From IMG/VR virus record IMGVR_UViG_3300044729_003129, positions 32,001 through 96,000 of that record: a DNA stretch of 64,000 nucleotides; one strand, given 5' to 3'. The notes under the pieces are model-generated. The model did not search any database, was not told the DNA's origin, and was given only the letters and a program-made list of their open reading frames with translations. The DNA is from a virus. A program made the position numbers and the translations under genes. Positions 1-64,000 of this stretch are shown piece after piece. Numbering within the stretch: the first letter of the stretch is position 1; each line of letters opens with the position of its first letter.

Positions 1-263
1 TTATCGACATTGCTCAATCCAATAGTTGTTTTATTTAACGCTTGCCATGTTTTGTCACCGCGCCAATATTGACCTGTCGTGCCTGCTGGTATTGTTGCTT
101 GTAAAGTACCACTATTACCCAAACCAGTTGCTAGGTCGCCTATAGTGATCTTTTTATTTGTGCCACTTGTGGCCATATTAAGATCACTAACATCAACAAC
201 TTGCAAAATATCATTTTGTGCAAGTCCTGTTGTTAATTCTGTTAGCTGCGAAGTCTTTGACAT
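1..263 (-). CDS. Probable tail fibre/structural protein, N-terminal part (runs off window)
   Basis: Manual translation MSKTSQLTELTTGLAQNDILQVVDVSD...GTTGQYWRGDKTWQALNKTTIGLSNVD; late promoter TATAAATA 6 nt upstream. Confidence 0.6.
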   Translation of the reverse strand, partial: MSKTSQLTELTTGLAQNDILQVVDVSDLNMATSGTNKKITIGDLATGLGNSGTLQATIPAGTTGQYWRGDKTWQALNKTTIGLSNVD

Positions 264-269
264 ATAGTG

Positions 270-277
270 TATTTATA
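270..277 (-). promoter_or_regulatory. T4-type late promoter TATAAATA
   Basis: Exact gp55 consensus; gp55 is encoded in the window. Confidence 0.75.
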
Positions 278-914
278 CTTTTTTCTTCTTCTCTTCAGCC
301 TTGATTCGTTTTTGAATGGACTTGCCGCGCTTCTCTAAACGATCAAGTACCTGTTGCGCGTTCATCCAGATGTCTTTGTCTTCAAGCATCTCTTTAATCT
401 CGCCTTCAGTAAGAAAGTCTGAATACATGTCTTTGAAAAGATTTGCGCTCCAGTTGCGTTCATGAACCATGCCATGATACATCTCACCACCTTTGCCAGC
501 AGTTCCTGCGCTATAGTTATGAAACAAGAACATGCTATGATCTGTAATCATATACTCATCGGCCATTAAAAAGATCAAAGTTGCAGCACTCATACATGCC
601 CCTTCAACACTTACCATAATATGGGCTTCAGTTTCAGAGAGTGCCTGCATAAATTGAATGGTAGTAAACAGGTTACCTCCAGGACAATTGATATGAATCT
701 TAACCACATCGGTTGGACGACTATTTCGAATATCATGAAACCATTGTATATAGTCACTTGCATCACCAATCTCTTCAGAGAGATAATACTCTTTGACTGC
801 ACCATAGTCGCTCGTAAAGCAATCATTTGCGCCACCCTTTAGTAGATCCAGTAAGCCCTTATTTTGTATGTTGTGTTTATGCATGTCCAAATAGTTTTTT
901 GGTATTATATTCAT
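273..914 (-). CDS. clpP: ClpP-like serine protease
   Basis: IHINCPGG, GACMSAAT (catalytic Ser), FLFHNY (His), DIWMNAQQ motifs. Confidence 0.8.
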   Translation of the reverse strand: MNIIPKNYLDMHKHNIQNKGLLDLLKGGANDCFTSDYGAVKEYYLSEEIGDASDYIQWFHDIRNSRPTDVVKIHINCPGGNLFTTIQFMQALSETEAHIMVSVEGACMSAATLIFLMADEYMITDHSMFLFHNYSAGTAGKGGEMYHGMVHERNWSANLFKDMYSDFLTEGEIKEMLEDKDIWMNAQQVLDRLEKRGKSIQKRIKAEEKKKKV

Positions 915-1572
915 TTATAGTCTTAAAAAGTTCATCCGTCCAACAATCTCGTTTTTGCACAAAAACTAGCGGTTGTGAACTGTTTTCTACAGCCATAACG
1001 ATTACTCCTTGACTTACTGGTGTGCCTGTACGCTCTTCACACATAATAGCATATGCTGCCATTTGTATAAAATAACTGTCAATCTCATCTTCAGTTTTAG
1101 CTCGAGAACTTGTCTTAAAATCGATTATGCTCAGCCGACCATCAAATTCTGCGATGAGGTCAACTCGACCAGCGAGTCCAAGATGATCTGAGTAGAGTGG
1201 AGCCTCTTGAAGACACACGTTATCGATTCGGTCATCCAAGACAGGCTTGATAGAGTTAAACATATCTTTTATATGAGGCATCTCTCCTTCAGCAAAATAT
1301 GAATCAATGTTATCAATATATCGCTCAACCGCTGCATGTAAAGCTGTGCCTCGCGTGCTTGCATGCCGGGCTACACGTGCTGCTTCAACTTCGCCAACTC
1401 GTGCTCTCCATTCTTGAAGTGCACCTTTGTTACGAATGCCTAATACAGTAGTAATACTAGGATAGGCTTTACCATTAGGCGTCATATAAAAGCGACCAGA
1501 AGTGGTAGTGTTTGCTTCTAGATCACTATAGCCAAGATCTATAGGTGAGTGCGTAAACCTTTTTCGATTCAT
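877..1572 (-). CDS. PD-(D/E)XK exonuclease typical of T4-like phages
   Basis: YPSITTVL, RGTALH, AGRVD, IIDFKTS, YFIQMAAY. Confidence 0.85.
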   Translation of the reverse strand: MNRKRFTHSPIDLGYSDLEANTTTSGRFYMTPNGKAYPSITTVLGIRNKGALQEWRARVGEVEAARVARHASTRGTALHAAVERYIDNIDSYFAEGEMPHIKDMFNSIKPVLDDRIDNVCLQEAPLYSDHLGLAGRVDLIAEFDGRLSIIDFKTSSRAKTEDEIDSYFIQMAAYAIMCEERTGTPVSQGVIVMAVENSSQPLVFVQKRDCWTDELFKTINEYNTKKLFGHA

Positions 1573-1739
1573 TAGAGTTTATCCCAATCAACAAATAGTT
1601 TTTGTTGTATTTCTTTATCTCTTCGATTGTCATCAAAGCGATTTTTCTTAAATTTTTTATTGCGAGAATAATCATCATGACCATCATCGTAATAGCCATG
1701 TCCCTTTTTCTTGTCTCTATTTTTTCTGCTGCGTCCCAT
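1572..1739 (-). CDS. Small charged hypothetical protein (55 aa)
   Basis: Manual ORF MGRSRKNRDKKKGHGYYDDG...VDWDKL; TAATG overlap with next gene. Confidence 0.6.
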   Translation of the reverse strand: MGRSRKNRDKKKGHGYYDDGHDDYSRNKKFKKNRFDDNRRDKEIQQKLFVDWDKL

Positions 1740-1742
1740 ATC

Positions 1743-2000
1743 TCAACGGGTTTCTATTTTTGCTTGTCTTCCACTTGCTTTTTTTACTTTGTTTAGTACG
1801 TCATTCCATCCACTACCAGCACGTTGAAGTATTGTCTTGCCTCCTTCATATGATATACCAGGAGCGGAGATGACGCGTTTTACGTTTCCAGCCAAAGTGC
1901 AGTGCGGGCATGGTTCGCTTAGCGGCAGGTCACGCGAATCCATAGGCAAACTTGCGTCCCAATAATAGTTACAAGATGTGCAATTATATGTGTATGTCAT
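1743..2000 (-). CDS. FmdB-like zinc-ribbon protein
   Basis: MTYTYNCTSC...CPHC...KRVISAP. Confidence 0.75.
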   Translation of the reverse strand: MTYTYNCTSCNYYWDASLPMDSRDLPLSEPCPHCTLAGNVKRVISAPGISYEGGKTILQRAGSGWNDVLNKVKKASGRQAKIETR

Positions 2001-2001
2001 A

Positions 2002-2454
2002 TTATTCTATGCCAAGATTTGGAAAGGCCTTTTTAATGAGTGAAGATGTAAGTAGACTATATTTTTTATGTAGTTTTTTATCTTTCATTGCAATTAAAAT
2101 TTCTGCATCAGATGCATGAACATTTTCTAACAGTTTGATAAAGGCCATCTCCTTTTTAATCTTGTCATATGTAGTATTACCAACTAAAAGGCGAGGCAAC
2201 ACATCAATCTGTTTTCTTAGCGGAGAAAAATTTACTCCTGCTGGGTTTGGGCTAGGCGTATATGGAGGAGCACCTACCGGTAAATCAAATTTTATATCAG
2301 GACGAAATGCTGCCTGAAGTATAGTCTTTAATTCATAAGATTCATTTTCTTGAAGTATGCGCACTCGATCAGCGACTTTGTCTGTCGCCTGTATGCTTTC
2401 AAAAATTTCAAACGGATGTTTTGTTCTGTTGTTTGATGCAGTTTGTGGTCTCAT
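2002..2454 (-). CDS. Conserved T4-like hypothetical protein next to RNase H
   Basis: LPVGAPPY, FIKLLENVHASDAEIL, AFPNL; synteny. Confidence 0.65.
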   Translation of the reverse strand: MRPQTASNNRTKHPFEIFESIQATDKVADRVRILQENESYELKTILQAAFRPDIKFDLPVGAPPYTPSPNPAGVNFSPLRKQIDVLPRLLVGNTTYDKIKKEMAFIKLLENVHASDAEILIAMKDKKLHKKYSLLTSSLIKKAFPNLGIE

Positions 2455-2465
2455 AATGTATGGTT

Positions 2466-3335
2466 TTATTTATGTGTAAAAAATTCTTCAGCACATGATA
2501 CTAACATGTTGCAACGCTTAGAGATAAGATAGTTAAGTATCTTAGAGTTTCCGACCGAAGCACACTCGGAATATGCAGATAGAATTGAAGCTTTTACATT
2601 TTCTGGTGTTTTGCTAAGATCAATTATTGTGCTATTACGAATATAGTTGCGATAGACTGTTTCTGGAAGAACACTTTCTAGTTTACCTTCATGCGCAGCA
2701 GCGATCCATGCTGTTATTTTAGTTGAACTGAGTGGTGTTTGACGACCGCCATCAACAAATACAGTATCAGATGACAAGACATTTGGAATGCCATCACCAC
2801 TGTCACCACGAAAGATATGCTCATAGAGATAATTAGCTGGGTTTTTATCACTCAACATCTTCTTAGTCATAGGGCTGTACTGAGAGACATTATCATACTT
2901 TTGAAGTTGAATAAAATCTTTGTCTGCGCTGATAATCATTACGGGTTCGTGCTGGCCAAACTCTTGAGTAGATTCAACGAGTGTGCCAATAACATCGTCT
3001 GCTTCTGCGCCTTGTACAACTACTACTGGATATGGCATGTGCTCAACTATTTCATCACGTATCTTGTTTATAATACCAAAAATTTCTTTCCAGTCAAGAT
3101 CAGACGCCTCACGACTCTTCTTGCGTCCAGCTTTGTATTGCGGATAATACTCTTTACGCCAACTGCCGCCATCACATGCGATAATCATACGTCCATACTT
3201 TTCTCTATACTTGAGATTATACATTCTCAGCGAATTTAAGATAATATGTCGCATAAAGTCCTCTGTAATTTTCCCAGGACGTGATTGAGAAAATATAGCA
3301 GAGATTGCAATTCCAGAATAGTCGATTAGTAACAT
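2466..3335 (-). CDS. rnh: T4-type RNase H (5'-3' exonuclease)
   Basis: LLIDYS, WRKEYYPQYK, EADDVIG, SADKDFIQL, GDSGDGIPN; start taken at MLLID, 6 nt after TATAAT. Confidence 0.92.
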   Translation of the reverse strand: MLLIDYSGIAISAIFSQSRPGKITEDFMRHIILNSLRMYNLKYREKYGRMIIACDGGSWRKEYYPQYKAGRKKSREASDLDWKEIFGIINKIRDEIVEHMPYPVVVVQGAEADDVIGTLVESTQEFGQHEPVMIISADKDFIQLQKYDNVSQYSPMTKKMLSDKNPANYLYEHIFRGDSGDGIPNVLSSDTVFVDGGRQTPLSSTKITAWIAAAHEGKLESVLPETVYRNYIRNSTIIDLSKTPENVKASILSAYSECASVGNSKILNYLISKRCNMLVSCAEEFFTHK

Positions 3336-3341
3336 GATATA

Positions 3342-3371
3342 ATTATACACTAGTGTGACTCAAATGTACAC
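3342..3371 (-). promoter_or_regulatory. Early sigma70-like promoter (GTGTACA-N17-TATAAT)
   Basis: Motif recurs more than ten times in the window. Confidence 0.7.
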
Positions 3372-3802
3372 TACTTTTTCCATAAACTTTTCACATGAGA
3401 TGAATTTATTTTTACTCCAATAAATTCGTTGTAAAAATCATCTGTAAGCAGCACCTCTTTGTCAAACTGTTCCTTTGCTTCCATATAAGACAATTCACCT
3501 TTAGATTTGCAGAGATATATGATTCGACGAATAAAATCTGATTGTCGTGATTCGACCAGAGCCTTTACAGTTTCGCTGCTGCCATAGTATTTCTCCCAAT
3601 CAGACTGTACACACTTTTTTCTTTTGCGGGTTTTGCCTTTTAGTGGAGCAAGTTTTTTTACACTAGACAACAGTTTTTTGCCAATATATTTTTTGCCATT
3701 TAGACTATCAGTTATTTCATAGACAAACCCAATATAACCTTCATCAATCTTCTCTTGAGCAAGTTCGCGAGTAAAAGGAAGTTCATTATATAGCCATGTC
3801 AT
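3371..3802 (-). CDS. Short GIY-YIG-family nuclease
   Basis: GFVYEIT...KKYIGKK, YYGSS, FYNEFI. Confidence 0.75.
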   Translation of the reverse strand: MTWLYNELPFTRELAQEKIDEGYIGFVYEITDSLNGKKYIGKKLLSSVKKLAPLKGKTRKRKKCVQSDWEKYYGSSETVKALVESRQSDFIRRIIYLCKSKGELSYMEAKEQFDKEVLLTDDFYNEFIGVKINSSHVKSLWKK

Positions 3803-3812
3803 AAATTATATA

Positions 3813-4013
3813 TTAAATTTCGTCATCGCGAGAATCGTCTTCTGTTCCATAGATACGATAGGTTCCACAAAAAGGGCAATATTCTGGGTAGAGTTCTTCG
3901 CGTTCTAGATCTTCAAAATCTTCTTCGTCATCGCAATAGTATTTATCGTCCTCATCATCCCAAGAGACTTCGTAGACGTATTTGCATTTTGGACATCTGT
4001 TGTTTTCTATCAT
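3813..4013 (-). CDS. Acidic zinc-ribbon protein
   Basis: CPKC...CPFCG. Confidence 0.65.
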   Translation of the reverse strand: MIENNRCPKCKYVYEVSWDDEDDKYYCDDEEDFEDLEREELYPEYCPFCGTYRIYGTEDDSRDDEI

Positions 4014-4032
4014 TATATTTAATATATTTAAA

Positions 4033-4227
4033 TTATTTTCTGTTATTTATATCATCAACAACGGGGTCGTTCTTTCTTTCAAAATATGCGACAAATGGAA
4101 CCAATGGCCAAAATGCCAGCATTAAAAGAGCAGACACTATCATAAGTATTGCTGCAAATGGTACTACTACAAACATACTAAGTGCATACCAAAATGGAGA
4201 CAGTTTTATATAGTCTTTACCCTTCAC
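4033..4227 (-). CDS. Small membrane protein
   Basis: Long hydrophobic segment; operon packing. Confidence 0.55.
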   Translation of the reverse strand: MKGKDYIKLSPFWYALSMFVVVPFAAILMIVSALLMLAFWPLVPFVAYFERKNDPVVDDINNRK

Positions 4228-5875
4228 ATGTGCTACAGGTTAAGATTGAACGTGCAAGTTCCTGTGCTGGATTTGCGCTACGTTGATAATACAACGACTT
4301 GACTCCTTGTTCCCAAGCAAAGATAAGAAGCTCGTTGACTTCTTTTGGCTTTGCAGTAGGTGCAATCATCAAGTTGAGTGATTGACCTTGATCAATATAC
4401 TTTTGACGTTGTGCTGCCTGAATGACAATTTCTTTTTGAGAAATTTCACCAAAGGTTTTAAATACATCTTTTTCTTCTGCAGAAAGAAAGTCTAGATGCT
4501 GTACAGAACCACCATGAGTAAGAACATCCTTCCATGTTTCTTGATCATTTTTGCCTTTTTCTTTGAGCAACTTTTCAAGATATGGATTGCGATAGGTAAA
4601 CTTGCCCTTAGCAAGATCCTTAACAAAATAATTGCTGTTTAGTGGTTCTATACTTGGAGATACTTGTCCAAGAATAAACGAACTACTTGTAGTAGGAGCA
4701 ATTGCAAGCGTAGTAGAGTTGCGTCGACCATAACCTTCCAACATAAATGGCTCGCCAAAAAGTTTTGCAAGTTGGGAGGTAGCAGAGTCTGCCTTGGCAC
4801 GGATAGTACTCCAAATTTGATTGTTCATCATCTTTGCTTCCATCGACTCGAATGGCACCATCTTTGACTGCAACAATGAATGCCAACCAAGCACACCTAC
4901 ACCGAGTGCACGCTGATTGATAGCAAACTTACGAGGCGCTCTCATAAATTCATTGCCAGGATTTCCAGTCTTCAAAATAAATTCAGACATGACTGCATCC
5001 AAGAAATATACAAGCGTCTCTACTGCATCTGTCTCTGCAATCTCGTCCCACTTTTCAAGATTAAGTGAAGAGAGGTCACATACAAAACTTTCATCTTCTG
5101 ATGTAGACAAAAAGATTTCTGTACAAAGGTTACTTGCATGTATCTTAAGACCCTTGTCTTTATACATCTGGGGTGCGCCGTTGTTTACATTATCAGAGAA
5201 AAAGATATAAGGATAGCCAGACTCAAATCGTTTTTTAATGACTGTACTCCAAACTTTACGTTTGTCTTTGTCGCCGCCAATCATACTCTTCATCCACTCA
5301 TCTGATACACACACGCCTATGGACAAGTCTTGAATAGCATTGCCTTCAGACCGAATCTTAAGAAACTCTTCAATATCAGGGTGATCAATAGGCAAATAGG
5401 CCGCAAAAGAACCACGTCGTACATTGCCCTGCGAGACATAGTTGATAAGCGAATCAAAAACTGTAAGCTGATGATGCACACCTGTAGCAGCACCACCAGA
5501 AGATATTGGGGCTCCTCGACCGCGCACATCTCCAAAATATGCGGAAGTTCCTCCACCGACTTTTGACATTGTACCAATCTCTCCGACCTTTGAGAGGATT
5601 CCATTCATGTCATCAGGTATATAACTACCAAAGCATGAGATTGGCAACCCGCGTTTACGGCCAAAGTTTGACCAGATTGGAGAAGCAAGAGAATAAAAAC
5701 CTCTTGACATATAGTCTACAAACTTGTCTGAAAAACCAGGCATATCATCTAATAACGCCTGCGCTCTATCTCCAATGTCCTGTATTCTCTGTTCTGGAGT
5801 TTCTCCCTCTAAGAGATATCCTCTCTCTAAAAATTTTCTACTATCTTTATTTAACCAATATATTTTATCACTCAT
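4217..5875 (-). CDS. nrdA: Class I ribonucleotide reductase alpha subunit (short form, no ATP cone)
   Basis: PISCF, RRGS, SNLCTEI, APTTSSS, DQGQSLN, KSLYYQ, C-terminal CSTCEG. Confidence 0.95.
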   Translation of the reverse strand: MSDKIYWLNKDSRKFLERGYLLEGETPEQRIQDIGDRAQALLDDMPGFSDKFVDYMSRGFYSLASPIWSNFGRKRGLPISCFGSYIPDDMNGILSKVGEIGTMSKVGGGTSAYFGDVRGRGAPISSGGAATGVHHQLTVFDSLINYVSQGNVRRGSFAAYLPIDHPDIEEFLKIRSEGNAIQDLSIGVCVSDEWMKSMIGGDKDKRKVWSTVIKKRFESGYPYIFFSDNVNNGAPQMYKDKGLKIHASNLCTEIFLSTSEDESFVCDLSSLNLEKWDEIAETDAVETLVYFLDAVMSEFILKTGNPGNEFMRAPRKFAINQRALGVGVLGWHSLLQSKMVPFESMEAKMMNNQIWSTIRAKADSATSQLAKLFGEPFMLEGYGRRNSTTLAIAPTTSSSFILGQVSPSIEPLNSNYFVKDLAKGKFTYRNPYLEKLLKEKGKNDQETWKDVLTHGGSVQHLDFLSAEEKDVFKTFGEISQKEIVIQAAQRQKYIDQGQSLNLMIAPTAKPKEVNELLIFAWEQGVKSLYYQRSANPAQELARSILTCSTCEG

Positions 5876-5896
5876 AATATAGATCTATATATCACA

Positions 5897-6889
5897 TCAA
5901 AACAGGTCGTCTTCGCTAAAGCTTTGATTTTTCTTTGAATATTCAACCGGGCGGCTATGAAAAAAATCCGCCATATTGTTGCCAAGTAGTTCTTCTTCAA
6001 ACCACATAGTGGACTCAAGCAACTCTCTATCCACTTCAAATACTGGTTTAAAACTGATTTGAACAAGGGATTCATTGATACGATTTTTAATAAACTCTTT
6101 AAGAATTGGTGCTGATAGCCCAGGTTCATTTATGCCATTGATCATCCAGTCAACAATCTTAGCTTCAGACTTGTATGCCTCTTCAGCTTCATGCGCGATG
6201 CGTGCCTCAAGCTCATTGTCAAATAGTTCAGGATGCTCTTCACGAATTGTGTTGATAATCTTTATACCAACAAGAGCATGAATGTTTTCTTCATTGCGAG
6301 TATACTTTACTTGCTGATCTGTGTCTTTAAGTACATTTTTAAAACGAGCGAACCAGTTAATAATATAAAACTGAGAAAATAACGAAACATTTTCAACAAA
6401 AAGAGTGAAAAGAATCAAAGCATAGAGATATTGTTTTTTAGAATCTTTATAAAACTTGTGAGTATACTTACGAAGATATTTAACACGACCTTGTATCCAT
6501 TCAAGTTTAAGATTCTCTTCAAAAATATCTTCTAGTTCAAGCACACTAAGTAGACGCTCATAGGCACTATTATGAATAACTTCAATGTTTGCCATAACAT
6601 AGCCTAGATCTTGAAGACTAGGATGCGGCAGGTTTTCTCCCAGCTTGGCCCAAAAAGTTTTTACTGCAACTTCAATTTGTCCAACTGCTGAAAGTGTACG
6701 CACAATAATCTCGCGTTCTTGATCATTTAAATCAACCTTAAATTGCTGCACATCAGATTTAAAACTAAACTCTTTGTCTGTCCAAAATCCATTGTGCATG
6801 GCTTCAATAAACTGCTCTGTCCATGGATAGTGGTTTGGTTTGCGGCTAATTTGTTCTTCGAAGATGCTGTGTGTATTATTGTCGTTCAT
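5897..6889 (-). CDS. nrdB: Class I ribonucleotide reductase beta subunit
   Basis: EVIH, ENVSLFSQF, NEENIH di-metal ligands; DFFHSRPVEY tail. Confidence 0.95.
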   Translation of the reverse strand: MNDNNTHSIFEEQISRKPNHYPWTEQFIEAMHNGFWTDKEFSFKSDVQQFKVDLNDQEREIIVRTLSAVGQIEVAVKTFWAKLGENLPHPSLQDLGYVMANIEVIHNSAYERLLSVLELEDIFEENLKLEWIQGRVKYLRKYTHKFYKDSKKQYLYALILFTLFVENVSLFSQFYIINWFARFKNVLKDTDQQVKYTRNEENIHALVGIKIINTIREEHPELFDNELEARIAHEAEEAYKSEAKIVDWMINGINEPGLSAPILKEFIKNRINESLVQISFKPVFEVDRELLESTMWFEEELLGNNMADFFHSRPVEYSKKNQSFSEDDLF

Positions 6890-6922
6890 GTTGGAAAATG
6901 TTACGCTGTGTAGCAGATGTTT

Positions 6923-6951
6923 ATTATAAACAGAAAAAGGCGAGTTGTAAA
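6923..6951 (-). promoter_or_regulatory. Early promoter TTTACA-N17-TATAAT for nrdB-nrdA
   Basis: Consensus match with A-rich upstream element. Confidence 0.7.
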
Positions 6952-6967
6952 TAATTTTTTACACGTC

Positions 6968-7255
6968 TCATGATTCATTCATGGCACGTCTGCGTATGCT
7001 ACGAAGAGCGCCACTAACAGAATCACGTAGTACAATTGTATGCTTGCTATTTTTCTTAGCATAATTGTATAAAGCTTGCTGCTCCTCATCTGCCATATCT
7101 AGATATTTACACCAGCGTTCAAACTTATTTCGCCCGGTTTCAAACCGTCTAAAGATGTCAGTTGGTACATTAAAAAGTCTCCATGTTGCTCCACTTTTAG
7201 GATAGTCAGAAGGTGGCATTGCAACGTCTCCAGTAACTACTTCTTCGTTTTTCAT
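6968..7255 (-). CDS. Conserved hypothetical protein
   Basis: 95 aa ORF, ATGA overlap with upstream gene. Confidence 0.6.
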   Translation of the reverse strand: MKNEEVVTGDVAMPPSDYPKSGATWRLFNVPTDIFRRFETGRNKFERWCKYLDMADEEQQALYNYAKKNSKHTIVLRDSVSGALRSIRRRAMNES

Positions 7256-7836
7256 TGCTTAATATCGTGTTGAGTTATTAATACTTTTTGTCCAGTCTTA
7301 CAATGCATGGCGTCATATACATTTACGCCAAAAATATTTCCAACCGGGCATGAATTTTCTGCTATTGATATTGTTGTATTCTTGAGAGCCAATATGTCTC
7401 CAGTTAGTTGTAATGGTAGGTTACGCGTTAATCTGTATGTTCCATGACGAAGAGTGTTGTCTTCATTGAGATACCAAAAAGACTCTTCAAGATGAAGCGC
7501 ACGTGGATCGCACCCAGTGACCTCTTTGATAACCTTAGCAAGTGCTCGATCAGAAACTCCAGTTTTTTCTTTTATGAGATAGAGCGCCGCAAGATACGAA
7601 GCAATTGTAGTCTTGCCAAATGGAATTACATTAAGCATACGTTTAACGTTAAAGACCAATTTATGAAAAATATTATACTTACTTTTTTCTTCACTTGTTT
7701 CTGGTTTGCGAATTACGTTGCCATTTGCATCTATAAGTCCCATCTTATAGGCTCCAGTTTTTGTCCATGGAGTAGTGAGTAAGCGTAAAAATCTAAATGC
7801 GTAAACAGTGTCTGTAGTGCGTGTTAGGAGTCCCAT
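7252..7836 (-). CDS. Conserved T4-like hypothetical protein
   Basis: FRFLRLLTTPW..AYKMGLIDANG, FHKLVFNVKR. Confidence 0.65.
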   Translation of the reverse strand: MGLLTRTTDTVYAFRFLRLLTTPWTKTGAYKMGLIDANGNVIRKPETSEEKSKYNIFHKLVFNVKRMLNVIPFGKTTIASYLAALYLIKEKTGVSDRALAKVIKEVTGCDPRALHLEESFWYLNEDNTLRHGTYRLTRNLPLQLTGDILALKNTTISIAENSCPVGNIFGVNVYDAMHCKTGQKVLITQHDIKQ

Positions 7837-7840
7837 AGTT

Positions 7841-8209
7841 TTAAATTCTTTGAAGTGTTCGAGCTACGTATAGATCAATAGGTATATTTATATATTCGCC
7901 TTCTGGAATATAGTTTAGATAAAGCAAAAATGTCTTAAGTGCTGGCCAACTATGTTCGTTTACTCGATTAAAACACATGCGTGTTGCTGCCTCAGGGTAA
8001 AACATATTGTGAAGTATAATGAGATGGTTTAAGATTAGCCTCTCTTGAAGTATACTTTTATCTTGATATTTTTTAAAGAGTTTTTTGATATACTTCAGAT
8101 GAGCAAGATCTGCATGAAATTCTTTTATGTCTAAACAGCGTGGATTATTATAATGCTTAGCCGCGTAGACTAAAAAATTTTTATCGTTTAACTCATTTAC
8201 CAACTGCAT
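7841..8209 (-). CDS. Conserved T4-like hypothetical protein
   Basis: YAAKHYNNP.C...EF..DL, RLILNHLIILHN. Confidence 0.7.
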   Translation of the reverse strand: MQLVNELNDKNFLVYAAKHYNNPRCLDIKEFHADLAHLKYIKKLFKKYQDKSILQERLILNHLIILHNMFYPEAATRMCFNRVNEHSWPALKTFLLYLNYIPEGEYINIPIDLYVARTLQRI

Positions 8210-8229
8210 ATTATAATTTATATCGTCGT

Positions 8230-8544
8230 TTATTTCGACAATAAATCAGTTACAGTCTTCCCTTTTTCCCAAAACTTACAACTCCAATAACGAGCCTTCC
8301 ACTTTGGGCCTGGATCTGTATCACACTGATGGCGAGCTCTAAAACTTTTTAGACGCTCTGGATCATCTCGTTTAATCTCTGCCTTTGGATCACCAAATCC
8401 AAGTTTTATAACGTTGCCCTTTTCATTACGCACATAGACATAAAACTTATGTTTTTCATCGTCGCTACGCCACGGTTCATTGAGAGTCACCTTACGACCA
8501 TCATATTCTGCCTGCTCAGAGATATATTCTTTAAAACGCATCAT
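8230..8544 (-). CDS. Conserved virion-associated protein with CTS-like N-terminus
   Basis: MMRFKEYISE; SFRARHQC...ARYWSC. Confidence 0.65.
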   Translation of the reverse strand: MMRFKEYISEQAEYDGRKVTLNEPWRSDDEKHKFYVYVRNEKGNVIKLGFGDPKAEIKRDDPERLKSFRARHQCDTDPGPKWKARYWSCKFWEKGKTVTDLLSK

Positions 8545-8550
8545 AATATA

Positions 8551-9852
8551 TTAGCGTGAGATTTCTTCCCAATCTAGAGATGCGTGAATTTGTGCTGGAT
8601 TACCACCTGAGGCAGTGCTCGCGGAAATTACCAGTGTCAATTCATTTGGAACTCCACTTAAACCATTGCGTTCAAGTTGAAATTTAAATAGCGCTTCTTT
8701 TAAAATATCAAGGGAAGGTTTGCTCTGAGTTGTAGAGCTCATATAACCAGATGCCAATATTCTTCCACCGGTAATTGCACTAGCATCCATCTTATATTCT
8801 ACAGCTGAATCTGCCGATGCTGGCTGCCAAGATCCACTTCCACCAGTAGTTGCACCTCCCGAAACTACTTTCCATTTATAGTTAGTTGTTGATACAGGTA
8901 ATATTGAAAGAGCTGTAAGAATTACAACTGCATCCAGTTTTGTAGATTTTAATCTTATCGTAATCACTGGATAATCAGTGCCCGCAGCAGTTATTAAATT
9001 ATATGGAGCATTAATTGCAGTGCCTATGCTTTGTTGCGCTCCATATAGTTGATATCCACCTTCTGAAATTACTGTAGAGCATATTTGCTTAAGAGTACTT
9101 GTACTGCCAGTGTTAGAGGTATTTTCAATTTCGTATCGCAATGGCAGTGAAGCAGTAGTTATGTATGTAGAAGCAACTATATTAGCATGATGAAATGTAT
9201 GGCATACAACAAATTTTCCATTAATTACAAAACCAACTCGAACGCTGCCAACTCCCAACCATTCAAAATCCATCCATAAAATTTGTGCTTTAGAAATATC
9301 AAGAGTAAGTCCAGACGAACCAGTCTCATTTAATAGTTTATCGCCATTCCACTGTGATTGTGGTATTTTGATATTTTGCAAAGATCCATTTACAATTGTG
9401 CGTTTTACTATATTTAAAGTCGTGCCATCAAGTTCAAAATAGATGCCGTTATCGGCACCATAATATCCTACACGTTGCACTAATCCTGCTTTTGCAGATG
9501 ACATTACAAATGTATTGAGAACTAGCAATGATTTTCCAGGTTGATATGAAAAAACCTTCGTCGTTTCTCGCTTTACAGATGAGCCAGACAGTGCAGTAAC
9601 ACTACAATCAATTAGACCTTGGTTTGCATTAAATGTTGCTGTACCGCTACCAGCTACTTCAGTGTTCCAAAGACCATTGTCAGCAAATCTATGACTAGAA
9701 TCAAATAGAGTAAGCGGTGAAGAAGTGCGCAGTCGTCCAAATGCATCAGTGATTGTTCCGCTTGGAGTAATCTGATCTGCAAGCATGCCAACCTCATAAC
9801 GAGCATGTTTACGAGTTAGCGAACTATCAGAAGTTAAAAATTGGGTTGGCAT
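8551..9852 (-). CDS. Beta-rich putative structural protein
   Basis: DAFGRLR, YQPGKS, WLGVG, LPLRYEI; S/T/G-rich. Confidence 0.6.
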   Translation of the reverse strand: MPTQFLTSDSSLTRKHARYEVGMLADQITPSGTITDAFGRLRTSSPLTLFDSSHRFADNGLWNTEVAGSGTATFNANQGLIDCSVTALSGSSVKRETTKVFSYQPGKSLLVLNTFVMSSAKAGLVQRVGYYGADNGIYFELDGTTLNIVKRTIVNGSLQNIKIPQSQWNGDKLLNETGSSGLTLDISKAQILWMDFEWLGVGSVRVGFVINGKFVVCHTFHHANIVASTYITTASLPLRYEIENTSNTGSTSTLKQICSTVISEGGYQLYGAQQSIGTAINAPYNLITAAGTDYPVITIRLKSTKLDAVVILTALSILPVSTTNYKWKVVSGGATTGGSGSWQPASADSAVEYKMDASAITGGRILASGYMSSTTQSKPSLDILKEALFKFQLERNGLSGVPNELTLVISASTASGGNPAQIHASLDWEEISR

Positions 9853-9861
9853 ATTTTCTTA

Positions 9862-9889
9862 TTTACAATTTTAGAAACTTTGGTATAAT
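9862..9889 (+). promoter_or_regulatory. Antisense-oriented early-type promoter TTTACA-N16-TATAAT (TGn-extended -10)
   Basis: Consensus match in a 146 bp intergenic gap, opposite to all neighbouring genes. Confidence 0.5.
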
Positions 9890-9998
9890 AATTAATATTA
9901 GCTTTTGATGCTAGTATTAAGGTATAAATCTAGATTTTTTATTAGAATCCTGAAAGTTCCGGGACGGATGGCTAATGGGGTTTTAAGGCGAGATAGAA

Positions 9999-11141
9999 TT
10001 AGTTGTTAGCGATGCTACTTTTTACCTTTGAGAGTACGCTTGTATCACCAGTTACAATTGCAATAAGTGATTGAAATGTTGAATTTATAAGATCTTTTTG
10101 TGGCATTGACAGCGGTTTGTCTGCGTCAAGTGCACGCATAGCAAGTACGAGTTTAGGAAGTTCTTCTCTTGATACAAGTCCAGTAGAAGCAAGTTGCTTA
10201 AAGCGGGTCATATCAACCTCTTCGTTTACTTCTTCATACTCATCTGCATCAACTGTGACTTCATATTTTTTATCTACGGTTTCATAGAGATCATCAAGTG
10301 CTAAATAGATTGCTGTAATACTTTCGCGCGTTTCAGAATCGATTTCATCGAGGTTAGAGAGAGTCTCATATAATTCATCTGCCATTTCACAAATGTCTTC
10401 TAGTTCTGATAGTGCTTCTCCGGTTGGATCAACTTCTTCATCTTCAGTACTTTCGCTGTAAAAATCTTCTCGATCAAATTCTGCTTTCGTTTTATCGAGC
10501 GCCTTAAGAGCAGCATTATAGTCAGAGAATATTTGCGAATCTGCACCGCGATAGACTATTGCATATGGGTGAGTCTCATCGTCCAAGACCATAAAAAATA
10601 GATTTATCCAAACCCGGGGACGAGTTGACACACCATAGATATGCTGAATCTTTCCCTTTGTTATGTTTTTAATGCCAAAAAAATGACCAGCAAATTTATT
10701 AACTGGAGCCTCAACAAATCCGCGCTTTTTAAGTGCTTTAACCAAAGTGGCATCAACTTTGACCTGCTCATATATAGCATCTGTTTCGTCATCGGACTGC
10801 TCTTCTTTGATGGTACGCATACGCTTCATGAGTGCCTTAGTGACATCATTTAACTTGGCATAGCTTTCAGTGCCGTCACGATCAATGATACGCCATGGAA
10901 GACGATCGTCATACATAACTGCAAAAAAGATGTCTGCCCATTTTCCAGCACGCATTGGAATGCCCCAAAGTTCTTCTACTTTTCCACGATTAGGTCCTGG
11001 TTTGTATGTAGAAGGCCCGATTGGAGCCTTTTCAAAACCCAAAGATTTTAGTGTAGAAATAAATACCTTATATTCTGCCATCATGCGACCGAGCAGCTCG
11101 TCACCAGATGATTCGTTTAAAATTTCGTTTAATGATTTCAT
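9999..11141 (-). CDS. Putative internal head protein (multi-module, acidic)
   Basis: MKSLNEILNE leader; internal duplication LGFEKAP/RGFVEAP...W.DIFF/W.NLFF; several I/V-x-E sites. Confidence 0.55.
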   Translation of the reverse strand: MKSLNEILNESSGDELLGRMMAEYKVFISTLKSLGFEKAPIGPSTYKPGPNRGKVEELWGIPMRAGKWADIFFAVMYDDRLPWRIIDRDGTESYAKLNDVTKALMKRMRTIKEEQSDDETDAIYEQVKVDATLVKALKKRGFVEAPVNKFAGHFFGIKNITKGKIQHIYGVSTRPRVWINLFFMVLDDETHPYAIVYRGADSQIFSDYNAALKALDKTKAEFDREDFYSESTEDEEVDPTGEALSELEDICEMADELYETLSNLDEIDSETRESITAIYLALDDLYETVDKKYEVTVDADEYEEVNEEVDMTRFKQLASTGLVSREELPKLVLAMRALDADKPLSMPQKDLINSTFQSLIAIVTGDTSVLSKVKSSIANN

Positions 11142-12097
11142 GCTTGTTGAATATACTTATTAAAGGCTTCTTTTAGTTCTACAATTGAAGAATAGCTTGG
11201 TGATGTGGATGCATACTCATAGAGTGCATCCATGTCTTTGCTGCCAGTAGCAAGTGAAACTATCTTCATTAGACGAAGAGTGTCTAAACCTATTTCAGTC
11301 TCTTCCTTGATTGGATAGCCAACTTGTGCAGTCTTTTTGGTCTTTACAATCTTTAGCTTTGAAGGATGCTCACTTGAAATTGGTGGAAGGTGAGCGCTGC
11401 GTATGCTACGCTTTGCGCCGTCTTCGCTTGATGAGGTTGCAACTACTGTGCCGTCTGTAGTGTCTACTACAGCATAGAGTTCGCGCATTTCATCAATTTG
11501 TGTAGACTCTTTACGAGTTTTCTTACGAGATTTCATCATCAACTCATAGGTACGTCCATCATAACCGTTCTTTGCCCATAATTCATGTTCATCATTGGTT
11601 AGACCTTTCATAAGGTCAGCAATTGCTTTCCAATTTTCTGTATCGATATATCGATTGATTTGACTTGCTGATACTGTGCTTTCTTCAAGTCCAACCTCTT
11701 CTTTTTTAATATGAAAACTTTTATATTTTTCCCAAGCAGCCTTTATTTGTGCATCGTTATGATTTGGATACATCTTCTTATGTTGCTTTTCAAAGTCAAC
11801 ATAGTTTGTAATTACTGCTTCTTCTATACTCTCATTGCGTTGAGCAGCATAGTATGCTCCGAGTGCCATATTGATGCGTTCTTTTTTTGACTTTCCGGAG
11901 AAGCGGGAGTTGTCGCTGTTAATAAAATCACGAATCCAATCTCCGACTGGATCACTCTTTTTTAGTATTTCAGATAAACTTTTAGTTTTCATATATTGTT
12001 GTATGCTTTGCCCAGGTGTGTCTTTTATATATTTATACAATAGGCCTTTTGTGCCCTCAAAGCCGGCACCATATTCTTCATCGAGTTCCAAATTCAT
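11138..12097 (-). CDS. Putative internal head protein (modular)
   Basis: YIKDTPGQ and WIRDFINSDN..F.GKSKKERINMALGAYY modules separated by IEE/LEE/IDE sites. Confidence 0.55.
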   Translation of the reverse strand: MNLELDEEYGAGFEGTKGLLYKYIKDTPGQSIQQYMKTKSLSEILKKSDPVGDWIRDFINSDNSRFSGKSKKERINMALGAYYAAQRNESIEEAVITNYVDFEKQHKKMYPNHNDAQIKAAWEKYKSFHIKKEEVGLEESTVSASQINRYIDTENWKAIADLMKGLTNDEHELWAKNGYDGRTYELMMKSRKKTRKESTQIDEMRELYAVVDTTDGTVVATSSSEDGAKRSIRSAHLPPISSEHPSKLKIVKTKKTAQVGYPIKEETEIGLDTLRLMKIVSLATGSKDMDALYEYASTSPSYSSIVELKEAFNKYIQQA

Positions 12098-13160
12098 GAC
12101 CTGCTACTCTTTGCATTTGTGCTTTAAATTCTTCGAAATCTGGTTTGTCTTTGTAATATTTAATTGTACGTGAAGAGTCATCTTTGCCCTTTATTCTCCA
12201 TTTATAACCAGCTTCTAAACGATCTGGTTTGGTAACCTTTACAACTCGACGCTCATAACCAGCCTCCCATGTTTCTTCGTCGAGCATCAACTTTTCTCGT
12301 ATGTCATGTATAAAAAATTTAACTTGTTTGTCTTCAGTTTCATTTACACATGTCACATAATTAGGACCACGACTGGCAATCTTATATTCTGTGTTGTCTT
12401 TTATTGCCACTACAGAGTCTCCAATGTTGTATATTTCTCCAGAGATATAACGTTCACGAGTTTCGCTTAATGTATCAAACTGAACGTGTTTTCTAAAACT
12501 ATGACTTTCTTTTAGTCCCATGCCTTTGCGCACTGCATTAAAAAGATCCTTTACGTCGCCGTATGTCTTTGGCACGCCCTTTGCAAAAGTTTCAAGATCA
12601 TTGTCTGCTGCTGCGCTTCTCATCTTGCTAGCACTAACGGCAAAGGTACTTGCACCAGTACGGCTGTCAATATCAGGATCACGTTGACCAGTTGATACAA
12701 TGTTTATGCCATCAGGAAATTTATAATAGCCATGCGTGCCCTTTACGCCGTCATATTTACGAAGCAATGCCTTAAACTCTTCAACACGATCGCTACCAAC
12801 AGCAACTGTAAAGCGAGTATAACCTTCATCATATGCACTTGTTGCTATGTCAAATACATTTTTAACAGACCGATCTAATATAATATTGCGACCATATTGT
12901 GGAAACATTTTACGCATAAATTTAATCTTTTCCTCATAACCCAAAGGATTTTTCTTTGGATCTTCACTTTGAGATGCGTATATTCTAAATGGTTTACCTT
13001 TTGCAAGTTTTGCTATGGCTTCAATATTTTCTTCATGGCCGCGTGTAGGCGGATTAAAACGGCCAAAAGAAACTATAATTTCAGAAGTCTTTTCTTCAGT
13101 GTATGTCTTAAATGATTTTAAGTGAACTCCCATAATTTTATTTTTTTCTAAATCGTGCAA
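12078..13160 (-). CDS. Cytidyltransferase-like (HIGH-family) nucleotidyltransferase
   Basis: FGRFNPPTRGH, KNPL, VGSDRV, SASKMR; LKSFKTYTEE leader. Confidence 0.85.
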   Translation of the reverse strand: MHDLEKNKIMGVHLKSFKTYTEEKTSEIIVSFGRFNPPTRGHEENIEAIAKLAKGKPFRIYASQSEDPKKNPLGYEEKIKFMRKMFPQYGRNIILDRSVKNVFDIATSAYDEGYTRFTVAVGSDRVEEFKALLRKYDGVKGTHGYYKFPDGINIVSTGQRDPDIDSRTGASTFAVSASKMRSAAADNDLETFAKGVPKTYGDVKDLFNAVRKGMGLKESHSFRKHVQFDTLSETRERYISGEIYNIGDSVVAIKDNTEYKIASRGPNYVTCVNETEDKQVKFFIHDIREKLMLDEETWEAGYERRVVKVTKPDRLEAGYKWRIKGKDDSSRTIKYYKDKPDFEEFKAQMQRVAGHEFGTR

Positions 13161-13824
13161 CTTCCTTTGCCCGTACTTGTGTTAATAACTTTGCTGCTAA
13201 AGAATTTATAAGATTTTTTTGTTTTGACAGCGCCTTTTCAACTCGTGAACGTGCAGCATATGATACTTCACTTTTGCTCTTGCCTCCAAGTAAACGTTTA
13301 GCTAGTTGGTTACGAGCTGCACGACGTGCACGAGCTTTTAATACTTCATTTGATGCGCGACGGCGTTTTGCCCGCTCGCGACCAACCTTTATGCGACTCT
13401 TGAGTCGACGCATAGCTGCACGGCGTGCCATACGCTGCTGAATAGTTAATACTTCAACAATTGTTTCTTCCTTTAGCATTTGCAACACACTATCACGAGC
13501 ATTAGTCAATATTCCTATTTTGTTGAGTGTGTCTTTTGTTTTTTCAGCAGACTTTAATTTTTTAAGTTCGTCATTAATTCTACGAAGTTCTGCATTCAAC
13601 TCATGTTTTGACATAGTATCATAGACAGACTCTTCTATGTCATGACAGTCACAGTCACAGTCACAGTCTGCTGGACACTCACATTCTGGGTCCTCTTCAC
13701 TGATCATCCAATCTCGTTTGCGTTTTTTGTATGCAGTGATCATAATGTCAAGCGGATCATAGTTATATGAGCCATCTGTAGGGTCAACTGTTAGTAGATC
13801 TTTGAGTCTTACTTCTTTTTTCAT
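13138..13824 (-). CDS. Prohead-core-like protein with Cys/Asp tract and very basic C-terminus
   Basis: CECPADCDCDCDCH; R/K-rich last ~105 aa. Confidence 0.55.
   Translation of the reverse strand: MKKEVRLKDLLTVDPTDGSYNYDPLDIMITAYKKRKRDWMISEEDPECECPADCDCDCDCHDIEESVYDTMSKHELNAELRRINDELKKLKSAEKTKDTLNKIGILTNARDSVLQMLKEETIVEVLTIQQRMARRAAMRRLKSRIKVGRERAKRRRASNEVLKARARRAARNQLAKRLLGGKSKSEVSYAARSRVEKALSKQKNLINSLAAKLLTQVRAKEVARFRKK
13645..13668. repeat. (ACAGTC)x4 tandem repeat encoding Asp-Cys
   Basis: Seen directly. Confidence 0.9.
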
Positions 13825-13845
13825 ATGCAGATTATATATTTATAC

Positions 13846-14292
13846 TTATTTACCCTTATGCTGCGCCCACAGGTCAGCATCTGTAGTCTTTTGAGTAGGT
13901 CCACCCATAATAAAGCTGTTGACGCGAGCATATGCCCACTGGTGCTGTGAGGCTCCTGGCCGATGACCAGTTTTCCATGCAGCCATGCCGCGATCAAATA
14001 CTTTTTTAAGAATGTTGTATGCTATGCCAGTCTTTTCTGCTTTCTTTTGAAGTGCACTTGTTTCTGATTCTTCAAGCTCTTCTCCGTATTTGTCGGCATA
14101 TGCCTGCGTCCATTTAGATGTTTTTGTATCGGCGCGTGCATCTCCAGGCGCAGGTTTGTATGCGTCTGCGTCATCATCACTCATACGGGTCTGACGATTA
14201 AAATGAGCGCTTCGTTTATCAGACGTACTCTTTGACAAGCCTCTATAATAGGCATTATTCTCCAATAAAAATTCTTTAAATGATTGCATCAT
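13846..14292 (-). CDS. Conserved virion-associated protein
   Basis: MQSFKEFLLE; RGMAAWKTGHRPGASQHQWAYARVNSF. Confidence 0.7.
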   Translation of the reverse strand: MMQSFKEFLLENNAYYRGLSKSTSDKRSAHFNRQTRMSDDDADAYKPAPGDARADTKTSKWTQAYADKYGEELEESETSALQKKAEKTGIAYNILKKVFDRGMAAWKTGHRPGASQHQWAYARVNSFIMGGPTQKTTDADLWAQHKGK

Positions 14293-14918
14293 GATGGTGT
14301 TGCTGTAAAGTTTGTCATATATTGATCATCAGTATAGCTAACTTTTGTGTTTTCTACACTGTATATATTGCTATCAATCTTATATCCTGGATTGCATGTT
14401 ATAGGCTCATCACTCCATGCTTTGTCATGCCACAAGATTCGATTGTTTGGATATGCATAAAAATGACCACTGTCCGCTTTAAAAAGATGAGCGCACTTGT
14501 GTTCGCTTGTCTCTGAAAAGTTTGTGTCTAATACCCCTTTATTTTCCCAAGCCCAATCAAGAGTAAAGAGATATTCACCCCAGACTTTAGCAGTCGATGG
14601 AGTTATAAGTTCTGCTCTCAAACCCCTAAAGCGAGAGCGAATAGAAACATCAATATACGGACTAAAGCAGTCCCAGTAGACGAGTTCTTCGAGTGGAAGC
14701 GGATCGCACTCTTTCCAACAAAATGCTGAGAGTGGGCGACGAGTCCAGTTTACACCATTTGACAAGAATGCTTCAAAGAGTGGAACACGATTTTCAATAG
14801 AAGCTACTGAGTGTATATTGACAGGAGTATATTCGCCATGACCCTTTTCATGATTAAAAAGATATTCGTTTCTTATGAAACATGTGATATTCGGAGTGTT
14901 ATGATTTAAGTATGGCAT
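14289..14918 (-). CDS. Conserved phage hypothetical protein
   Basis: YLNHN.P, WDCFS, YLFTLDW, EHKCAH, YPNNR. Confidence 0.65.
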   Translation of the reverse strand: MPYLNHNTPNITCFIRNEYLFNHEKGHGEYTPVNIHSVASIENRVPLFEAFLSNGVNWTRRPLSAFCWKECDPLPLEELVYWDCFSPYIDVSIRSRFRGLRAELITPSTAKVWGEYLFTLDWAWENKGVLDTNFSETSEHKCAHLFKADSGHFYAYPNNRILWHDKAWSDEPITCNPGYKIDSNIYSVENTKVSYTDDQYMTNFTATPS

Positions 14919-14921
14919 CGC

Positions 14922-16160
14922 TTATCTCTCCCAACCCTTTATTATATTTGGATCAAAGTTATTCTTAGAGAAGGTCATTCGGTCGACAAGCTTGACCACA
15001 TTTTGTTTTATATGATCATTGATAGCAAAGCCTTCCTGCCCTGTTACTCTAAAACCGTCAGTAGTACGCACAAACGTTGACATCTTTTTAAGTGTTTCAA
15101 GTTTGCGTATTATAATAAGTTTTGCTTCAACAATAGCGTTTTGTAATGCATAGACAAGTTCTAGATTTTTCTTGTTTTCGTCAGAGAAAAACTTTAAAAA
15201 CTCATCACGTTTAGCAGTCGCACTTGCTTTGCCAGCTTCACTCTTTTTAGATTCAATGTCTTTTGCATATTTGTCATTTATCCATGCAAGAAGATTGCGA
15301 ACATGAGCAGAGGTATCGATTATAGTTTCACCGCGTCGCACGAGTGTGTTGTTGAATGTTTCAAGAGTCTGTGCAAGTGATTGATCTGACTCGATCTCAC
15401 GAAGAGTTGAACCACTAATCTTTTGAAAGAGCGACCCTGCTTTTGATAGAGTCGTTGTTAACTCTTCAGTCTCCTTTGCGGTTAGAGTAGCTTTGCCTGA
15501 AAGATCACGTATGTATGTGTCTGAAAACCATACACTAGACGTCTTTTTAAGAGTGCCTGAATCAAAACCATATGATGCCTTCATGGTCTCAAATGAATTT
15601 CCAGAGTATTGTGTATGAAACATTACACCAATCTTTGATGCCTTTATAGTTTTTGCAAGAGTGCTGTCAGCCGGAATTGCATAGACAATTGTGTTTGGTT
15701 GAAATGTAAGATATTCAACACCGTCAAAACGTTCTGTCTTTAAATCTTTTTGTGTATAGGCAAGATCTCCTTGCAATACTCCTTTAATGCCTAGTTTTTT
15801 AAATTCATTAAATGCTACAGTTAATTTTTCTGCAAGATCACCGCTCGTATCAGCCTTAATATCACGCTCGCTCTTATAGACTTTTGGATTTTTGTTAAAG
15901 ATACCTTTCTTGGCGACAAAAAATGCTCCATCACTTGGATCAGTTCCAACAAATATTGCTGGAGCGCCGTCAAACTTTGCAGCAACATCATATGACTGTG
16001 GACTGTTTCCAGCTAACATGTCTCTCATACTGCGTAATGCAATGATTGCTTCACGAGCGCCCTTTACACCGCCATAGAGCACTTGATCCTCAATATGAAC
16101 CATATGAAGATTTTTACCTTCCGTACTTGCTTCTGTTATGTATTGTTTAAATGTTTTCAT
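14922..16160 (-). CDS. ATP-dependent ligase-like (RNA-ligase fold) protein with CTS-like leader
   Basis: KFDGAP (motif I), QGD, EGFAI (IV), VKLV (V); MKTFKQYITE. Confidence 0.6.
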   Translation of the reverse strand: MKTFKQYITEASTEGKNLHMVHIEDQVLYGGVKGAREAIIALRSMRDMLAGNSPQSYDVAAKFDGAPAIFVGTDPSDGAFFVAKKGIFNKNPKVYKSERDIKADTSGDLAEKLTVAFNEFKKLGIKGVLQGDLAYTQKDLKTERFDGVEYLTFQPNTIVYAIPADSTLAKTIKASKIGVMFHTQYSGNSFETMKASYGFDSGTLKKTSSVWFSDTYIRDLSGKATLTAKETEELTTTLSKAGSLFQKISGSTLREIESDQSLAQTLETFNNTLVRRGETIIDTSAHVRNLLAWINDKYAKDIESKKSEAGKASATAKRDEFLKFFSDENKKNLELVYALQNAIVEAKLIIIRKLETLKKMSTFVRTTDGFRVTGQEGFAINDHIKQNVVKLVDRMTFSKNNFDPNIIKGWER

Positions 16161-16161
16161 A

Positions 16162-16908
16162 TTAGAATGTTATGATGTCACGATTGCTCGCTGGTTTGTC
16201 TGTGACGACTATTCGGCCAGCACTATCACCTCGTGATGGTGATTTGCTGTAGATTTTTGGTGTGCCGTTTGGATATTTCGCGGTTGGATCAAACGTCTGA
16301 TCTTCGCGGCGACCCCGCAGTCTAAAATACAGGTCATGACTGTCTGCATACTTTTCGGCTGAAGTAAGTTTTCCATTTACTGTCAAGACTCCGTCATTGA
16401 ATTTTGACTGTACATTCATAGGACCAATATACATATAATCAATTGGGCCTCCCATGGCTAAATTTCCAACTACAAGCAGTTTTTTATCGGCGTCGTTTAG
16501 AACGCCATAAGTATCTGGAACTTTTTGATCAGCTTTTAATTTATTTTTAAGGTGTTTTTTATACGCAGAAGCATAGAATCTATAGCCGATTCCAGGTATA
16601 ATCTCTTCAATACCTCGTAATCCTCCGCCAGCAAGTGAAGGAGCGCTCTCGCCCTTCATAGAAATGTTTACAAATGTTCCATTCTTTAAAAATAACTGAA
16701 CGTCAGTATACGGTTCTGATCCACTTGATTGGCGACCAGAATATTTTTCTGCATTGACCACGTTTTTTATATAAGAGTCGTCACTTTTAACAGTTATCGA
16801 TTGCCCACCATTCTTTTTAACTGCAGATTTTACTGCCTTAACAAAGGATGATTCTTGACGCTCAGCTGATATACCAGCTTCTGTAATATATTCTTTAAAG
16901 CTTTTCAT
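16162..16908 (-). CDS. Putative PD-(D/E)XK-like nuclease with CTS-like leader
   Basis: MKSFKEYITE; PYTDV...ISMK. Confidence 0.45.
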   Translation of the reverse strand: MKSFKEYITEAGISAERQESSFVKAVKSAVKKNGGQSITVKSDDSYIKNVVNAEKYSGRQSSGSEPYTDVQLFLKNGTFVNISMKGESAPSLAGGGLRGIEEIIPGIGYRFYASAYKKHLKNKLKADQKVPDTYGVLNDADKKLLVVGNLAMGGPIDYMYIGPMNVQSKFNDGVLTVNGKLTSAEKYADSHDLYFRLRGRREDQTFDPTAKYPNGTPKIYSKSPSRGDSAGRIVVTDKPASNRDIITF

Positions 16909-16917
16909 ATCAATAAT

Positions 16918-17667
16918 TCATTGGAAACACGATAAATTTAAATTTTTTGTAATTATTCTAACACTTTTTCCATCAACTGGTGCAATATTAAACGGCGATT
17001 TATGTGAAGCTGGAATTGAAAATTGCATTTCAAACGTAAATTGATAATTATTTGATCCCTTATATTGTACTCTAGCTCTGTACGTTGATTTAGCTGCACT
17101 TCCAAATCTTGGCAATCCCTTTAACTTTAATGGGTTTTTTGACCCAAGTAAATAAAAACCGTGTGTGCCTACATTTACATAATATGTTTTCTTTGTATTA
17201 TAATAATTTTCAATTTCAGATGCTTGTATTTCACCTTTAATGTCTGGAAATGTTGCTAAATCGCGTTCATATCTTTCTCTAGGAGTCAATTTTCCAGCTG
17301 TCGCTAACCAAATATCATCTTTATCGCGTTTAAATGGAATTTCTTTCCAAGTTTTTTTAATCATAGAAAACAAACCTACTTGTTTTGCTAAATTAGATAT
17401 AAATATTTTTTCACCATCGTCATCTGAAATTTTTCCAAATTTCCATGGATTGGTTTTATCTAAAATATCATATTTGAGGACAAGAGAACCTGCAGACGCA
17501 GCAGTTATCTTTAATTCACAGCCTGTTGTTATTCCCTTATGAACTAAAGCCAAATCCGGTTGATCGCTTCCAGCACCAGCTGGTGTAAATCCTTTAGGAA
17601 CAATTCCATATTTTTTTAATAGAGTTGCCGTATTTTTTTCATATTCAAACCCCTGTTGTGCTGCCAT
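16918..17667 (-). CDS. Putative restriction-endonuclease-like PD-(D/E)XK nuclease
   Basis: GFEYE, QPDL...CELK; AT-rich; own late promoter at 17675-17682. Confidence 0.55.
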   Translation of the reverse strand: MAAQQGFEYEKNTATLLKKYGIVPKGFTPAGAGSDQPDLALVHKGITTGCELKITAASAGSLVLKYDILDKTNPWKFGKISDDDGEKIFISNLAKQVGLFSMIKKTWKEIPFKRDKDDIWLATAGKLTPRERYERDLATFPDIKGEIQASEIENYYNTKKTYYVNVGTHGFYLLGSKNPLKLKGLPRFGSAAKSTYRARVQYKGSNNYQFTFEMQFSIPASHKSPFNIAPVDGKSVRIITKNLNLSCFQ

Positions 17668-17673
17668 ATCTAT

Positions 17674-18138
17674 CTATTTATACTCTTTCAACAATGAACA
17701 GTTTTCAAAAAATGCCATATAGAGTTCAAGTTCGTATTCATCCGCTTCCTTTTCCCACGGAGCAGAGTCATAGTCATATTCTGAACAGTAGACTCCTTTC
17801 CATCGGGCACCTTCGTTGTCGCCGCTATAAAGGACAAGCTCTCTTCGAACATACTGCTTAAGATGAACCATTTCATGTGCTAGTATCGTTAACATGAGAT
17901 GATATGAATCACTTTTATTGAGTCTTACAATATAGTCAATGTCTGGTTCATCGACTCCACATTGACAACAGTCACCATGCACACGTTCAGATTCTGACAA
18001 ATTATCAATAAGTTGAATTACTATGCGTATCTTTCGAATGCGTGGACACAGTGTTTTTAGATAAAAATATGCAGCATTTTTTATAAGATTGTAAAGGCGG
18101 CGGTCACGTCTGGCGCCATGTACCTTGATACTTATCAT
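17674..18138 (-). CDS. Zinc metallopeptidase-like protein
   Basis: LAHEMVHLKQ and PWEKEA; start taken at MISIK. Confidence 0.75.
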   Translation of the reverse strand: MISIKVHGARRDRRLYNLIKNAAYFYLKTLCPRIRKIRIVIQLIDNLSESERVHGDCCQCGVDEPDIDYIVRLNKSDSYHLMLTILAHEMVHLKQYVRRELVLYSGDNEGARWKGVYCSEYDYDSAPWEKEADEYELELYMAFFENCSLLKEYK

Positions 18139-18209
18139 TCTAAAGCTACTTATAAAAAAACTGGGATCCCTAAAATAGAGGTCTAGCATGATTGAGACTT
18201 ACGCGGTTT

Positions 18210-18217
18210 TATAAATA
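18210..18217 (+). promoter_or_regulatory. Late promoter TATAAATA for the antisense GIY-YIG gene
   Basis: 5 nt before ATG at 18223. Confidence 0.7.
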
Positions 18218-18222
18218 TAATT

Positions 18223-18924
18223 ATGTATTATTATCTATATAAAATCACAAATATGACCAATAATAATATCTATATTGGTGTTCATAGCACAGCAGATTTA
18301 AATGATGGTTACTTTGGGTCTGGTAAACGTTTAATATATGCTATTAAAAAATACGGAAAGAATATATTTAAAAAAGAAATCCTTGAATTTTTTAATTCTT
18401 CAGAAGAAATGTTTGATGCTGAACGCAGAACAGTAAATGAAGAATTTGTCAAAAGATCTGACACATATAATATTAAAGAAGGGGGAAGAGGAAATACTAG
18501 TAACGGAAGTAAAGTTTTATGGGAAAATGAGGAATATAGACAAAAAGTTTTAGAAAGATCATTTTCAAAGTTTTGGGATAATCCAGAACATAAAGAAAAA
18601 TTACGAGAAGTACAAAAAACTGAAAAATACAAGGAAAAATTAAGTGCTGCAACTAAAATTAGTGCAAATAGACCAGATAAAATATTACGTACATCAGAAA
18701 CATCTAAAGAAAGATGGAAAGACGAATCATATCGTAAAAATATGTCGATCAAGACAGCTAATTTTATGAAAGGAACTAGGTATATTCACAATTTATCTTT
18801 AGAACAAAATAAAAAGGTATCAAGCAATGAACTTGATACCTTTTTAAATAAAGGTTGGGTTTTAGGATTAAATCTAAAGTTTAGCAAAAAACTGAAGAAG
18901 CAACGTGAAGAGCAGCAAGACTAA
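18223..18924 (+). mobile_element. Free-standing GIY-YIG homing endonuclease (Seg-like)
   Basis: YLYKITN..NNIYIGVH, YFGSG, YNIKEGG; AT-rich; antisense to neighbours. Confidence 0.85.
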
Positions 18925-20479
18925 TTGCAAAAAATCCAAGTAATGGAGTAGCGTAGGACTCGATCATACGAGCAAGGTCACCATCAGATACTTCAACGCC
19001 GGCAGCAAGTGCGCCTGCTGCCATATTTAAGCCGCGTGATAGTTTACGAAGGTTAGCACTCTGTTTGCTTTTGCCTTTACGAAGCAAATCAACAACATGC
19101 AAACGAGCTTTTTGATCAAGTGAAAGACCGTCTTCAAGCTTCATATCTCCTACAATCTTTTCCATAAAGTCATAGATTTCAACTTCAGTAGGATCGATGT
19201 TGATGATAAAAGCACGTGTACGTAGTGCACCATCTGGATCAAGTTTGTCAAGGTTAAGGTTTGAGATAAAGATAATTTTGCCAGTAAATTCAAAGTAACG
19301 TGGAATTAATCCTTGATCGATAATTTCGTCATCGCTCATGTCGTCTTCTGGATCAACAACATTTTTACCCATCTTGTTCCAAACGAGCTTGCGAATCTTT
19401 TTGGTATCAGTAGCAGCCTTTAACAGGTTACGAGCTTCTTGATCACCGAGTGCGTCGTCACTGTCATCAAAGAAAACAATATCATTTTTGTAACGGAACA
19501 ACAATGAATAGAGACCAGCAGCACTTGCGGAACCGGTATTTTTAAAATAACCATTGCCATCGCGCAGTCCCATATCAGCAAGTATCTTTTCAGTTGTATG
19601 AGTTTTACCAACTCCACCCTTACCAGAAACAAAGAGTGCATTTGATGCGCCGCTAACAGTAAGTTTAACTAGGTTTTCAAGATCTTTTAGCTGAGCTTCA
19701 AATGATAGGCGCTCACGATCTGCTTCAATTTGTTCTACTTCCGGAGAATAACTGTATTTTTCTTTGGCTGCACCTTTAGAAACGACACCGGCTACGACTC
19801 CAATACGAGCCATAATCTTTCCCTTTTCAGCTTTGATCTGCTTTAGGTCTTTTGCCTTGCCAACCCAGACATACTTGATGCCTTGCTTTTCAATATAGTT
19901 TGGATATGCTGCCGAAAGAGCGTCAAAAATCTTGACTCCAGGAATGCCGTACATGCTGTAAATCTTACTTTTTACAAAGTTTGGGTCAACAAGATAGTCA
20001 GCAATCTCATCAAAAATAGCTTCAAAGTCATGACTGCTACGTGCTTCATTTAGCACTCCTTCATAGAGTGGCACCTCGTCAGGCATAGACATAATCTTGC
20101 CAAGTTCAACAGTGCCTGCAATTATAATATCAGCAACAATTGGCAATGTCTTTACAAGAGAGACACTCTGATCAAATTCAATATGAAATGGAGTTGGGCT
20201 CTTACCATTCCAGTAATCAATAGATGTTAAGTTATTTAGACCAGCGAGCGAGCTTTGCACCCAATTGAAACGAATACTTTGGTTGCGCTTTGTAGTATAG
20301 AGACGTAGTCCAAAACCAGTGCCATTAGAATTCTTGTATTTTTCTAATCCAGGATATTTAAAAAATGTAGTACCAGTCTTTTTCTTAAGGTAGCGTTGAA
20401 TGATGAATGCTGCTTTTTCTACAGATGATGTAGAGAGCGCCTCTGTTAGGTAACGTTTAAATTCGGTTAGTTTTGACAT
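18881..20479 (-). CDS. AAA+ ATPase with CTS-like leader
   Basis: GKGGVGKT, FFDDSD, IFISN, ALRTR; KLTEFKRYLTE; late promoters 20486-20493 and 20507-20514. Confidence 0.8.
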   Translation of the reverse strand: MSKLTEFKRYLTEALSTSSVEKAAFIIQRYLKKKTGTTFFKYPGLEKYKNSNGTGFGLRLYTTKRNQSIRFNWVQSSLAGLNNLTSIDYWNGKSPTPFHIEFDQSVSLVKTLPIVADIIIAGTVELGKIMSMPDEVPLYEGVLNEARSSHDFEAIFDEIADYLVDPNFVKSKIYSMYGIPGVKIFDALSAAYPNYIEKQGIKYVWVGKAKDLKQIKAEKGKIMARIGVVAGVVSKGAAKEKYSYSPEVEQIEADRERLSFEAQLKDLENLVKLTVSGASNALFVSGKGGVGKTHTTEKILADMGLRDGNGYFKNTGSASAAGLYSLLFRYKNDIVFFDDSDDALGDQEARNLLKAATDTKKIRKLVWNKMGKNVVDPEDDMSDDEIIDQGLIPRYFEFTGKIIFISNLNLDKLDPDGALRTRAFIINIDPTEVEIYDFMEKIVGDMKLEDGLSLDQKARLHVVDLLRKGKSKQSANLRKLSRGLNMAAGALAAGVEVSDGDLARMIESYATPLLGFFAISLAALHVASSVFC

Positions 20480-20517
20480 ATAAGCTATTTATAATAATAT
20501 TTGTATTATTTATAAAA

Positions 20518-21687
20518 TTACACCTTTATGTCACTATAATCTCTATTTTTTCGTTGACTATTAAATGGAGTGCTTACTACTGGAGAACTATCACCATCAT
20601 TGGTAATATTTGCCATAGGATCTGAAATATCATATAGTCTCATCTTGGAAAGATCAATTCCAATAGTAAATCGTTTATTGCTTGTTGGATCATTATAACG
20701 ATTCTTGAGTTGCTTAACCATAATCTGATTCATTTTGTCAAGTTGTTCAGTTCGAATAAATGCAAGCATCAAATCGGCCGTTGCGGGAAGTCCAAACGAT
20801 TCTGAGGTGTCAGTAATTTCTACATCTGAATTATTAAATCCTCCGCGAGTGACCTGAGTGGCACTCCAGATTGGAACATTAAACTCTACAGCAAGACCGC
20901 GAAGCTCCTCAGCAATACTCTTGATAAAACTATAGGTGTTGATGCTACCACTTAATCCTTTAACACGTGAAGATGCACAAATATTAAGATAATCTACATA
21001 TATGATATCGGGTTCAAACTTCTTTTTAAGTTTTAATTCGAGCAGCAGTGCTCTAAAGTGACCAACATGTGCCGCTGCAGTTGGATATTCCTTCACAATA
21101 AGTTTTCCATGAGTGCGTTTAGAGATGTCCTCTACACGAGAATGAAATTCGCGTTGAGACAGGTCTTTGATTTTATCAATTCGTATATCAAGCAAATTAG
21201 CATCAATACGTTCTGCAATACGCTCTTCTGCCATTTCAAGAGTAATATACAAGACATTTCGCCCTTGGGCAAGAGCAGCAGCAGCCATGTGACACATGCC
21301 TAAACTCTTGCCACAACCAGTGTTATGAGAAGAAACTCCATCGGTATAATAACGATGATTTTCATGATCAACAGTAATATCTACAATCGGTATTTGATTT
21401 CCTGTTTTTGTAACTATACCAATTTGATAACCGTCCTCAGTTAAATATTTTTGTTTTTTATGAACTAAATCTTTAGCATATTTCCAACCATCAATGGTTT
21501 CAAATAAATGATTTTCATTAACTCTAATAATTTTGCCGCTATTAAGCAATAAAACATATTCATCCCACATTCCTTTATCAATAAATGCTGACACAGGAAC
21601 ATATCCATCTGGAGAATGCACTTCTATTGAATAACCTTCGTTTAAAAGTGTTTCGATTTCTTTAATTGCAATAACTTTTTCTGTCAT
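20518..21687 (-). CDS. 41: gp41 replicative helicase, C-terminal part preceded by split-intein C-fragment
   Basis: IntC ending GVSSHN then TGCGKS, ITLEMAEE, KEYPT, VDYLN, SATQ, SESFG, QLKNRY. Confidence 0.93.
   Translation of the reverse strand: MTEKVIAIKEIETLLNEGYSIEVHSPDGYVPVSAFIDKGMWDEYVLLLNSGKIIRVNENHLFETIDGWKYAKDLVHKKQKYLTEDGYQIGIVTKTGNQIPIVDITVDHENHRYYTDGVSSHNTGCGKSLGMCHMAAAALAQGRNVLYITLEMAEERIAERIDANLLDIRIDKIKDLSQREFHSRVEDISKRTHGKLIVKEYPTAAAHVGHFRALLLELKLKKKFEPDIIYVDYLNICASSRVKGLSGSINTYSFIKSIAEELRGLAVEFNVPIWSATQVTRGGFNNSDVEITDTSESFGLPATADLMLAFIRTEQLDKMNQIMVKQLKNRYNDPTSNKRFTIGIDLSKMRLYDISDPMANITNDGDSSPVVSTPFNSQRKNRDYSDIKV
21322..21687 (-). mobile_element. Split intein C-fragment (122 aa)
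   Basis: Block B-like VNENHLF, GWKYAKDL, block F VDITV..H.YY, block G SHN/T. Confidence 0.88.
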
Positions 21688-21701
21688 AAAATGTAAGTTT
21701 T

Positions 21702-21709
21702 TATAAATA
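21702..21709 (+). promoter_or_regulatory. Late promoter TATAAATA for the antisense HNH gene
   Basis: Exact consensus upstream of 21739. Confidence 0.65.
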
Positions 21710-21738
21710 TAATATTAGCCGGAACAGTATATAGTCTT

Positions 21739-22554
21739 ATGAAATTTTACTCTCAAATTTATTATAAACTTTGTAATGAAAATGTAAATAATAAAATTCA
21801 TTATTGTAAAGGATCAAATATACATAAACATCATATTATTCCGCGTCATGCTGGTGGAGGAGAAGACGAAAGCAATTTTACTTATCTTAGCATTAGACAA
21901 CATATAATTGCTCATTTTTTGTTGTGGAAAATGCATAGAATGGTTAATGATTTGCGATCAATGCAGATGTTAGGAGCAAAGTTAACGTATGAACAAAGGA
22001 GTATTGTTGGTAAATGGTGCTATGAAAATAAAATAGGAATGTTTTCATTTAGTAAAGAGAAAAAGGCAGAAATTTCACGCCGAAATGGTAAAATGTCAAA
22101 AGAAAAAGAAACTGGTATTCATAATCCGGAAAATTTTTCAAAATTTGCTTCACTTGGAGGAAAGGCTTCGATAATTTCGCCTAATAACCCATGGACATAT
22201 TGGGCTACTCCTGAAGGTAGATCAACACGAGCAAAGTTGGGTGGAAAATCACATCTCGGAAAATTATGGATCCACAAAGATGATGTCATAACACGTTGTC
22301 TGTATAACGAAATTAACGAAAAGATGGATAATGGATGGAAATATGGAATGAAAGATGGCGGAAGGGAATATGTAAACAACGGAGAAAAAACATTTCGAGT
22401 TGAGTCCGATAAAATATTTGACTTATTATTGCGAGGTTGGAAATTGGGAAAAGCGTCTAATTATAAACCAGATCGTAAACGTTCTAAGCATGAACTTTCT
22501 TATGCAGCTTTACTCGAACTTGAGTGTCAGGATGAACACAGCCGGCGAGAATAA
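21739..22554 (+). mobile_element. HNH homing endonuclease (MobE-like) fracturing gene 41
   Basis: HKHHIIPRHAGG..ESN...L..RQH..AH; GGK repeats; lies between the two gp41 halves. Confidence 0.87.
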
Positions 22555-23125
22555 TGTTTAGCGTCTTACGTGGAATGCCTCCGCCAGTAATTGTATTAAA
22601 CATATCCAAGTCAAAGGGAATTTTATCTTCTGTCTTGTGATAAAACTCATAGCGACCATCTACGTTTTCAAGATAATCATGCCCAACGTTTGTATCAAAT
22701 GTTACGCTTAGCGCCTTACTAAGTATACTTGGAATTGCTCCTTCTGCTTTGTCAGGAGACTTGCCATCAATAATAGAAACTGCTTCAATAATAGCAAGAT
22801 GAACTGCTCGATCTTTACACCACTTTTCAGTTTGAACAAGTAACCATTCATGCTCAACTGAAAAATTTTCATTTAACGTTGAGATTGATTGTGCAATTGC
22901 GCCTGCGTCTGTACGACGAGTATGTTCGGACTGTTGAAATTCAATTGCTAACGATGATGAATTTGGGAGTTTATTATACTTTGTTATAAACTGCAATATA
23001 AGACCATATATCGCCTTATGATGTCCTTCAAAATATTCTGGTTTTAGGTGTGGTAGGGTTTTACGACAAAATGCTTCGTTATTGACTAGATTTTTAATTA
23101 TGATGTCTTGAAGATTATTCTCCAT
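22484..23125 (-). CDS. 41: gp41 helicase N-terminal part ending in split-intein N-fragment
   Basis: EKWCKDRA, FDTNVGHDY, NTITGGG..RKTLNIILAG then CVHPDTQV. Confidence 0.92.
   Translation of the reverse strand: MENNLQDIIIKNLVNNEAFCRKTLPHLKPEYFEGHHKAIYGLILQFITKYNKLPNSSSLAIEFQQSEHTRRTDAGAIAQSISTLNENFSVEHEWLLVQTEKWCKDRAVHLAIIEAVSIIDGKSPDKAEGAIPSILSKALSVTFDTNVGHDYLENVDGRYEFYHKTEDKIPFDLDMFNTITGGGIPRKTLNIILAGCVHPDTQVRVKLHKKVHA
22487..22540 (-). mobile_element. Split intein N-fragment (18 aa, CVHPDTQVRVKLHKKVHA)
   Basis: Block A starting with Cys1 in the middle of the Walker A motif. Confidence 0.85.
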
Positions 23126-23432
23126 GGTTTCCTATTTTATATTCTTGGTTTGAAAGTATATCAGATAATACGTCTCCGATATAGTTTTTAAAATCTGCAT
23201 CAGAATGCAATGTTTCTTTATCGCATCCAGTTGGAGTAGACATTATATTATATGCATACGATAATGTACACATTTCTTTTTCTTTGTCTTCATTTATTTT
23301 TATATTTGCATACTTATAGATGGTATCTACATACGGCCCACTAACAAGTCGTATTGCATACACTTTGTTATTTGTAGGGTCATCTACAAATATATAGTCA
23401 GATATTTCGCTCGGCATAAATTTTAATCGCAA
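23115..23432 (-). CDS. Conserved hypothetical protein at the gp40 position
   Basis: IRL.SGPY..TIYKY, FKNYIGDVL; synteny uvsX-41. Confidence 0.55.
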   Translation of the reverse strand: MRLKFMPSEISDYIFVDDPTNNKVYAIRLVSGPYVDTIYKYANIKINEDKEKEMCTLSYAYNIMSTPTGCDKETLHSDADFKNYIGDVLSDILSNQEYKIGNHGE

Positions 23433-24022
23433 GAATTTCCATACTTTTGTGGAAGCCAGACATATGATGAAATTACATACTTTGGGTTAGAGATTGGAGT
23501 TGCACCCTTATGTGGATACATATAATAGGGTGGAAAACAGAGCACATTACCAGCTTCAGGTTTTATTGCAATTTCTGTGCCAATATCAAATAACGTTTCA
23601 CCCCCTTCTGCAACGTCGTTAAGATACCAAAACATTACAACTGCACGTTTACTTGATGGAACATCACAATGATCAGTGTGCCAATCAAAGAGCCCAGTTC
23701 CAGGCTCATAACGTTTTATTCGTGGCGCCTCAAAATCTTGTAGAGGTTCATAACACGGTAAACGATCCTTTAAAATATTACACGTTTTTTCAAGATAGTG
23801 TTTATTGACTGCTCTCATCAACGTCATCATTGGAACCCTAAACTCTTCAAATCCAGGATGATCAAGCATGTTAATCTCTTCAAAATCAAGGATTTTATTT
23901 TTACGATGTACCTTTAAAGGATCATTTTTTGATATTGAATCATATCTCGCAATCAATGCCGCGCACATATCAAGTGGCATCGCGCCTTTTAATAGAAGTA
24001 TATAGTCCGCCAAAGTCTTCAT
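23423..24022 (-). CDS. 2OG-Fe(II) oxygenase (prolyl-hydroxylase-like)
   Basis: WHTD, YLNDV.EGGET.F, FPP...YPHKG, KY. Confidence 0.88.
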   Translation of the reverse strand: MKTLADYILLLKGAMPLDMCAALIARYDSISKNDPLKVHRKNKILDFEEINMLDHPGFEEFRVPMMTLMRAVNKHYLEKTCNILKDRLPCYEPLQDFEAPRIKRYEPGTGLFDWHTDHCDVPSSKRAVVMFWYLNDVAEGGETLFDIGTEIAIKPEAGNVLCFPPYYMYPHKGATPISNPKYVISSYVWLPQKYGNSCD

Positions 24023-24023
24023 A

Positions 24024-25088
24024 TCAGACTTCTTCGTCTTCTACAATTGGGTCTGAATCGCCATCAATCATGTCTCGCAGACCAATTGTATACTTTTGTT
24101 TGATATGTGAGGCAAATGTTGTCTTTGTAAAGATAGTCTCCCAAAATTCTTTTGTCAGCGTTTGTGCTGCGCGAAGGTTTCCTGTAAGTTCAGTTTTTGT
24201 CGCTGGATCGTATGCAGTATACCAGCCATTTTTAGGCTTGACTACGAAACCGCCTTCAAGCGCAATATCAAGCAACCCACTCCATTTTTGAACTCCACCT
24301 TCCCAACTAACGCTGATTGGAATCTTGCTCTTTTCTTTTACAAATCGAGACTTTTCAACATTGATGATAAAGTGATAACCTTGGATTTCAGTGCCATCTT
24401 TATCTTGCTGACGACCAATAATCCAAACATTGTCAGCGCTATACATAATTCCTGTTCCACCGCTCACCACAGCCTTGCTAAACATTTCTTGAGTCTGATA
24501 GGTATGATTGATTGCAAGAAGTGGAATGTTTTTCATTGTCAGGTAGGGGGTTATCATACGAAACAATCCTTTAAGAGCTTTAGCGCGAGTCATATCGGCA
24601 ACACTCTTTTCATTCATCGCATCTTCCAATTCCTTCTTACTTGCAAGATTACCAACACTGTCAATAACAATAATTACTTTATCTTTGCGATCCATCTGCT
24701 CAAGTTGATTAACAATATCAAACTTAAGTTCTTCAATGTTTTTAATTGGAATATGCAGCACTCGCGAAGTGTCAATTCCAAAGCTTTCAAAGTATTGCTG
24801 AGGAGAACCAAATTCGCTGTCATAAAACATAAGGCACGCGTCGGTATGTTTTTTAAGGTATGCACCTGCCATAAGCAATGCAAAGCTCGTCTTAAAGTGC
24901 TTTGATGGGCCGGCAAGTACAGTAAGACCACTCGTCAGACCACCATCAATACTGCCACTTAGAGCAACGTTGACCATTGGCACAGATGTAGATGTAACGT
25001 CTTTTTCAGAATAAAAGTCGCTGTCAGCAAGGACATCAGCTTCTTTAATTCTGCAATTCTTTTTTAATTTTTCAAGTACAGATGACAT
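24024..25088 (-). CDS. uvsX: RecA-like recombinase
   Basis: AGPSKHFKT, YDSEFG, DSVGNLAS, DMTRAK, SGGTG. Confidence 0.96.
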   Translation of the reverse strand: MSSVLEKLKKNCRIKEADVLADSDFYSEKDVTSTSVPMVNVALSGSIDGGLTSGLTVLAGPSKHFKTSFALLMAGAYLKKHTDACLMFYDSEFGSPQQYFESFGIDTSRVLHIPIKNIEELKFDIVNQLEQMDRKDKVIIVIDSVGNLASKKELEDAMNEKSVADMTRAKALKGLFRMITPYLTMKNIPLLAINHTYQTQEMFSKAVVSGGTGIMYSADNVWIIGRQQDKDGTEIQGYHFIINVEKSRFVKEKSKIPISVSWEGGVQKWSGLLDIALEGGFVVKPKNGWYTAYDPATKTELTGNLRAAQTLTKEFWETIFTKTTFASHIKQKYTIGLRDMIDGDSDPIVEDEEV

Positions 25089-25144
25089 AGTTTATTTTTC
25101 CTTTGATATATTATATATTGTTTTTGTGTAAAGTAAACAAGAAA

Positions 25145-26173
25145 TTATGCATTTAGTACTGCATTTAATTCTTGACGTGTGACTTCTTTATTGAGCGGAT
25201 GATTGCGATAAATCGCTTCTCGTTGCGCGATAGCAATTTCAGTCAATTTAGAGTCTGATAGAGTCGCGATGTCAGATGCTCGAATGTTTGCAAGGCTCTC
25301 GTCACGATAATACAACATCATTTCTTTAGGTTCACCAATAAGAATTGACTCTACGTCAGCAATTTGTAGAGGTCGTGCTCTCCACCATCCAGATCCGGCG
25401 TGGAAATATCCAGGCATAAGTATGCCCCATTGTGATGCATAGACATTCATCATTTCGCTTTCAACAACTCTGTCTTGGCCATCTTTACGAGAGCCATATT
25501 GCTTTAGAGGCCAATCTGTTGATTCTACTCCCTGTTTTGCCAACCATTTTTTAGTCTTGTCTTGGACTAGTCCAGCAAAATTAAACACTCGCTGTTTTGG
25601 CTCAGGAAAGAGAGCTGGTGTTGCTTGGCGATTTAAGTGATATGGATTTGGGTTGTATCCAAATAGCAATTCTTTTGGCCAGTCTAATAATAGACTTAGG
25701 TCACCACCAGCAAAGGCGGGCATACACATTCTGTTTGTTTTGCTCTTTATCTTTTCAATTGCTTGAAGAAATACATCTGCATGCGTTTTAATATCACTTG
25801 GAATATTAGTATGACTGTCTACAACAAATTTTCTAAATAACTTAGTTGGATCGCTCAGCGAAGTGATTCCAGAGAAAATACTATCGGTTTGCCAATCATC
25901 AAAAGCAAAAATACAATTTGGATGACGTGATATTGCCCAAAGTGCGTTATAGACAAACCCGGCAAACCCGGCAGGGTTGTGTAAAAACACAAACACCTCA
26001 TCATATTCATCTAAACTTTCACCAATAATAGTAGGACGCATATCAACTGTATGACCCATATCACGAAGCACTCGTGGCAAACTATATTGACACATCGCAA
26101 CCTGCAATTGTTGTTGCAGATAAAAGTCATATGTACATTGTGCTTTATTACAACCAGTAATTAGTATTCTCAT
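25145..26173 (-). CDS. DNA glycosyltransferase, T4 beta-glucosyltransferase-like GT-B fold
   Basis: VLRDMGHTVD..LDEYDEVFV, R..QIADVESILIG and EIAIAQREAI parallel T4 BGT; sits between gp42 and uvsX as bgt does in T4. Confidence 0.6.
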   Translation of the reverse strand: MRILITGCNKAQCTYDFYLQQQLQVAMCQYSLPRVLRDMGHTVDMRPTIIGESLDEYDEVFVFLHNPAGFAGFVYNALWAISRHPNCIFAFDDWQTDSIFSGITSLSDPTKLFRKFVVDSHTNIPSDIKTHADVFLQAIEKIKSKTNRMCMPAFAGGDLSLLLDWPKELLFGYNPNPYHLNRQATPALFPEPKQRVFNFAGLVQDKTKKWLAKQGVESTDWPLKQYGSRKDGQDRVVESEMMNVYASQWGILMPGYFHAGSGWWRARPLQIADVESILIGEPKEMMLYYRDESLANIRASDIATLSDSKLTEIAIAQREAIYRNHPLNKEVTRQELNAVLNA

Positions 26174-26517
26174 GCTTGTGTTTCTTGCTTACGTCTATTT
26201 AAAAAGTCACGATCCGGATCCTGACCATCAATTCCACCACGACACCATGCAACGAGAAAGCTGCCATAGTTAATTAGATCCTTGCCGCTGTCTTCAATAC
26301 TTTCAAAGTTTGGAGTGTAATTTGGATCATTTTCCATGGCTTCAAGAACGCTTGACATACGTAGCACCTTTGCGTGTATAACGTCAAGTATACTCGCTGC
26401 GCCACGTGGATAATAGTCTGCTTGACGAATCCTGCTATGAGGATTTTGATAATCATTCGATTTTTTGAGTTGTAGTTCTGCGCACTCTTCAAGAACTTTT
26501 ATTGATGCTTTTTTCAT
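26170..26517 (-). CDS. Nucleotide-modification-associated domain protein (Nmad1/MazG-like)
   Basis: KKSNDY, K.LR, ESIEDS.KDLINY. Confidence 0.65.
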   Translation of the reverse strand: MKKASIKVLEECAELQLKKSNDYQNPHSRIRQADYYPRGAASILDVIHAKVLRMSSVLEAMENDPNYTPNFESIEDSGKDLINYGSFLVAWCRGGIDGQDPDRDFLNRRKQETQA

Positions 26518-26522
26518 GTTTA

Positions 26523-26648
26523 TTAACCTTGGCCGCGAGAAAGTTTCTTATAGTTTTTACTTTGTTTGAGATGTGAAGTCTTGCTTTTAGCATGAATGCC
26601 TTTACGCTTAATTTTCCTTTGTTGTACTTTAATTCCAGTTTGTTTCAT
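26523..26648 (-). CDS. Small basic protein (41 aa) ending RGQG
   Basis: Manual ORF MKQTGIKVQQRKIKRKGIHAKSKTSHLKQSKNYKKLSRGQG; early promoter just upstream. Confidence 0.6.
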   Translation of the reverse strand: MKQTGIKVQQRKIKRKGIHAKSKTSHLKQSKNYKKLSRGQG

Positions 26649-26692
26649 ATGTGTTATTATATATGGTTTTCAAATTTTGTAAATATCAAAGA

Positions 26693-27436
26693 TTAAGATT
26701 TATTATACAAAATATTATAATCTTTTTTAGAAATGTAGAATTCTCCAGTTTTAGAATAATGATCAATCAAATAATATTGATTTTCGTACGCATGTAGACT
26801 GCCGACTTGCCAAATGATATTTCCTGGGACAATCTTATCGGCTTTTTTGGTACCACAATTATAATCATAGACGAGTTTGTCTTGAACATACTTTTGCCAC
26901 GCATAGTCATTACGATAACCTGCCCAAATATCATTGCTGCGCATCTGTACAACAACTTCAAGCATGTCATCGCGAATAAGATACTGAACTGCATTTGTGC
27001 AAATAAAGTCACTCATTCCGTTTACACACCAATTGCTGTGCATAGACGGTCGTGTATAGATCGCAACTGCTCGACGACTGTTTGGTGAGCGAGTCAACTC
27101 CATCAATACATTTTCATATTGACAATAATTTTCTGAACTAAACATCAAATATCCATAGTTGGAATTGATTTTGCCGTCTCGGCTTGAAACGTCTTGCCAA
27201 ATTTTAGGAACAACACCGGGAATGTCTTTTACATAGAGACTTTGCGAAAGATACCATTCCAACTCGCGTTGAATATAGTCATCGTTAATTTCACCAAAGA
27301 TACTTGGTTCATTGGCACAAAAGCTTGCACCAACAAGCTCGAGTGTAGTGACACCACTCTTATCAACTACAAAATTTTTGCTTTTGTATTGACCTACAAA
27401 ATATTGTCGTATTTGCTCTATTGTCATATTAACCAA
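26693..27436 (-). CDS. 42: dCMP hydroxymethylase (thymidylate-synthase fold)
   Basis: ELEWY.SQ, INSNYG, SDFICTN, MRSND...RNDYAWQ (Asp at the dCMP-specificity position), GSLHAYE. Confidence 0.9.
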   Translation of the reverse strand: MVNMTIEQIRQYFVGQYKSKNFVVDKSGVTTLELVGASFCANEPSIFGEINDDYIQRELEWYLSQSLYVKDIPGVVPKIWQDVSSRDGKINSNYGYLMFSSENYCQYENVLMELTRSPNSRRAVAIYTRPSMHSNWCVNGMSDFICTNAVQYLIRDDMLEVVVQMRSNDIWAGYRNDYAWQKYVQDKLVYDYNCGTKKADKIVPGNIIWQVGSLHAYENQYYLIDHYSKTGEFYISKKDYNILYNKS

Positions 27437-27791
27437 AAATAATTTTGCGAAACGCGACGATTAAACTCAAATGATAGTTGTCTTGCTCTTCAAGAGCTGC
27501 TGTGCGCTCAGAGAGCGCGTCATAATTTTCAGACAACTCGCACTCTATAATTTTATTGACTTGAAGTGGTCGATCATTAGTGATGTATAGATAAACGTCT
27601 GAAACAGCATCTTTGATTGAATGACCATTTTCGATTGAAGACCATGAAATGCTATTAAAACAATCTTGATGTTCAACAAAATCGAGCACCTTTGAAAATA
27701 GTTGATTTTGTAAAACGTCAGTGGTGTGTACATCTGCCTTTGCACAAAACATTGAATAGAGGCGATCTAGAATAGGATGAGTGTCTGTCAT
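27429..27791 (-). CDS. Hypothetical protein
   Basis: 120 aa ORF overlapping the gp42 start. Confidence 0.55.
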   Translation of the reverse strand: MTDTHPILDRLYSMFCAKADVHTTDVLQNQLFSKVLDFVEHQDCFNSISWSSIENGHSIKDAVSDVYLYITNDRPLQVNKIIECELSENYDALSERTAALEEQDNYHLSLIVAFRKIIFG

Positions 27792-27808
27792 ATAGTGATT
27801 TATAAGAG

Positions 27809-27851
27809 AAAGATCCCAGACAGCAATTTAAAATTACCATCTGGGATTTTT
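27809..27851. terminator. Probable intrinsic terminator
   Basis: ATCCCAGA...TCTGGGAT inverted repeat flanked by A/T runs. Confidence 0.5.
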
Positions 27852-27869
27852 AAGAAGCGTCAAATTATA

Positions 27870-28304
27870 TCAGAGACGCTTTACTTTACGTGGTTTTTTG
27901 GCTTTAACTGGCGCTGGAGACTCAAACTCTTCAGCAATCTCTTGAGGAGATGCGATCCAACAAAAGACTTCTCCACCTTCGCTTGAAGAAGGAATCTCAT
28001 CATTTGCCTTTTCAACAACCTCTGGCACGACTTCAGCAGCAACTTTTTTTGCAGCACCTGGTTTACGACCACGCTTCTTTGGACCAGCCTTCATTGCTGC
28101 TGCAATAACCTCAGCGGGAGGCATTTGCGGCAAATAGCGACTATAACCAATCGACTTGTCTTTGCCAAGGAAGGTTTGGCCAATTTCACGACAAGTAAGA
28201 CCAAAGGTCTTACCGACTTCATAAACTTCCTTGGCAGTAAAGCCAGCGGAAGCATTGGGACGAGAATTAAACTCGTCAATCATTTCTTTTACACGCGTTA
28301 GCAT
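27870..28304 (-). CDS. Early putative DNA-binding protein
   Basis: KKRGRKPG AT-hook-like motif, K/A-rich; own early promoter. Confidence 0.55.
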   Translation of the reverse strand: MLTRVKEMIDEFNSRPNASAGFTAKEVYEVGKTFGLTCREIGQTFLGKDKSIGYSRYLPQMPPAEVIAAAMKAGPKKRGRKPGAAKKVAAEVVPEVVEKANDEIPSSSEGGEVFCWIASPQEIAEEFESPAPVKAKKPRKVKRL

Positions 28305-28412
28305 ATGTTTGTTTTGTTTTGTTGTTAGGAGACTATTATAACTTAAAATTTAGAAGATGTACACAACTTTTTACATTAAATTGCATTGAGAGCATATTGT
28401 CCAAGACTTCTT

Positions 28413-28589
28413 CTAGTATTGTTCGTTGTGTCGCTTGGTGATGTTAAGAAGATTATCACGAAGGTGCATACGATCAGCGCTATGCTTGTCGTAATCGATG
28501 AAGTTGATTGCGGCATGACCGAGCGTCATGAGCTCGTCAACAGTCTTCATCAGCTTCTCAATAGTTTGTTCGACGGTGTCTGTTTGCAT
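28413..28589 (-). CDS. Hypothetical protein (58 aa)
   Basis: Manual ORF MQTDTVEQTIEKLMK... Confidence 0.45.
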   Translation of the reverse strand: MQTDTVEQTIEKLMKTVDELMTLGHAAINFIDYDKHSADRMHLRDNLLNITKRHNEQY

Positions 28590-28623
28590 ATCTTATTGTA
28601 TTAGATTTCCATATGTTTATTGA

Positions 28624-28881
28624 TTAAGCTTCATCTTCGTCTTCTTCACCTTCAAAGGTAGGATCATTGTAGCGCATATCGTTGAGGACATTGATAATGT
28701 CTTCGCACATCTCTTTGAGGCTGTCGTATGCTTCTGCCTCTTGACGAGAGCTCAGAGCCTTGCGATAATCATCAGGCGATATTCCATCATCTTGAGCTTC
28801 TTGTAGATCGCGATAGACTTGATTCATAGCATGAACTGTATTTTCGAACATGCAATAACTCATATTAGGGTAGTTTGACAT
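28624..28881 (-). CDS. Conserved small early phage protein
   Basis: NMSYCMFENT motif. Confidence 0.6.
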   Translation of the reverse strand: MSNYPNMSYCMFENTVHAMNQVYRDLQEAQDDGISPDDYRKALSSRQEAEAYDSLKEMCEDIINVLNDMRYNDPTFEGEEDEDEA

Positions 28882-28924
28882 AGTGGTTTAGTTATTGGTT
28901 GATGTCTTATTGTATTGGTGTTCC

Positions 28925-29113
28925 TTACTTAGAGCCAATCTCGACAAACACCTTACCTTTAAGAGCAGGTACAACATTGATGTCGTCATCGATGTGCAGA
29001 TCGATCCATTCTGCACTAGTTTCCCAAAGACCTTCACTTACGCTAAGGCATTTAACGATAGCTTCTTGAGGAAGAGTTTGAAGATGGGTGATGAGTTGTG
29101 CTACGGTGGTCAT
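28925..29113 (-). CDS. Small early protein
   Basis: Start reassigned to MTTVAQLITHL downstream of the promoter. Confidence 0.6.
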   Translation of the reverse strand: MTTVAQLITHLQTLPQEAIVKCLSVSEGLWETSAEWIDLHIDDDINVVPALKGKVFVEIGSK

Positions 29114-29127
29114 GTTGTGGTTGGTTG

Positions 29128-29186
29128 TGCTTACATGGTTATTATAGCATAAAACCCACGGAAAGTACACAACTTTTTTCATAAAA
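29128..29186 (-). repeat. 59 bp early-promoter repeat, copy 1
   Basis: 58/59 identical to 40794-40852; contains GTGTAC and TGCTATAAT. Confidence 0.9.
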
Positions 29187-29260
29187 ATGCACTTTTTTTC
29201 ACTTTTTTAGGCCCTGGAACAGATTTTTGCCTAATTTTAGCCCTTGGGAGGCCTGGGACA

Positions 29261-29293
29261 GGGATAGTGTAGTACAAATGACCACACTATCCC
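29261..29293 (-). terminator. Stem-loop, probable terminator
   Basis: GGGATAGTGT...ACACTATCCC. Confidence 0.55.
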
Positions 29294-29317
29294 CAAACCT
29301 GTTTGCTGAGTGTATTT

Positions 29318-29731
29318 TTACTTCAGAATATAAACATCCATCCAGGCAGGAGTGGACTTTACAAGCTGAGTGTATGATGATCTTGGAACGTAGATATCAA
29401 AGACATATCCACGACCACGAGCAGCACTTTTGCGAGTAACGGCCGAACCACGGTCTTGGACGACGAAACTCCCATTTCCTACTTTTCCTTTCAAACCGGG
29501 AATGAATATTCTCGTTCCCATCTTGAAATCGGGGTGAGCAGCAACTGTCACACCGCTTTTTGCAGTTTTGGTTTTAGGACACGCGACCCTACTCCACCAC
29601 GGAGATTCGGGATAGTAGTATGTAATGCGTGCCTTTATTTTTGTAGCATTCTTAGGCGTTGCATATGTTGAATGCGCGTGACTAAGAAGCAATAATGAGG
29701 TTATAATTGTATAAACAAGTTTTTTCATCAT
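29318..29731 (-). CDS. Secreted 3D-domain (MltA-like cell-wall) protein
   Basis: Signal peptide; TVAAHP..GTRIFIPG..VQDRGSA..FDIY. Confidence 0.75.
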   Translation of the reverse strand: MMKKLVYTIITSLLLLSHAHSTYATPKNATKIKARITYYYPESPWWSRVACPKTKTAKSGVTVAAHPDFKMGTRIFIPGLKGKVGNGSFVVQDRGSAVTRKSAARGRGYVFDIYVPRSSYTQLVKSTPAWMDVYILK

Positions 29732-29825
29732 TATTTTGTTTCCTTTCTATCTTTAGTATTATTTGTCCTCAGCAAACAAGGAGAAGTAATACTCTCCTCA
29801 GTTTCATAATGTGCTTATGAAAGTT

Positions 29826-30425
29826 TTAACTACAAATTTTTTCGTGCCTTTTGCGAAGCTTGTCACTATAGTTATTTGGGTCTAAGTAAAAATCTAAAGA
29901 GTCTAGTTTTGTCGACGCTAACTCTCTCGATGACTTAGAATATGGTGATCGACTATTTTTAGTCCATGATCTTAATTTTTCAACAGTGTGATAAAAGAAT
30001 AGATAGCAGTTTGCACCGCGGGTGTAGGCATCAACATCAATATCAAGTTTATATTTTTTGATAGTTTGAAGTGCAATACACTCGCAATGCCATTCCAATT
30101 CTATTGCATCCTTTACTGCTTGTGAAACAACTTTCTTAGAATAGCGTTTACCGTCAAGCCAACTAAATAAGATATCGCATCCTTTTACCTTTGAGCTGAA
30201 AAATTTACGGTGATGCTTCCATTGTAAGTAATGAGAATATTCATGCACAAATATTTCAAATGCACAGTCGCGTTTCATTGCGACTACAAATTCTTTTTGA
30301 TTTTTACTATCATCAAACCACCCGCCATACTTTCCGTCTATGGCTTTTGTCATAATAAGCTTTAGTGAAAAGCCGTCATCAAGCAATTCATTTACTGCTT
30401 TTGCTATAAAGGTATTTTTTTCCAT
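29826..30425 (-). CDS. HExxH metallopeptidase-like protein
   Basis: FVHEYSHYLQ...ELEWHCE. Confidence 0.55.
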   Translation of the reverse strand: MEKNTFIAKAVNELLDDGFSLKLIMTKAIDGKYGGWFDDSKNQKEFVVAMKRDCAFEIFVHEYSHYLQWKHHRKFFSSKVKGCDILFSWLDGKRYSKKVVSQAVKDAIELEWHCECIALQTIKKYKLDIDVDAYTRGANCYLFFYHTVEKLRSWTKNSRSPYSKSSRELASTKLDSLDFYLDPNNYSDKLRKRHEKICS

Positions 30426-30429
30426 GGCG

Positions 30430-31158
30430 TTAAATTTCTTCGTCTACTGGTTTATAACCTTCTTTCTGCGCTTCTTCATCACACAATGTAGCATACCACG
30501 ATCCACGCTTGCATAGTTGTCCACGCTTTCCTGTATCTTGACAAGTGAGTGAAGAAAGATGTTCGGCATAACGAACCATACCTTTTACAACATCATTGCC
30601 ACCATCATAATAAACACGTAGAGTGCCAAACTTTTCTTTGTATTGAGCTATCGTTACAGAAGGTGGAGAGACTCCAATATAAAGATCTAGACGATTAAAA
30701 AGAATTTTATCAATCGTACTTACAATATTACGAATACGTGCAGCAAAAGTTTTGTTAATTTTCTCTCTCTCTTCATTGCTTGGAGAAGCAAACTTTGCAC
30801 CTTTAGGCAGTCGCTTTTCAAAATCTCTATATGGATTGAACTTTCTATAAATTGGATCTCTTACATATTTCCAATATAGTTGACGAAACTTTAGACGAAG
30901 CCTTTGCTTAGGGTTAATTTCAGTATGCTTATGATTAGACACATAGTCATCAATACAACCAAACAATGAATCTACAATATCTCTCCAACCATCTGGACAG
31001 TCATTCCAGCAACGTTGACTTTGTGGAAGTAGATGACCATCTTCATCTCGTGGAAAAAGCTTTGGATATTTGCCAAACAAATATGCTTCAAAATTGTCGT
31101 CTTCTTCTATAGCTTCCATAATTTTATCGTTTAATTCTTCTACTGATTTATATTTCAT
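30430..31158 (-). CDS. Conserved phage hypothetical protein
   Basis: DGW..I, QYKEKFGTLRVY, TC..G...WYATLC. Confidence 0.65.
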   Translation of the reverse strand: MKYKSVEELNDKIMEAIEEDDNFEAYLFGKYPKLFPRDEDGHLLPQSQRCWNDCPDGWRDIVDSLFGCIDDYVSNHKHTEINPKQRLRLKFRQLYWKYVRDPIYRKFNPYRDFEKRLPKGAKFASPSNEEREKINKTFAARIRNIVSTIDKILFNRLDLYIGVSPPSVTIAQYKEKFGTLRVYYDGGNDVVKGMVRYAEHLSSLTCQDTGKRGQLCKRGSWYATLCDEEAQKEGYKPVDEEI

Positions 31159-31739
31159 AACTTATGAGTTTCACACGGTCCATCATTACTTCCGTGACTT
31201 GCCAAAGCGTCACACTCTGGACAACTTTGACTGTCTGTCGTTTGTTTTTCTTTTACGGCGGAGAGGGCTTCGCTGGCTAACATGTCAGCTTCGGCACTCA
31301 CACGACCATCTAACCTATAATCTGCCATTACAATCCGCAAAGCCTCCGCCAGCCTGTCGCGTTGCCCTAAAACAGTGTGATAAAGATCAGTGTTTTTTCT
31401 CCATCGTTCAGCTTCAGCAATCCAAAGGTCGCGCTCGCGTTTAACTCGCGCAAAAACTTCCCACGGCGGTTCTAATTTACCATCCGCACGATCCTTTGCT
31501 GGAATTGGATCGCATTCTAAAGCTACAGAAACTACCTTTGCATACATACTCTCTAGTGTTTCTGTTTTTAATTCTTCAAGAGACGATTCATAAACAGGAG
31601 TCGCTCCAAAAACCTTTAAGCATAGTTGCTCAATCGCTTCTGTTTTGGATTTAAAACGAATGCCATAGTTGTTGTCTGCAAAGTAGTTTTTCATGTCCAC
31701 ATTTTTTGATAGTGTTTGACGATAGTCTTCATAGCCCAC
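31155..31739 (-). CDS. Hypothetical protein
   Basis: ORF; C-terminal CPEC...C..H. Confidence 0.5.
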   Translation of the reverse strand: MGYEDYRQTLSKNVDMKNYFADNNYGIRFKSKTEAIEQLCLKVFGATPVYESSLEELKTETLESMYAKVVSVALECDPIPAKDRADGKLEPPWEVFARVKRERDLWIAEAERWRKNTDLYHTVLGQRDRLAEALRIVMADYRLDGRVSAEADMLASEALSAVKEKQTTDSQSCPECDALASHGSNDGPCETHKL

Positions 31740-32281
31740 ATATCTTTTTCTTCAATTAGCGCTTCAAGACGATGAACCTCAGCATATGCTTCTTTATATG
31801 ACATACCGTAAAGCTCTTCACAGCTTCTCATTGTACAATTGCCATCTTCCTCTTTAATGAAAAGATCATTGATTGCTTTTGAACTTGGTGTTGGATAAGA
31901 ATTCTCATGTTGTTTTTCAAGTTCGGGACGTTCAGTTTTAATATAATTATAAACTTCACGAAGTTCATTATCAGTGTTTTTAACACTATCAACATACTCT
32001 TGCGAGATATATCCTTTTTCAAGATCTTCAGTCCAATCAGTGTGATCTTGAAGACCTTTTTCGTCTTCTACATAGTGTGTGAGACAAGTAAAAAGCAAAT
32101 GAGGAATAAGAGCAGTCTTGTCACACCATGTGTTAGGAATAGTTTTTGTCAACCACTTTTGGCGTGGATTAAACCATGCTTTGATTTGGTATTTGATATC
32201 ACTCCAATAAAAGCTGTTAAACAGCAGCGAAGGATGTTTAAAAACTCTCCAAGGATTGGGACTGTATGTATCAATAATCAT
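31691..32281 (-). CDS. Conserved phage hypothetical protein
   Basis: PRQKWLTK.IP..WCDK, YVE.E; promoter -10 at 32288-32293. Confidence 0.6.
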   Translation of the reverse strand: MIIDTYSPNPWRVFKHPSLLFNSFYWSDIKYQIKAWFNPRQKWLTKTIPNTWCDKTALIPHLLFTCLTHYVEDEKGLQDHTDWTEDLEKGYISQEYVDSVKNTDNELREVYNYIKTERPELEKQHENSYPTPSSKAINDLFIKEEDGNCTMRSCEELYGMSYKEAYAEVHRLEALIEEKDMWAMKTIVKHYQKMWT

Positions 32282-32324
32282 AGCCTAATTATACACTAAA
32301 ACTCGAAAAATGTACACAAGTTTT

Positions 32325-32633
32325 TTAATTCCATTTGCGGTGTTTCTCAGCAACCCACTCAACTCCATCATATTCAGCAATTTCCCACTCAACATCATCT
32401 GGAATTTCGACAATTTTTAACTCAGAGAATTTTCCCCATGACTCATGTTCTAATTCTTCAATAACTGCTACTAAATTTTCGTCATTTCTAGGTATTGCCC
32501 AAGCATACAATGGAAAGTCAGATGTCATTTCAACTTTTTCCTTATATAGCGCCAAGCCCATTTCAGAAAGGTCAAATCCTCCGTGGCACACATTAATTGC
32601 AATCTTCATATGTTTTAAAATTCTTGTTTCCAA
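32325..32633 (-). CDS. Conserved phage hypothetical protein
   Basis: IN.CHGGF.LS, R.D..LV, VEIPDDV.W.I.EYDG.E.V.E.HR.W. Confidence 0.7.
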   Translation of the reverse strand: METRILKHMKIAINVCHGGFDLSEMGLALYKEKVEMTSDFPLYAWAIPRNDENLVAVIEELEHESWGKFSELKIVEIPDDVEWEIAEYDGVEWVAEKHRKWN

Positions 32634-32899
32634 TTATTTTGTTTAAAAGATCGGTATGTAATATTTTCATCTATGCTACAATCGTCGTTATCAGCGTCAT
32701 AACACGATTCGTCATAATCTCTATCAAACAATTCTTTTATCGTATCTTCTGCAAATGTCTGATGAATAAGAATAGTCTTGAATGTCTCAATCCATTCTTC
32801 TATCGTAGCATGTGGATGCATCGTAAGTTGAAGAGTCTTGTCTGGAGACAGACCACCTTCAACACTAATCTTAATAGGCTCTTGTTTATCGTAGTTCAT
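32615..32899 (-). CDS. Hypothetical protein
   Basis: ORF in operon. Confidence 0.5.
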   Translation of the reverse strand: MNYDKQEPIKISVEGGLSPDKTLQLTMHPHATIEEWIETFKTILIHQTFAEDTIKELFDRDYDESCYDADNDDCSIDENITYRSFKQNNWKQEF

Positions 32900-32903
32900 A
32901 GTA

Positions 32904-33161
32904 TTATATATTGTTTATAGTTTGATCTGGATTTTGTATAAGAAACAAATAGTCTGCAAGATCTGCAATCTGTTGGTCATTCAAGATGATCATATCAGTG
33001 TATGGTCGTCCACACAGCGTTCGCCAAGCAAGACGTATTCTATTCCACCATGATCGTGAAACACAACGTTCAAACATTGCAAACTCTAAACCCCAATCTG
33101 GATCATACTCCATATAGAGCACACCACAATGGCATTCACATCTAAAATATTTACCTTCCAT
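32904..33161 (-). CDS. Hypothetical protein
   Basis: CEC..., WWNRIRLAW. Confidence 0.55.
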   Translation of the reverse strand: MEGKYFRCECHCGVLYMEYDPDWGLEFAMFERCVSRSWWNRIRLAWRTLCGRPYTDMIILNDQQIADLADYLFLIQNPDQTINNI

Positions 33162-33164
33162 AAT

Positions 33165-33335
33165 TTAAGATTTAAGTGCGATTATAATTGCAGCAATAAT
33201 AAATGCTATCACCCAAATTATAATTTTATTTTGTTTGGCGTCAGCATCCAAATTTTTTAATTTCTGCTCTAAATTTTCTAATTTGTTTAGCGCACGATCT
33301 GATGCCTCTTCAATTTTTTCTAGTTTTATTTTCAT
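33165..33335 (-). CDS. Small coiled-coil protein with C-terminal TM helix
   Basis: Manual ORF MKIKLEKIEE...IIIWVIAFIIAAIIIALKS. Confidence 0.5.
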   Translation of the reverse strand: MKIKLEKIEEASDRALNKLENLEQKLKNLDADAKQNKIIIWVIAFIIAAIIIALKS

Positions 33336-33336
33336 A

Positions 33337-33639
33337 TTAATATTCTTCTTTCCAAGTATCGTGTAGATTATGCCTTAGCATACGATGAGATGCAAGCAAA
33401 AAGTTAATTGGGTCTTGAACGCCAATGTCTCCATTGTTACATTCATCAACAATATATGCTGTTACCGCTTCTTCTAGTGCAAAGAGACGATGCGCTTCAT
33501 TAACATAACGAGTAATTTTATCTGGCAATGCTGAATAAGACAGATCTTCACCCGCGATTGGAATACGCTCGTAAATATCAAACAGCAATTGTCGTACTTC
33601 TGCTTCAGTCAACTCAGATACAAATTGAATCTCTTTCAT
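33337..33639 (-). CDS. Hypothetical protein
   Basis: ORF in operon. Confidence 0.5.
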   Translation of the reverse strand: MKEIQFVSELTEAEVRQLLFDIYERIPIAGEDLSYSALPDKITRYVNEAHRLFALEEAVTAYIVDECNNGDIGVQDPINFLLASHRMLRHNLHDTWKEEY

Positions 33640-33643
33640 AATA

Positions 33644-33934
33644 TCATTTATATTTTGACCAACAAATTAGTACTATAGACTGAAGTATAATACCACTTAT
33701 ACCGTTAATTAACAACCACACTCCGTATGGACCAGTTAGTGTGTATATGAGTCCAGAGACAGCACATAGCAATCCAATACAAATACTATGAGGTGAAAGA
33801 TCTGATGCATGTTTTGTTTTAAACACTTTAAAAATTTGTGGTAAAGCTGCAGTCATACAGCAAATTGACATAATTGCTCCAGAACATTCTCTAACAAATT
33901 CAATTGTAGTTTTCATCTCTAAACAGTCTATCAA
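33644..33934 (-). CDS. PQ-loop/SemiSWEET-like membrane protein
   Basis: LPQIFKVFKTK.ASDLS, three hydrophobic helices, conserved N in helix 3. Confidence 0.7.
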   Translation of the reverse strand: MIDCLEMKTTIEFVRECSGAIMSICCMTAALPQIFKVFKTKHASDLSPHSICIGLLCAVSGLIYTLTGPYGVWLLINGISGIILQSIVLICWSKYK

Positions 33935-34094
33935 TCTTTTCTAAGTTATCAACTATAGAATCTTGTGACAGCGTAATATTTCGTGCAATATACATGCGAT
34001 TGCAAATGTCTTTGAGAATCATAAGTTGAGTCAAAGAATCATATTTGTCGATTCTTTTTAAATCTTTTTTATCGGGTACAGTTGTCATAATCAT
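33900..34094 (-). CDS. Hypothetical protein
   Basis: ORF in operon. Confidence 0.45.
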   Translation of the reverse strand: MIMTTVPDKKDLKRIDKYDSLTQLMILKDICNRMYIARNITLSQDSIVDNLEKIDRLFRDENYN

Positions 34095-34411
34095 ATTTTA
34101 TCAGAGTTCCATTTCTCAATTGTTTTTAGAAATGCTTCGGCGCGTTGACGAGCGGTTGCCATATACATAGAGTTGTTCCCTTTAATTGTTAGATCGCAAA
34201 GCTCGTTAATATATCGACAATACAGTGCGGTATCAAATACCTTCTCCGCTTCGTGCATTGCGTTTAGGCAGTTGCAGTAGTCGGGGAGGTGATAAGCATC
34301 ACGGTCTTCTTGTGGCTGTGTTCCCATCCATTTACCGTGGATAGAATTGTAGCAAATAGAGGTCCACCCACACGCTTCTGCAATTGCTATGTTGATTTGT
34401 TCGTCTGTCAT
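34091..34411 (-). CDS. Conserved phage hypothetical protein
   Basis: IN.AIAE.CGW, PDYC..LNAMHEAE, ATARQRAEAFL. Confidence 0.65.
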   Translation of the reverse strand: MTDEQINIAIAEACGWTSICYNSIHGKWMGTQPQEDRDAYHLPDYCNCLNAMHEAEKVFDTALYCRYINELCDLTIKGNNSMYMATARQRAEAFLKTIEKWNSDKI

Positions 34412-34591
34412 AATTATATTTTATTGTTTTTTCCAAACCCAACGCTTTGGTTTCTTTGATTCCAAATACGCTTCATACGCTTCACGATCTCTGTCAGCTT
34501 GGCAACCTTGTGGTCCTCTGCAAGCACTTCTCAAAGCTCCGTATTTTAAACACGAGCATTCATAAGTGACTTTAGGTTTTTTATTCATATT

Positions 34592-34846
34592 CTACTTTTG
34601 TTCCTTTTCGCTTAATTGAAATGAAATAATATCACCAATATGATAATCAACCATCTCTCTTCTTTCTTTGCGTGGATGAGATATAAATCCGTCACCAAAA
34701 CACCAGTATTCCACTCCTTCTATACAGGTTCCATCATGCAACTCAATATCATAAAGTTTCTCATCTTGATAATCAATAGGAGTACTACCTGCGTAATGTT
34801 TGTATTTTATATTCATAATTTTACCAGTGTCGTATTGTATTTGCAA
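34592..34846 (-). CDS. Hypothetical protein
   Basis: ORF. Confidence 0.45.
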   Translation of the reverse strand: MQIQYDTGKIMNIKYKHYAGSTPIDYQDEKLYDIELHDGTCIEGVEYWCFGDGFISHPRKERREMVDYHIGDIISFQLSEKEQK

Positions 34847-34977
34847 TAATAAAAAAGCAAGTGATCAAATTCACAATCCAAAAAATTGTTCTTACTATTG
34901 CAGCGACATCAGACTCACGATCATCGTCGCTAATCTTTGATCCCATTGCTTTAGCCCATATTCTCCAAAGCTTCATA

Positions 34978-35175
34978 TCAGCAAAGATTTCTCAATCCGT
35001 CTTGTTTAATTTGTTTTAATTCTTGCAACAGTTGCTGTGCTTTTTTTTCTAGTGCTTCACGACAATAGTTGTATGTACCATCTGGTCGTTTGCCATTTGA
35101 CACAAGCTCGACAAAACTCCGCAATTTCTCATACTCGATGAGAGAATAAATTTCAGTTGGACTTAGCGGTTGCAT
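34978..35175 (-). CDS. Hypothetical protein
   Basis: KRPDGTYNYCREA; TATAAT 6 nt upstream. Confidence 0.55.
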   Translation of the reverse strand: MQPLSPTEIYSLIEYEKLRSFVELVSNGKRPDGTYNYCREALEKKAQQLLQELKQIKQDGLRNLC

Positions 35176-35213
35176 AAGCTCATTATACCACAGTTCCTTC
35201 GGTTTGTAAACAA

Positions 35214-35882
35214 CTAAATGTATTTTAATTTAAATTTTCCATCAGGATAAATCTCGACATAAGAACAGCGATGCTCGCAAAATGAGCCAGAATTTATATA
35301 GGTGCAAGAATCAATCTTTCTTATTTCTGCATAGTGGGTGTGTCCAGCAAGAAGTACATCATGTTTTTTGCCATGTTTCTCGACAAATTTCTTACAAACA
35401 ATATCTTTTGCTTCAATCCACGATTTACTCAATCGCTTCAAAAATCTTGAAGTTTTATGAGTCCTATCAAACTTTTGTATCCAATAATATAAACCAGTAA
35501 AAAACCAAGTTAAAAATGGTCGGTGCTTTATCCAATGATCATATTTGTCACCGTGCTCAAAGAAAAATCTTTTGTTGTTGATTGTGGTTGTATAGTTTTC
35601 TAGCAATTCCATGCCAGTAATCGCACTTAAAAATTCTGCATTGCTGTCATGATTACCCTTAACTAAAATAACATTATGTGTTTTTGAAAGTTTACGAATC
35701 TTTCCAAGAATTTTCCAGTCACGCTTGTCATAGCGTTTGAAAGAATAGTTATCGAATAGGTCGCCATTGATTAGTAGTGTGTTAAAATCAAGCGAAAGAA
35801 CTTCTAATACCTTTTCTTTTTGGCTTACTGAAGTTCCAAGATGAATATCGCTAACTACTAAAATTTCAATCATAACTCCCAA
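35214..35882 (-). CDS. Calcineurin-like metallophosphoesterase (LpxH-like)
   Basis: SDIHLG, NGDLFD, GNHD, EHGD, GHTH, YINSG. Confidence 0.85.
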   Translation of the reverse strand: MGVMIEILVVSDIHLGTSVSQKEKVLEVLSLDFNTLLINGDLFDNYSFKRYDKRDWKILGKIRKLSKTHNVILVKGNHDSNAEFLSAITGMELLENYTTTINNKRFFFEHGDKYDHWIKHRPFLTWFFTGLYYWIQKFDRTHKTSRFLKRLSKSWIEAKDIVCKKFVEKHGKKHDVLLAGHTHYAEIRKIDSCTYINSGSFCEHRCSYVEIYPDGKFKLKYI

Positions 35883-36169
35883 GTTTGCGTACTTACAGTA
35901 TCACCGCATTGATCGCAGGACTCGTCGTCATAGTGCCAACTGTCAGGTTGAAAGCATTTGATTAAATCGTCGAGTTGTACCGTGCATTGTTTGCGTTCTT
36001 CTTTGAATCGCTCGCAAAGATAATCAATAAGCTCATCAATTTCTTTTTCCGTAAAGTCGTATCGTGGATCTTCTCCACCGACAAATTTACCATTGATTTC
36101 TGTATAGAATGCCGTGCATCCTTCGCTAATTGTAATTTTATATTTCATTTGTTTATCCTGCGTCATATA
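35870..36169 (-). CDS. Hypothetical protein with C-terminal CxxC
   Basis: ORF; start uncertain. Confidence 0.5.
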   Translation of the reverse strand, partial: YMTQDKQMKYKITISEGCTAFYTEINGKFVGGEDPRYDFTEKEIDELIDYLCERFKEERKQCTVQLDDLIKCFQPDSWHYDDESCDQCGDTVSTQTWEL

Positions 36170-36392
36170 GTCTATTTCCTTTGTCATCTGATTTTGGTTT
36201 GACAACTGCAGCGTCGATAGAAAAATTAAATTTTGGTCTAAAGTCTCCGTCACCGTCTGAATAGATGCCTACCTCTCTGGAACCACCCAAACCTCCAAGT
36301 TGTTCCATATATTTTAGCATACTCATAAAATGTGGAACCCAACGTTCTCTCATTTTACATTCAATTGTAAATGTTATTTCTTCACTGCTCAT
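36153..36392 (-). CDS. Conserved phage hypothetical protein
   Basis: GGSR...DGDGDFRPKF...YDAG. Confidence 0.6.
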   Translation of the reverse strand: MSSEEITFTIECKMRERWVPHFMSMLKYMEQLGGLGGSREVGIYSDGDGDFRPKFNFSIDAAVVKPKSDDKGNRLYDAG

Positions 36393-36726
36393 TTTTTAAT
36401 AGTTCTGGATTCTCAAAGATATTTCCAACAACTTCAGGATATAATTTATCCGTGTACGTCCATTCTTGTAGGTTTGATCCAAAAGCAGATATTTTGATTT
36501 CACTGACAATTTGCGTTTCTCCTGCAGGTCCAAGGTCGATCCAATGCTTTACAATATCTCCCTCATAAATCTCAACTCCATTTTTATCTTTGAGTCCAGT
36601 GTATTGTTGAACTGGATAGCTATGTTGATACAAATATCTGTCCGAATAATCAAAATTTCCTAATTCAAAATAGGAAAACTTTTCATGATCTGGAATATAA
36701 ACTCTAAATTTAAGCTCTCTACTCAT
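36382..36726 (-). CDS. YopX-family protein
   Basis: RELKFR, QYTGLKDKNGVEIYEGDIV, VVGNIFENPELL. Confidence 0.88.
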   Translation of the reverse strand: MSRELKFRVYIPDHEKFSYFELGNFDYSDRYLYQHSYPVQQYTGLKDKNGVEIYEGDIVKHWIDLGPAGETQIVSEIKISAFGSNLQEWTYTDKLYPEVVGNIFENPELLKNEQ

Positions 36727-37247
36727 AGTCTCGCTTCAATCCACTTTTTAATTCCTTCAAAGAAATTATCTTCACTCAAATTGTTGCCATAATATTCTGG
36801 AGTCTGATAATAGTTTTTAGTGACAATACCCATCATGCTCATTTTTGAATCATTATAGCGAGGCGGCAAATTATCAATCAATACATTATCTGCATCAGCG
36901 ATAGGCAATGGAGTTGCACCTTCGCCGCCCCAACCCCATGTCACTCTATGTTGTTGAATGTCTTCACGAGAGAAGATATGATCATTATCCAAACCAAACT
37001 CACCAAGTCGATTTAATTCGTGAGCATAGTCACGAGTGGCGCTTGTAAGAATATAAACGTTTTCTTTGCCTACAATGCTATTGTAATATTCGAAAAGTTC
37101 TTTTGCGCATGGGCGAATGATGCTGCGATAGGTGTGCATATCTTCACTGAGCATAAACTCAACATACTTCTCACCTTCATAGGGCAGTGTGTTTACGAAT
37201 GTATGCAAGATGCATTCGTCTAGGTCTTGGAATATTCTCTTAATCAT
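36723..37247 (-). CDS. HAD/FCP1(NIF)-like phosphatase
   Basis: DLDECILHT, IRP, TSATRDYA, LIDN. Confidence 0.75.
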   Translation of the reverse strand: MIKRIFQDLDECILHTFVNTLPYEGEKYVEFMLSEDMHTYRSIIRPCAKELFEYYNSIVGKENVYILTSATRDYAHELNRLGEFGLDNDHIFSREDIQQHRVTWGWGGEGATPLPIADADNVLIDNLPPRYNDSKMSMMGIVTKNYYQTPEYYGNNLSEDNFFEGIKKWIEARL

Positions 37248-37248
37248 T

Positions 37249-37683
37249 TTAACAAATTTCTTTTAATGTGTTTTTAATTTCTTGTACTCCCCATTGATTT
37301 GCACTGTGTATATAAACGTGGGGAATATGAGGTGGTTGTAGTTCTTTATACTTTTGTACAAAATATTCTGCACAGTGTTTTCCAGTTTTTACTTTTAAAT
37401 TACCATACTCAATAACTCCAGTGCTTTCAGTTACTTTATAATAGTGACGTATATGTTCTTCATCCAGATCATGATCAAAACTTACTGCATTAGGAATACC
37501 CTTTTCTTCGATTGTTTGTACAAAATCTTCATAGGTACGAACAACAACCCAGTTGTCGTTAGGCACACCAGACATATTTTCTAAACTATGCGACGTTATA
37601 ACGATGCTATTACCATCGCGCTTAGGATGGATATATGCATGCTCTGGTTTGCGCATGTCATCTAGAAAAAGGTTATAGCTCAT
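37249..37683 (-). CDS. Cyclic-phosphate-processing receiver-domain protein
   Basis: LFLDDMR.P, SFDHDL, TG, IHSAN..G. Confidence 0.75.
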   Translation of the reverse strand: MSYNLFLDDMRKPEHAYIHPKRDGNSIVITSHSLENMSGVPNDNWVVVRTYEDFVQTIEEKGIPNAVSFDHDLDEEHIRHYYKVTESTGVIEYGNLKVKTGKHCAEYFVQKYKELQPPHIPHVYIHSANQWGVQEIKNTLKEIC

Positions 37684-37919
37684 TGATCTTGCTTAATGCG
37701 TTTAATAATATCTTCAGTGCCTTGAACTGTTTCTACAACAGTTTTGCCATCAATGACTAACAAGCGAGGCACAGATTTGATGCCGTGATCTTTAAAGAAA
37801 GAGATATCGGTATCTGCATCTTTTACTTCTATTCTATCACTTAAATTTTCTGATTGCAATCGTGCCTTAACTACTTGACACGGACCGCACCAACTTGCAC
37901 TTGCTAAGATTAGTTTCAT
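37680..37919 (-). CDS. Thioredoxin-like protein
   Basis: WCGPC, IKSVP. Confidence 0.88.
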   Translation of the reverse strand: MKLILASASWCGPCQVVKARLQSENLSDRIEVKDADTDISFFKDHGIKSVPRLLVIDGKTVVETVQGTEDIIKRIKQDQ

Positions 37920-37922
37920 ATT

Positions 37923-38132
37923 TTATCTATTGTTTCTAAAGTGTGTTCTAAATTCAGAATAGCTGACTGGTGTATGATATTCTTCTCCTTCAGCATCAAT
38001 GATAATGCCTTCATCAAGATACCATTTGTAGAGAGATTTTTTCTTAAATGCAGCATCAAAGTTTTCTCGACCTTGAGCTGAAAGCACTCGTGAAGCAATT
38101 GAGTCTCCAGTAATATCATTTGTTGCTGCCAT
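37923..38132 (-). CDS. Conserved small phage protein
   Basis: NDITGD.I.S...NFD..F. Confidence 0.55.
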   Translation of the reverse strand: MAATNDITGDSIASRVLSAQGRENFDAAFKKKSLYKWYLDEGIIIDAEGEEYHTPVSYSEFRTHFRNNR

Positions 38133-38134
38133 AG

Positions 38135-38338
38135 TTATTCAAAGATTTCTCTTCTTACCATCGCAGAATAGTCATCTTCAGTTGCGCAGTTGAAGACATA
38201 GTCATAGAGCCAGTCATTATCTAGATCTACCTCTTCGATGAGTTTGCTATAGATGATAGCTTCTGCATCTTGAAGTTGCTTGATTGCTGCTCTAGCAGTC
38301 TCAACTTTTTCTTGTTGTGTTTGGTTTAACTTCTTCAT
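38135..38338 (-). CDS. Hypothetical protein
   Basis: Start taken at MKKLNQ. Confidence 0.5.
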   Translation of the reverse strand: MKKLNQTQQEKVETARAAIKQLQDAEAIIYSKLIEEVDLDNDWLYDYVFNCATEDDYSAMVRREIFE

Positions 38339-38439
38339 AACGTTCTTTTGCTCTGTTGTATGCGAGTGCAAGGTTTAGTTGACGAATGATAGATTCACTA
38401 CATTCAAAAACCTTGCCACGAAACTTATACCATTTACTT

Positions 38440-39159
38440 TCATTGTTCGTACCATTTATCATGTTTTTCTCTATATTCTTTAATAAAAATTCTAATGTTA
38501 GACAACGCATTTGATATGTCTTGCTCATCAAATATTGCGGTTGCTAGTTTGGTTTCACGTTCAATATTATCTATAAGCTGCTGTTCAGCACTAGGATATT
38601 TTTTACGATTCTCTTTAAAAGTTATTTCCCACTTTTCGCGATCTGCGGCCCATTCCTTTTGTCTGGCAGCATACTCTTCATCAGTATATTTTTTAGGCTC
38701 TCTATGCTCTACAAGCGTGATATCTTCAACGAGCTTTCCATTTTTAAACAATGCACAATATTCAATCCAACCAGATTCAAAGCGTCTCCAATCATCACTG
38801 TCATAATCCAACTCGGGAGATTTATATTCTGCATGATTATAGCTTTCATAAAAGTTGATAGCTCCTGTATATGGCTCTTTCTCATACCACTCCGCTTCGA
38901 CTACAAAGTGACCCATTGCGGCTATCTTTTCACTAAACGACGCGTCTTCAGCAACCTCTTCACCCTTTTCCCAACGACCTTCAACCTGCTTAAACCATAA
39001 TTGGCCATGCCCATCAATCCTATAGGTTGACATTGCTTGATTTGGTGTGTCTTTCGTTTGAAAGGCAATATCACTTACTTTATCTCCCCAATGAGAGATA
39101 ATCGCGTCTGGCAACTCTGGTAGAGTTGTTCCTACTCTTACATAATCGAACATTCCCAT
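38440..39159 (-). CDS. Conserved phage hypothetical protein
   Basis: MGMFDY, FQTKD, WIEY.A.F..G. Confidence 0.65.
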   Translation of the reverse strand: MGMFDYVRVGTTLPELPDAIISHWGDKVSDIAFQTKDTPNQAMSTYRIDGHGQLWFKQVEGRWEKGEEVAEDASFSEKIAAMGHFVVEAEWYEKEPYTGAINFYESYNHAEYKSPELDYDSDDWRRFESGWIEYCALFKNGKLVEDITLVEHREPKKYTDEEYAARQKEWAADREKWEITFKENRKKYPSAEQQLIDNIERETKLATAIFDEQDISNALSNIRIFIKEYREKHDKWYEQ

Positions 39160-39164
39160 AATTT

Positions 39165-39329
39165 TTATTTTGTTAGTGATTGCGCTACAATTAAGCCCAA
39201 GTTAGATACAGCGTACCCTCCCCAGACTACAGCCCACGCATAGTTTTGTTTATATGCATGAGCAATGCATACCATGGCATAGAGCCCGAATGCAATAAAT
39301 ACTACAACGTTTTCAAAATTTACTTGCAT
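39165..39329 (-). CDS. Small two-TM membrane protein
   Basis: Manual ORF ...VVWGGYAVSNLGL; early promoter upstream. Confidence 0.5.
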   Translation of the reverse strand: MQVNFENVVVFIAFGLYAMVCIAHAYKQNYAWAVVWGGYAVSNLGLIVAQSLTK

Positions 39330-39370
39330 AGTGTATTATATATTATCTATAAGGGGTTGTACACACTTTT

Positions 39371-39658
39371 TTACATCTTTTTCCAGCCGACCGGCAAGCA
39401 AATATACACTACATCATCAACAGCTACTACATCTCCGCTGGCAAGAATTTCCTGATTGTTGGCGAGATATTCTTCCTGAATCGCAAGTTCGTCATCTTGC
39501 AATTCAAAAGTTGCGGAGTTTATTATTTTATATGCTTCTTCTGCTGCATCCTCTCCAGACAATCGTGACTCATACTCGAACACGAGTCGGTTGTAGTTAG
39601 CAAACCGACCCTCGTAGAGGCTTATGCCACGATTCAAAAAGATTTCAACAGCAGCCAT
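39371..39658 (-). CDS. Hypothetical protein
   Basis: SGDVV.VD...Y.C...GW. Confidence 0.55.
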   Translation of the reverse strand: MAAVEIFLNRGISLYEGRFANYNRLVFEYESRLSGEDAAEEAYKIINSATFELQDDELAIQEEYLANNQEILASGDVVAVDDVVYICLPVGWKKM

Positions 39659-39848
39659 AAAACTTATTTTTTAACCGAGTAAAAAAATTTAAACGTTTAG
39701 AATTTTTACAACGTATAGAATTAACTCGATGCTGCAATGCATAGAACAATGAATATTCGTCTTCATTGTCGATGAGTCCCAATTCTACTAATTTGTCTGG
39801 TACCGATAACACCAACACTTCTAATTCATATTGAGCACTATTTGTCAT
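39645..39848 (-). CDS. Hypothetical protein
   Basis: ORF. Confidence 0.4.
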   Translation of the reverse strand: MTNSAQYELEVLVLSVPDKLVELGLIDNEDEYSLFYALQHRVNSIRCKNSKRLNFFTRLKNKFYGCC

Positions 39849-40584
39849 CTAAAAATTTGGTTAAAGTTTTCATACACTGCTTCCTGTTCAAATTCCATAT
39901 CAGCAATTCCTTGTGCATCTGAGGTTGTAAGACCTTCATCTTCAAGTTCTTGAACTCTTTTTTCGTATGTTGACATATCGCTTTTTACTTATTTTTCGAT
40001 GATCGCATCAGATATGCAGTGACTGCTGCTCCAACGAGCCAACCTGCAGCAACCCAACTTACAAAGATAAATCCGTTTTGAATATATTCAACTGTAAAAA
40101 TCATGGTAGTTGTTGCATCTGTTTACGTTGTGCTTCTGTGACGCGTCTTGAAAGATGAACGCTGTCATCAAGGGCAAAGATCGACCAACCATAGAGTGGT
40201 CTCGTATTCTTGCGCTTAGACTTATTGCCGAATAGTTTGGTTAGCAGTGTCATTGTTTGGTGTTTCTATTTTGCTGGTTTAATTGAGACTAGATAGTTTC
40301 CAATTGGCAACATTTGGGTGGTCGTCTCGACTAGTGAATCTAAACTAAGACCTTCACAATTTTCTTGCATCCAGGGAAGCCATAGTGTTTGACGTTCTTT
40401 AACGTCATGCAGTGTTTCAGTTTTGATCTTGTACATATTCAATGAGATTTGAGTCTGCACGCAAGCTTAGAACTTGCCTTTTTTCTGTCTGTAAAGAATT
40501 TTGTTGGAGGAGCAATCTTATGACGAGTCAGCGCTCTCAGAGCAATGGGTGAATAGTCAAAAGTTTTTGCTTTGATCTTTTTCA

Positions 40585-40788
40585 TTAGAGACTAATTGGA
40601 TTGAACGTAGAAGCTTTACGCACTCGAGCAAATTCGTCTTGAACGAGATTATCATAGTCACTTGAAACTTTAGTACTATCTTCAACTTCAAAGGACTTGA
40701 TCAATTTACGGTCAGCAGCATGACGCTGAGCGATGCTAGCGATGAGTGACTTACGGGCTTCGAGTTGTATTTTGGTTTGTGGTGTCAT
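40585..40788 (-). CDS. Small early protein
   Basis: Start reassigned to MTPQTK downstream of the promoter. Confidence 0.55.
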   Translation of the reverse strand: MTPQTKIQLEARKSLIASIAQRHAADRKLIKSFEVEDSTKVSSDYDNLVQDEFARVRKASTFNPISL

Positions 40789-40793
40789 ATTGT

Positions 40794-40852
40794 TGCTTAC
40801 ATGGTTATTATAGCATAAAACCCACAGAAAGTACACAACTTTTTTCATAAAA
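40794..40852 (-). repeat. 59 bp early-promoter repeat, copy 2
   Basis: 58/59 identical to 29128-29186. Confidence 0.9.
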
Positions 40853-40933
40853 GTGAAAAAAGGTCCCGGACAGTGTCCCCGTATAGAGAAACCGATCATC
40901 TAGAGGCCTCCCGGAGGTCAAAAATGTGAGAAT

Positions 40934-41875
40934 TTACAATGTTTGGGAGGCAAATTCTATGGCCCGGGAGGCCTCCAGTTCCATTGGACGGGATTTGTAC
41001 CATCCTCCAGTCTCGAGATCTATTTCTTTGCAAAGGGTTGCAACTTCAACTGGGGTAATAGGATAGCCTCGCTTCATTGCATTAGAAGAGATGTTGATCA
41101 TTATTTTGTACATTTGTGTGTACCACCCAGAATGTTGGATGTTGCGATAATCAGACACCATATTTTTATTTACGAAAGGACAGTCATGATATGACTTCCA
41201 TGTATATGAAGTATTTGTAAGCGATTCACGCCGGTGTTCTATGACTTTTAAACGTATGTGTTCTGGTAGTTTATCAAAAAATGTCGCCGCAGTCTCTTTA
41301 GCAACATAAGGATGTTTTTCCATCAATGCATATGGATCCAACAATGGAGCGTCATGGTGTGAGAATATAAAGCAGTGACTGTTAGGATAGCGAGCAGGCA
41401 CATAATACATACGAGACAGGTCCTTGGTTTGTGGATCTCCCAATGAGTTGTATTCTGTGTTTAGTGCATACCAAAAATGTTTTATGTTTTCTGCTGGCAC
41501 TTCGCATGTGAGTGGAAATACAACTCGAAACTTTGGCTTTTCAGGCGTACTGCTTGCAGAAGAATAACAGATGAAACGTGCGTTTTTAAACCCAACTATA
41601 GCATCTTCAAATGAACCACTATAGTCATCAACATCAAGTGCAGCCCACCCGCCCCATGAAATTACATTCACATTTTTGCGCGTTTCATTTTCAACAAAGC
41701 GAGCAGGACTTATAAGTGGAGAGCCTGTACGAAACTCTCCCTTTTTAGGTTTATACCCTGGTTGTTCACTAAGTTTATACAACAACTTTTCAAAGGCATC
41801 GACACTATCAAACGTCATTCGACGATGTGTCTTGTTGTCAAAGATAGAAGTGAATATCGTAAGACTGTATTGCAT
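40934..41875 (-). CDS. AEP-type primase/primase-polymerase-like protein
   Basis: ALDVDD, YSSASS...PKFRVVFP, D.QTKDLSRMYYVP. Confidence 0.75.
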   Translation of the reverse strand: MQYSLTIFTSIFDNKTHRRMTFDSVDAFEKLLYKLSEQPGYKPKKGEFRTGSPLISPARFVENETRKNVNVISWGGWAALDVDDYSGSFEDAIVGFKNARFICYSSASSTPEKPKFRVVFPLTCEVPAENIKHFWYALNTEYNSLGDPQTKDLSRMYYVPARYPNSHCFIFSHHDAPLLDPYALMEKHPYVAKETAATFFDKLPEHIRLKVIEHRRESLTNTSYTWKSYHDCPFVNKNMVSDYRNIQHSGWYTQMYKIMINISSNAMKRGYPITPVEVATLCKEIDLETGGWYKSRPMELEASRAIEFASQTL

Positions 41876-41918
41876 TCGAAGACTATTCTAATCTATTCTA
41901 AATAGAATGTAAATGATT

Positions 41919-42347
41919 TTATAAACTACTTAATTTGCCATGATTGCCTGCATGAGATGGTGGTTTCCAATCGTATCCATGTGTTTCCATTGTCGGTTTT
42001 ATTAAATCTGGCAAGTTTAAAGGATTTGGTCGAGATTCTTTTACTCCAACCTCTTTGTTCATATTTGCTGTATGCACCGCACTCCATGCTGTATAGGCAT
42101 TAACTCCAAATGCGTCTAATGTGCCTATTGCAACGACACACAGATCAATTAGTCCGTCAACAACTTCTTCGGCGTCTATTTGTTCACTGGTTGCTGCAGT
42201 CTTAGTTTCATTAAGCTCTTCTTCAAGAAAACTCAAACGAAACTGTAGAAACTGTCTAAGTTTTTCCGCGTCAAAGTTTTCAATTGCCTTATGCACTCCA
42301 TACTTTGCATGCATATCATATATGTCTTTTACCCAATTTGTACTCAT
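41919..42347 (-). CDS. MazG/PRA-PH-like all-alpha NTP pyrophosphatase
   Basis: LEEELNE, EEVVDGLID, VHTANM.K, DLIKP. Confidence 0.8.
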   Translation of the reverse strand: MSTNWVKDIYDMHAKYGVHKAIENFDAEKLRQFLQFRLSFLEEELNETKTAATSEQIDAEEVVDGLIDLCVVAIGTLDAFGVNAYTAWSAVHTANMNKEVGVKESRPNPLNLPDLIKPTMETHGYDWKPPSHAGNHGKLSSL

Positions 42348-42368
42348 AATGTATTGTATATATTTGTT

Positions 42369-44930
42369 TCAATTAAAAAAATCTTCAAGACTTGCAACTG
42401 GAATTGCTTTCCAATGAACTGCATCAAGCACCAGTTGTAGCGGATCAGAAAATGTTTTTTCAAAAAGCAAGTCACGATCGATCCAACGATCCAATTCAAA
42501 CTCGGGAGGCAGAGTGTCTAGAAAGCCTATTACGTTTTCACCAGTAGGATTGCCTTTTTTAAGATAGACGTATTTCATCTTGTCACCGCCTTTGATGAGA
42601 TGATACTTTTGTGTTAACAGCTTTTCTTTTAGCAACGAGTTGTACATAATCGCAGCACGACTATTAATGGGAGTGCCGCTCTTGTACGGAATCTTAGAGC
42701 CGTTCGCACTGACTCGTTGACTCCATTTAGCGATGTCAGACACACCACGAGGAAACGCAATCTTTTCAACTGCTTCATAATCAAACTCTTCTCTGAATCG
42801 AGCCACTTCATGTTGTATGTCAGATTCATTTTTAGTTACAAGAGTTTTAAATATCTTTTTGAAAGCTTCACGACAGATTTTAGGAGTACTGCTCTTGATA
42901 GCTTCGATGCCTTTCATAACAATCTTTGGCTCTGCATATTCAACACCTTCACTGCTAAGAACATTTAGCAGATAGCGTTTCTTAGCTGTAAAGATAGCGA
43001 CACTGCTAATCTTTTCAACCTTCATAACCATTCGATTTTTATAGGCGTTTGTCTTGATTGCTAGAGAATCGTATGCTGCACGAATTACAGGTTCAAGAGC
43101 TTCTTTTCCAAACTTTACAAGAAACGCATGAGGATCTTTGGGTGAACATTGCTTTATGACATCTGAAAGGTTGATGTAGATAGAGTCTGTATCAGAAGCT
43201 GTCACACGATCTTTAGGCTTAACATCTTTTAATGCCTTAGACAGATATTCATTTACTGCACGCTCTGCAGTATGAATAGCGAGTTGACCTGCTAGCGTGA
43301 TGCCTTCAGCTACGTCGATACTAAAATATCTCATATATGGATTTGCGATAGCACCATAGAGACTGTTTAGCAGAATCTTGAGACACATCTGACGATTGTT
43401 TGCAAGATCAATTTTGATTTGAAGATCACGATATTGTTTGCTGTTTTTATCAACAAGCTCTGCTTGCTTTTCATAGTCAAGCATGCTCTTTTTTACATCA
43501 ACACGCTGACCATAGAGTTCTTCGATAATTTCAGGAACGATGCCCTGCTTGTCTCGTCTGAATGCTGCTCCGTTTGCTGCAATAGCAAGATTGTCTTCAG
43601 GAGCCCATTCACGATCGCTGTGTAGTATCTTTTCTACTCCGTCGTGTTGCAACTCTGCAACCTTCATGTGCGGCACAATAGTCTCTGGACTCATGTTGTA
43701 TTGTACGATGAGATTTGGATAGAGACTGTTAAGGTCAAAACTCATAACCCATTCGTGACGACCGACATGAGGATCTTTAACAAATCCTCCAGCATAGTCA
43801 GTCTTAAACGAACGAGAGTTCGGAGGAATTGCTATCTTACGACTCGCTAGCTTTCTAAAGATGATGCTGTCCCAGATTGCAACCGTTCCAAGTGTATCGT
43901 TATAGTTTACACCGCCAAAGTATGCAAGTGTAAAGACAAGACTGATTAGACCGAGTTTGGACTCTAGTCTTTCAATAAGTTCAATGTCAACAATGTTATA
44001 GTCAATAAATTTTTGATAGTCACGTTCATAAAGTTCAGTAAGTGTGCCATATTCACTATAATCAATCTTGTTTTGTCCAAGTACAACTTCAGCAATAAAA
44101 TCAAGACGATAAGACTCTTGAGCGCCATAGGTATTTGCTGCAAACTTTTTAAAGAGGTCAAGATAGTCTAATTGCTGAATTCCATATAGGTTGTATAAGA
44201 AATTCTCTTTACCTTTAATCATTACAGACTTTTGTTCAACAAAATTCCATGGCGACATCTTTTTTGCAGAGTCTTGACCAAGTACACGAGAGATGCGATT
44301 GACGAGATATGGAATATCAAACAAACGAATGTTCCAACCGGTAATTACATCTGGTGTGTTTAGTGTGTCTGACCACCAAGATAAAAAATCTGTCAACAAT
44401 TCAGATTCGCTATCAAATTGTTTAAATTGTTTTTTCAAATGAGGAATACTTGACTGCGAAGGGTCATAGTTCTTTAAGCCCCAAATGATATAATAGTCGA
44501 GCCGACTGCTCTTAAGTCCAATTGCTGTTATTTCTTGATCAGCCACCGATGGCTCTGGGAAACCGTTGTCAGACTTACACTCAATGTCAAGAGAAACGAC
44601 ATCAACTTTTTTAGGGTTATACTTAATTTCATTTGGAAATTCTGCCTGAATAAAAGCAGGTATATGACGATCATTTCCATAAATTTTAAAGTTATCAATT
44701 CCTTCATAGCTCTTAATAAACGCACGGCAATCAGACATGCTCTCAAACCGCATTGGTTCAAGAGGCAACCCGTCGAGAGACCGCCACTTTGCATTGCTAT
44801 CCTTACTTTCGAGATACATTACAGGACGAAACCTGTATGTTGTATAAATCTTTTGTCCGTCTTCGTCATATCCCCTGTATAGGAGAGTATTCATCTTTCG
44901 CTCGATGCAAGTATAGAATCCATTAATCAT
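42369..44930 (-). CDS. 43: Family B DNA polymerase
   Basis: DIE, GWN..FDIPY, SFDLNSLYP, KILLNSLYG, SDTDS, KKRY. Confidence 0.97.
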   Translation of the reverse strand: MINGFYTCIERKMNTLLYRGYDEDGQKIYTTYRFRPVMYLESKDSNAKWRSLDGLPLEPMRFESMSDCRAFIKSYEGIDNFKIYGNDRHIPAFIQAEFPNEIKYNPKKVDVVSLDIECKSDNGFPEPSVADQEITAIGLKSSRLDYYIIWGLKNYDPSQSSIPHLKKQFKQFDSESELLTDFLSWWSDTLNTPDVITGWNIRLFDIPYLVNRISRVLGQDSAKKMSPWNFVEQKSVMIKGKENFLYNLYGIQQLDYLDLFKKFAANTYGAQESYRLDFIAEVVLGQNKIDYSEYGTLTELYERDYQKFIDYNIVDIELIERLESKLGLISLVFTLAYFGGVNYNDTLGTVAIWDSIIFRKLASRKIAIPPNSRSFKTDYAGGFVKDPHVGRHEWVMSFDLNSLYPNLIVQYNMSPETIVPHMKVAELQHDGVEKILHSDREWAPEDNLAIAANGAAFRRDKQGIVPEIIEELYGQRVDVKKSMLDYEKQAELVDKNSKQYRDLQIKIDLANNRQMCLKILLNSLYGAIANPYMRYFSIDVAEGITLAGQLAIHTAERAVNEYLSKALKDVKPKDRVTASDTDSIYINLSDVIKQCSPKDPHAFLVKFGKEALEPVIRAAYDSLAIKTNAYKNRMVMKVEKISSVAIFTAKKRYLLNVLSSEGVEYAEPKIVMKGIEAIKSSTPKICREAFKKIFKTLVTKNESDIQHEVARFREEFDYEAVEKIAFPRGVSDIAKWSQRVSANGSKIPYKSGTPINSRAAIMYNSLLKEKLLTQKYHLIKGGDKMKYVYLKKGNPTGENVIGFLDTLPPEFELDRWIDRDLLFEKTFSDPLQLVLDAVHWKAIPVASLEDFFN

Positions 44931-44947
44931 GTAAGAGCATTATAACA

Positions 44948-44987
44948 TAAACCGGCAAAGATGTAAACAACAATCTTTGCCGGTTTA
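44948..44987. terminator. 15 bp inverted repeat; hsp20 terminator overlapping the gene 43 promoter
   Basis: TAAACCGGCAAAGAT...ATCTTTGCCGGTTTA. Confidence 0.65.
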
Positions 44988-45008
44988 ATTTTATGTATTA
45001 ATTTTTAT

Positions 45009-45416
45009 TTATTTGTTTATTACAATTTTGCGAGGTTTCTTCTCTTCTGGAACCTGTTTCTCAAGCGAGATTGATAGGATTCCATTTTGTAGAGAAGCCC
45101 CACTCACGACGACATGCTCTGCCAACGTGAAGCGCCGAGTAAATTTACGTGCGCTAATACCCTTGTGGGCATACTCTCTTTCGTCTTTTTCAGACTTTTC
45201 ACCAGTGATCACTAGCGAATTTTCTACAGTTTCGATATCGAGTTCCGACTCAGCGAATCCAGCGACTGCCAACTCAATGACAAACCTATCTTCGTCGAGT
45301 TTAACCACGTTGTGGGGCGGATAAACATTCGAATTTTCTTTGTTAATCGAATCAAACTCTTGAAAGAGTTGATCAAACCCAATGCCAAATGGCCTATACG
45401 TTGTACTTATTTTCAT
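45009..45416 (-). CDS. hsp20: Small heat-shock protein Hsp20
   Basis: YPPHN, IELAVAGF, HKGISAR.F.R.F.L, NGIL.I.L...PEEKKP. Confidence 0.93.
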   Translation of the reverse strand: MKISTTYRPFGIGFDQLFQEFDSINKENSNVYPPHNVVKLDEDRFVIELAVAGFAESELDIETVENSLVITGEKSEKDEREYAHKGISARKFTRRFTLAEHVVVSGASLQNGILSISLEKQVPEEKKPRKIVINK

Positions 45417-45424
45417 TTTCGTTT

Positions 45425-45500
45425 CTCCTTTTTAAGCGAGTTTTATATATGTTCAGCAGACCCATTTCTGGCATCTACTGGTACAACCACCATGGTTATA
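45425..45500 (-). promoter_or_regulatory. ROSE-like RNA thermometer in the hsp20 leader
   Basis: CUCGCUU-AAA-AAGGAG pairs over the SD with a bulged G; two upstream hairpins; late promoter 45507-45514. Confidence 0.6.
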
Positions 45501-45505
45501 CAACT

Positions 45506-46420
45506 TTATTTATATTCAGGAAGTACAAATTCTTTGAAAGAAAGTAATTTTCTACTAGAAATTATTTCAAAGAATGTCTTTGCCTCTTCAGAGTTTAACT
45601 TTTTATAGTCAAACTCTACGGCAGAATATATAGGACGATAGTGAAGAGTACGTTCTTTAGCAACAAGTAAGAGCTGACCAGTAGTGACCATCTCAGCTTT
45701 TTTGATGTCTCCAGTTCGTATTGGATTCATGAATTTATCATCATTTGGTTTTTGGGACATTGCCTCGAGAAACTCATGAGGATCATTAATCGTGTTGTCG
45801 CGAAGATAATTATTTACAATTTCCCAGCGAGTCTCAGAACTCTTACGAGCTGCCTGAAGATGCGGGTCAGTTGCCTTTGCGCTATAGCCAAGCATCGTTA
45901 GATCGATGCCATGATTTGTACGAACACAATGATCTTCTTCTCGTGTTATCTCTTTAAGATTATAGACATACTTACGAGGATTTTCCTTTGTTGCATCTTC
46001 TTTTTTAACTGTAAATCCACCTTCGAGAAGATAACATTTTTCAGGGTTAAAAATAAATGTCGCTCCAGCAAGTTCTTTTTCAATTAGAAATTTTGCTGCA
46101 TCTTTAGGCTCCTGCAAACGAAGTGCATTGCGAATTGCGAGTCCGTCAGGAGAGACAATTGGAGTCTTCTTTTTATTTTTTGAAAGAACCTTTTCTCCTT
46201 CTTTCTCATCACTCTTTACGCTAAATGATGCAGAAATAATTGACAGACCATATTCGTTTACACCTTCGGTCCATCGTGTAGTTTGATCATCAATAAAGAG
46301 GCGTTGAATGCCACCACGGTTAGAGTTAACAACTTTGATTGACGTTGAGTAATTGCGGTCTCTATTTTTAGCACCGACCCAACCATATTTCTTAATGTAT
46401 TTTACTGCTACGACACACAT
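45506..46420 (-). CDS. N-terminal-Cys (Ntn-hydrolase-like) protein
   Basis: MCVV..., KNRDR, EGVNEYG, RTNHG; late promoter 46441-46448. Confidence 0.6.
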   Translation of the reverse strand: MCVVAVKYIKKYGWVGAKNRDRNYSTSIKVVNSNRGGIQRLFIDDQTTRWTEGVNEYGLSIISASFSVKSDEKEGEKVLSKNKKKTPIVSPDGLAIRNALRLQEPKDAAKFLIEKELAGATFIFNPEKCYLLEGGFTVKKEDATKENPRKYVYNLKEITREEDHCVRTNHGIDLTMLGYSAKATDPHLQAARKSSETRWEIVNNYLRDNTINDPHEFLEAMSQKPNDDKFMNPIRTGDIKKAEMVTTGQLLLVAKERTLHYRPIYSAVEFDYKKLNSEEAKTFFEIISSRKLLSFKEFVLPEYK

Positions 46421-46459
46421 ATGAGATAATTGCTATATACTATTTATAACGTGGTGTTT

Positions 46460-47146
46460 TTACCGCGATTTAACCAGCTTTCTCAAACCGTTTAACACTG
46501 ACAACGCTAATTTTCCGCTTGTAGGTCCTGGCCATGGAAAGCTTAAACCAATTACTCCGGTAACAAATAGCAATAGCATTCGTGTACCCTCTGTGCCTGC
46601 AAAAAGTGTTGATAGCGCAAAATTTCCTGAAAGCGCAGCTAGTATATCAGAAGAGTCAAAGTCATATGACAAATCACCAGTAAATGACATATTCAACCAA
46701 ATATAGAGTAGCATTCCTGCAACAGCAAAGCCTCCTATTCTTTTTATGACAGGATGTTTTTGTAGCCAGCTGTCTAGATCACGAAGTGCCTCCTCTGTCC
46801 ATCTGCCAATTTTAGTTTTTGAAACATATTCTGCGATTGCCCGCTGTATTTGGGCGTATGCTGCAAAACCAGCCTTTATTGATTTCCAAAGATTAGCTAA
46901 GTTAAAACGTAGCGCACTAAAAAACTTAAAAACCCGACTGTCTTTAAAGAGTGTTAGAGTGTCTTGCAAATTTGCTCCAGCAGTTGATGCAAGAGTCTTT
47001 ATAAAGTCTAGTTTGGCTCGTACTCCAGAGGTCAAGCCATTTAAAACGTTTTCAGTCAGCTCGGCAGTTTCAAGAAGTGACAAAGCTTCGTAGTAGTCAT
47101 GCTTTTCTTGAATTGAACAGGCGTTATACTCAACGAAGCTTTTCAT
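46460..47146 (-). CDS. Membrane protein with CTS-like leader
   Basis: MKSFVEY; hydrophobic C-terminal helices. Confidence 0.55.
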   Translation of the reverse strand: MKSFVEYNACSIQEKHDYYEALSLLETAELTENVLNGLTSGVRAKLDFIKTLASTAGANLQDTLTLFKDSRVFKFFSALRFNLANLWKSIKAGFAAYAQIQRAIAEYVSKTKIGRWTEEALRDLDSWLQKHPVIKRIGGFAVAGMLLYIWLNMSFTGDLSYDFDSSDILAALSGNFALSTLFAGTEGTRMLLLFVTGVIGLSFPWPGPTSGKLALSVLNGLRKLVKSR

Positions 47147-47580
47147 ACCTTTTTCTTAACGTTGCCAATGCTATATTTTGAACGCAGGTCCCAGTTGAAT
47201 TTGTCTCTATGAGAGATAATTTTAATTTGTTTTAGACTAGTGGTATCTTTCACTTGATCTCTATTGACAATTTCAAGCAAACCCCAATCAGAAAGAAGAA
47301 TTGTAATTGTATTTCGGCGACACATGTCATCATACATAAATGTAGATGGCTTGCCGTCAAGCATAAAGAGTTCCTTAAAGTGCACAATAAAGTAGCGCCC
47401 TTGTTTATGCAAGATATGACAACTTTGAAAGAGTACATTCTCTTCTCGCTTAGAAGATACACCAATGCGAGAAAGAGTTTCTTTAATCTTTAAAAAGTCA
47501 TCAGGGTCATTCAAATATACCTCAAGCATCTGAGGCGGTGACCAATCAACGATATCTGTGGGGGAAAGTGGTACTGTCAT
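47143..47580 (-). CDS. regA: Translational repressor RegA
   Basis: DDFLKIKETL.RIG, QSCHILHKQGRY.IVHFKELF.LDG. Confidence 0.95.
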   Translation of the reverse strand: MTVPLSPTDIVDWSPPQMLEVYLNDPDDFLKIKETLSRIGVSSKREENVLFQSCHILHKQGRYFIVHFKELFMLDGKPSTFMYDDMCRRNTITILLSDWGLLEIVNRDQVKDTTSLKQIKIISHRDKFNWDLRSKYSIGNVKKKV

Positions 47581-47618
47581 AACGATATACTATATTTATA
47601 ATATATCGTGTTTACAAT

Positions 47619-47828
47619 TTACCGCCCTCTACTTTTTCTAGCAGCCTTATTTTTCTTGCGACGTTTTTCTACTCTCCCTGGAGATAAATTCTTTTTGCTA
47701 GAAGATGTTCTCCAGCCTCCTGCCATCATACGTTTAATAAACTTAGACGGATCAATCTGAAGTTTTTCAACTGGGGCGTTTGACAATACTTCTGCTTCAA
47801 TTACTTTTTCGTGTGCTTCCTCCGACAT
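47619..47828 (-). CDS. Small basic hypothetical protein
   Basis: RRKKNKAARKSR tail. Confidence 0.5.
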   Translation of the reverse strand: MSEEAHEKVIEAEVLSNAPVEKLQIDPSKFIKRMMAGGWRTSSSKKNLSPGRVEKRRKKNKAARKSRGR

Positions 47829-48249
47829 CTCTTTTGTTTTTTAGTTGTGTTAGTTGATTTTGAGTAAACAGGCTGAATACTGCTCGCGCCTTTTCGGCGC
47901 TATAAGAGTATTCATCCATAATACATTTTATATATTCAGAGTCATCTGACTTTTTTGCCCATTTGCTAAATCGCTTACGAGGACGTATACAATGTTTTAA
48001 AAAATCATACTGCATCTTGTGCGGCAAGAATGCTCGTCTATTCATTTCATTTGCAAGTAGTATAGTATCATTAAAGTATGACAGCCCGCGATTGATTATA
48101 AACGGCACATACTGTTTATCTAGACTATCATGATCAAGGCTTTCGCTGTTATCTGCTCGCGAAGCTTCTAGTAAATTTTTACCACTTTGTCCTTCATTAA
48201 TGCTATTAATAAAGTCAAATGGCGAGAGTTTTTTATTTTCTACACCCAT
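47797..48249 (-). CDS. 62: Clamp loader small subunit
   Basis: PFDFINSIN, Y.PFIINRGLS, QYDFL...RPRKRFSKW. Confidence 0.9.
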   Translation of the reverse strand: MGVENKKLSPFDFINSINEGQSGKNLLEASRADNSESLDHDSLDKQYVPFIINRGLSYFNDTILLANEMNRRAFLPHKMQYDFLKHCIRPRKRFSKWAKKSDDSEYIKCIMDEYSYSAEKARAVFSLFTQNQLTQLKNKRDVGGSTRKSN

Positions 48250-49181
48250 TCAATATTCACTAGTAATTCGGTCATACATGCAACCATGTTTAGTTCTTTG
48301 TCAGCCATAAATCCTGCTTTGTAAGAATAGTCGGCAAGAATAAGAACTGCAGACGGAATAGAAGATGGAGCGACAACATCATAGAGTGAATCATAGAGTT
48401 TACGAAAAACAACTGCACTATCGAGTGTGCTATTATTTACAACCCATGATCTCATCGACTTGAAGTCTTTGCTTTTAAGGTAACGAGCCAATTCAGCAAT
48501 ACTCTGATCTGACATACCAACCAAAATAGCAGTTGGAATCTCACCACTCGTGCTGTATCGTTGACACTCATTGAGCACTCTTCTCCAGTCTGGGGCATAA
48601 CGAATGATAAGTTCAGCAAGAGTCTGCTCATGATACTTGATTCCTTCAGTCTTAAGAATAAAGATCAACCGTTTCATAAAGTCACCAGCAAGAGAAGCCA
48701 ACGACTTTTTAGTAGTATTAAATTCAATTACTGAACAGCGGCTGTGTAGTGGTTCGATAATCTTATTCTTAAAATTGCAAGTGAGGATAAAGCGACAATT
48801 GTTGCTAAACTCTTCGATAAACCCGCGAAGTGCAGGCATTGTACTCTGGGGGTTAAGATAGTCAGCCTCATCAAGAATAACTACTTTGTATCCACCAGAC
48901 AACGACACAGTAGATGCAAACTGTTTAATCTTGTTGCGAAGCACATCAATACCACTTTCTTCAGAACCATTGATCAACATATAATCAAGGTTCAAGACAT
49001 TACACAGCGCACGTGCAACAGTAGTTTTTCCAAGGCCTGCAGAGCCAGCCAATAATAGATTGGGGAGTTGACGTCCTTGCACTATTTCATTGAATGTTTT
49101 CTTTAACTCTGCGGGAAGTACACAATCATCAATCGTCTGGGGACGATACTTTTCTACCCAAAGAAATTCATCAGTTTTCAT
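48240..49181 (-). CDS. 44: Clamp loader ATPase subunit
   Basis: LWVEKYRP, GLGKTT, DEADY, HSRC. Confidence 0.95.
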   Translation of the reverse strand: MKTDEFLWVEKYRPQTIDDCVLPAELKKTFNEIVQGRQLPNLLLAGSAGLGKTTVARALCNVLNLDYMLINGSEESGIDVLRNKIKQFASTVSLSGGYKVVILDEADYLNPQSTMPALRGFIEEFSNNCRFILTCNFKNKIIEPLHSRCSVIEFNTTKKSLASLAGDFMKRLIFILKTEGIKYHEQTLAELIIRYAPDWRRVLNECQRYSTSGEIPTAILVGMSDQSIAELARYLKSKDFKSMRSWVVNNSTLDSAVVFRKLYDSLYDVVAPSSIPSAVLILADYSYKAGFMADKELNMVACMTELLVNIEWV

Positions 49182-49192
49182 ATGTGACTATA

Positions 49193-49447
49193 TTATACCA
49201 AAGTGATTTGTTTGTACACACTTTTAATTTCTTCTGCTTCAGTTTCAAACTGTGCTGCAGTTTTCTTATGGTATAATTTAGCAACCTTACGAATCAGCGG
49301 CTTAGGCAAATCAAAGGCATCTGCGGTTGCAGAGATAATTTCTTTGATAGCATCTCGGCTCTCGTCTATTTTAGCGAGTTCGAGAGTAATTTCGCGAATC
49401 GCTCCAAGCAATTCCTGTTTTGTTTTATCGTCTTCAATTTCAATCAT
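49193..49447 (-). CDS. Small helical DNA-binding-like protein (DsbA/GapR-like)
   Basis: IKEI......F.LPK..IRK.AK.YH; synteny. Confidence 0.5.
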   Translation of the reverse strand: MIEIEDDKTKQELLGAIREITLELAKIDESRDAIKEIISATADAFDLPKPLIRKVAKLYHKKTAAQFETEAEEIKSVYKQITLV

Positions 49448-49453
49448 AATATA

Positions 49454-49687
49454 TTATTTTTCTCCAAAGTAATGCATATATGCAATAAATCCTGCTAATG
49501 CCCAAAAACCCAACGCATAGATGAAGGTCATGATGGGACTATTGGCACGGCGCTTAGACGCCGCTACTCCTGCCATTCCTCCCTTAGGATTCATATATTG
49601 CAACCATAACAGCACGCGTCCAGGAAATGCAAATATCTCGTATAGCATTCCGCCGCCACTAGTCCCATCAAGCCTATCTTTTGACAT
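49454..49687 (-). CDS. Small membrane protein
   Basis: C-terminal TM helix. Confidence 0.5.
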   Translation of the reverse strand: MSKDRLDGTSGGGMLYEIFAFPGRVLLWLQYMNPKGGMAGVAASKRRANSPIMTFIYALGFWALAGFIAYMHYFGEK

Positions 49688-49688
49688 A

Positions 49689-49955
49689 TTATTGTGTTAC
49701 AGTTTCTCCTTTAGCAAAATCAAAATTCAATTGATTGTCTGGTTGCTCATCAGAGGTATTAGAGGTTTCTGCATTGCCTTCTTCTTTTGCTGGAATATAT
49801 CCTTTAAGTTTTTCAAAAAGTGTTCCAACAATTTGGAATTCACTCGCTTCAAAACCGCCACGTCGAGATACTGTAGCAATAATGTTATGCATCAAAATAA
49901 GATCACCAAGAGTGATTTCATTTCCAGTTGTTTGTTCAGTTGTTTGTTCTTCCAT
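49689..49955 (-). CDS. Conserved hypothetical protein
   Basis: DL....II...RRGGF...E...VG. Confidence 0.55.
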   Translation of the reverse strand: MEEQTTEQTTGNEITLGDLILMHNIIATVSRRGGFEASEFQIVGTLFEKLKGYIPAKEEGNAETSNTSDEQPDNQLNFDFAKGETVTQ

Positions 49956-49966
49956 AGTAATATATA

Positions 49967-50641
49967 TTAGTTATTAAACGTTGAAGTTTTTTCCAGAGCA
50001 ATATAGTATTGCACTGGAGTATTTTCATTTTTCCAGTGGCTAATAAGTTTTGACGAGATATTCACCACATAGTCACCAGGAAGCACTTTAAGATTATTAA
50101 TCAAAAATTGCAGGTCAAATGAACCATGTTGTGAGTTGTTCTCATCTAATACCACTGAAAATGTATTTGCTGAAGAGTTTTTAGGATCAACAACAGAAAG
50201 TGTAACAGTTCCGTCTTCGCCTTTCAACGAAACAATTGAATGACCAAGTACTCCAGCTGCTTTACGAACTTGAGAGAGTAGTTCAGAAGTAATGTTTACA
50301 GTTAAATCAGACTGCGGCATATTGATCTTATTCTTAGGACTTGTAAGAATACTTTGATCTGCAAATCGGTAAGAGGCACGAGTACGTCCAGACTTAAACT
50401 GTACACTATCATTTGTAAACTCAAGATCTGGATCCTGAAGTAGCGAAAACATTGAGATAAATTCATTTAGGTCATAGATACCAAAATCAGCAGAGAATTG
50501 TTCAGTAATATCTGCAATTGCCATAATATTTTTGGCTTCAGAAATTGTAGAGAGTGGTTCTCCTGCTTTTACAACAAGATTAGAGTTGATGCCTGAGAAA
50601 TTCTTTAGAATATCAATTGTTTGAGAGGATAGTTTAGTCAT
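49967..50641 (-). CDS. 45: Sliding clamp
   Basis: LS..T..ILKNFSGIN, FGIYDLNEF, GDY.V, YYIALE. Confidence 0.93.
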   Translation of the reverse strand: MTKLSSQTIDILKNFSGINSNLVVKAGEPLSTISEAKNIMAIADITEQFSADFGIYDLNEFISMFSLLQDPDLEFTNDSVQFKSGRTRASYRFADQSILTSPKNKINMPQSDLTVNITSELLSQVRKAAGVLGHSIVSLKGEDGTVTLSVVDPKNSSANTFSVVLDENNSQHGSFDLQFLINNLKVLPGDYVVNISSKLISHWKNENTPVQYYIALEKTSTFNN

Positions 50642-50686
50642 AATGTAAGTGTATTATATATCAAAAAAGAGCGAGTGTAAATGCAA

Positions 50687-51004
50687 TTATTTTTGCATTT
50701 GTAATTCATAGTAAAAAAGTATGCATGCCATTGCGTGTGCAGCATGATGCAATCCAGACTCGCGGTCATAGGGCTCTCCTTTGCGGAGAGCCCATAGGTG
50801 TCGTTGAGCGGCGGCGAAATAGCGATTTTCGGCGTCGTCGAGTAGTTTCCAATTATCCCTAGAATATTTGTTTTTGCCGTATGTGAGCGCCTTTACTGTT
50901 TCATCAAGAGCATGCGGAGGAATTAAACTATAGTCGGGTTTTTCCGAATCATATTTAACTCCAACTTCGGCATTTGTTTTTTTCATAGGGAAGAAATGCG
51001 GCAA
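50687..51004 (-). CDS. dATP/dGTP diphosphohydrolase-domain protein (DUF5664-like)
   Basis: KYDSEKP.Y.LIP, YG..KY..DNW, RY..A..RH, D.ESGLHH.AHA. Confidence 0.85.
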   Translation of the reverse strand: MPHFFPMKKTNAEVGVKYDSEKPDYSLIPPHALDETVKALTYGKNKYSRDNWKLLDDAENRYFAAAQRHLWALRKGEPYDRESGLHHAAHAMACILFYYELQMQK

Positions 51005-51027
51005 CAGCTTTTACACTGTTGCCGCAT
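50996..51027 (-). terminator. Probable terminator
   Basis: ATGCGGCAACAG...CTGTTGCCGCAT. Confidence 0.6.
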
Positions 51028-51041
51028 ATTTAACTTAGCAA

Positions 51042-51320
51042 TTAGCCGTTCTTACGTGGGGTACCAAGGCGATAGCGATTGATGCGCTCGCCAGTACGGG
51101 TCTTGCGTGGGTTAAGGTAGATTGCAAGACCGTGGTCGTTGCGAAGCGAGCTGATGACGCGACTTGGGTCAGCAATACCAGCCTTACGTGCTTCGGCAGC
51201 GGAGAATTCATGACCTGCTTCAAGGAAAGCAAAGAGAGCTTCCTTTTGAGTCATGTTCTTAACGAGACGTGCCAACTTAGTTGTTTCAATTTTAGTCATA
51301 TTATATGTTTTCTGTTTCAA
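51042..51320 (-). CDS. Winged-HTH protein
   Basis: GIADP..VIS.LR..G..IY.N...YRLGTP. Confidence 0.65.
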   Translation of the reverse strand: MKQKTYNMTKIETTKLARLVKNMTQKEALFAFLEAGHEFSAAEARKAGIADPSRVISSLRNDHGLAIYLNPRKTRTGERINRYRLGTPRKNG

Positions 51321-51382
51321 TTATGTTTATTCAGTTTTGGTCTATAGATTCATAGTTTAGCGTAGACCAACCGCTAAAGTGT

Positions 51383-52558
51383 TTAAAATGGTGGTTCTTC
51401 TGGTGTTTGAGTTTCAGTTGCAGTTGCAGAGGTTGCTTCGGCCTGAATTTGGTTGCTGTCAATCTTGGTATAAAGATCGAGAAATGCTTCACGAGTTTCA
51501 GTTTCAAATCGAGCAATACACATTCCAATTGCAGTCAAACGATCGTGGAAGATGCTATAAGCCTTGACAATATGACACAAGCGACGAGTTGAGATGAGTT
51601 CATCGACCCCTTCCGCATCATATGTTTTGCGGATAACGCTACTCCATGCAACAAGCTTATCAACAAATTCATTGTCATCAACTTTGAAATACTCCATATG
51701 TTTGCTAATGATATTGCGTTCAACCTTGTAAGGAGGATATGGTTGATCAATTGTAGCCACAAATCGTTCAATAAAGGCTTCATCAATAATGTTTGCCGCG
51801 CTGTAGCGGCCATCATCTGACCCCCGGCCCTTGGTGTTTGCAGTAGCAATCACATTGAACCCTTGGGCCGGGGTGACGACTTCACCAACCTTTTTGATTA
51901 GAATTGGCTTACCTTCAAGCACCCCCTGAAGACACATAATCTTATTGCTGCCACGATCAAGCTCATCAATGAGCAAGATACAACCTCGCTCCATGGCTTT
52001 TACCACAGGACCTTTTTGGAATACAGTCTCGCCATTTATCAAGCGAAAACCACCAATTAGATCATCTTCATCAGTCTCAGGGGAGATTTGTACTCGAATA
52101 TACTCGCGTTTGAGTTTGGCGCAAGCTTGTTCAACCATCATAGTTTTGCCATTGCCTGACATACCAGAGATATAGAGCGGAAAAAACATTCGTGATTCAA
52201 TAATTTTTTGAATGGTTTTATATTCACCCCATTTAACAAAGGTATGGTCATTTTCAGGGATAAAGATTTCATCATTCGAGACCGAAGCCACTGCACAAGC
52301 AAGTTTCATTGCATGCTGAGGAACTTGCTGCACTGAGACTGGTGCGGTTGGAATGCTTGACTCTGTATCGAGCAGTCCAGAGATGTCAAATTTACCACGA
52401 CCAACTTTTCGCGCACGCTTGATAAAGACTTCATCAATTTCCCTAAACTTTAGGGAATGGGTCCGGCCAGCGTCAAAAATTGTCTTGCTAGAGACAGATT
52501 TTGGATCATTGTTAGCAAACAATTCTTTGAGGACAGATGCTTTTTGTTCGTTTGTCAT
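51383..52558 (-). CDS. CobS-like MoxR AAA+ ATPase
   Basis: GMSGNGKT, EDDLIGGFRL, LLIDELD, ATANTKG.G, AFIERF, ISTRRL. Confidence 0.9.
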   Translation of the reverse strand: MTNEQKASVLKELFANNDPKSVSSKTIFDAGRTHSLKFREIDEVFIKRARKVGRGKFDISGLLDTESSIPTAPVSVQQVPQHAMKLACAVASVSNDEIFIPENDHTFVKWGEYKTIQKIIESRMFFPLYISGMSGNGKTMMVEQACAKLKREYIRVQISPETDEDDLIGGFRLINGETVFQKGPVVKAMERGCILLIDELDRGSNKIMCLQGVLEGKPILIKKVGEVVTPAQGFNVIATANTKGRGSDDGRYSAANIIDEAFIERFVATIDQPYPPYKVERNIISKHMEYFKVDDNEFVDKLVAWSSVIRKTYDAEGVDELISTRRLCHIVKAYSIFHDRLTAIGMCIARFETETREAFLDLYTKIDSNQIQAEATSATATETQTPEEPPF

Positions 52559-52658
52559 ATTTTTGTATGTTGTGGTTGCTTTTGCTTACAGGATGATTAT
52601 ACACTAAAATTCACGATTTGTACATAAGAAAATGATAAAAAACTCACTTTTTTCACTT

Positions 52659-54938
52659 TTATGCAATAAACTCAGCAAATTTATTCAAAAACACTCTAGA
52701 AACACGTTTTTCAGTATTGAATTTAGCAAAATCCTTGGCAATCTTATTTTGTGACGAGTTGTCAGTCACGTCCTTTGAGAAGCCTTCACTCACAAACTCT
52801 TCACCATCTTCGGTAATATCGAGTCCATTTTTAGAGTCAAAGACGAAATATGCATCATAGCCAAATCCATTTTGAATAGCAAGACACTTTTCTTTCCTAG
52901 CAATCTTTTGTAGTGCATTAAACTCGATCACAGCATCTGACCATGAAAGATCACGTTTGCGGCTACGAAGAGCAGTGATGCAGTTATTTTTATAGTCTGA
53001 CTTGTAGTTTGCTACAAAGAAACCAATTACTGTGGTATCACATGTCCTCTTGAGGCTCATGATGAGATCGCGGTAGAGGCTTCGGATAGAGTGATTAGTA
53101 GACATCTCGATATTCTTACCATAGAGTGGCAACACTTTGGTCGCGTTCCAGGGACGAGGGTTTGTGTGTTCATACTCTTCACCTACGTTATTTTTACGAT
53201 AGCGCGGAGGGCATGAATCGCCGTCAGTTAAAAAGATTGTGTTCATCTTTTGAACCTTGTAGTTGTCACGAAAGCGGCGAACAATCTCATGAGCAATAAT
53301 AATAGTTTCATTGAGAGGTGTACCATTCATAACTTCATATTTGCTGTTGAATGCAAGTTCGCCACGACCATAAGAATCACGATAGATAGTCTGAGCTTTG
53401 AGTTCGCGACACGCAGTTTCAAACTCAGAGCGAGCCATGCGTGAGTGCAATAGTTGAAATATGATGGTATCAGAAAAGTCAAGATTGTAGCCAGGCAATG
53501 GACACTGTGATTCACTAGGATTGTGATAGCGACTTGTGAATCCATAGACTTCAAAGGGGATGCCGACCGCTTTACAAAATGTCACAAGTTGAAGAGCCTG
53601 AACGATCACTCGACCTATTGTATCACGCATCGAACCAGAATAGTCGATAAAAAATACCATGCCGTGGTTTTTAGCGTCTGCGAGTCGTGTGACACTCTTA
53701 AAGATCTGATCTTCAAAGCGATAGGAATGCAAGCGATTAACGTCTAGCGCTCCAGTAGTAGACCGAGTTGCCCGGCTATATTGGTATGCTGCCTTGCGAC
53801 GTTCAAACTCTTTGACGAGAATCGCAACATGTTTTTTAGTAGATGCAGCAAACTCTGTCCAGTCTTGAACAACTTGTTCATTTGTCATAATGGCCGAGTA
53901 GCGATATTCATCATGACGACGAGCAGCCATAATCTCTTTTACTGGAATGATAGCTGACATCATGTCCTGGACATAAGGCTTGTTGCACATTATATGAGTT
54001 GTTTCACGAACCTGCATGTCTTGCAGATTTTTTTCAACCTCACGCATGGTTTTAGATTGTAGTTCTTGAACAACTGATGAATGACCTCCCTCATTTCCAG
54101 AGCCTTGTGAATCAGAAGAGTTGTCGTTATCAAGCGGCTTTGAACTCGACATTGGATTTTGGCCCTCTTGATCAGTTTGTTGAGAAGACTGTTCGTCACC
54201 ATTATCTGAAGATTCATTTGAAGATTCGTCTGAAGATGTGTCGCTGTCTCGTTCATTGCCTCGCGAATCTGAATTTGAAGAATCTTGACCTTGTGTAGGA
54301 TCAATCTCGGTGTCATCATCAGTTTTAAAATCTTCAGAGTCTTGGGATTCATGAGACTGCTGTGTCTGTGGTTTTTCTCCTTTGACCATTTCAGCAATGT
54401 CTGCACAAATTTGCAAAACTTCATCGTAAGTATTTGCAGAGAGGCATCGTTTGTAAATATCTGTCTCTTTTTCGTTGAGAGGCACATCTACTAGTTGGCC
54501 GATTTTGGCACGCAAATTGAGGCGATCAGCAAATCCAAGAGTTGATAAGTCAACACCAGAGATTTTAAAAAAGTCTTTTTCGATAAAGTGACGATAACCA
54601 TTTTTAAAAGAGAGAACAAGACCTGGATATGTGTCTCTCACAAGTCGTTCAATACGAACATCTTCAACAATGTTTCCAATATCAAATGGCAGAGTAGGAA
54701 ACTTCTCTTTGAAACGAGTCACTGCATCTGATGGAGTATATAGAGCATGTCCAACTTCATGACCAATAAGTAAGTCAGACACATTCTTATTGTCTGTATT
54801 CCAAGTTGGAAGACCAAGCACACGATTCTTGACATCAAAAAATGCTGTCTTATAGTTGCCAATTGCAACTTGAATGTTCTCTTTAGCCAAGAGTTTGGCT
54901 AGGACTGTTTGACTCTCACGATTTGCTACTGCAACCAT
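52659..54938 (-). CDS. CobT-like protein: HExxH domain, acidic linker and VWA domain
   Basis: HEVGHAL, N.VED.RIE, DYSGSM (MIDAS), GTPL, LTDG. Confidence 0.85.
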   Translation of the reverse strand: MVAVANRESQTVLAKLLAKENIQVAIGNYKTAFFDVKNRVLGLPTWNTDNKNVSDLLIGHEVGHALYTPSDAVTRFKEKFPTLPFDIGNIVEDVRIERLVRDTYPGLVLSFKNGYRHFIEKDFFKISGVDLSTLGFADRLNLRAKIGQLVDVPLNEKETDIYKRCLSANTYDEVLQICADIAEMVKGEKPQTQQSHESQDSEDFKTDDDTEIDPTQGQDSSNSDSRGNERDSDTSSDESSNESSDNGDEQSSQQTDQEGQNPMSSSKPLDNDNSSDSQGSGNEGGHSSVVQELQSKTMREVEKNLQDMQVRETTHIMCNKPYVQDMMSAIIPVKEIMAARRHDEYRYSAIMTNEQVVQDWTEFAASTKKHVAILVKEFERRKAAYQYSRATRSTTGALDVNRLHSYRFEDQIFKSVTRLADAKNHGMVFFIDYSGSMRDTIGRVIVQALQLVTFCKAVGIPFEVYGFTSRYHNPSESQCPLPGYNLDFSDTIIFQLLHSRMARSEFETACRELKAQTIYRDSYGRGELAFNSKYEVMNGTPLNETIIIAHEIVRRFRDNYKVQKMNTIFLTDGDSCPPRYRKNNVGEEYEHTNPRPWNATKVLPLYGKNIEMSTNHSIRSLYRDLIMSLKRTCDTTVIGFFVANYKSDYKNNCITALRSRKRDLSWSDAVIEFNALQKIARKEKCLAIQNGFGYDAYFVFDSKNGLDITEDGEEFVSEGFSKDVTDNSSQNKIAKDFAKFNTEKRVSRVFLNKFAEFIA

Positions 54939-55042
54939 TGTGAGACTATTCTAGCATAAAAATCGGCACTTGTAAATAAAAAAGTGAAAATTTATGAAAA
55001 AAGTGCGGAAGTTAAGCTACCAAAGACTTCGGGGGCCTTCAA

Positions 55043-56764
55043 TTAGGCCATTTCCTTGATTTTTGTGAAGTTTTTAACCTTTTGGAACTCGATTTTTTGC
55101 TCAAATTTGCCTTCTAATAGATCTTGCTTATGACTAATCACGAATATGCGAGTGTCTGCATCTAATGTACCCATAATTTTAAGTAGGTTGTCAATACCAT
55201 CAGAATCAAGACTTGCGTCAAATACTTCGTCGAGAATGAGTAGATTTGTATTGCTACTATTTTTCATCTTTGCGACTTGTCTCCATGCAAAGAGCAGACT
55301 CAAATCTATTCGTTGTTTTTCTCCTTCACTAAATGAACTATATGAAAAGTCATCGCGATGACGTGAGCGTATCGTCTCTGTAAAATTTTCATCAAGGTTA
55401 AATGAAACAAAAAAGTCAAGAGTTTGCAGATAATGATTGATAAGCTTGTTCATGACAGGAAGATATTGACGAATAATTTTTGTTTTTATTCCAGTGTCCT
55501 TTAAGAGTTCAGCAATAACTTCATTGTACATTCTCTCTTCGAGTTGAGTAGACTTGAGTTCTTGGAGTGTGTCTCTTTCAGAATAGAGAGAATCTAATAC
55601 ATGTTGAGCATCAGCTGTCTCGGACGTCTCATGATGTGTGTTCATAAGTGTGGTCAGGTCAGAGATACGTTTTTCAAATCCAGCGATTAAATTTTGATTG
55701 CTATGTATCTTATTGTGTAATTTATTCAAACGCGCTAACTCAAGTGTTGCTTCTTGAACAGCATCACCAGTTTGCGTCAATGATTCCTTGAGCTTCTCAT
55801 AGCCAGAATTTAATTCTTGCGCGCTATGCCTGCATTGAGAGATTTTATTTTCACGAATGTCATCACTAATGCTTTGATTGCATGTTGGACATTCAGTATG
55901 ATTTTCATAAAACTGCGAGTCAGACACTATCTTTTTGATGTTATCTTTAATTTGTCTCTCGTATGACAGCAACGAAGCTTTTGTTTTTTCATGTCGTTGC
56001 AACTGACTCTGTGTCTTGCCATAGGCATCGCTATACTCTGCGCCTAGCGTCAAATTTTCTGCATTCATAGCAGACACATTGGCTTTAAGACCATCTATCT
56101 CATCAAGATATTTTGCAGCATTGCTCTCATTTAGTTGTTGCAAATGCAGCATATGTTTCTTTTGCAACTCTATCTTTTCCTTTGTAGTAAATAGTTGGTT
56201 TTCTGTGTCCTTTAAATTATCCTTAAGCTTTGCAGTGTTCTCCTTTAACACTGCGTTCATTTTACTAAACACCCCAATATCAAGTAGGTCTTCAATAACC
56301 TCACGACGGTGATGACTGCTAAGTTGCATAAATGGAATAAAGTTGCTGCTACCAAGCACAACAACCTGGTGAAAACTCTTGTGATTCAACTTTAAGATAT
56401 TTGTCTCAAGTAACTTTTGATAGTCACGCGAATGTGACTCTTGATTTATGAGTATTCCGTTTTGCCAAATTTCAAAAATGTTTGGCTTTAGACCACGAAT
56501 AATCTTATATTGTGATGGCCCTAATTTAAACTCAACAGTCACAAGACAATTTTTGCCATTGATGCTATTGATAAGTTGTGGCTTGTTGATGTTACGATGA
56601 GGTTTACCAAAAAGTACAAATGACAGTGCATCAAGCATGAGTGACTTGCCTGAACCATTGTGCCCAACAATAAGCGTTGAACGAGTGCTGTTTAGGTTCA
56701 TCGTAATTTCATTGTCGCCAACGCTTAAAAAATTACGATAACTCAAAGATGTAAAGATAATCAT
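55043..56764 (-). CDS. 46: Rad50/SbcC-like recombination ATPase
   Basis: GHNGSGKS, CPTC hook, FSEGEK, LDEVFD. Confidence 0.95.
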   Translation of the reverse strand: MIIFTSLSYRNFLSVGDNEITMNLNSTRSTLIVGHNGSGKSLMLDALSFVLFGKPHRNINKPQLINSINGKNCLVTVEFKLGPSQYKIIRGLKPNIFEIWQNGILINQESHSRDYQKLLETNILKLNHKSFHQVVVLGSSNFIPFMQLSSHHRREVIEDLLDIGVFSKMNAVLKENTAKLKDNLKDTENQLFTTKEKIELQKKHMLHLQQLNESNAAKYLDEIDGLKANVSAMNAENLTLGAEYSDAYGKTQSQLQRHEKTKASLLSYERQIKDNIKKIVSDSQFYENHTECPTCNQSISDDIRENKISQCRHSAQELNSGYEKLKESLTQTGDAVQEATLELARLNKLHNKIHSNQNLIAGFEKRISDLTTLMNTHHETSETADAQHVLDSLYSERDTLQELKSTQLEERMYNEVIAELLKDTGIKTKIIRQYLPVMNKLINHYLQTLDFFVSFNLDENFTETIRSRHRDDFSYSSFSEGEKQRIDLSLLFAWRQVAKMKNSSNTNLLILDEVFDASLDSDGIDNLLKIMGTLDADTRIFVISHKQDLLEGKFEQKIEFQKVKNFTKIKEMA

Positions 56765-57825
56765 ATGCCGTCAATTAATTGAGATTCAAGATAGAGTTCT
56801 TGTAGTTTAGATTTTATGCGGGTCTTATCAAGGTCTGTTTCAATAGCATCAACATAACTGTTTAATAAAGAAGAGGTGTCAGATATTTCAATAGATTCAT
56901 CATCGATACTATCAGCAGAATATTCTACAAATGACTCAACTATTTTTAAGTCAAATGGTTCTGCAGTGTTTATTGAGTCAATATACTTATCAAAAGCATA
57001 TGGATCTTTTTTAGATGTGACAACTACCTTTATATATGTTCCAGAGACTTCACTTGGTTCAACTAGGGTGACAGGACCAAGGGTGTCGTCATAGGTCAAT
57101 CTTTTAAAGAGTGAAAGCGGGTTGCGAATCTCTGAAAGTTCACGGGTGTTTGTGTCTAATATATGAAAATATTTGGGGTCATTGCAGTCTGCCCAAGTAA
57201 TCTCATATGGCACACCAAGATAATGAATGTTGCCACGGCTGCTCTTTGTGTGATAGTGACCAGAGAGAACCATTTCATACCGAGAGAACAAATCTGCTGA
57301 CATGCCATGACTGACTGCTGGAGCGCCCTTCATCATCTCAAATCCAGCAAGTTCCAAGTGAGCTCCAATTATTGGTGCGTGCGCTTTTTCAATAAAGGCA
57401 CATGACTCTGCATAATTTTCAGGCGTAATCCATGGCAGCAACGCAACTGAGAGGCCATCATAGTCTCGCACCGTAGGGGACATAATCACATTTACATTCT
57501 TACTATGATATTGCAATAACTCAGTAAGGCTACAAAGTGAATTTGTATTTCTAAAAAATGTGTCATGATTGCCAGGAATAATATCCATGGTCATGCCATA
57601 CTCTTCAAGTTTGTCAAGAAACATGGCTCGGTTACGTGCCAATACTTTGTAGTTAAGATATTTACGATGATCAAAGTAATCACCGAGATGAAGTATCTGA
57701 GTTATGCCCTGAGCCTGACAGGCCGGAAAAAAGACCTCAGAATAGAACCGCTCAGTGTAATCTATAAAGACGTCGCTACCATTTTTAACACCGGTATGGG
57801 TATCAGTAAGTATTGCTATTTTCAT
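56761..57825 (-). CDS. 47: Mre11/SbcD-like recombination nuclease
   Basis: DTH.G, GDYFD, GNHD, SGHYH. Confidence 0.95.
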   Translation of the reverse strand: MKIAILTDTHTGVKNGSDVFIDYTERFYSEVFFPACQAQGITQILHLGDYFDHRKYLNYKVLARNRAMFLDKLEEYGMTMDIIPGNHDTFFRNTNSLCSLTELLQYHSKNVNVIMSPTVRDYDGLSVALLPWITPENYAESCAFIEKAHAPIIGAHLELAGFEMMKGAPAVSHGMSADLFSRYEMVLSGHYHTKSSRGNIHYLGVPYEITWADCNDPKYFHILDTNTRELSEIRNPLSLFKRLTYDDTLGPVTLVEPSEVSGTYIKVVVTSKKDPYAFDKYIDSINTAEPFDLKIVESFVEYSADSIDDESIEISDTSSLLNSYVDAIETDLDKTRIKSKLQELYLESQLIDGI

Positions 57826-58424
57826 GAGATAAAACTGTCAAGAGCACCAATCTTCTGTGATTCTTCTTTGACTTTTTTCTGTGCGCGTGGCTTTTCACTT
57901 GTCTCAGCAACTTCGTTACTTTCTTTGTAAAAAGCGTCATTACGCTGGCGCATCTTTTCAACAAGTGATTCACCATAGTCTGAATCGTCTTCAAACTCAG
58001 CAAAGTTTCCAATGCCACCTTTTTCGATTAGTAGTTGCTTGATATCAGCCTGCTTCTTTTCTTTTGCAATACGACGTAAAAACGCATACCATGAAATTTG
58101 TGTAAAATATGAAAATGCATTTGGATTGCCAGTGCGCGTTGGCTTATTGATGTCATAATTCATAATGGCCTTGATACAATTTTCTACTGCATCCATAACC
58201 ATGTCTTCACGATAACTATAATTCATAAAGTTTGGGCTGCGTGACAGTCCGTTTGCAATCTTCATAAAGCATTCACCAATATAGTTGGTAATTTGTCGAG
58301 GTTCTCGACCACTTGCTTTATCCTCTGTAACTGCACTTACATACTCAACAACAGCAGTAGAGAAATCTTTATTGTTGACATAGTCATCACCGCGTGATTT
58401 TCGTTTTGTCTTTTCAGTTTTCAT
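57822..58424 (-). CDS. 55: Late sigma factor
   Basis: YVNNKDF, YIGECFMKIA, NF.NY.YR, NAFSYFTQI, AF.RRI.KEKKQ; start taken at MKTEK. Confidence 0.93.
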   Translation of the reverse strand: MKTEKTKRKSRGDDYVNNKDFSTAVVEYVSAVTEDKASGREPRQITNYIGECFMKIANGLSRSPNFMNYSYREDMVMDAVENCIKAIMNYDINKPTRTGNPNAFSYFTQISWYAFLRRIAKEKKQADIKQLLIEKGGIGNFAEFEDDSDYGESLVEKMRQRNDAFYKESNEVAETSEKPRAQKKVKEESQKIGALDSFIS

Positions 58425-58430
58425 AGCTTC

Positions 58431-58517
58431 ATTATATACTATATTTTGCAAATGTAAATACTTTTTTACATCTATGTGAATTTTGTTATTTACATAGATT
58501 ATAAAAGAGTGTATAAT
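58431..58517. promoter_or_regulatory. Divergent early-type promoters (minus strand for gene 55; plus strand antisense to uvsW)
   Basis: TTTACA-N16-TATAAT at 58458-58431 (-); TTTACA-N17-TATAAT at 58489-58517 (+). Confidence 0.55.
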
Positions 58518-58540
58518 AATCTATGATTGTTTGATAGTCA

Positions 58541-59002
58541 TCATACATTCTTCCAACGATCTAAGAAAATATTCCATAATTCTTCGTCAGACTGTGATTC
58601 TTCTGGTGGATCAATTTCAGGAATGGGATAATTTAAATCTTCTGATTCATCCAATTCATTCTCATCTGTTTCTTTAGAAGAATTGGACATCAAGTGAAGT
58701 AGTCTCTGATATATAAGTGCTTCTGTATATTTACGTTTAACCTCATCAGATGTATCAGATTCTGTTTCAATACTACGATCATAGACAATACAATTTTCAC
58801 TGTCATTCCCAGCTACAAGTGGTAGCATTACTTGGGTATAGACTCCAGACTTTACAAGTGCTTTTCTTATTTCTAGTGGATAATTTAACTGTATGCCATC
58901 TTCATAGGCATGCACAACTTCTCCTATAAGAACTTTACCACTCGACAATGTAAAGACCCGTATGTCAAGATCTTTTACTTTTGAATATAAGCCATCAATC
59001 AT
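58541..59002 (-). CDS. Conserved Sm-like hypothetical protein between uvsW and gene 55
   Basis: F.L.SG..LIGEV; synteny. Confidence 0.55.
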   Translation of the reverse strand: MIDGLYSKVKDLDIRVFTLSSGKVLIGEVVHAYEDGIQLNYPLEIRKALVKSGVYTQVMLPLVAGNDSENCIVYDRSIETESDTSDEVKRKYTEALIYQRLLHLMSNSSKETDENELDESEDLNYPIPEIDPPEESQSDEELWNIFLDRWKNV

Positions 59003-59910
59003 TGCAGTGGTATTTCATATAGTTTATAGTTAAACCCTTCCTTTGCATACATTTTGGTACGCTCTATTGCGTGTTGCAGTGTGTAATTCTTTTTCTTTTT
59101 CCATGAGAAGTTGTCTGATATGTCATAGACTGTTGTTGGTCGACCATCATCAGATTTTCGTAGTCCTCGACCAATGCTTTGCAATACACGTATTTGACTC
59201 TTTGTTGGCGCAGCAAATATAATCTGGTGCAGATTTTTGATATTGATTCCTGTACTAAACGTACCAACACTCGCCACAATAATTGCATTGTTTTGTGTTT
59301 CAGTTAATTCACGTATGTGTTCTCTGTTTGTTGCGTCTACTTCTCCAGACACATAGAATATATGTCTATCAGAATCACCATTAATACTACTTATAAGTTC
59401 AAAAAGAGGTTTGCCATGTTTCTGAACGAGATTAAAGAGTATGAGTGTATTGCCCTTTTGGTCAAGAGCAAGGTTTGCTATAAAAGAGTTTCGACCAACA
59501 TGAGTCACAATTGCATCTATCTCAGTTTGATAGTCGGCTTTAGAGATTACCTTTTTAAGTTCATCACTGTGGTTGCATACAATACATTTAATTTTTAATG
59601 CAGCAAGAGTATCGTTATCAATAAGCTCTTTTGTTGTAATTACTCGATGAGTTGGACCAAAATTGCCAACAAGTACTCGTTCATTGCAAAGACTGCCATC
59701 AAGGGTGCCAGTAGTGCCTATGCGATAACATGCATTAACACATGCAGACATAATCGTATTTAAACTTTTTGCTTTGAAGAGATGTGCTTCATCTCCTATG
59801 ACCATGCCATAGCTTTTAAACCAGGATTTTTGTAATGTAATTGCGCTCTGCCATGTAGTAATAATAACAGGCGATGGAGTTTCAATGATATCAATTTTAG
59901 ATATTTTCAT
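58999..59910 (-). CDS. uvsW: UvsW helicase, C-terminal part
   Basis: ITTWQS, GDEAH, GTTGT, FSTGINI, QSIGRGLR; preceded by MKISKIDIIET. Confidence 0.93.
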   Translation of the reverse strand: MKISKIDIIETPSPVIITTWQSAITLQKSWFKSYGMVIGDEAHLFKAKSLNTIMSACVNACYRIGTTGTLDGSLCNERVLVGNFGPTHRVITTKELIDNDTLAALKIKCIVCNHSDELKKVISKADYQTEIDAIVTHVGRNSFIANLALDQKGNTLILFNLVQKHGKPLFELISSINGDSDRHIFYVSGEVDATNREHIRELTETQNNAIIVASVGTFSTGINIKNLHQIIFAAPTKSQIRVLQSIGRGLRKSDDGRPTTVYDISDNFSWKKKKNYTLQHAIERTKMYAKEGFNYKLYEIPLQ

Positions 59911-60727
59911 ATTTTTTTCTGCCTAACACCCATTCATTATTATCTATAATAGGAAACATCAACTTTGAAATTCGTAATTCATCATTATGATACCATTTCA
60001 TTCCTGTAGTAGTAGAATGTTTGGCTTTACGTTCTTCAGCGCTTAATAAGGAATTATTTTTTATTTTAGTTTTCGACATTTTGCGAACACGATCTGAATT
60101 TTCCTTTGTTTGACCAGTTCGTTCTAAACTAAACTTTTTTCTAACTTCATCAGACCATTCATGTCCAAATTTCTGTTTCCGCTCTTCTTTTGTCATCTTA
60201 GCAATAGTTTCATTGAATTTATTTCGCGAATCTCGTAGCCATTGTGAATTCTCAGCAGTATATTGTGATTTTTTTATATTAGCGATTCTAATATAATCAT
60301 GAGTTTCTTTAGTTCTCCCACTTAAAGCCTTACTAATTTTCTGTTTGGTATTATCATCAAATAATGGATTATTTTTCTGCATATGATCTATCCAAATCAA
60401 TTTATAATCAAGATATTGTCTTGAAGATTTAGATTTATTTCTGCGATTTAGAAAGAACATCGCTCTAACCATTTTTAACCTATTTTCTCCAAAAAACATC
60501 TTTGTTAAAAGTAAATGACAAATAAAATGTTCCCGAATCGTAAGAACTACTTTGTTATCATTTTTATTTTTCCAATCACGATTAAACGAAACTGGAAATA
60601 TATGGTGGTTTTCAATAGGATTATCTAATATATTCCTAGATATAGCGCGATTGATTAAGGCATTATACCATTTTGTATATTTATTGCTTATCGCAAGATT
60701 ATTAAGTTCATTTAAAAAGTAATTCAT
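59897..60727 (-). mobile_element. HNH homing endonuclease fracturing uvsW
   Basis: KY.KWY, ENHHIFP, LT.REHFICH.LL; NUMOD3-like GRTKE/GQTKE repeats; AT-rich. Confidence 0.88.
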
Positions 60728-60758
60728 ACCTACAAAGGTTGTTATAGGTATATTTATA
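60727..60758 (-). promoter_or_regulatory. Late promoter plus RBS-sequestering hairpin
   Basis: TATAAATA-TACCTATAA-CAACCT-TTGTAGGTA-TG. Confidence 0.7.
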
Positions 60759-61506
60759 CTATGTCATCTTTTAAAGTTAAATCACCAGCTTTAATTTTAC
60801 CTCTATTACTAGTATTTACTATATCATTTGGAAAATACGACTGTATTGATCCATCTTCCATAGTCAATTTAATTTTATTTTTTTGGGGATTTTTATCATA
60901 TCCGCTCATTATCATAGATACACTATCTTCAACATTAAATGTATCATCAGATTTAGAATACTCTTCAAAATCTTTTGTCATTTGGTGAACGAGTGATGTT
61001 GTAGGCACTACAATCAATATCTTTTGATCATAATGTTCTAAAAACCAACGAACACATAAGTAGATAATTAAACTTTTTCCAGAACCCGTAGGAGATATTA
61101 CGAGACTGCGTCCTTCAGTGCATGCATGCACGTATGCTTCAAGTTGATAGTCTCGTGGTGTTATCTGCGTTCCACCACTCGTTATATGTAAACTATTTGC
61201 ATAATCTAACAGCGATTGTGATGTTGGTACATCTCGTTCAGTTATGCTAGGATGCAATTCATAACTATAGCCATGAGAGTCAGCAAACTTTAACACTTCA
61301 AACAACAGACCATATGGTAGTGTTGATGTTTTAGTATTATATAATCTAATGCGTCCATCCCATAATTTATTTCTATACGATGGAACAAACTTATATCCTT
61401 CAGCAAAAAAAGTAAAATGTTCTGAAAGCTCCATAAGAATTCCAGAATCATTAGAGACTATTCTCAATGAAGTTTCGTCAATCTTATGTATCTTTAGATG
61501 AGACAT
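60754..61506 (-). CDS. uvsW: UvsW helicase, N-terminal part ending in a Hint-like fragment
   Basis: WDGRIRL, PRDYQ, SPTGSGKS, VPTTSLV.QM; start taken at MSHLK. Confidence 0.92.
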   Translation of the reverse strand: MSHLKIHKIDETSLRIVSNDSGILMELSEHFTFFAEGYKFVPSYRNKLWDGRIRLYNTKTSTLPYGLLFEVLKFADSHGYSYELHPSITERDVPTSQSLLDYANSLHITSGGTQITPRDYQLEAYVHACTEGRSLVISPTGSGKSLIIYLCVRWFLEHYDQKILIVVPTTSLVHQMTKDFEEYSKSDDTFNVEDSVSMIMSGYDKNPQKNKIKLTMEDGSIQSYFPNDIVNTSNRGKIKAGDLTLKDDIV

Positions 61507-62317
61507 TATCTTTATATTTGCAGTTATCAAAATGCCATCGTTTCATAGTATTTATTCCTCCATTTTTATTACAATGTGGACATATGATAATATTAGATTT
61601 TTTTCCAGTTAATGCTTTACTTATTTTTTCTCTAGTTTCTGGAGAATTAGTTAATCCTATTCTAGTTCCAATTTTACCAATATTAGCTAATCTAAGTTTT
61701 TCTTTAGTTTCTTCAGAGTGAACTTTTAATTTGAGTTTTAATGACCTTTCATTCCATATATGAGCTTTAATACTTTCAATATCTGAAAAATTACTAATAT
61801 CATTATTTCTTATAAATGTTATAACTGAAAAACTAATATTTAATTGTTTCATTGCGGATGTTATTGAATCATACGTTTCTCCAAGTATAGTTATTTGTTT
61901 TGATTTTTTAGATTTTCTACCAGACATTTTTATAGAATGCGCAAAGGCAGATGCTTTTTGTTTAGGTGATCGCAAATCTCCCTTTAAAGTTACTAGTGTA
62001 TTAGACATAATTTCACTAGTAATAATTGGGGGTGCAGGTCTATCTGTTTTATTTAAAAAATCTAAACGATTAACTGCATTTAATCTTTTTAATACTTTAG
62101 ATTCCCATTTACATGCTGCATCTTTATTTTTAAATGTTTTACGTATTTGAATAATATCAGGATTGCCATAGATATCAATATATGATTTTACGACTGATGA
62201 TGAAGTAAAATATGTGACAAATAAATCAGATGGATGACAATTGAAGGAATATCTAACTCCATAATAATATTTGTTTAAATTTTTCCAACCAATTAAATAC
62301 GTATATGGTATATTCAT
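61484..62317 (-). mobile_element. GIY-YIG-like homing endonuclease with NUMOD3 repeats
   Basis: PYTYLI.W...YYYGVRY, YFTSS, HSEETKEK/SPETREKIS, CPHC..RWHFDNC; late promoter 62323-62330. Confidence 0.8.
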
Positions 62318-62361
62318 ATTAGTATTTATAATAATACATTTTTAATGTACTGGTATCGCCA

Positions 62362-62811
62362 TTAAGCTCCTGATACAAATCGTCTATGATCTATAATATT
62401 TTTAATTGTGGTATGTCTCCACTTTATATTGTCCATAATATCTTTAAGAGCTTCAACAATTGTAGATTGATATTCTATTTGTCCTTGAAGTTTCATAATA
62501 TCAGAGTCAGTAGAGTAAAACAATTCCATGTCACTTTTAAGCGGTTTCGTCATACCAGAAAATGGATCATACTGCCATCCTTTGGCATCCATTTCGTTTT
62601 TAGTCATCTTACCATTATAGTAGAGCCATTTGTCTTTGCGCAAATGAGCCATAGAGAGTTCTTTCTTTTTGAGATTTAACTTTGCGATGCTATAGAGTTC
62701 TAGATATTTTGAATGTAGACTAGCACTTTTGACGCTCGTTTCATCTAAATTAATCTCATCAATAACGCTGTCAGTTTCCCATAATTTAAGTATATCTTCA
62801 AGTTGCATCAT
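62362..62811 (-). CDS. uvsY: Recombination mediator UvsY
   Basis: W..DS.ID, LHSKY, KWLYY.GK, IKN.I..R.F..G. Confidence 0.92.
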   Translation of the reverse strand: MMQLEDILKLWETDSVIDEINLDETSVKSASLHSKYLELYSIAKLNLKKKELSMAHLRKDKWLYYNGKMTKNEMDAKGWQYDPFSGMTKPLKSDMELFYSTDSDIMKLQGQIEYQSTIVEALKDIMDNIKWRHTTIKNIIDHRRFVSGA

Positions 62812-62827
62812 AATATATTATATATCA

Positions 62828-63280
62828 TTATAAAAATTCAAAATAATCATAACGAAAAGTAACATCTACATAGGCATATTCTGATTCGGTTTGTTGTACA
62901 TTAAACTCTAGCCCTCCTATATTTGTAGGAAATGCATTTGCAAAACGTACACTGCGAGATATATTGTTATGATTTGTTAAAAAGTGTAACGTCATGTCAT
63001 GGTTAATTAGTGTGTTGGATGATGTATTAGCATAGATCCAATTAAAAATCTCTCGATATGATTCTAAACTTTCATCTATTGCAATGCGCACGGTTAATGG
63101 ATCATATGCTAATTTATCGCCTGGAACAAACCCTTGTAAGTTTCGAAATCCAGTTGTAACCTCTGGCAATGACACAGCAGGAAAACTTGCACTTACAGCA
63201 AAATATTGAGTGTGCTTAAAGTCTTCAGCATGTATGTATAGTTTGAACCCAGTTAATGCTAATAAATTTGAATCTATCAT
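62828..63280 (-). CDS. 3: Tail completion/tube terminator protein
   Basis: N.L...GF, PGDKL.Y..L...IDE....Y.EI..W, AFP, F.YDYF. Confidence 0.8.
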   Translation of the reverse strand: MIDSNLLALTGFKLYIHAEDFKHTQYFAVSASFPAVSLPEVTTGFRNLQGFVPGDKLAYDPLTVRIAIDESLESYREIFNWIYANTSSNTLINHDMTLHFLTNHNNISRSVRFANAFPTNIGGLEFNVQQTESEYAYVDVTFRYDYFEFL

Positions 63281-63294
63281 ACTATTATTTATGC

Positions 63295-63325
63295 AAAAAA
63301 GAGGCTACCCGAAAGGGTAGCCTCT
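63295..63325 (-). terminator. Rho-independent terminator after gene 23
   Basis: AGAGGCTACCC-TTTC-GGGTAGCCTCT followed by T run. Confidence 0.9.
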
Positions 63326-63355
63326 AATTTTAAGGTTATTACCTATTGCAACAAA

Positions 63356-64000
63356 TTATGCTGCGTTAGTGTAAGTAGAACCACCAATACCAGTTACTGT
63401 GAACTTACGGAAGTATGGGTTAGCTGCGTTAGCACCTGTACCGCCGTTAGCTGTTGGGTTACCAGCAAATGGGTTAGCAACGAGACCATAACGTGTCTTG
63501 AAGCCAATCTTTGGTTGGAATGTGTCTGGATCAACTGCACGAACCATTGTGAGTGGAACGTATGGGCAATAGAACATACCAGCGTCGTATGCGTTTGTAC
63601 CGCGATAACCAACAGTTACATAATCTTCGGATGCGAATGGGTCGATGAACACCTTGAGACGGCCATTTACCATACCAGCAAATACATTGCCAGTGTCGTC
63701 AACATTGAGGTTGGTTGCAAGAGCTGGAGCATAGTCAAGCACACCAGCTGCAGCAAGAGCACTTGCAACATTGCTGCTGCAAAGTACAAAGTTTGCCTTA
63801 CCACGACGTGTTGCCTTAGCAACTGCGTTAGCTTCAACTTCAATTTGGAAGAGAAGTGACTTGAACTTTTCAACAGCCCAACGACCGTCAGCATCTTGGT
63901 CAAGATCGAAAGTACCATTGATGCCAGCAACTTGTGCTTTTGTATTAACAGTGTCGATAACTTCACGGTTGATTTCTGCAAGAATCTCAGTGCTGAGGAT
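63356..64000 (-). CDS. 23: Major capsid protein, C-terminal part (runs off window)
   Basis: ILAEINREV, DGRW..EKFK, TRRG, DAGMFYCPYVPL, FQPKIGFKTRYG. Confidence 0.97.
   Translation of the reverse strand: MLSTEILAEINREVIDTVNTKAQVAGINGTFDLDQDADGRWAVEKFKSLLFQIEVEANAVAKATRRGKANFVLCSSNVASALAAAGVLDYAPALATNLNVDDTGNVFAGMVNGRLKVFIDPFASEDYVTVGYRGTNAYDAGMFYCPYVPLTMVRAVDPDTFQPKIGFKTRYGLVANPFAGNPTANGGTGANAANPYFRKFTVTGIGGSTYTNAA

Follow-up and report, generated by a model that had tools for sequence, protein, structure and literature searches.

A mobile endonuclease cassette splits phage uvsW and probably docks the helicase halves through non-splicing remnants of a split intein

In a stretch of 64,000 nucleotides from the record of a lake phage (IMGVR_UViG_3300044729_003129, positions 32,001 to 96,000), referred to here as the window, the helicase gene uvsW was found to be split by a mobile-endonuclease cassette. 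The cassette adds a C-terminal tail of 40 residues to the upstream half and an N-terminal head of 11 residues to the downstream half. The two fragments resemble adjoining parts of a split intein that has lost its splicing chemistry, and we consider it probable that they dock the helicase halves to each other.

Organization of the split uvsW locus

The ORF list placed both halves of uvsW on the minus strand. The N-half (60754..61506, minus strand, 250 aa) matched Pfam UvsW_N (E 1e-17), ResIII (E 2e-13) and also DEAD, and consisted of the UvsW N-terminal domain, helicase motifs I and Ia, and the tail, in this order. The C-half (58999..59910, minus strand, 303 aa) matched Pfam Helicase_C and contained motifs Ib, II and III followed by RecA-like domain 2. 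The two halves share a reading frame and are separated by 843 nt, nearly all of which is the ORF of a free-standing Mob-type HNH homing endonuclease (59897..60727, minus strand, 276 aa), assigned by its matches to phrog_655 (E 2.6e-30) and phrog_12434 HNH. The endonuclease also matched MobD/MobE-like genes in tblastn, and was 100% identical between the window and the locus L002. The endonuclease-split locus was thereby confirmed as the preliminary description had seen it, with uvsW cut into two ORFs and an HNH gene in the gap. The position of the cut, given there as between motif Ia and ITTWQS, was found between VPTTSLV of motif Ia and TTWQS. It corresponds approximately to the loop at residues 198-206 of T4 UvsW (PDB 2OCA), which lies on the surface of RecA-like domain 1 and links the pre-motif-Ib strand to the motif Ib strand.

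The C-terminus of the N-half reads ...SGYDKNPQKN and then KIKLTMEDGSIQSYFPNDIVNTSNRGKIKAGDLTLKDDIV*. The tail (KIKLT...DDIV, 60757..60876, minus strand) was recognised by profile searches and by its absence from intact alleles, and corresponds to the part of IntN that extends from block B onward. The head of the C-half (MKISKIDIIET, 59878..59910, minus strand) resembles the first beta-strand of IntC and runs on as PSPVIITTWQS; the ATG of the head falls within the 3'-terminal stretch of the endonuclease ORF. Non-coding DNA amounted to 26 nt from the N-half stop codon to the endonuclease start, with none on the 3' side.

Two candidate expression signals were located in front of the endonuclease gene. 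The sequence TATAAATA, a T4-type late-promoter consensus (60751..60758, minus strand), overlaps the N-half stop codon and lies 24 nt upstream of the endonuclease start. The window has 16 occurrences of this motif where 6 would be expected. The motif preceded all three endonuclease genes, and it was found over the stop codon at the same offset in the window, L002, L007, L008, L009 and L012. It would act as the late promoter of the endonuclease gene. A predicted RNA hairpin (60725..60752, minus strand) pairs the Shine-Dalgarno-like GUAGGU of the endonuclease gene and the AU of its AUG, with a dG of -12.5 kcal/mol for 60715-60762 (minus strand) in ViennaRNA. Hairpins similar in form and different in sequence were present in L007 and L008. 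By analogy with mobE (PMC3045599), the hairpin may regulate the endonuclease.

Comparison with intact alleles and other cassettes

The tail and head were absent from intact 500-aa uvsW alleles of near-identical phages, which were 96% identical to the window in the C-half. When compared with one such allele, P0119, the N-half was 73% identical to residues 2-219 and the C-half 95-96% identical to residues 208-499. In the blastn comparison of the window with the intact locus L004, 63 nt were replaced by 1068 nt, placing the inserted DNA at 59869..60936 (minus strand), and a lake-metagenome contig joined 59869 to 60956 with 81 nt between. The insert is AT-rich, its GC content (0.25-0.31) being lower than that of its flanks (0.36-0.38). 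The insert consists of a diverged, co-converted upstream flank, the tail, the endonuclease gene and the head. Both alleles were present in a single lake metagenome run, the intact junction at a depth of 9.7 and the cassette at about 2.8. These observations demonstrated that the tail and head originate from inserted DNA.

The locus L006, with flanks 96% identical to those of the window, carried another cassette at the same site, in which 1013 nt replaced 16 nt. Its endonuclease is GIY-YIG-like, its tail is homologous to that of the window but diverged, ending in ...DEINDKWLSKLK, and its head is MKVKKITKVEKNP. The tail and head thus differed by cassette type between the window and L006, each pair accompanying its endonuclease. 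The protein P0003 was P0131-like with a different backbone, and its last approximately 75 residues were identical to those of the window, the pattern that co-conversion would produce. The tail-head module was also detected at a second uvsW site (L012 and P0280) and in the DnaE fragment P0374, and a search for loci with a single tail found only two near-identical contigs. No match to phage records was obtained by megablast, the relatives being known from metagenomes only. The earlier view that the fragments had been kept by the host gene was not upheld, as they are part of an inserted mobile cassette and move with the endonuclease gene.

Homology of the tail and head to split inteins

A profile built from 22 tails was searched against solved structures and against representative proteins. 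In the PDB, the NrdJ-1 intein ranked first at E 0.0039, with a match over residues 76-105, the end of IntN, and two entries of the gp41-1 intein followed at E 0.0045 and 0.0074. Among 1.84 billion representative proteins, 1094 matches were obtained at E<=1e-3. True inteins in RNR, UvrD and other proteins gave many matches at a library-wide E of about 1e-9 to 1e-12, falling on about positions 38-93 of Pfam Intein_splicing (PF14890). Judged from these profile matches, the tail is a homologue of the C-terminal half of IntN in split inteins; the homology to the Hint/intein domain was found for the middle of the domain only. Pfam searches with the tail and head returned no family at E<=10, and the phage's own genome gave no match to Pfam Intein_splicing, a search that also misses the genuine gp41 split intein.

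The head form MKIxKIxxIE, which is also found where IntC begins, was conserved in 13 C-halves, and the heads, of 11-14 residues across C-halves, continued directly into the native ...VIITTWQS. Dozens of UvsW halves, with identities of 34-94%, had the same tail and head, a recurrence beyond what chance would produce, and among UvsW N-halves such tails were present in at least 37 clusters (50% identity). The likeness of the two fragments to the end of an IntN and the start of an IntC, which had been noticed at the outset, was borne out by the profile matches and by the conserved head form.

Catalytically complete split inteins were also detected in uvsW of other phages (P0040, P0062, P0079 and P0246). 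The last part of their IntN closely resembles the tail (for example, ...ITGNHKVLTKNRGWVRVDNLTSDDDL in the split inteins and ...FPNDIVNTSNRGKIKAGDLTLKDDIV in the tail), but these inteins retain block A and TxxH, are recognised by Pfam Intein_splicing, and are inserted at other sites, in motif II (DE|C) and after TGTLDG. The survey of uvsW homologues that had been proposed for the present site found intact alleles and insert alleles there, whereas the catalytic split inteins sit elsewhere in the gene.

Predicted fold and complex prediction

The structure prediction was made on P0280, a singleton relative on one 2.3-kb contig in which the tail and head are fused in frame in one natural protein, instead of on the window's own proteins. 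The search for P0280-like proteins returned P0280 alone. The AlphaFold model of P0280:196-300 showed a pLDDT of 89-94 over the insert, in a prediction that used the alignment A5, which puts the final 2-15 tail residues in the wrong columns. The head formed a long strand within a Hint-like fold. In Foldseek, nearly all top matches of the model were inteins or Hint domains, at E 0.01-1 and none at E<=0.001. In VIA-align, one match reached Z 8.4, with 59 residues superposed at an rmsd of 1.9 A, and another reached Z 8.3, with 53 residues at 1.3 A; all 50 of the matches listed were inteins or Hint domains. The alignment with gp41-1 was restricted to about residues 40-104 and scored Z 7.4, in the range below 8 that can reflect a common arrangement. 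The fused natural form is thus predicted to fold like the middle of a Hint domain, and the structural likeness to Hint for which a Foldseek comparison had been suggested was seen in this model, where inteins and Hint domains dominated the matches. AlphaFold may have reproduced a learned intein fold on account of the similarity in sequence.

Complex prediction between the tail (49 aa) and residues 1-30 of the C-half gave an ipSAE of 0.36, when the best of three controls gave 0.01. The three runs shared at least 94% of contacts, and the pLDDT of the partner was 56. In the calibration of the tool, 58 of 80 solved complexes passed its mark, as did 2 of 110 mismatched pairs; with a score no higher than 0.60, only 7 of the 80 solved complexes passed, together with both of those mismatches. 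As the custom alignments A4 and A7 were used, these calibration counts are rough, and the result was weighed neither way on binding. Charge complementarity between tail and head was also considered and dropped, both being roughly neutral by eye in the window.

Selection on the tail and on the helicase halves

Between the tails of the window and L007, pS was 0.77 and pN 0.13; between those of L006 and L010, the values were 0.44 and 0.17. Judging by these substitutions, the tail is under purifying selection. The tail and head also stayed intact where the endonuclease gene was broken (L007) or truncated (L008 and L009).

An alternative to docking, unlikely in our assessment but deserving weight, takes the tail and head for an intein-derived scar with a different or merely structural role. 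They would be retained to cap or solubilise the broken ends, to give stop and start signals and a promoter, or to serve a later step, and the halves would join via the RecA-domain interface. The halves of the split RecA-like domain might in fact join unaided through their own large interface. The "clasp" of the preliminary description may be the wrong role for the tail and head, because the corresponding tails of Aeh1 NrdA are dispensable for heterodimer formation and needed at a later assembly step (PMC3045599). Furthermore, the last tail codons overlap the conserved TATAAATA and the head provides a start codon, so that the conservation could lie partly at the level of DNA or translation signals, and the complex prediction of tail and C-half gave weak support for binding. 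Against this reading, amino-acid conservation spans all 40 residues of the tail while synonymous sites are saturated, and the conserved positions are structural core positions common to true inteins. Head motifs vary together with the tails between cassette types, and in the predicted structure of the fused form the two fragments build a single compact fold. We favor docking by the tail and head.

We also weighed whether the fractured uvsW is simply non-functional, the loss of UvsW being tolerated and the halves and tails being young, undecayed remnants. uvsW is not strictly essential in T4, and the coexistence of intact and fractured alleles in one sample is as expected for a recent selfish invader. 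This explanation is nevertheless improbable. Dozens of clusters, at 34-94% identity, contain split alleles in which the halves are intact, pN is far below pS in their helicase cores, and the halves are still open where the endonuclease gene has decayed. In nine loci both halves were intact with pN far below pS, and no second uvsW was found in the 97%-complete genome. Decay of the halves as pseudogenes, which would have spoken against a working two-piece helicase, was therefore not seen.

Loss of splicing chemistry

The columns of block B were tabulated for true inteins and tails. True inteins had T in 73 of 90 and H in 77 of 90, whereas the UvsW tails had neither, showing variable residues and E/Q/D at these positions (F..N in the window). 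There was no block A and no conserved nucleophile in the 22 tails, the N-half aligning with intact UvsW up to the tail, and no additional residues preceded the tail or followed the head. Blocks F/G, the terminal (H)N and a +1 Cys/Ser/Thr were likewise absent from the junction of head and C-half, and neither junction had a conserved nucleophile across the family. With the Cys/Ser1 block, TxxH, blocks F/G, the terminal Asn and the +1 nucleophile gone, protein splicing is not possible. The lack of block A, TxxH and terminal HN read from the letters alone was confirmed by this tabulation and by the head junctions.

No group I intron was matched in Rfam at E<=10 in 58500-62500, in agreement with the earlier remark that the 26 nt of non-coding DNA leave no room for one. 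The single RNA run yielded one 225-nt contig in the C-half, uninformative on splicing or expression level, and the sole joint skipping the insert came from a DNA run and was the intact allele.

Covalent joining of the halves, through an unrecognised minimal trans-splicing intein, RNA splicing or translational bypass, is very improbable: the arrangement does resemble a classical fractured gene, a working-looking gp41 split intein is present in the same genome and the halves are in one reading frame, but only 51 residues of tail and head are left where a complete Hint fold has about 125 or more, the junction nucleophile and catalytic motifs are missing, the gap is nearly all endonuclease ORF without an Rfam intron, and the only skipping joint is that of the intact allele.

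Proposed mechanism and its meaning

In the mechanism that we propose, the cassette would bring about 40 codons that are fused in frame to the upstream uvsW half, followed by a stop codon within the late-promoter-like TATAAATA, a hairpin over the ribosome-binding site of the endonuclease gene, and the Mob-type HNH gene itself. The last is overlapped by about 11 codons that would give the downstream half a new start and N-terminus. The two fragments would be what is left of the middle of a phage split intein, of the type known from "fractured genes", with the tail coming from the second half of IntN and the head from the first strand of IntC. UvsW would be made as two polypeptides with neither protein nor RNA splicing, and the tail and head would most likely refold jointly into a small Hint-like beta module. 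We infer that this module docks the halves non-covalently, letting RecA-like domain 1 complete, and that the two-piece helicase is active. Docking of this kind would make the endonuclease insertion nearly neutral for the phage.

Whether such cassettes amount to a distinct and widespread mobile class, in which an endonuclease gene (of at least two families) and a splicing-dead half-intein docking pair colonise essential phage genes as non-covalent two-piece enzymes, is in our judgment an evenly balanced question. If docking is true, it would be a possible third route into essential genes for selfish endonucleases, which could live there with no need of splicing at the RNA or protein level, since a protein "glue" would arrive with them. 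One phage group would then show a series from the intact gene through the catalytic split intein (gp41 here, and other uvsW sites) to the dead half-intein clasp. The series raises the question of which part of a split intein gives recognition and which gives chemistry, the part retained here being block B to the IntN end and the first IntC strand. The natural pair of 40 and 11 residues could serve as small non-covalent split-protein tags, and its many diverged variants are possibly orthogonal.

Comparison with known systems

In the fractured genes described by Dassa et al. 2009, split inteins flank a free-standing homing endonuclease gene, and gp41-1 and NrdJ-1 are among them (PMC2677866). The window shares with them the order of N-extein with IntN, endonuclease gene, and IntC with C-extein, a phage origin, the occurrence in aquatic metagenomes and endonucleases of the GIY-YIG or HNH type: a conserved gene is split and the endonuclease gene lies between intein-derived ends. 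The best solved-structure matches of the tail profile, gp41-1 and NrdJ-1, are themselves inteins of this set. The published loci contain the six splicing motifs and the catalytic residues, and uvsW is not among them (PMC2677866). In contrast to these fractured genes, which trans-splice, the window retains about 40 and 11 mid-fold residues with no catalytic residue, and the splicing motifs needed for trans-splicing are not preserved.

In T4, insertion of mobA between genes 39 and 60 splits the topoisomerase, with tail-like extensions and a 50-nt translational bypass (PMC3045599). There too, the gene of an essential enzyme is split by a Mob-type cassette that also supplies sequences to compensate for the break, and the products of genes 39 and 60 assemble non-covalently, as proposed for the UvsW halves of the window. 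The means of compensation differ, being ribosomal bypass and extensions of unknown origin in T4, and in the window an intein-derived peptide pair with no bypass element.

The nrdA-a / mobE / nrdA-b locus of Aeromonas phage Aeh1 was reportedly presented by Friedrich et al. 2007 as "genes in pieces". As in the window, a free-standing Mob-type HNH gene lies inside the coding region of a conserved phage DNA-metabolism gene without splicing, the halves are, or in the window would be, translated separately, AT-rich extensions at the C- and N-termini come from the inserted DNA, the endonuclease ORF runs into the start of the downstream half, and RNA structure covers the endonuclease start. The hosts differ, a dimeric RNR in Aeh1 and the monomeric SF2 helicase gene uvsW in the window. 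The module of the window also belongs to a large family with at least two endonuclease families, unlike that of Aeh1.

Crona et al. 2011 found that the split NrdA of Aeh1 depends on its mobE-derived tails for activity. They speculated that the tails are what remains of a degenerate split intein, although they found no database similarity (PMC3045599). The function of the tails is thus experimental in Aeh1 and inferred for UvsW. Conversely, intein homology of the tails is indicated by sequence and predicted fold in the window, and none was reported for Aeh1. The arrangement had been thought undescribed when the window was first read; the idea was anticipated by Crona et al. 2011 (PMC3045599), while the sequence evidence is without precedent there, and would be the first sequence-level support for the speculation on Aeh1 NrdA. 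The Aeh1 tails, read from L017/L018, appear to differ in sequence from the UvsW-tail family. By eye only, the head of Aeh1 NrdA-b (MIEHERIYEVYEDEEYTTVEIEVD...) appeared IntC-like.

Organization of the fractured uvsW locus

The uvsW gene is divided into two ORFs on the minus strand, with an endonuclease gene between them. The 250-aa N-half (60754-61506) matched Pfam UvsW_N, ResIII and DEAD, and the 303-aa C-half (58999-59910) matched Helicase_C. The intervening 276-aa ORF (59897-60727, minus strand) had no Pfam match, but matched homing-endonuclease and HNH families of PHROG and, by tblastn, MobD/MobE-like genes. Re-reading of the ORFs confirmed the positions and sequences of the split ends in the preliminary description: the N-half runs through SGYDKNPQKN into a 40-aa intein-like tail, KIKLTMEDGSIQSYFPNDIVNTSNRGKIKAGDLTLKDDIV (60757-60876), followed by the stop codon, and the C-half opens with an 11-aa intein-like head, MKISKIDIIET (59878-59910), followed by PSPVIITTWQS. 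The endonuclease ORF overlaps the start of the C-half by 14 nt. The earlier view that no group I intron is present was borne out, as Rfam detected none at E<=10 and the N-half stop and the endonuclease start are only 26 nt apart. The neighboring genes are T4-like (a gp19-like gene, uvsY, uvsW, a 153-aa ORF, gp55, gp47 and gp46), and no second uvsW was found in the source record, a 97%-complete freshwater viral contig of 173.8 kb. When placed on T4 UvsW (PDB 2OCA), the break falls in a loop at approximately residues 198-206 of RecA-like domain 1, flanked by the strands KKIGGG and VVVGTW (motif Ib).

The tail and head belong to the inserted DNA. The search with the C-half protein retrieved intact 500-aa UvsW proteins of up to 96% identity (P0119), and in such proteins ...HKIYSGKEKHDISSR is directly joined to VIVTTWQS with neither tail nor head. 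Window positions 61481-60937 and 59868-58400 align with the intact uvsW locus L004, the interval between them being 1068 nt in the window vs 63 nt in L004. In a contig from the lake metagenome run X5, positions 59869 and 60956 are linked through 81 nt (depth 9.7), and cassette-bearing contigs occur in the same run at a depth of approximately 2.8; therefore both alleles coexist in one sample. The GC content of the insert was 25-31%, compared with 36-38% in the uvsW flanks.

Intein homology of the tail and likeness of the head

The N-half protein search returned many proteins of approximately 250 aa (34-94% identity) whose alignment covers the tail, with the pattern K-I-T-L-E-D-G-S ... N-R-G ... 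A-K-D-L-T ... D-D/E-I. A profile built from 22 tails was compared to PDB sequences, and the first rank was the NrdJ-1 intein (E 0.0039) at residues 76-105, the very end of IntN. The next two ranks were gp41-1 intein entries with alignments starting at residue 44 (E 0.0045 and 0.0074). NrdJ-1 and gp41-1 are each a split intein of the 'fractured gene' kind. Among 1.84 billion representative proteins the profile gave 1094 matches at E<=1e-3, which beyond UvsW N-halves included true inteins of ribonucleotide reductases, UvrD-like helicases, prohead protease and other proteins with E of 1e-9 to 1e-12. The match region corresponds to approximately positions 38-93 of Pfam Intein_splicing, as exemplified by ...LTPDHKVYTSNRGYVSAGELTADDDIV in the true intein P0258 and ...FPNDIVNTSNRGKIKAGDLTLKDDIV in the window tail. 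These matches upheld the proposed likeness of the tail to the end of an IntN, as did the block B columns for the lack of TxxH: true inteins carry Thr in 73/90 and His in 77/90, and the UvsW tails have variable residues at the Thr column and E, Q or D at the His column, where the window has N. The head motif MKIxKIxxIE is conserved in 13 C-halves, although too short for statistics, and presumably resembles the start of the gp41-1 IntC. The survey of uvsW homologs also found catalytically complete split inteins, at other sites of the gene (P0040, P0062, P0079 and P0246).

Among the profile matches, the DnaE fragment P0374 has a true-intein end (...HNS), 35 aa of extein and then a tail that lacks TxxH. 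P0323 contains a full Hint domain and, after it, a second tail, likewise lacking TxxH. The UvsW N-half P0309 has a complete LAGLIDADG intein close to motif I, and its C-terminal tail is dead. In the long-tail subfamily (L006, L010, L011 and many N-halves), a conserved D-D/E-x-W-L-S/Q extension lies past the intein-like part. MAFFT alignments repeatedly placed this extension on the native helix ...K-S-W-F... after TTWQS, a match that may reflect mimicry, a duplication or chance.

P0280, a singleton on a single 2.3-kb contig, has its tail and head fused in frame (...AKDLCEGDEIEGLGISNVEKIYTKIVCSTWQS), and structural likeness to Hint domains was sought with its predicted fold. The AlphaFold2 model of residues 196-300 (alignment A5) was all beta with pLDDT of 89-94 over the insert, the head forming a long strand. 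Foldseek matched it almost exclusively to inteins and bacterial intein-like or hedgehog Hint domains among the top matches, with E of only 0.01-1. VIA-align superposed it on 7oec (Z 8.4, rmsd 1.9 A, 59 residues), 6bs8 (Z 8.3, rmsd 1.3 A, 53 residues) and gp41-1 (Z 7.4), where a Z below 8 may reflect a common arrangement, and 50/50 rows of the listing were inteins or Hint domains. Model residues 18-79 fell on gp41-1 residues 40-104, the same range as that given by the tail sequence profile. What was modeled is a relative, rather than the window's own pair, and the model may echo known intein structures.

Mobility of the cassette and selection on its ends

Comparison of related loci indicated that the cassette is mobile and that the tail and head move along with it. 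The locus L006, with flanks 96% identical to the window, carries 1013 nt at the same position, where the intact allele has 16 nt; its tail is longer and diverged (NMNEYKVELENGSVLTFTQFQKAQLKDGSWKDAFDLTENDEINDKWLSKLK before the stop), its head is MKVKKITKVEKNP, and its endonuclease is GIY-YIG-like and unrelated to the HNH protein of the window. P0003 has the backbone of another intact lineage (P0131-like), and its last approximately 75 residues are identical to those of the window, including approximately 35 residues of native helicase before the tail. This native stretch (LVHQMTKDFEEYSKSDDTFNVEDSVSMIMSGYDKNPQKN; 60877-60990, minus strand) is identical in cassette carriers with differing backbones and diverged from intact alleles, as seen from P0003, P0131 and P0119. 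Such a pattern would be expected from co-conversion during homing, and the stretch looks like a co-conversion tract.

An ORF was found between the UvsW halves in 9/9 split loci examined. L007 has its endonuclease gene split over two ORFs, and L008 and L009 have lost the HNH-region coding part; all three retain an intact tail and head. A second uvsW fracture, in RecA-like domain 2, occurs in some relatives: L012 (5023-7051) has a 292-aa ORF between C-half residues 1-204 and 218-303, and P0280 (L013:491-2041) terminates in a further tail that is catalytically empty (...IKLSDGSVKLARDITKNDDVSDEWIAKNRE). Insertion of the module is therefore not confined to a single site.

Decay of the halves as pseudogenes was not seen. 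With only 40 codons, for which single values are noisy, the tail gave pS 0.77 and pN 0.13 between the window and L007 (helicase-core pN 0.28), and pS 0.44 and pN 0.17 between L006 and L010. Tail pN was well below pS over all pairs except L006 vs L012 (pS 0.47, pN 0.55), a comparison between two cassette types. The helicase cores of split alleles were likewise constrained, which argues against pseudogenes.

Putative control signals and neighboring endonuclease

The T4-type late-promoter consensus TATAAATA occurs 16 times in the window vs 6 expected. In 6/6 HNH-type short-tail loci it encloses the N-half stop codon at an equal offset, and the remaining two endonuclease genes of the window are each preceded by a copy as well. 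A predicted hairpin (dG -12.5 kcal/mol) follows immediately downstream, in which the Shine-Dalgarno-like sequence and the start codon of the endonuclease are base-paired; L007 and L008 have hairpins of different sequence at this position. We infer that the predicted hairpin may control the endonuclease, in a manner resembling that cited for mobE in PMC3045599.

A free-standing GIY-YIG-like endonuclease gene (61484-62317, minus strand) lies between uvsY and uvsW, with a NUMOD3 motif, an I-TevI-type DNA-binding domain and TATAAATA just upstream (62323-62330). It is related to the endonuclease inside uvsW of L006 and L010, and is missing from the otherwise syntenic L004 and L006. Its position just upstream of uvsW is comparable to that of T4 segE, an endonuclease known to target uvsW from an adjacent position (PMC2988022).

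Proposed mechanism and comparison with known systems

Every testable part of the interpretation in the preliminary description held up, and the feature is real. The cassette would have originated from a fractured-gene split intein that lost its splicing chemistry and kept the middle of the intein fold in two pieces, divided at the natural IntN/IntC boundary; the tail and head would then re-associate and hold both parts of RecA-like domain 1 together. It is very probable that the two pieces are, jointly, intein-derived, non-splicing, cassette-borne and selected. That they hold the UvsW halves together is somewhat more likely than not, and is placed lower because the single direct computation of tail-head binding gave a weak result and because the Aeh1 case cautions that tails may be essential and yet not serve as the primary dimerization device (PMC3045599).

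The locus belongs with endonuclease-split genes with assembly tails and with fractured genes, as a variant of these. It shares its arrangement with fractured genes (PMC2677866) but lacks their defining catalytic features, and is most similar in working to Aeh1 nrdA-a/mobE/nrdA-b. In Aeh1 NrdA the insertion-derived tails are essential, and were suggested to be possible degenerate split-intein remnants without detectable similarity (Crona et al., PMC3045599); the uvsW family supplies the missing intein similarity, for another gene and two families of endonuclease. The literature searched contained no account of a fractured uvsW or of half-intein tails dead for splicing. The locus ties the two known kinds together in a directly testable form. 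In the Aeh1 region (L017/L018, NC_005260 41.5-45.5 kb), the NrdA-a tail is KKEKMLFKVKKSEVDKFKLMVATDQYKSLRY, and the NrdA-b head MIEHERIYEVYEDEEYTTVEIEVDVSE resembles by eye the first IntC hairpin without the HN end.

The same phage harbors a genuine fractured gene for the gp41/DnaB-like replicative helicase (20518-23125, minus strand), the Walker A motif being interrupted by an intein with an atypical split. In the N-part (22484-23125, minus strand), ...ILAG is followed by an IntN of only approximately 18 aa (CVHPDTQVRVKLHKKVHA) and the stop codon, and the C-part (20518-21687, minus strand) opens with a 122-aa IntC ending in ...VSSHN before TGCGKS, which matches the VidaL intein (6vgv) with E 3.5e-10. 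An HNH endonuclease gene preceded by TATAAATA lies between the two parts on the opposite, plus strand (21739-22554).
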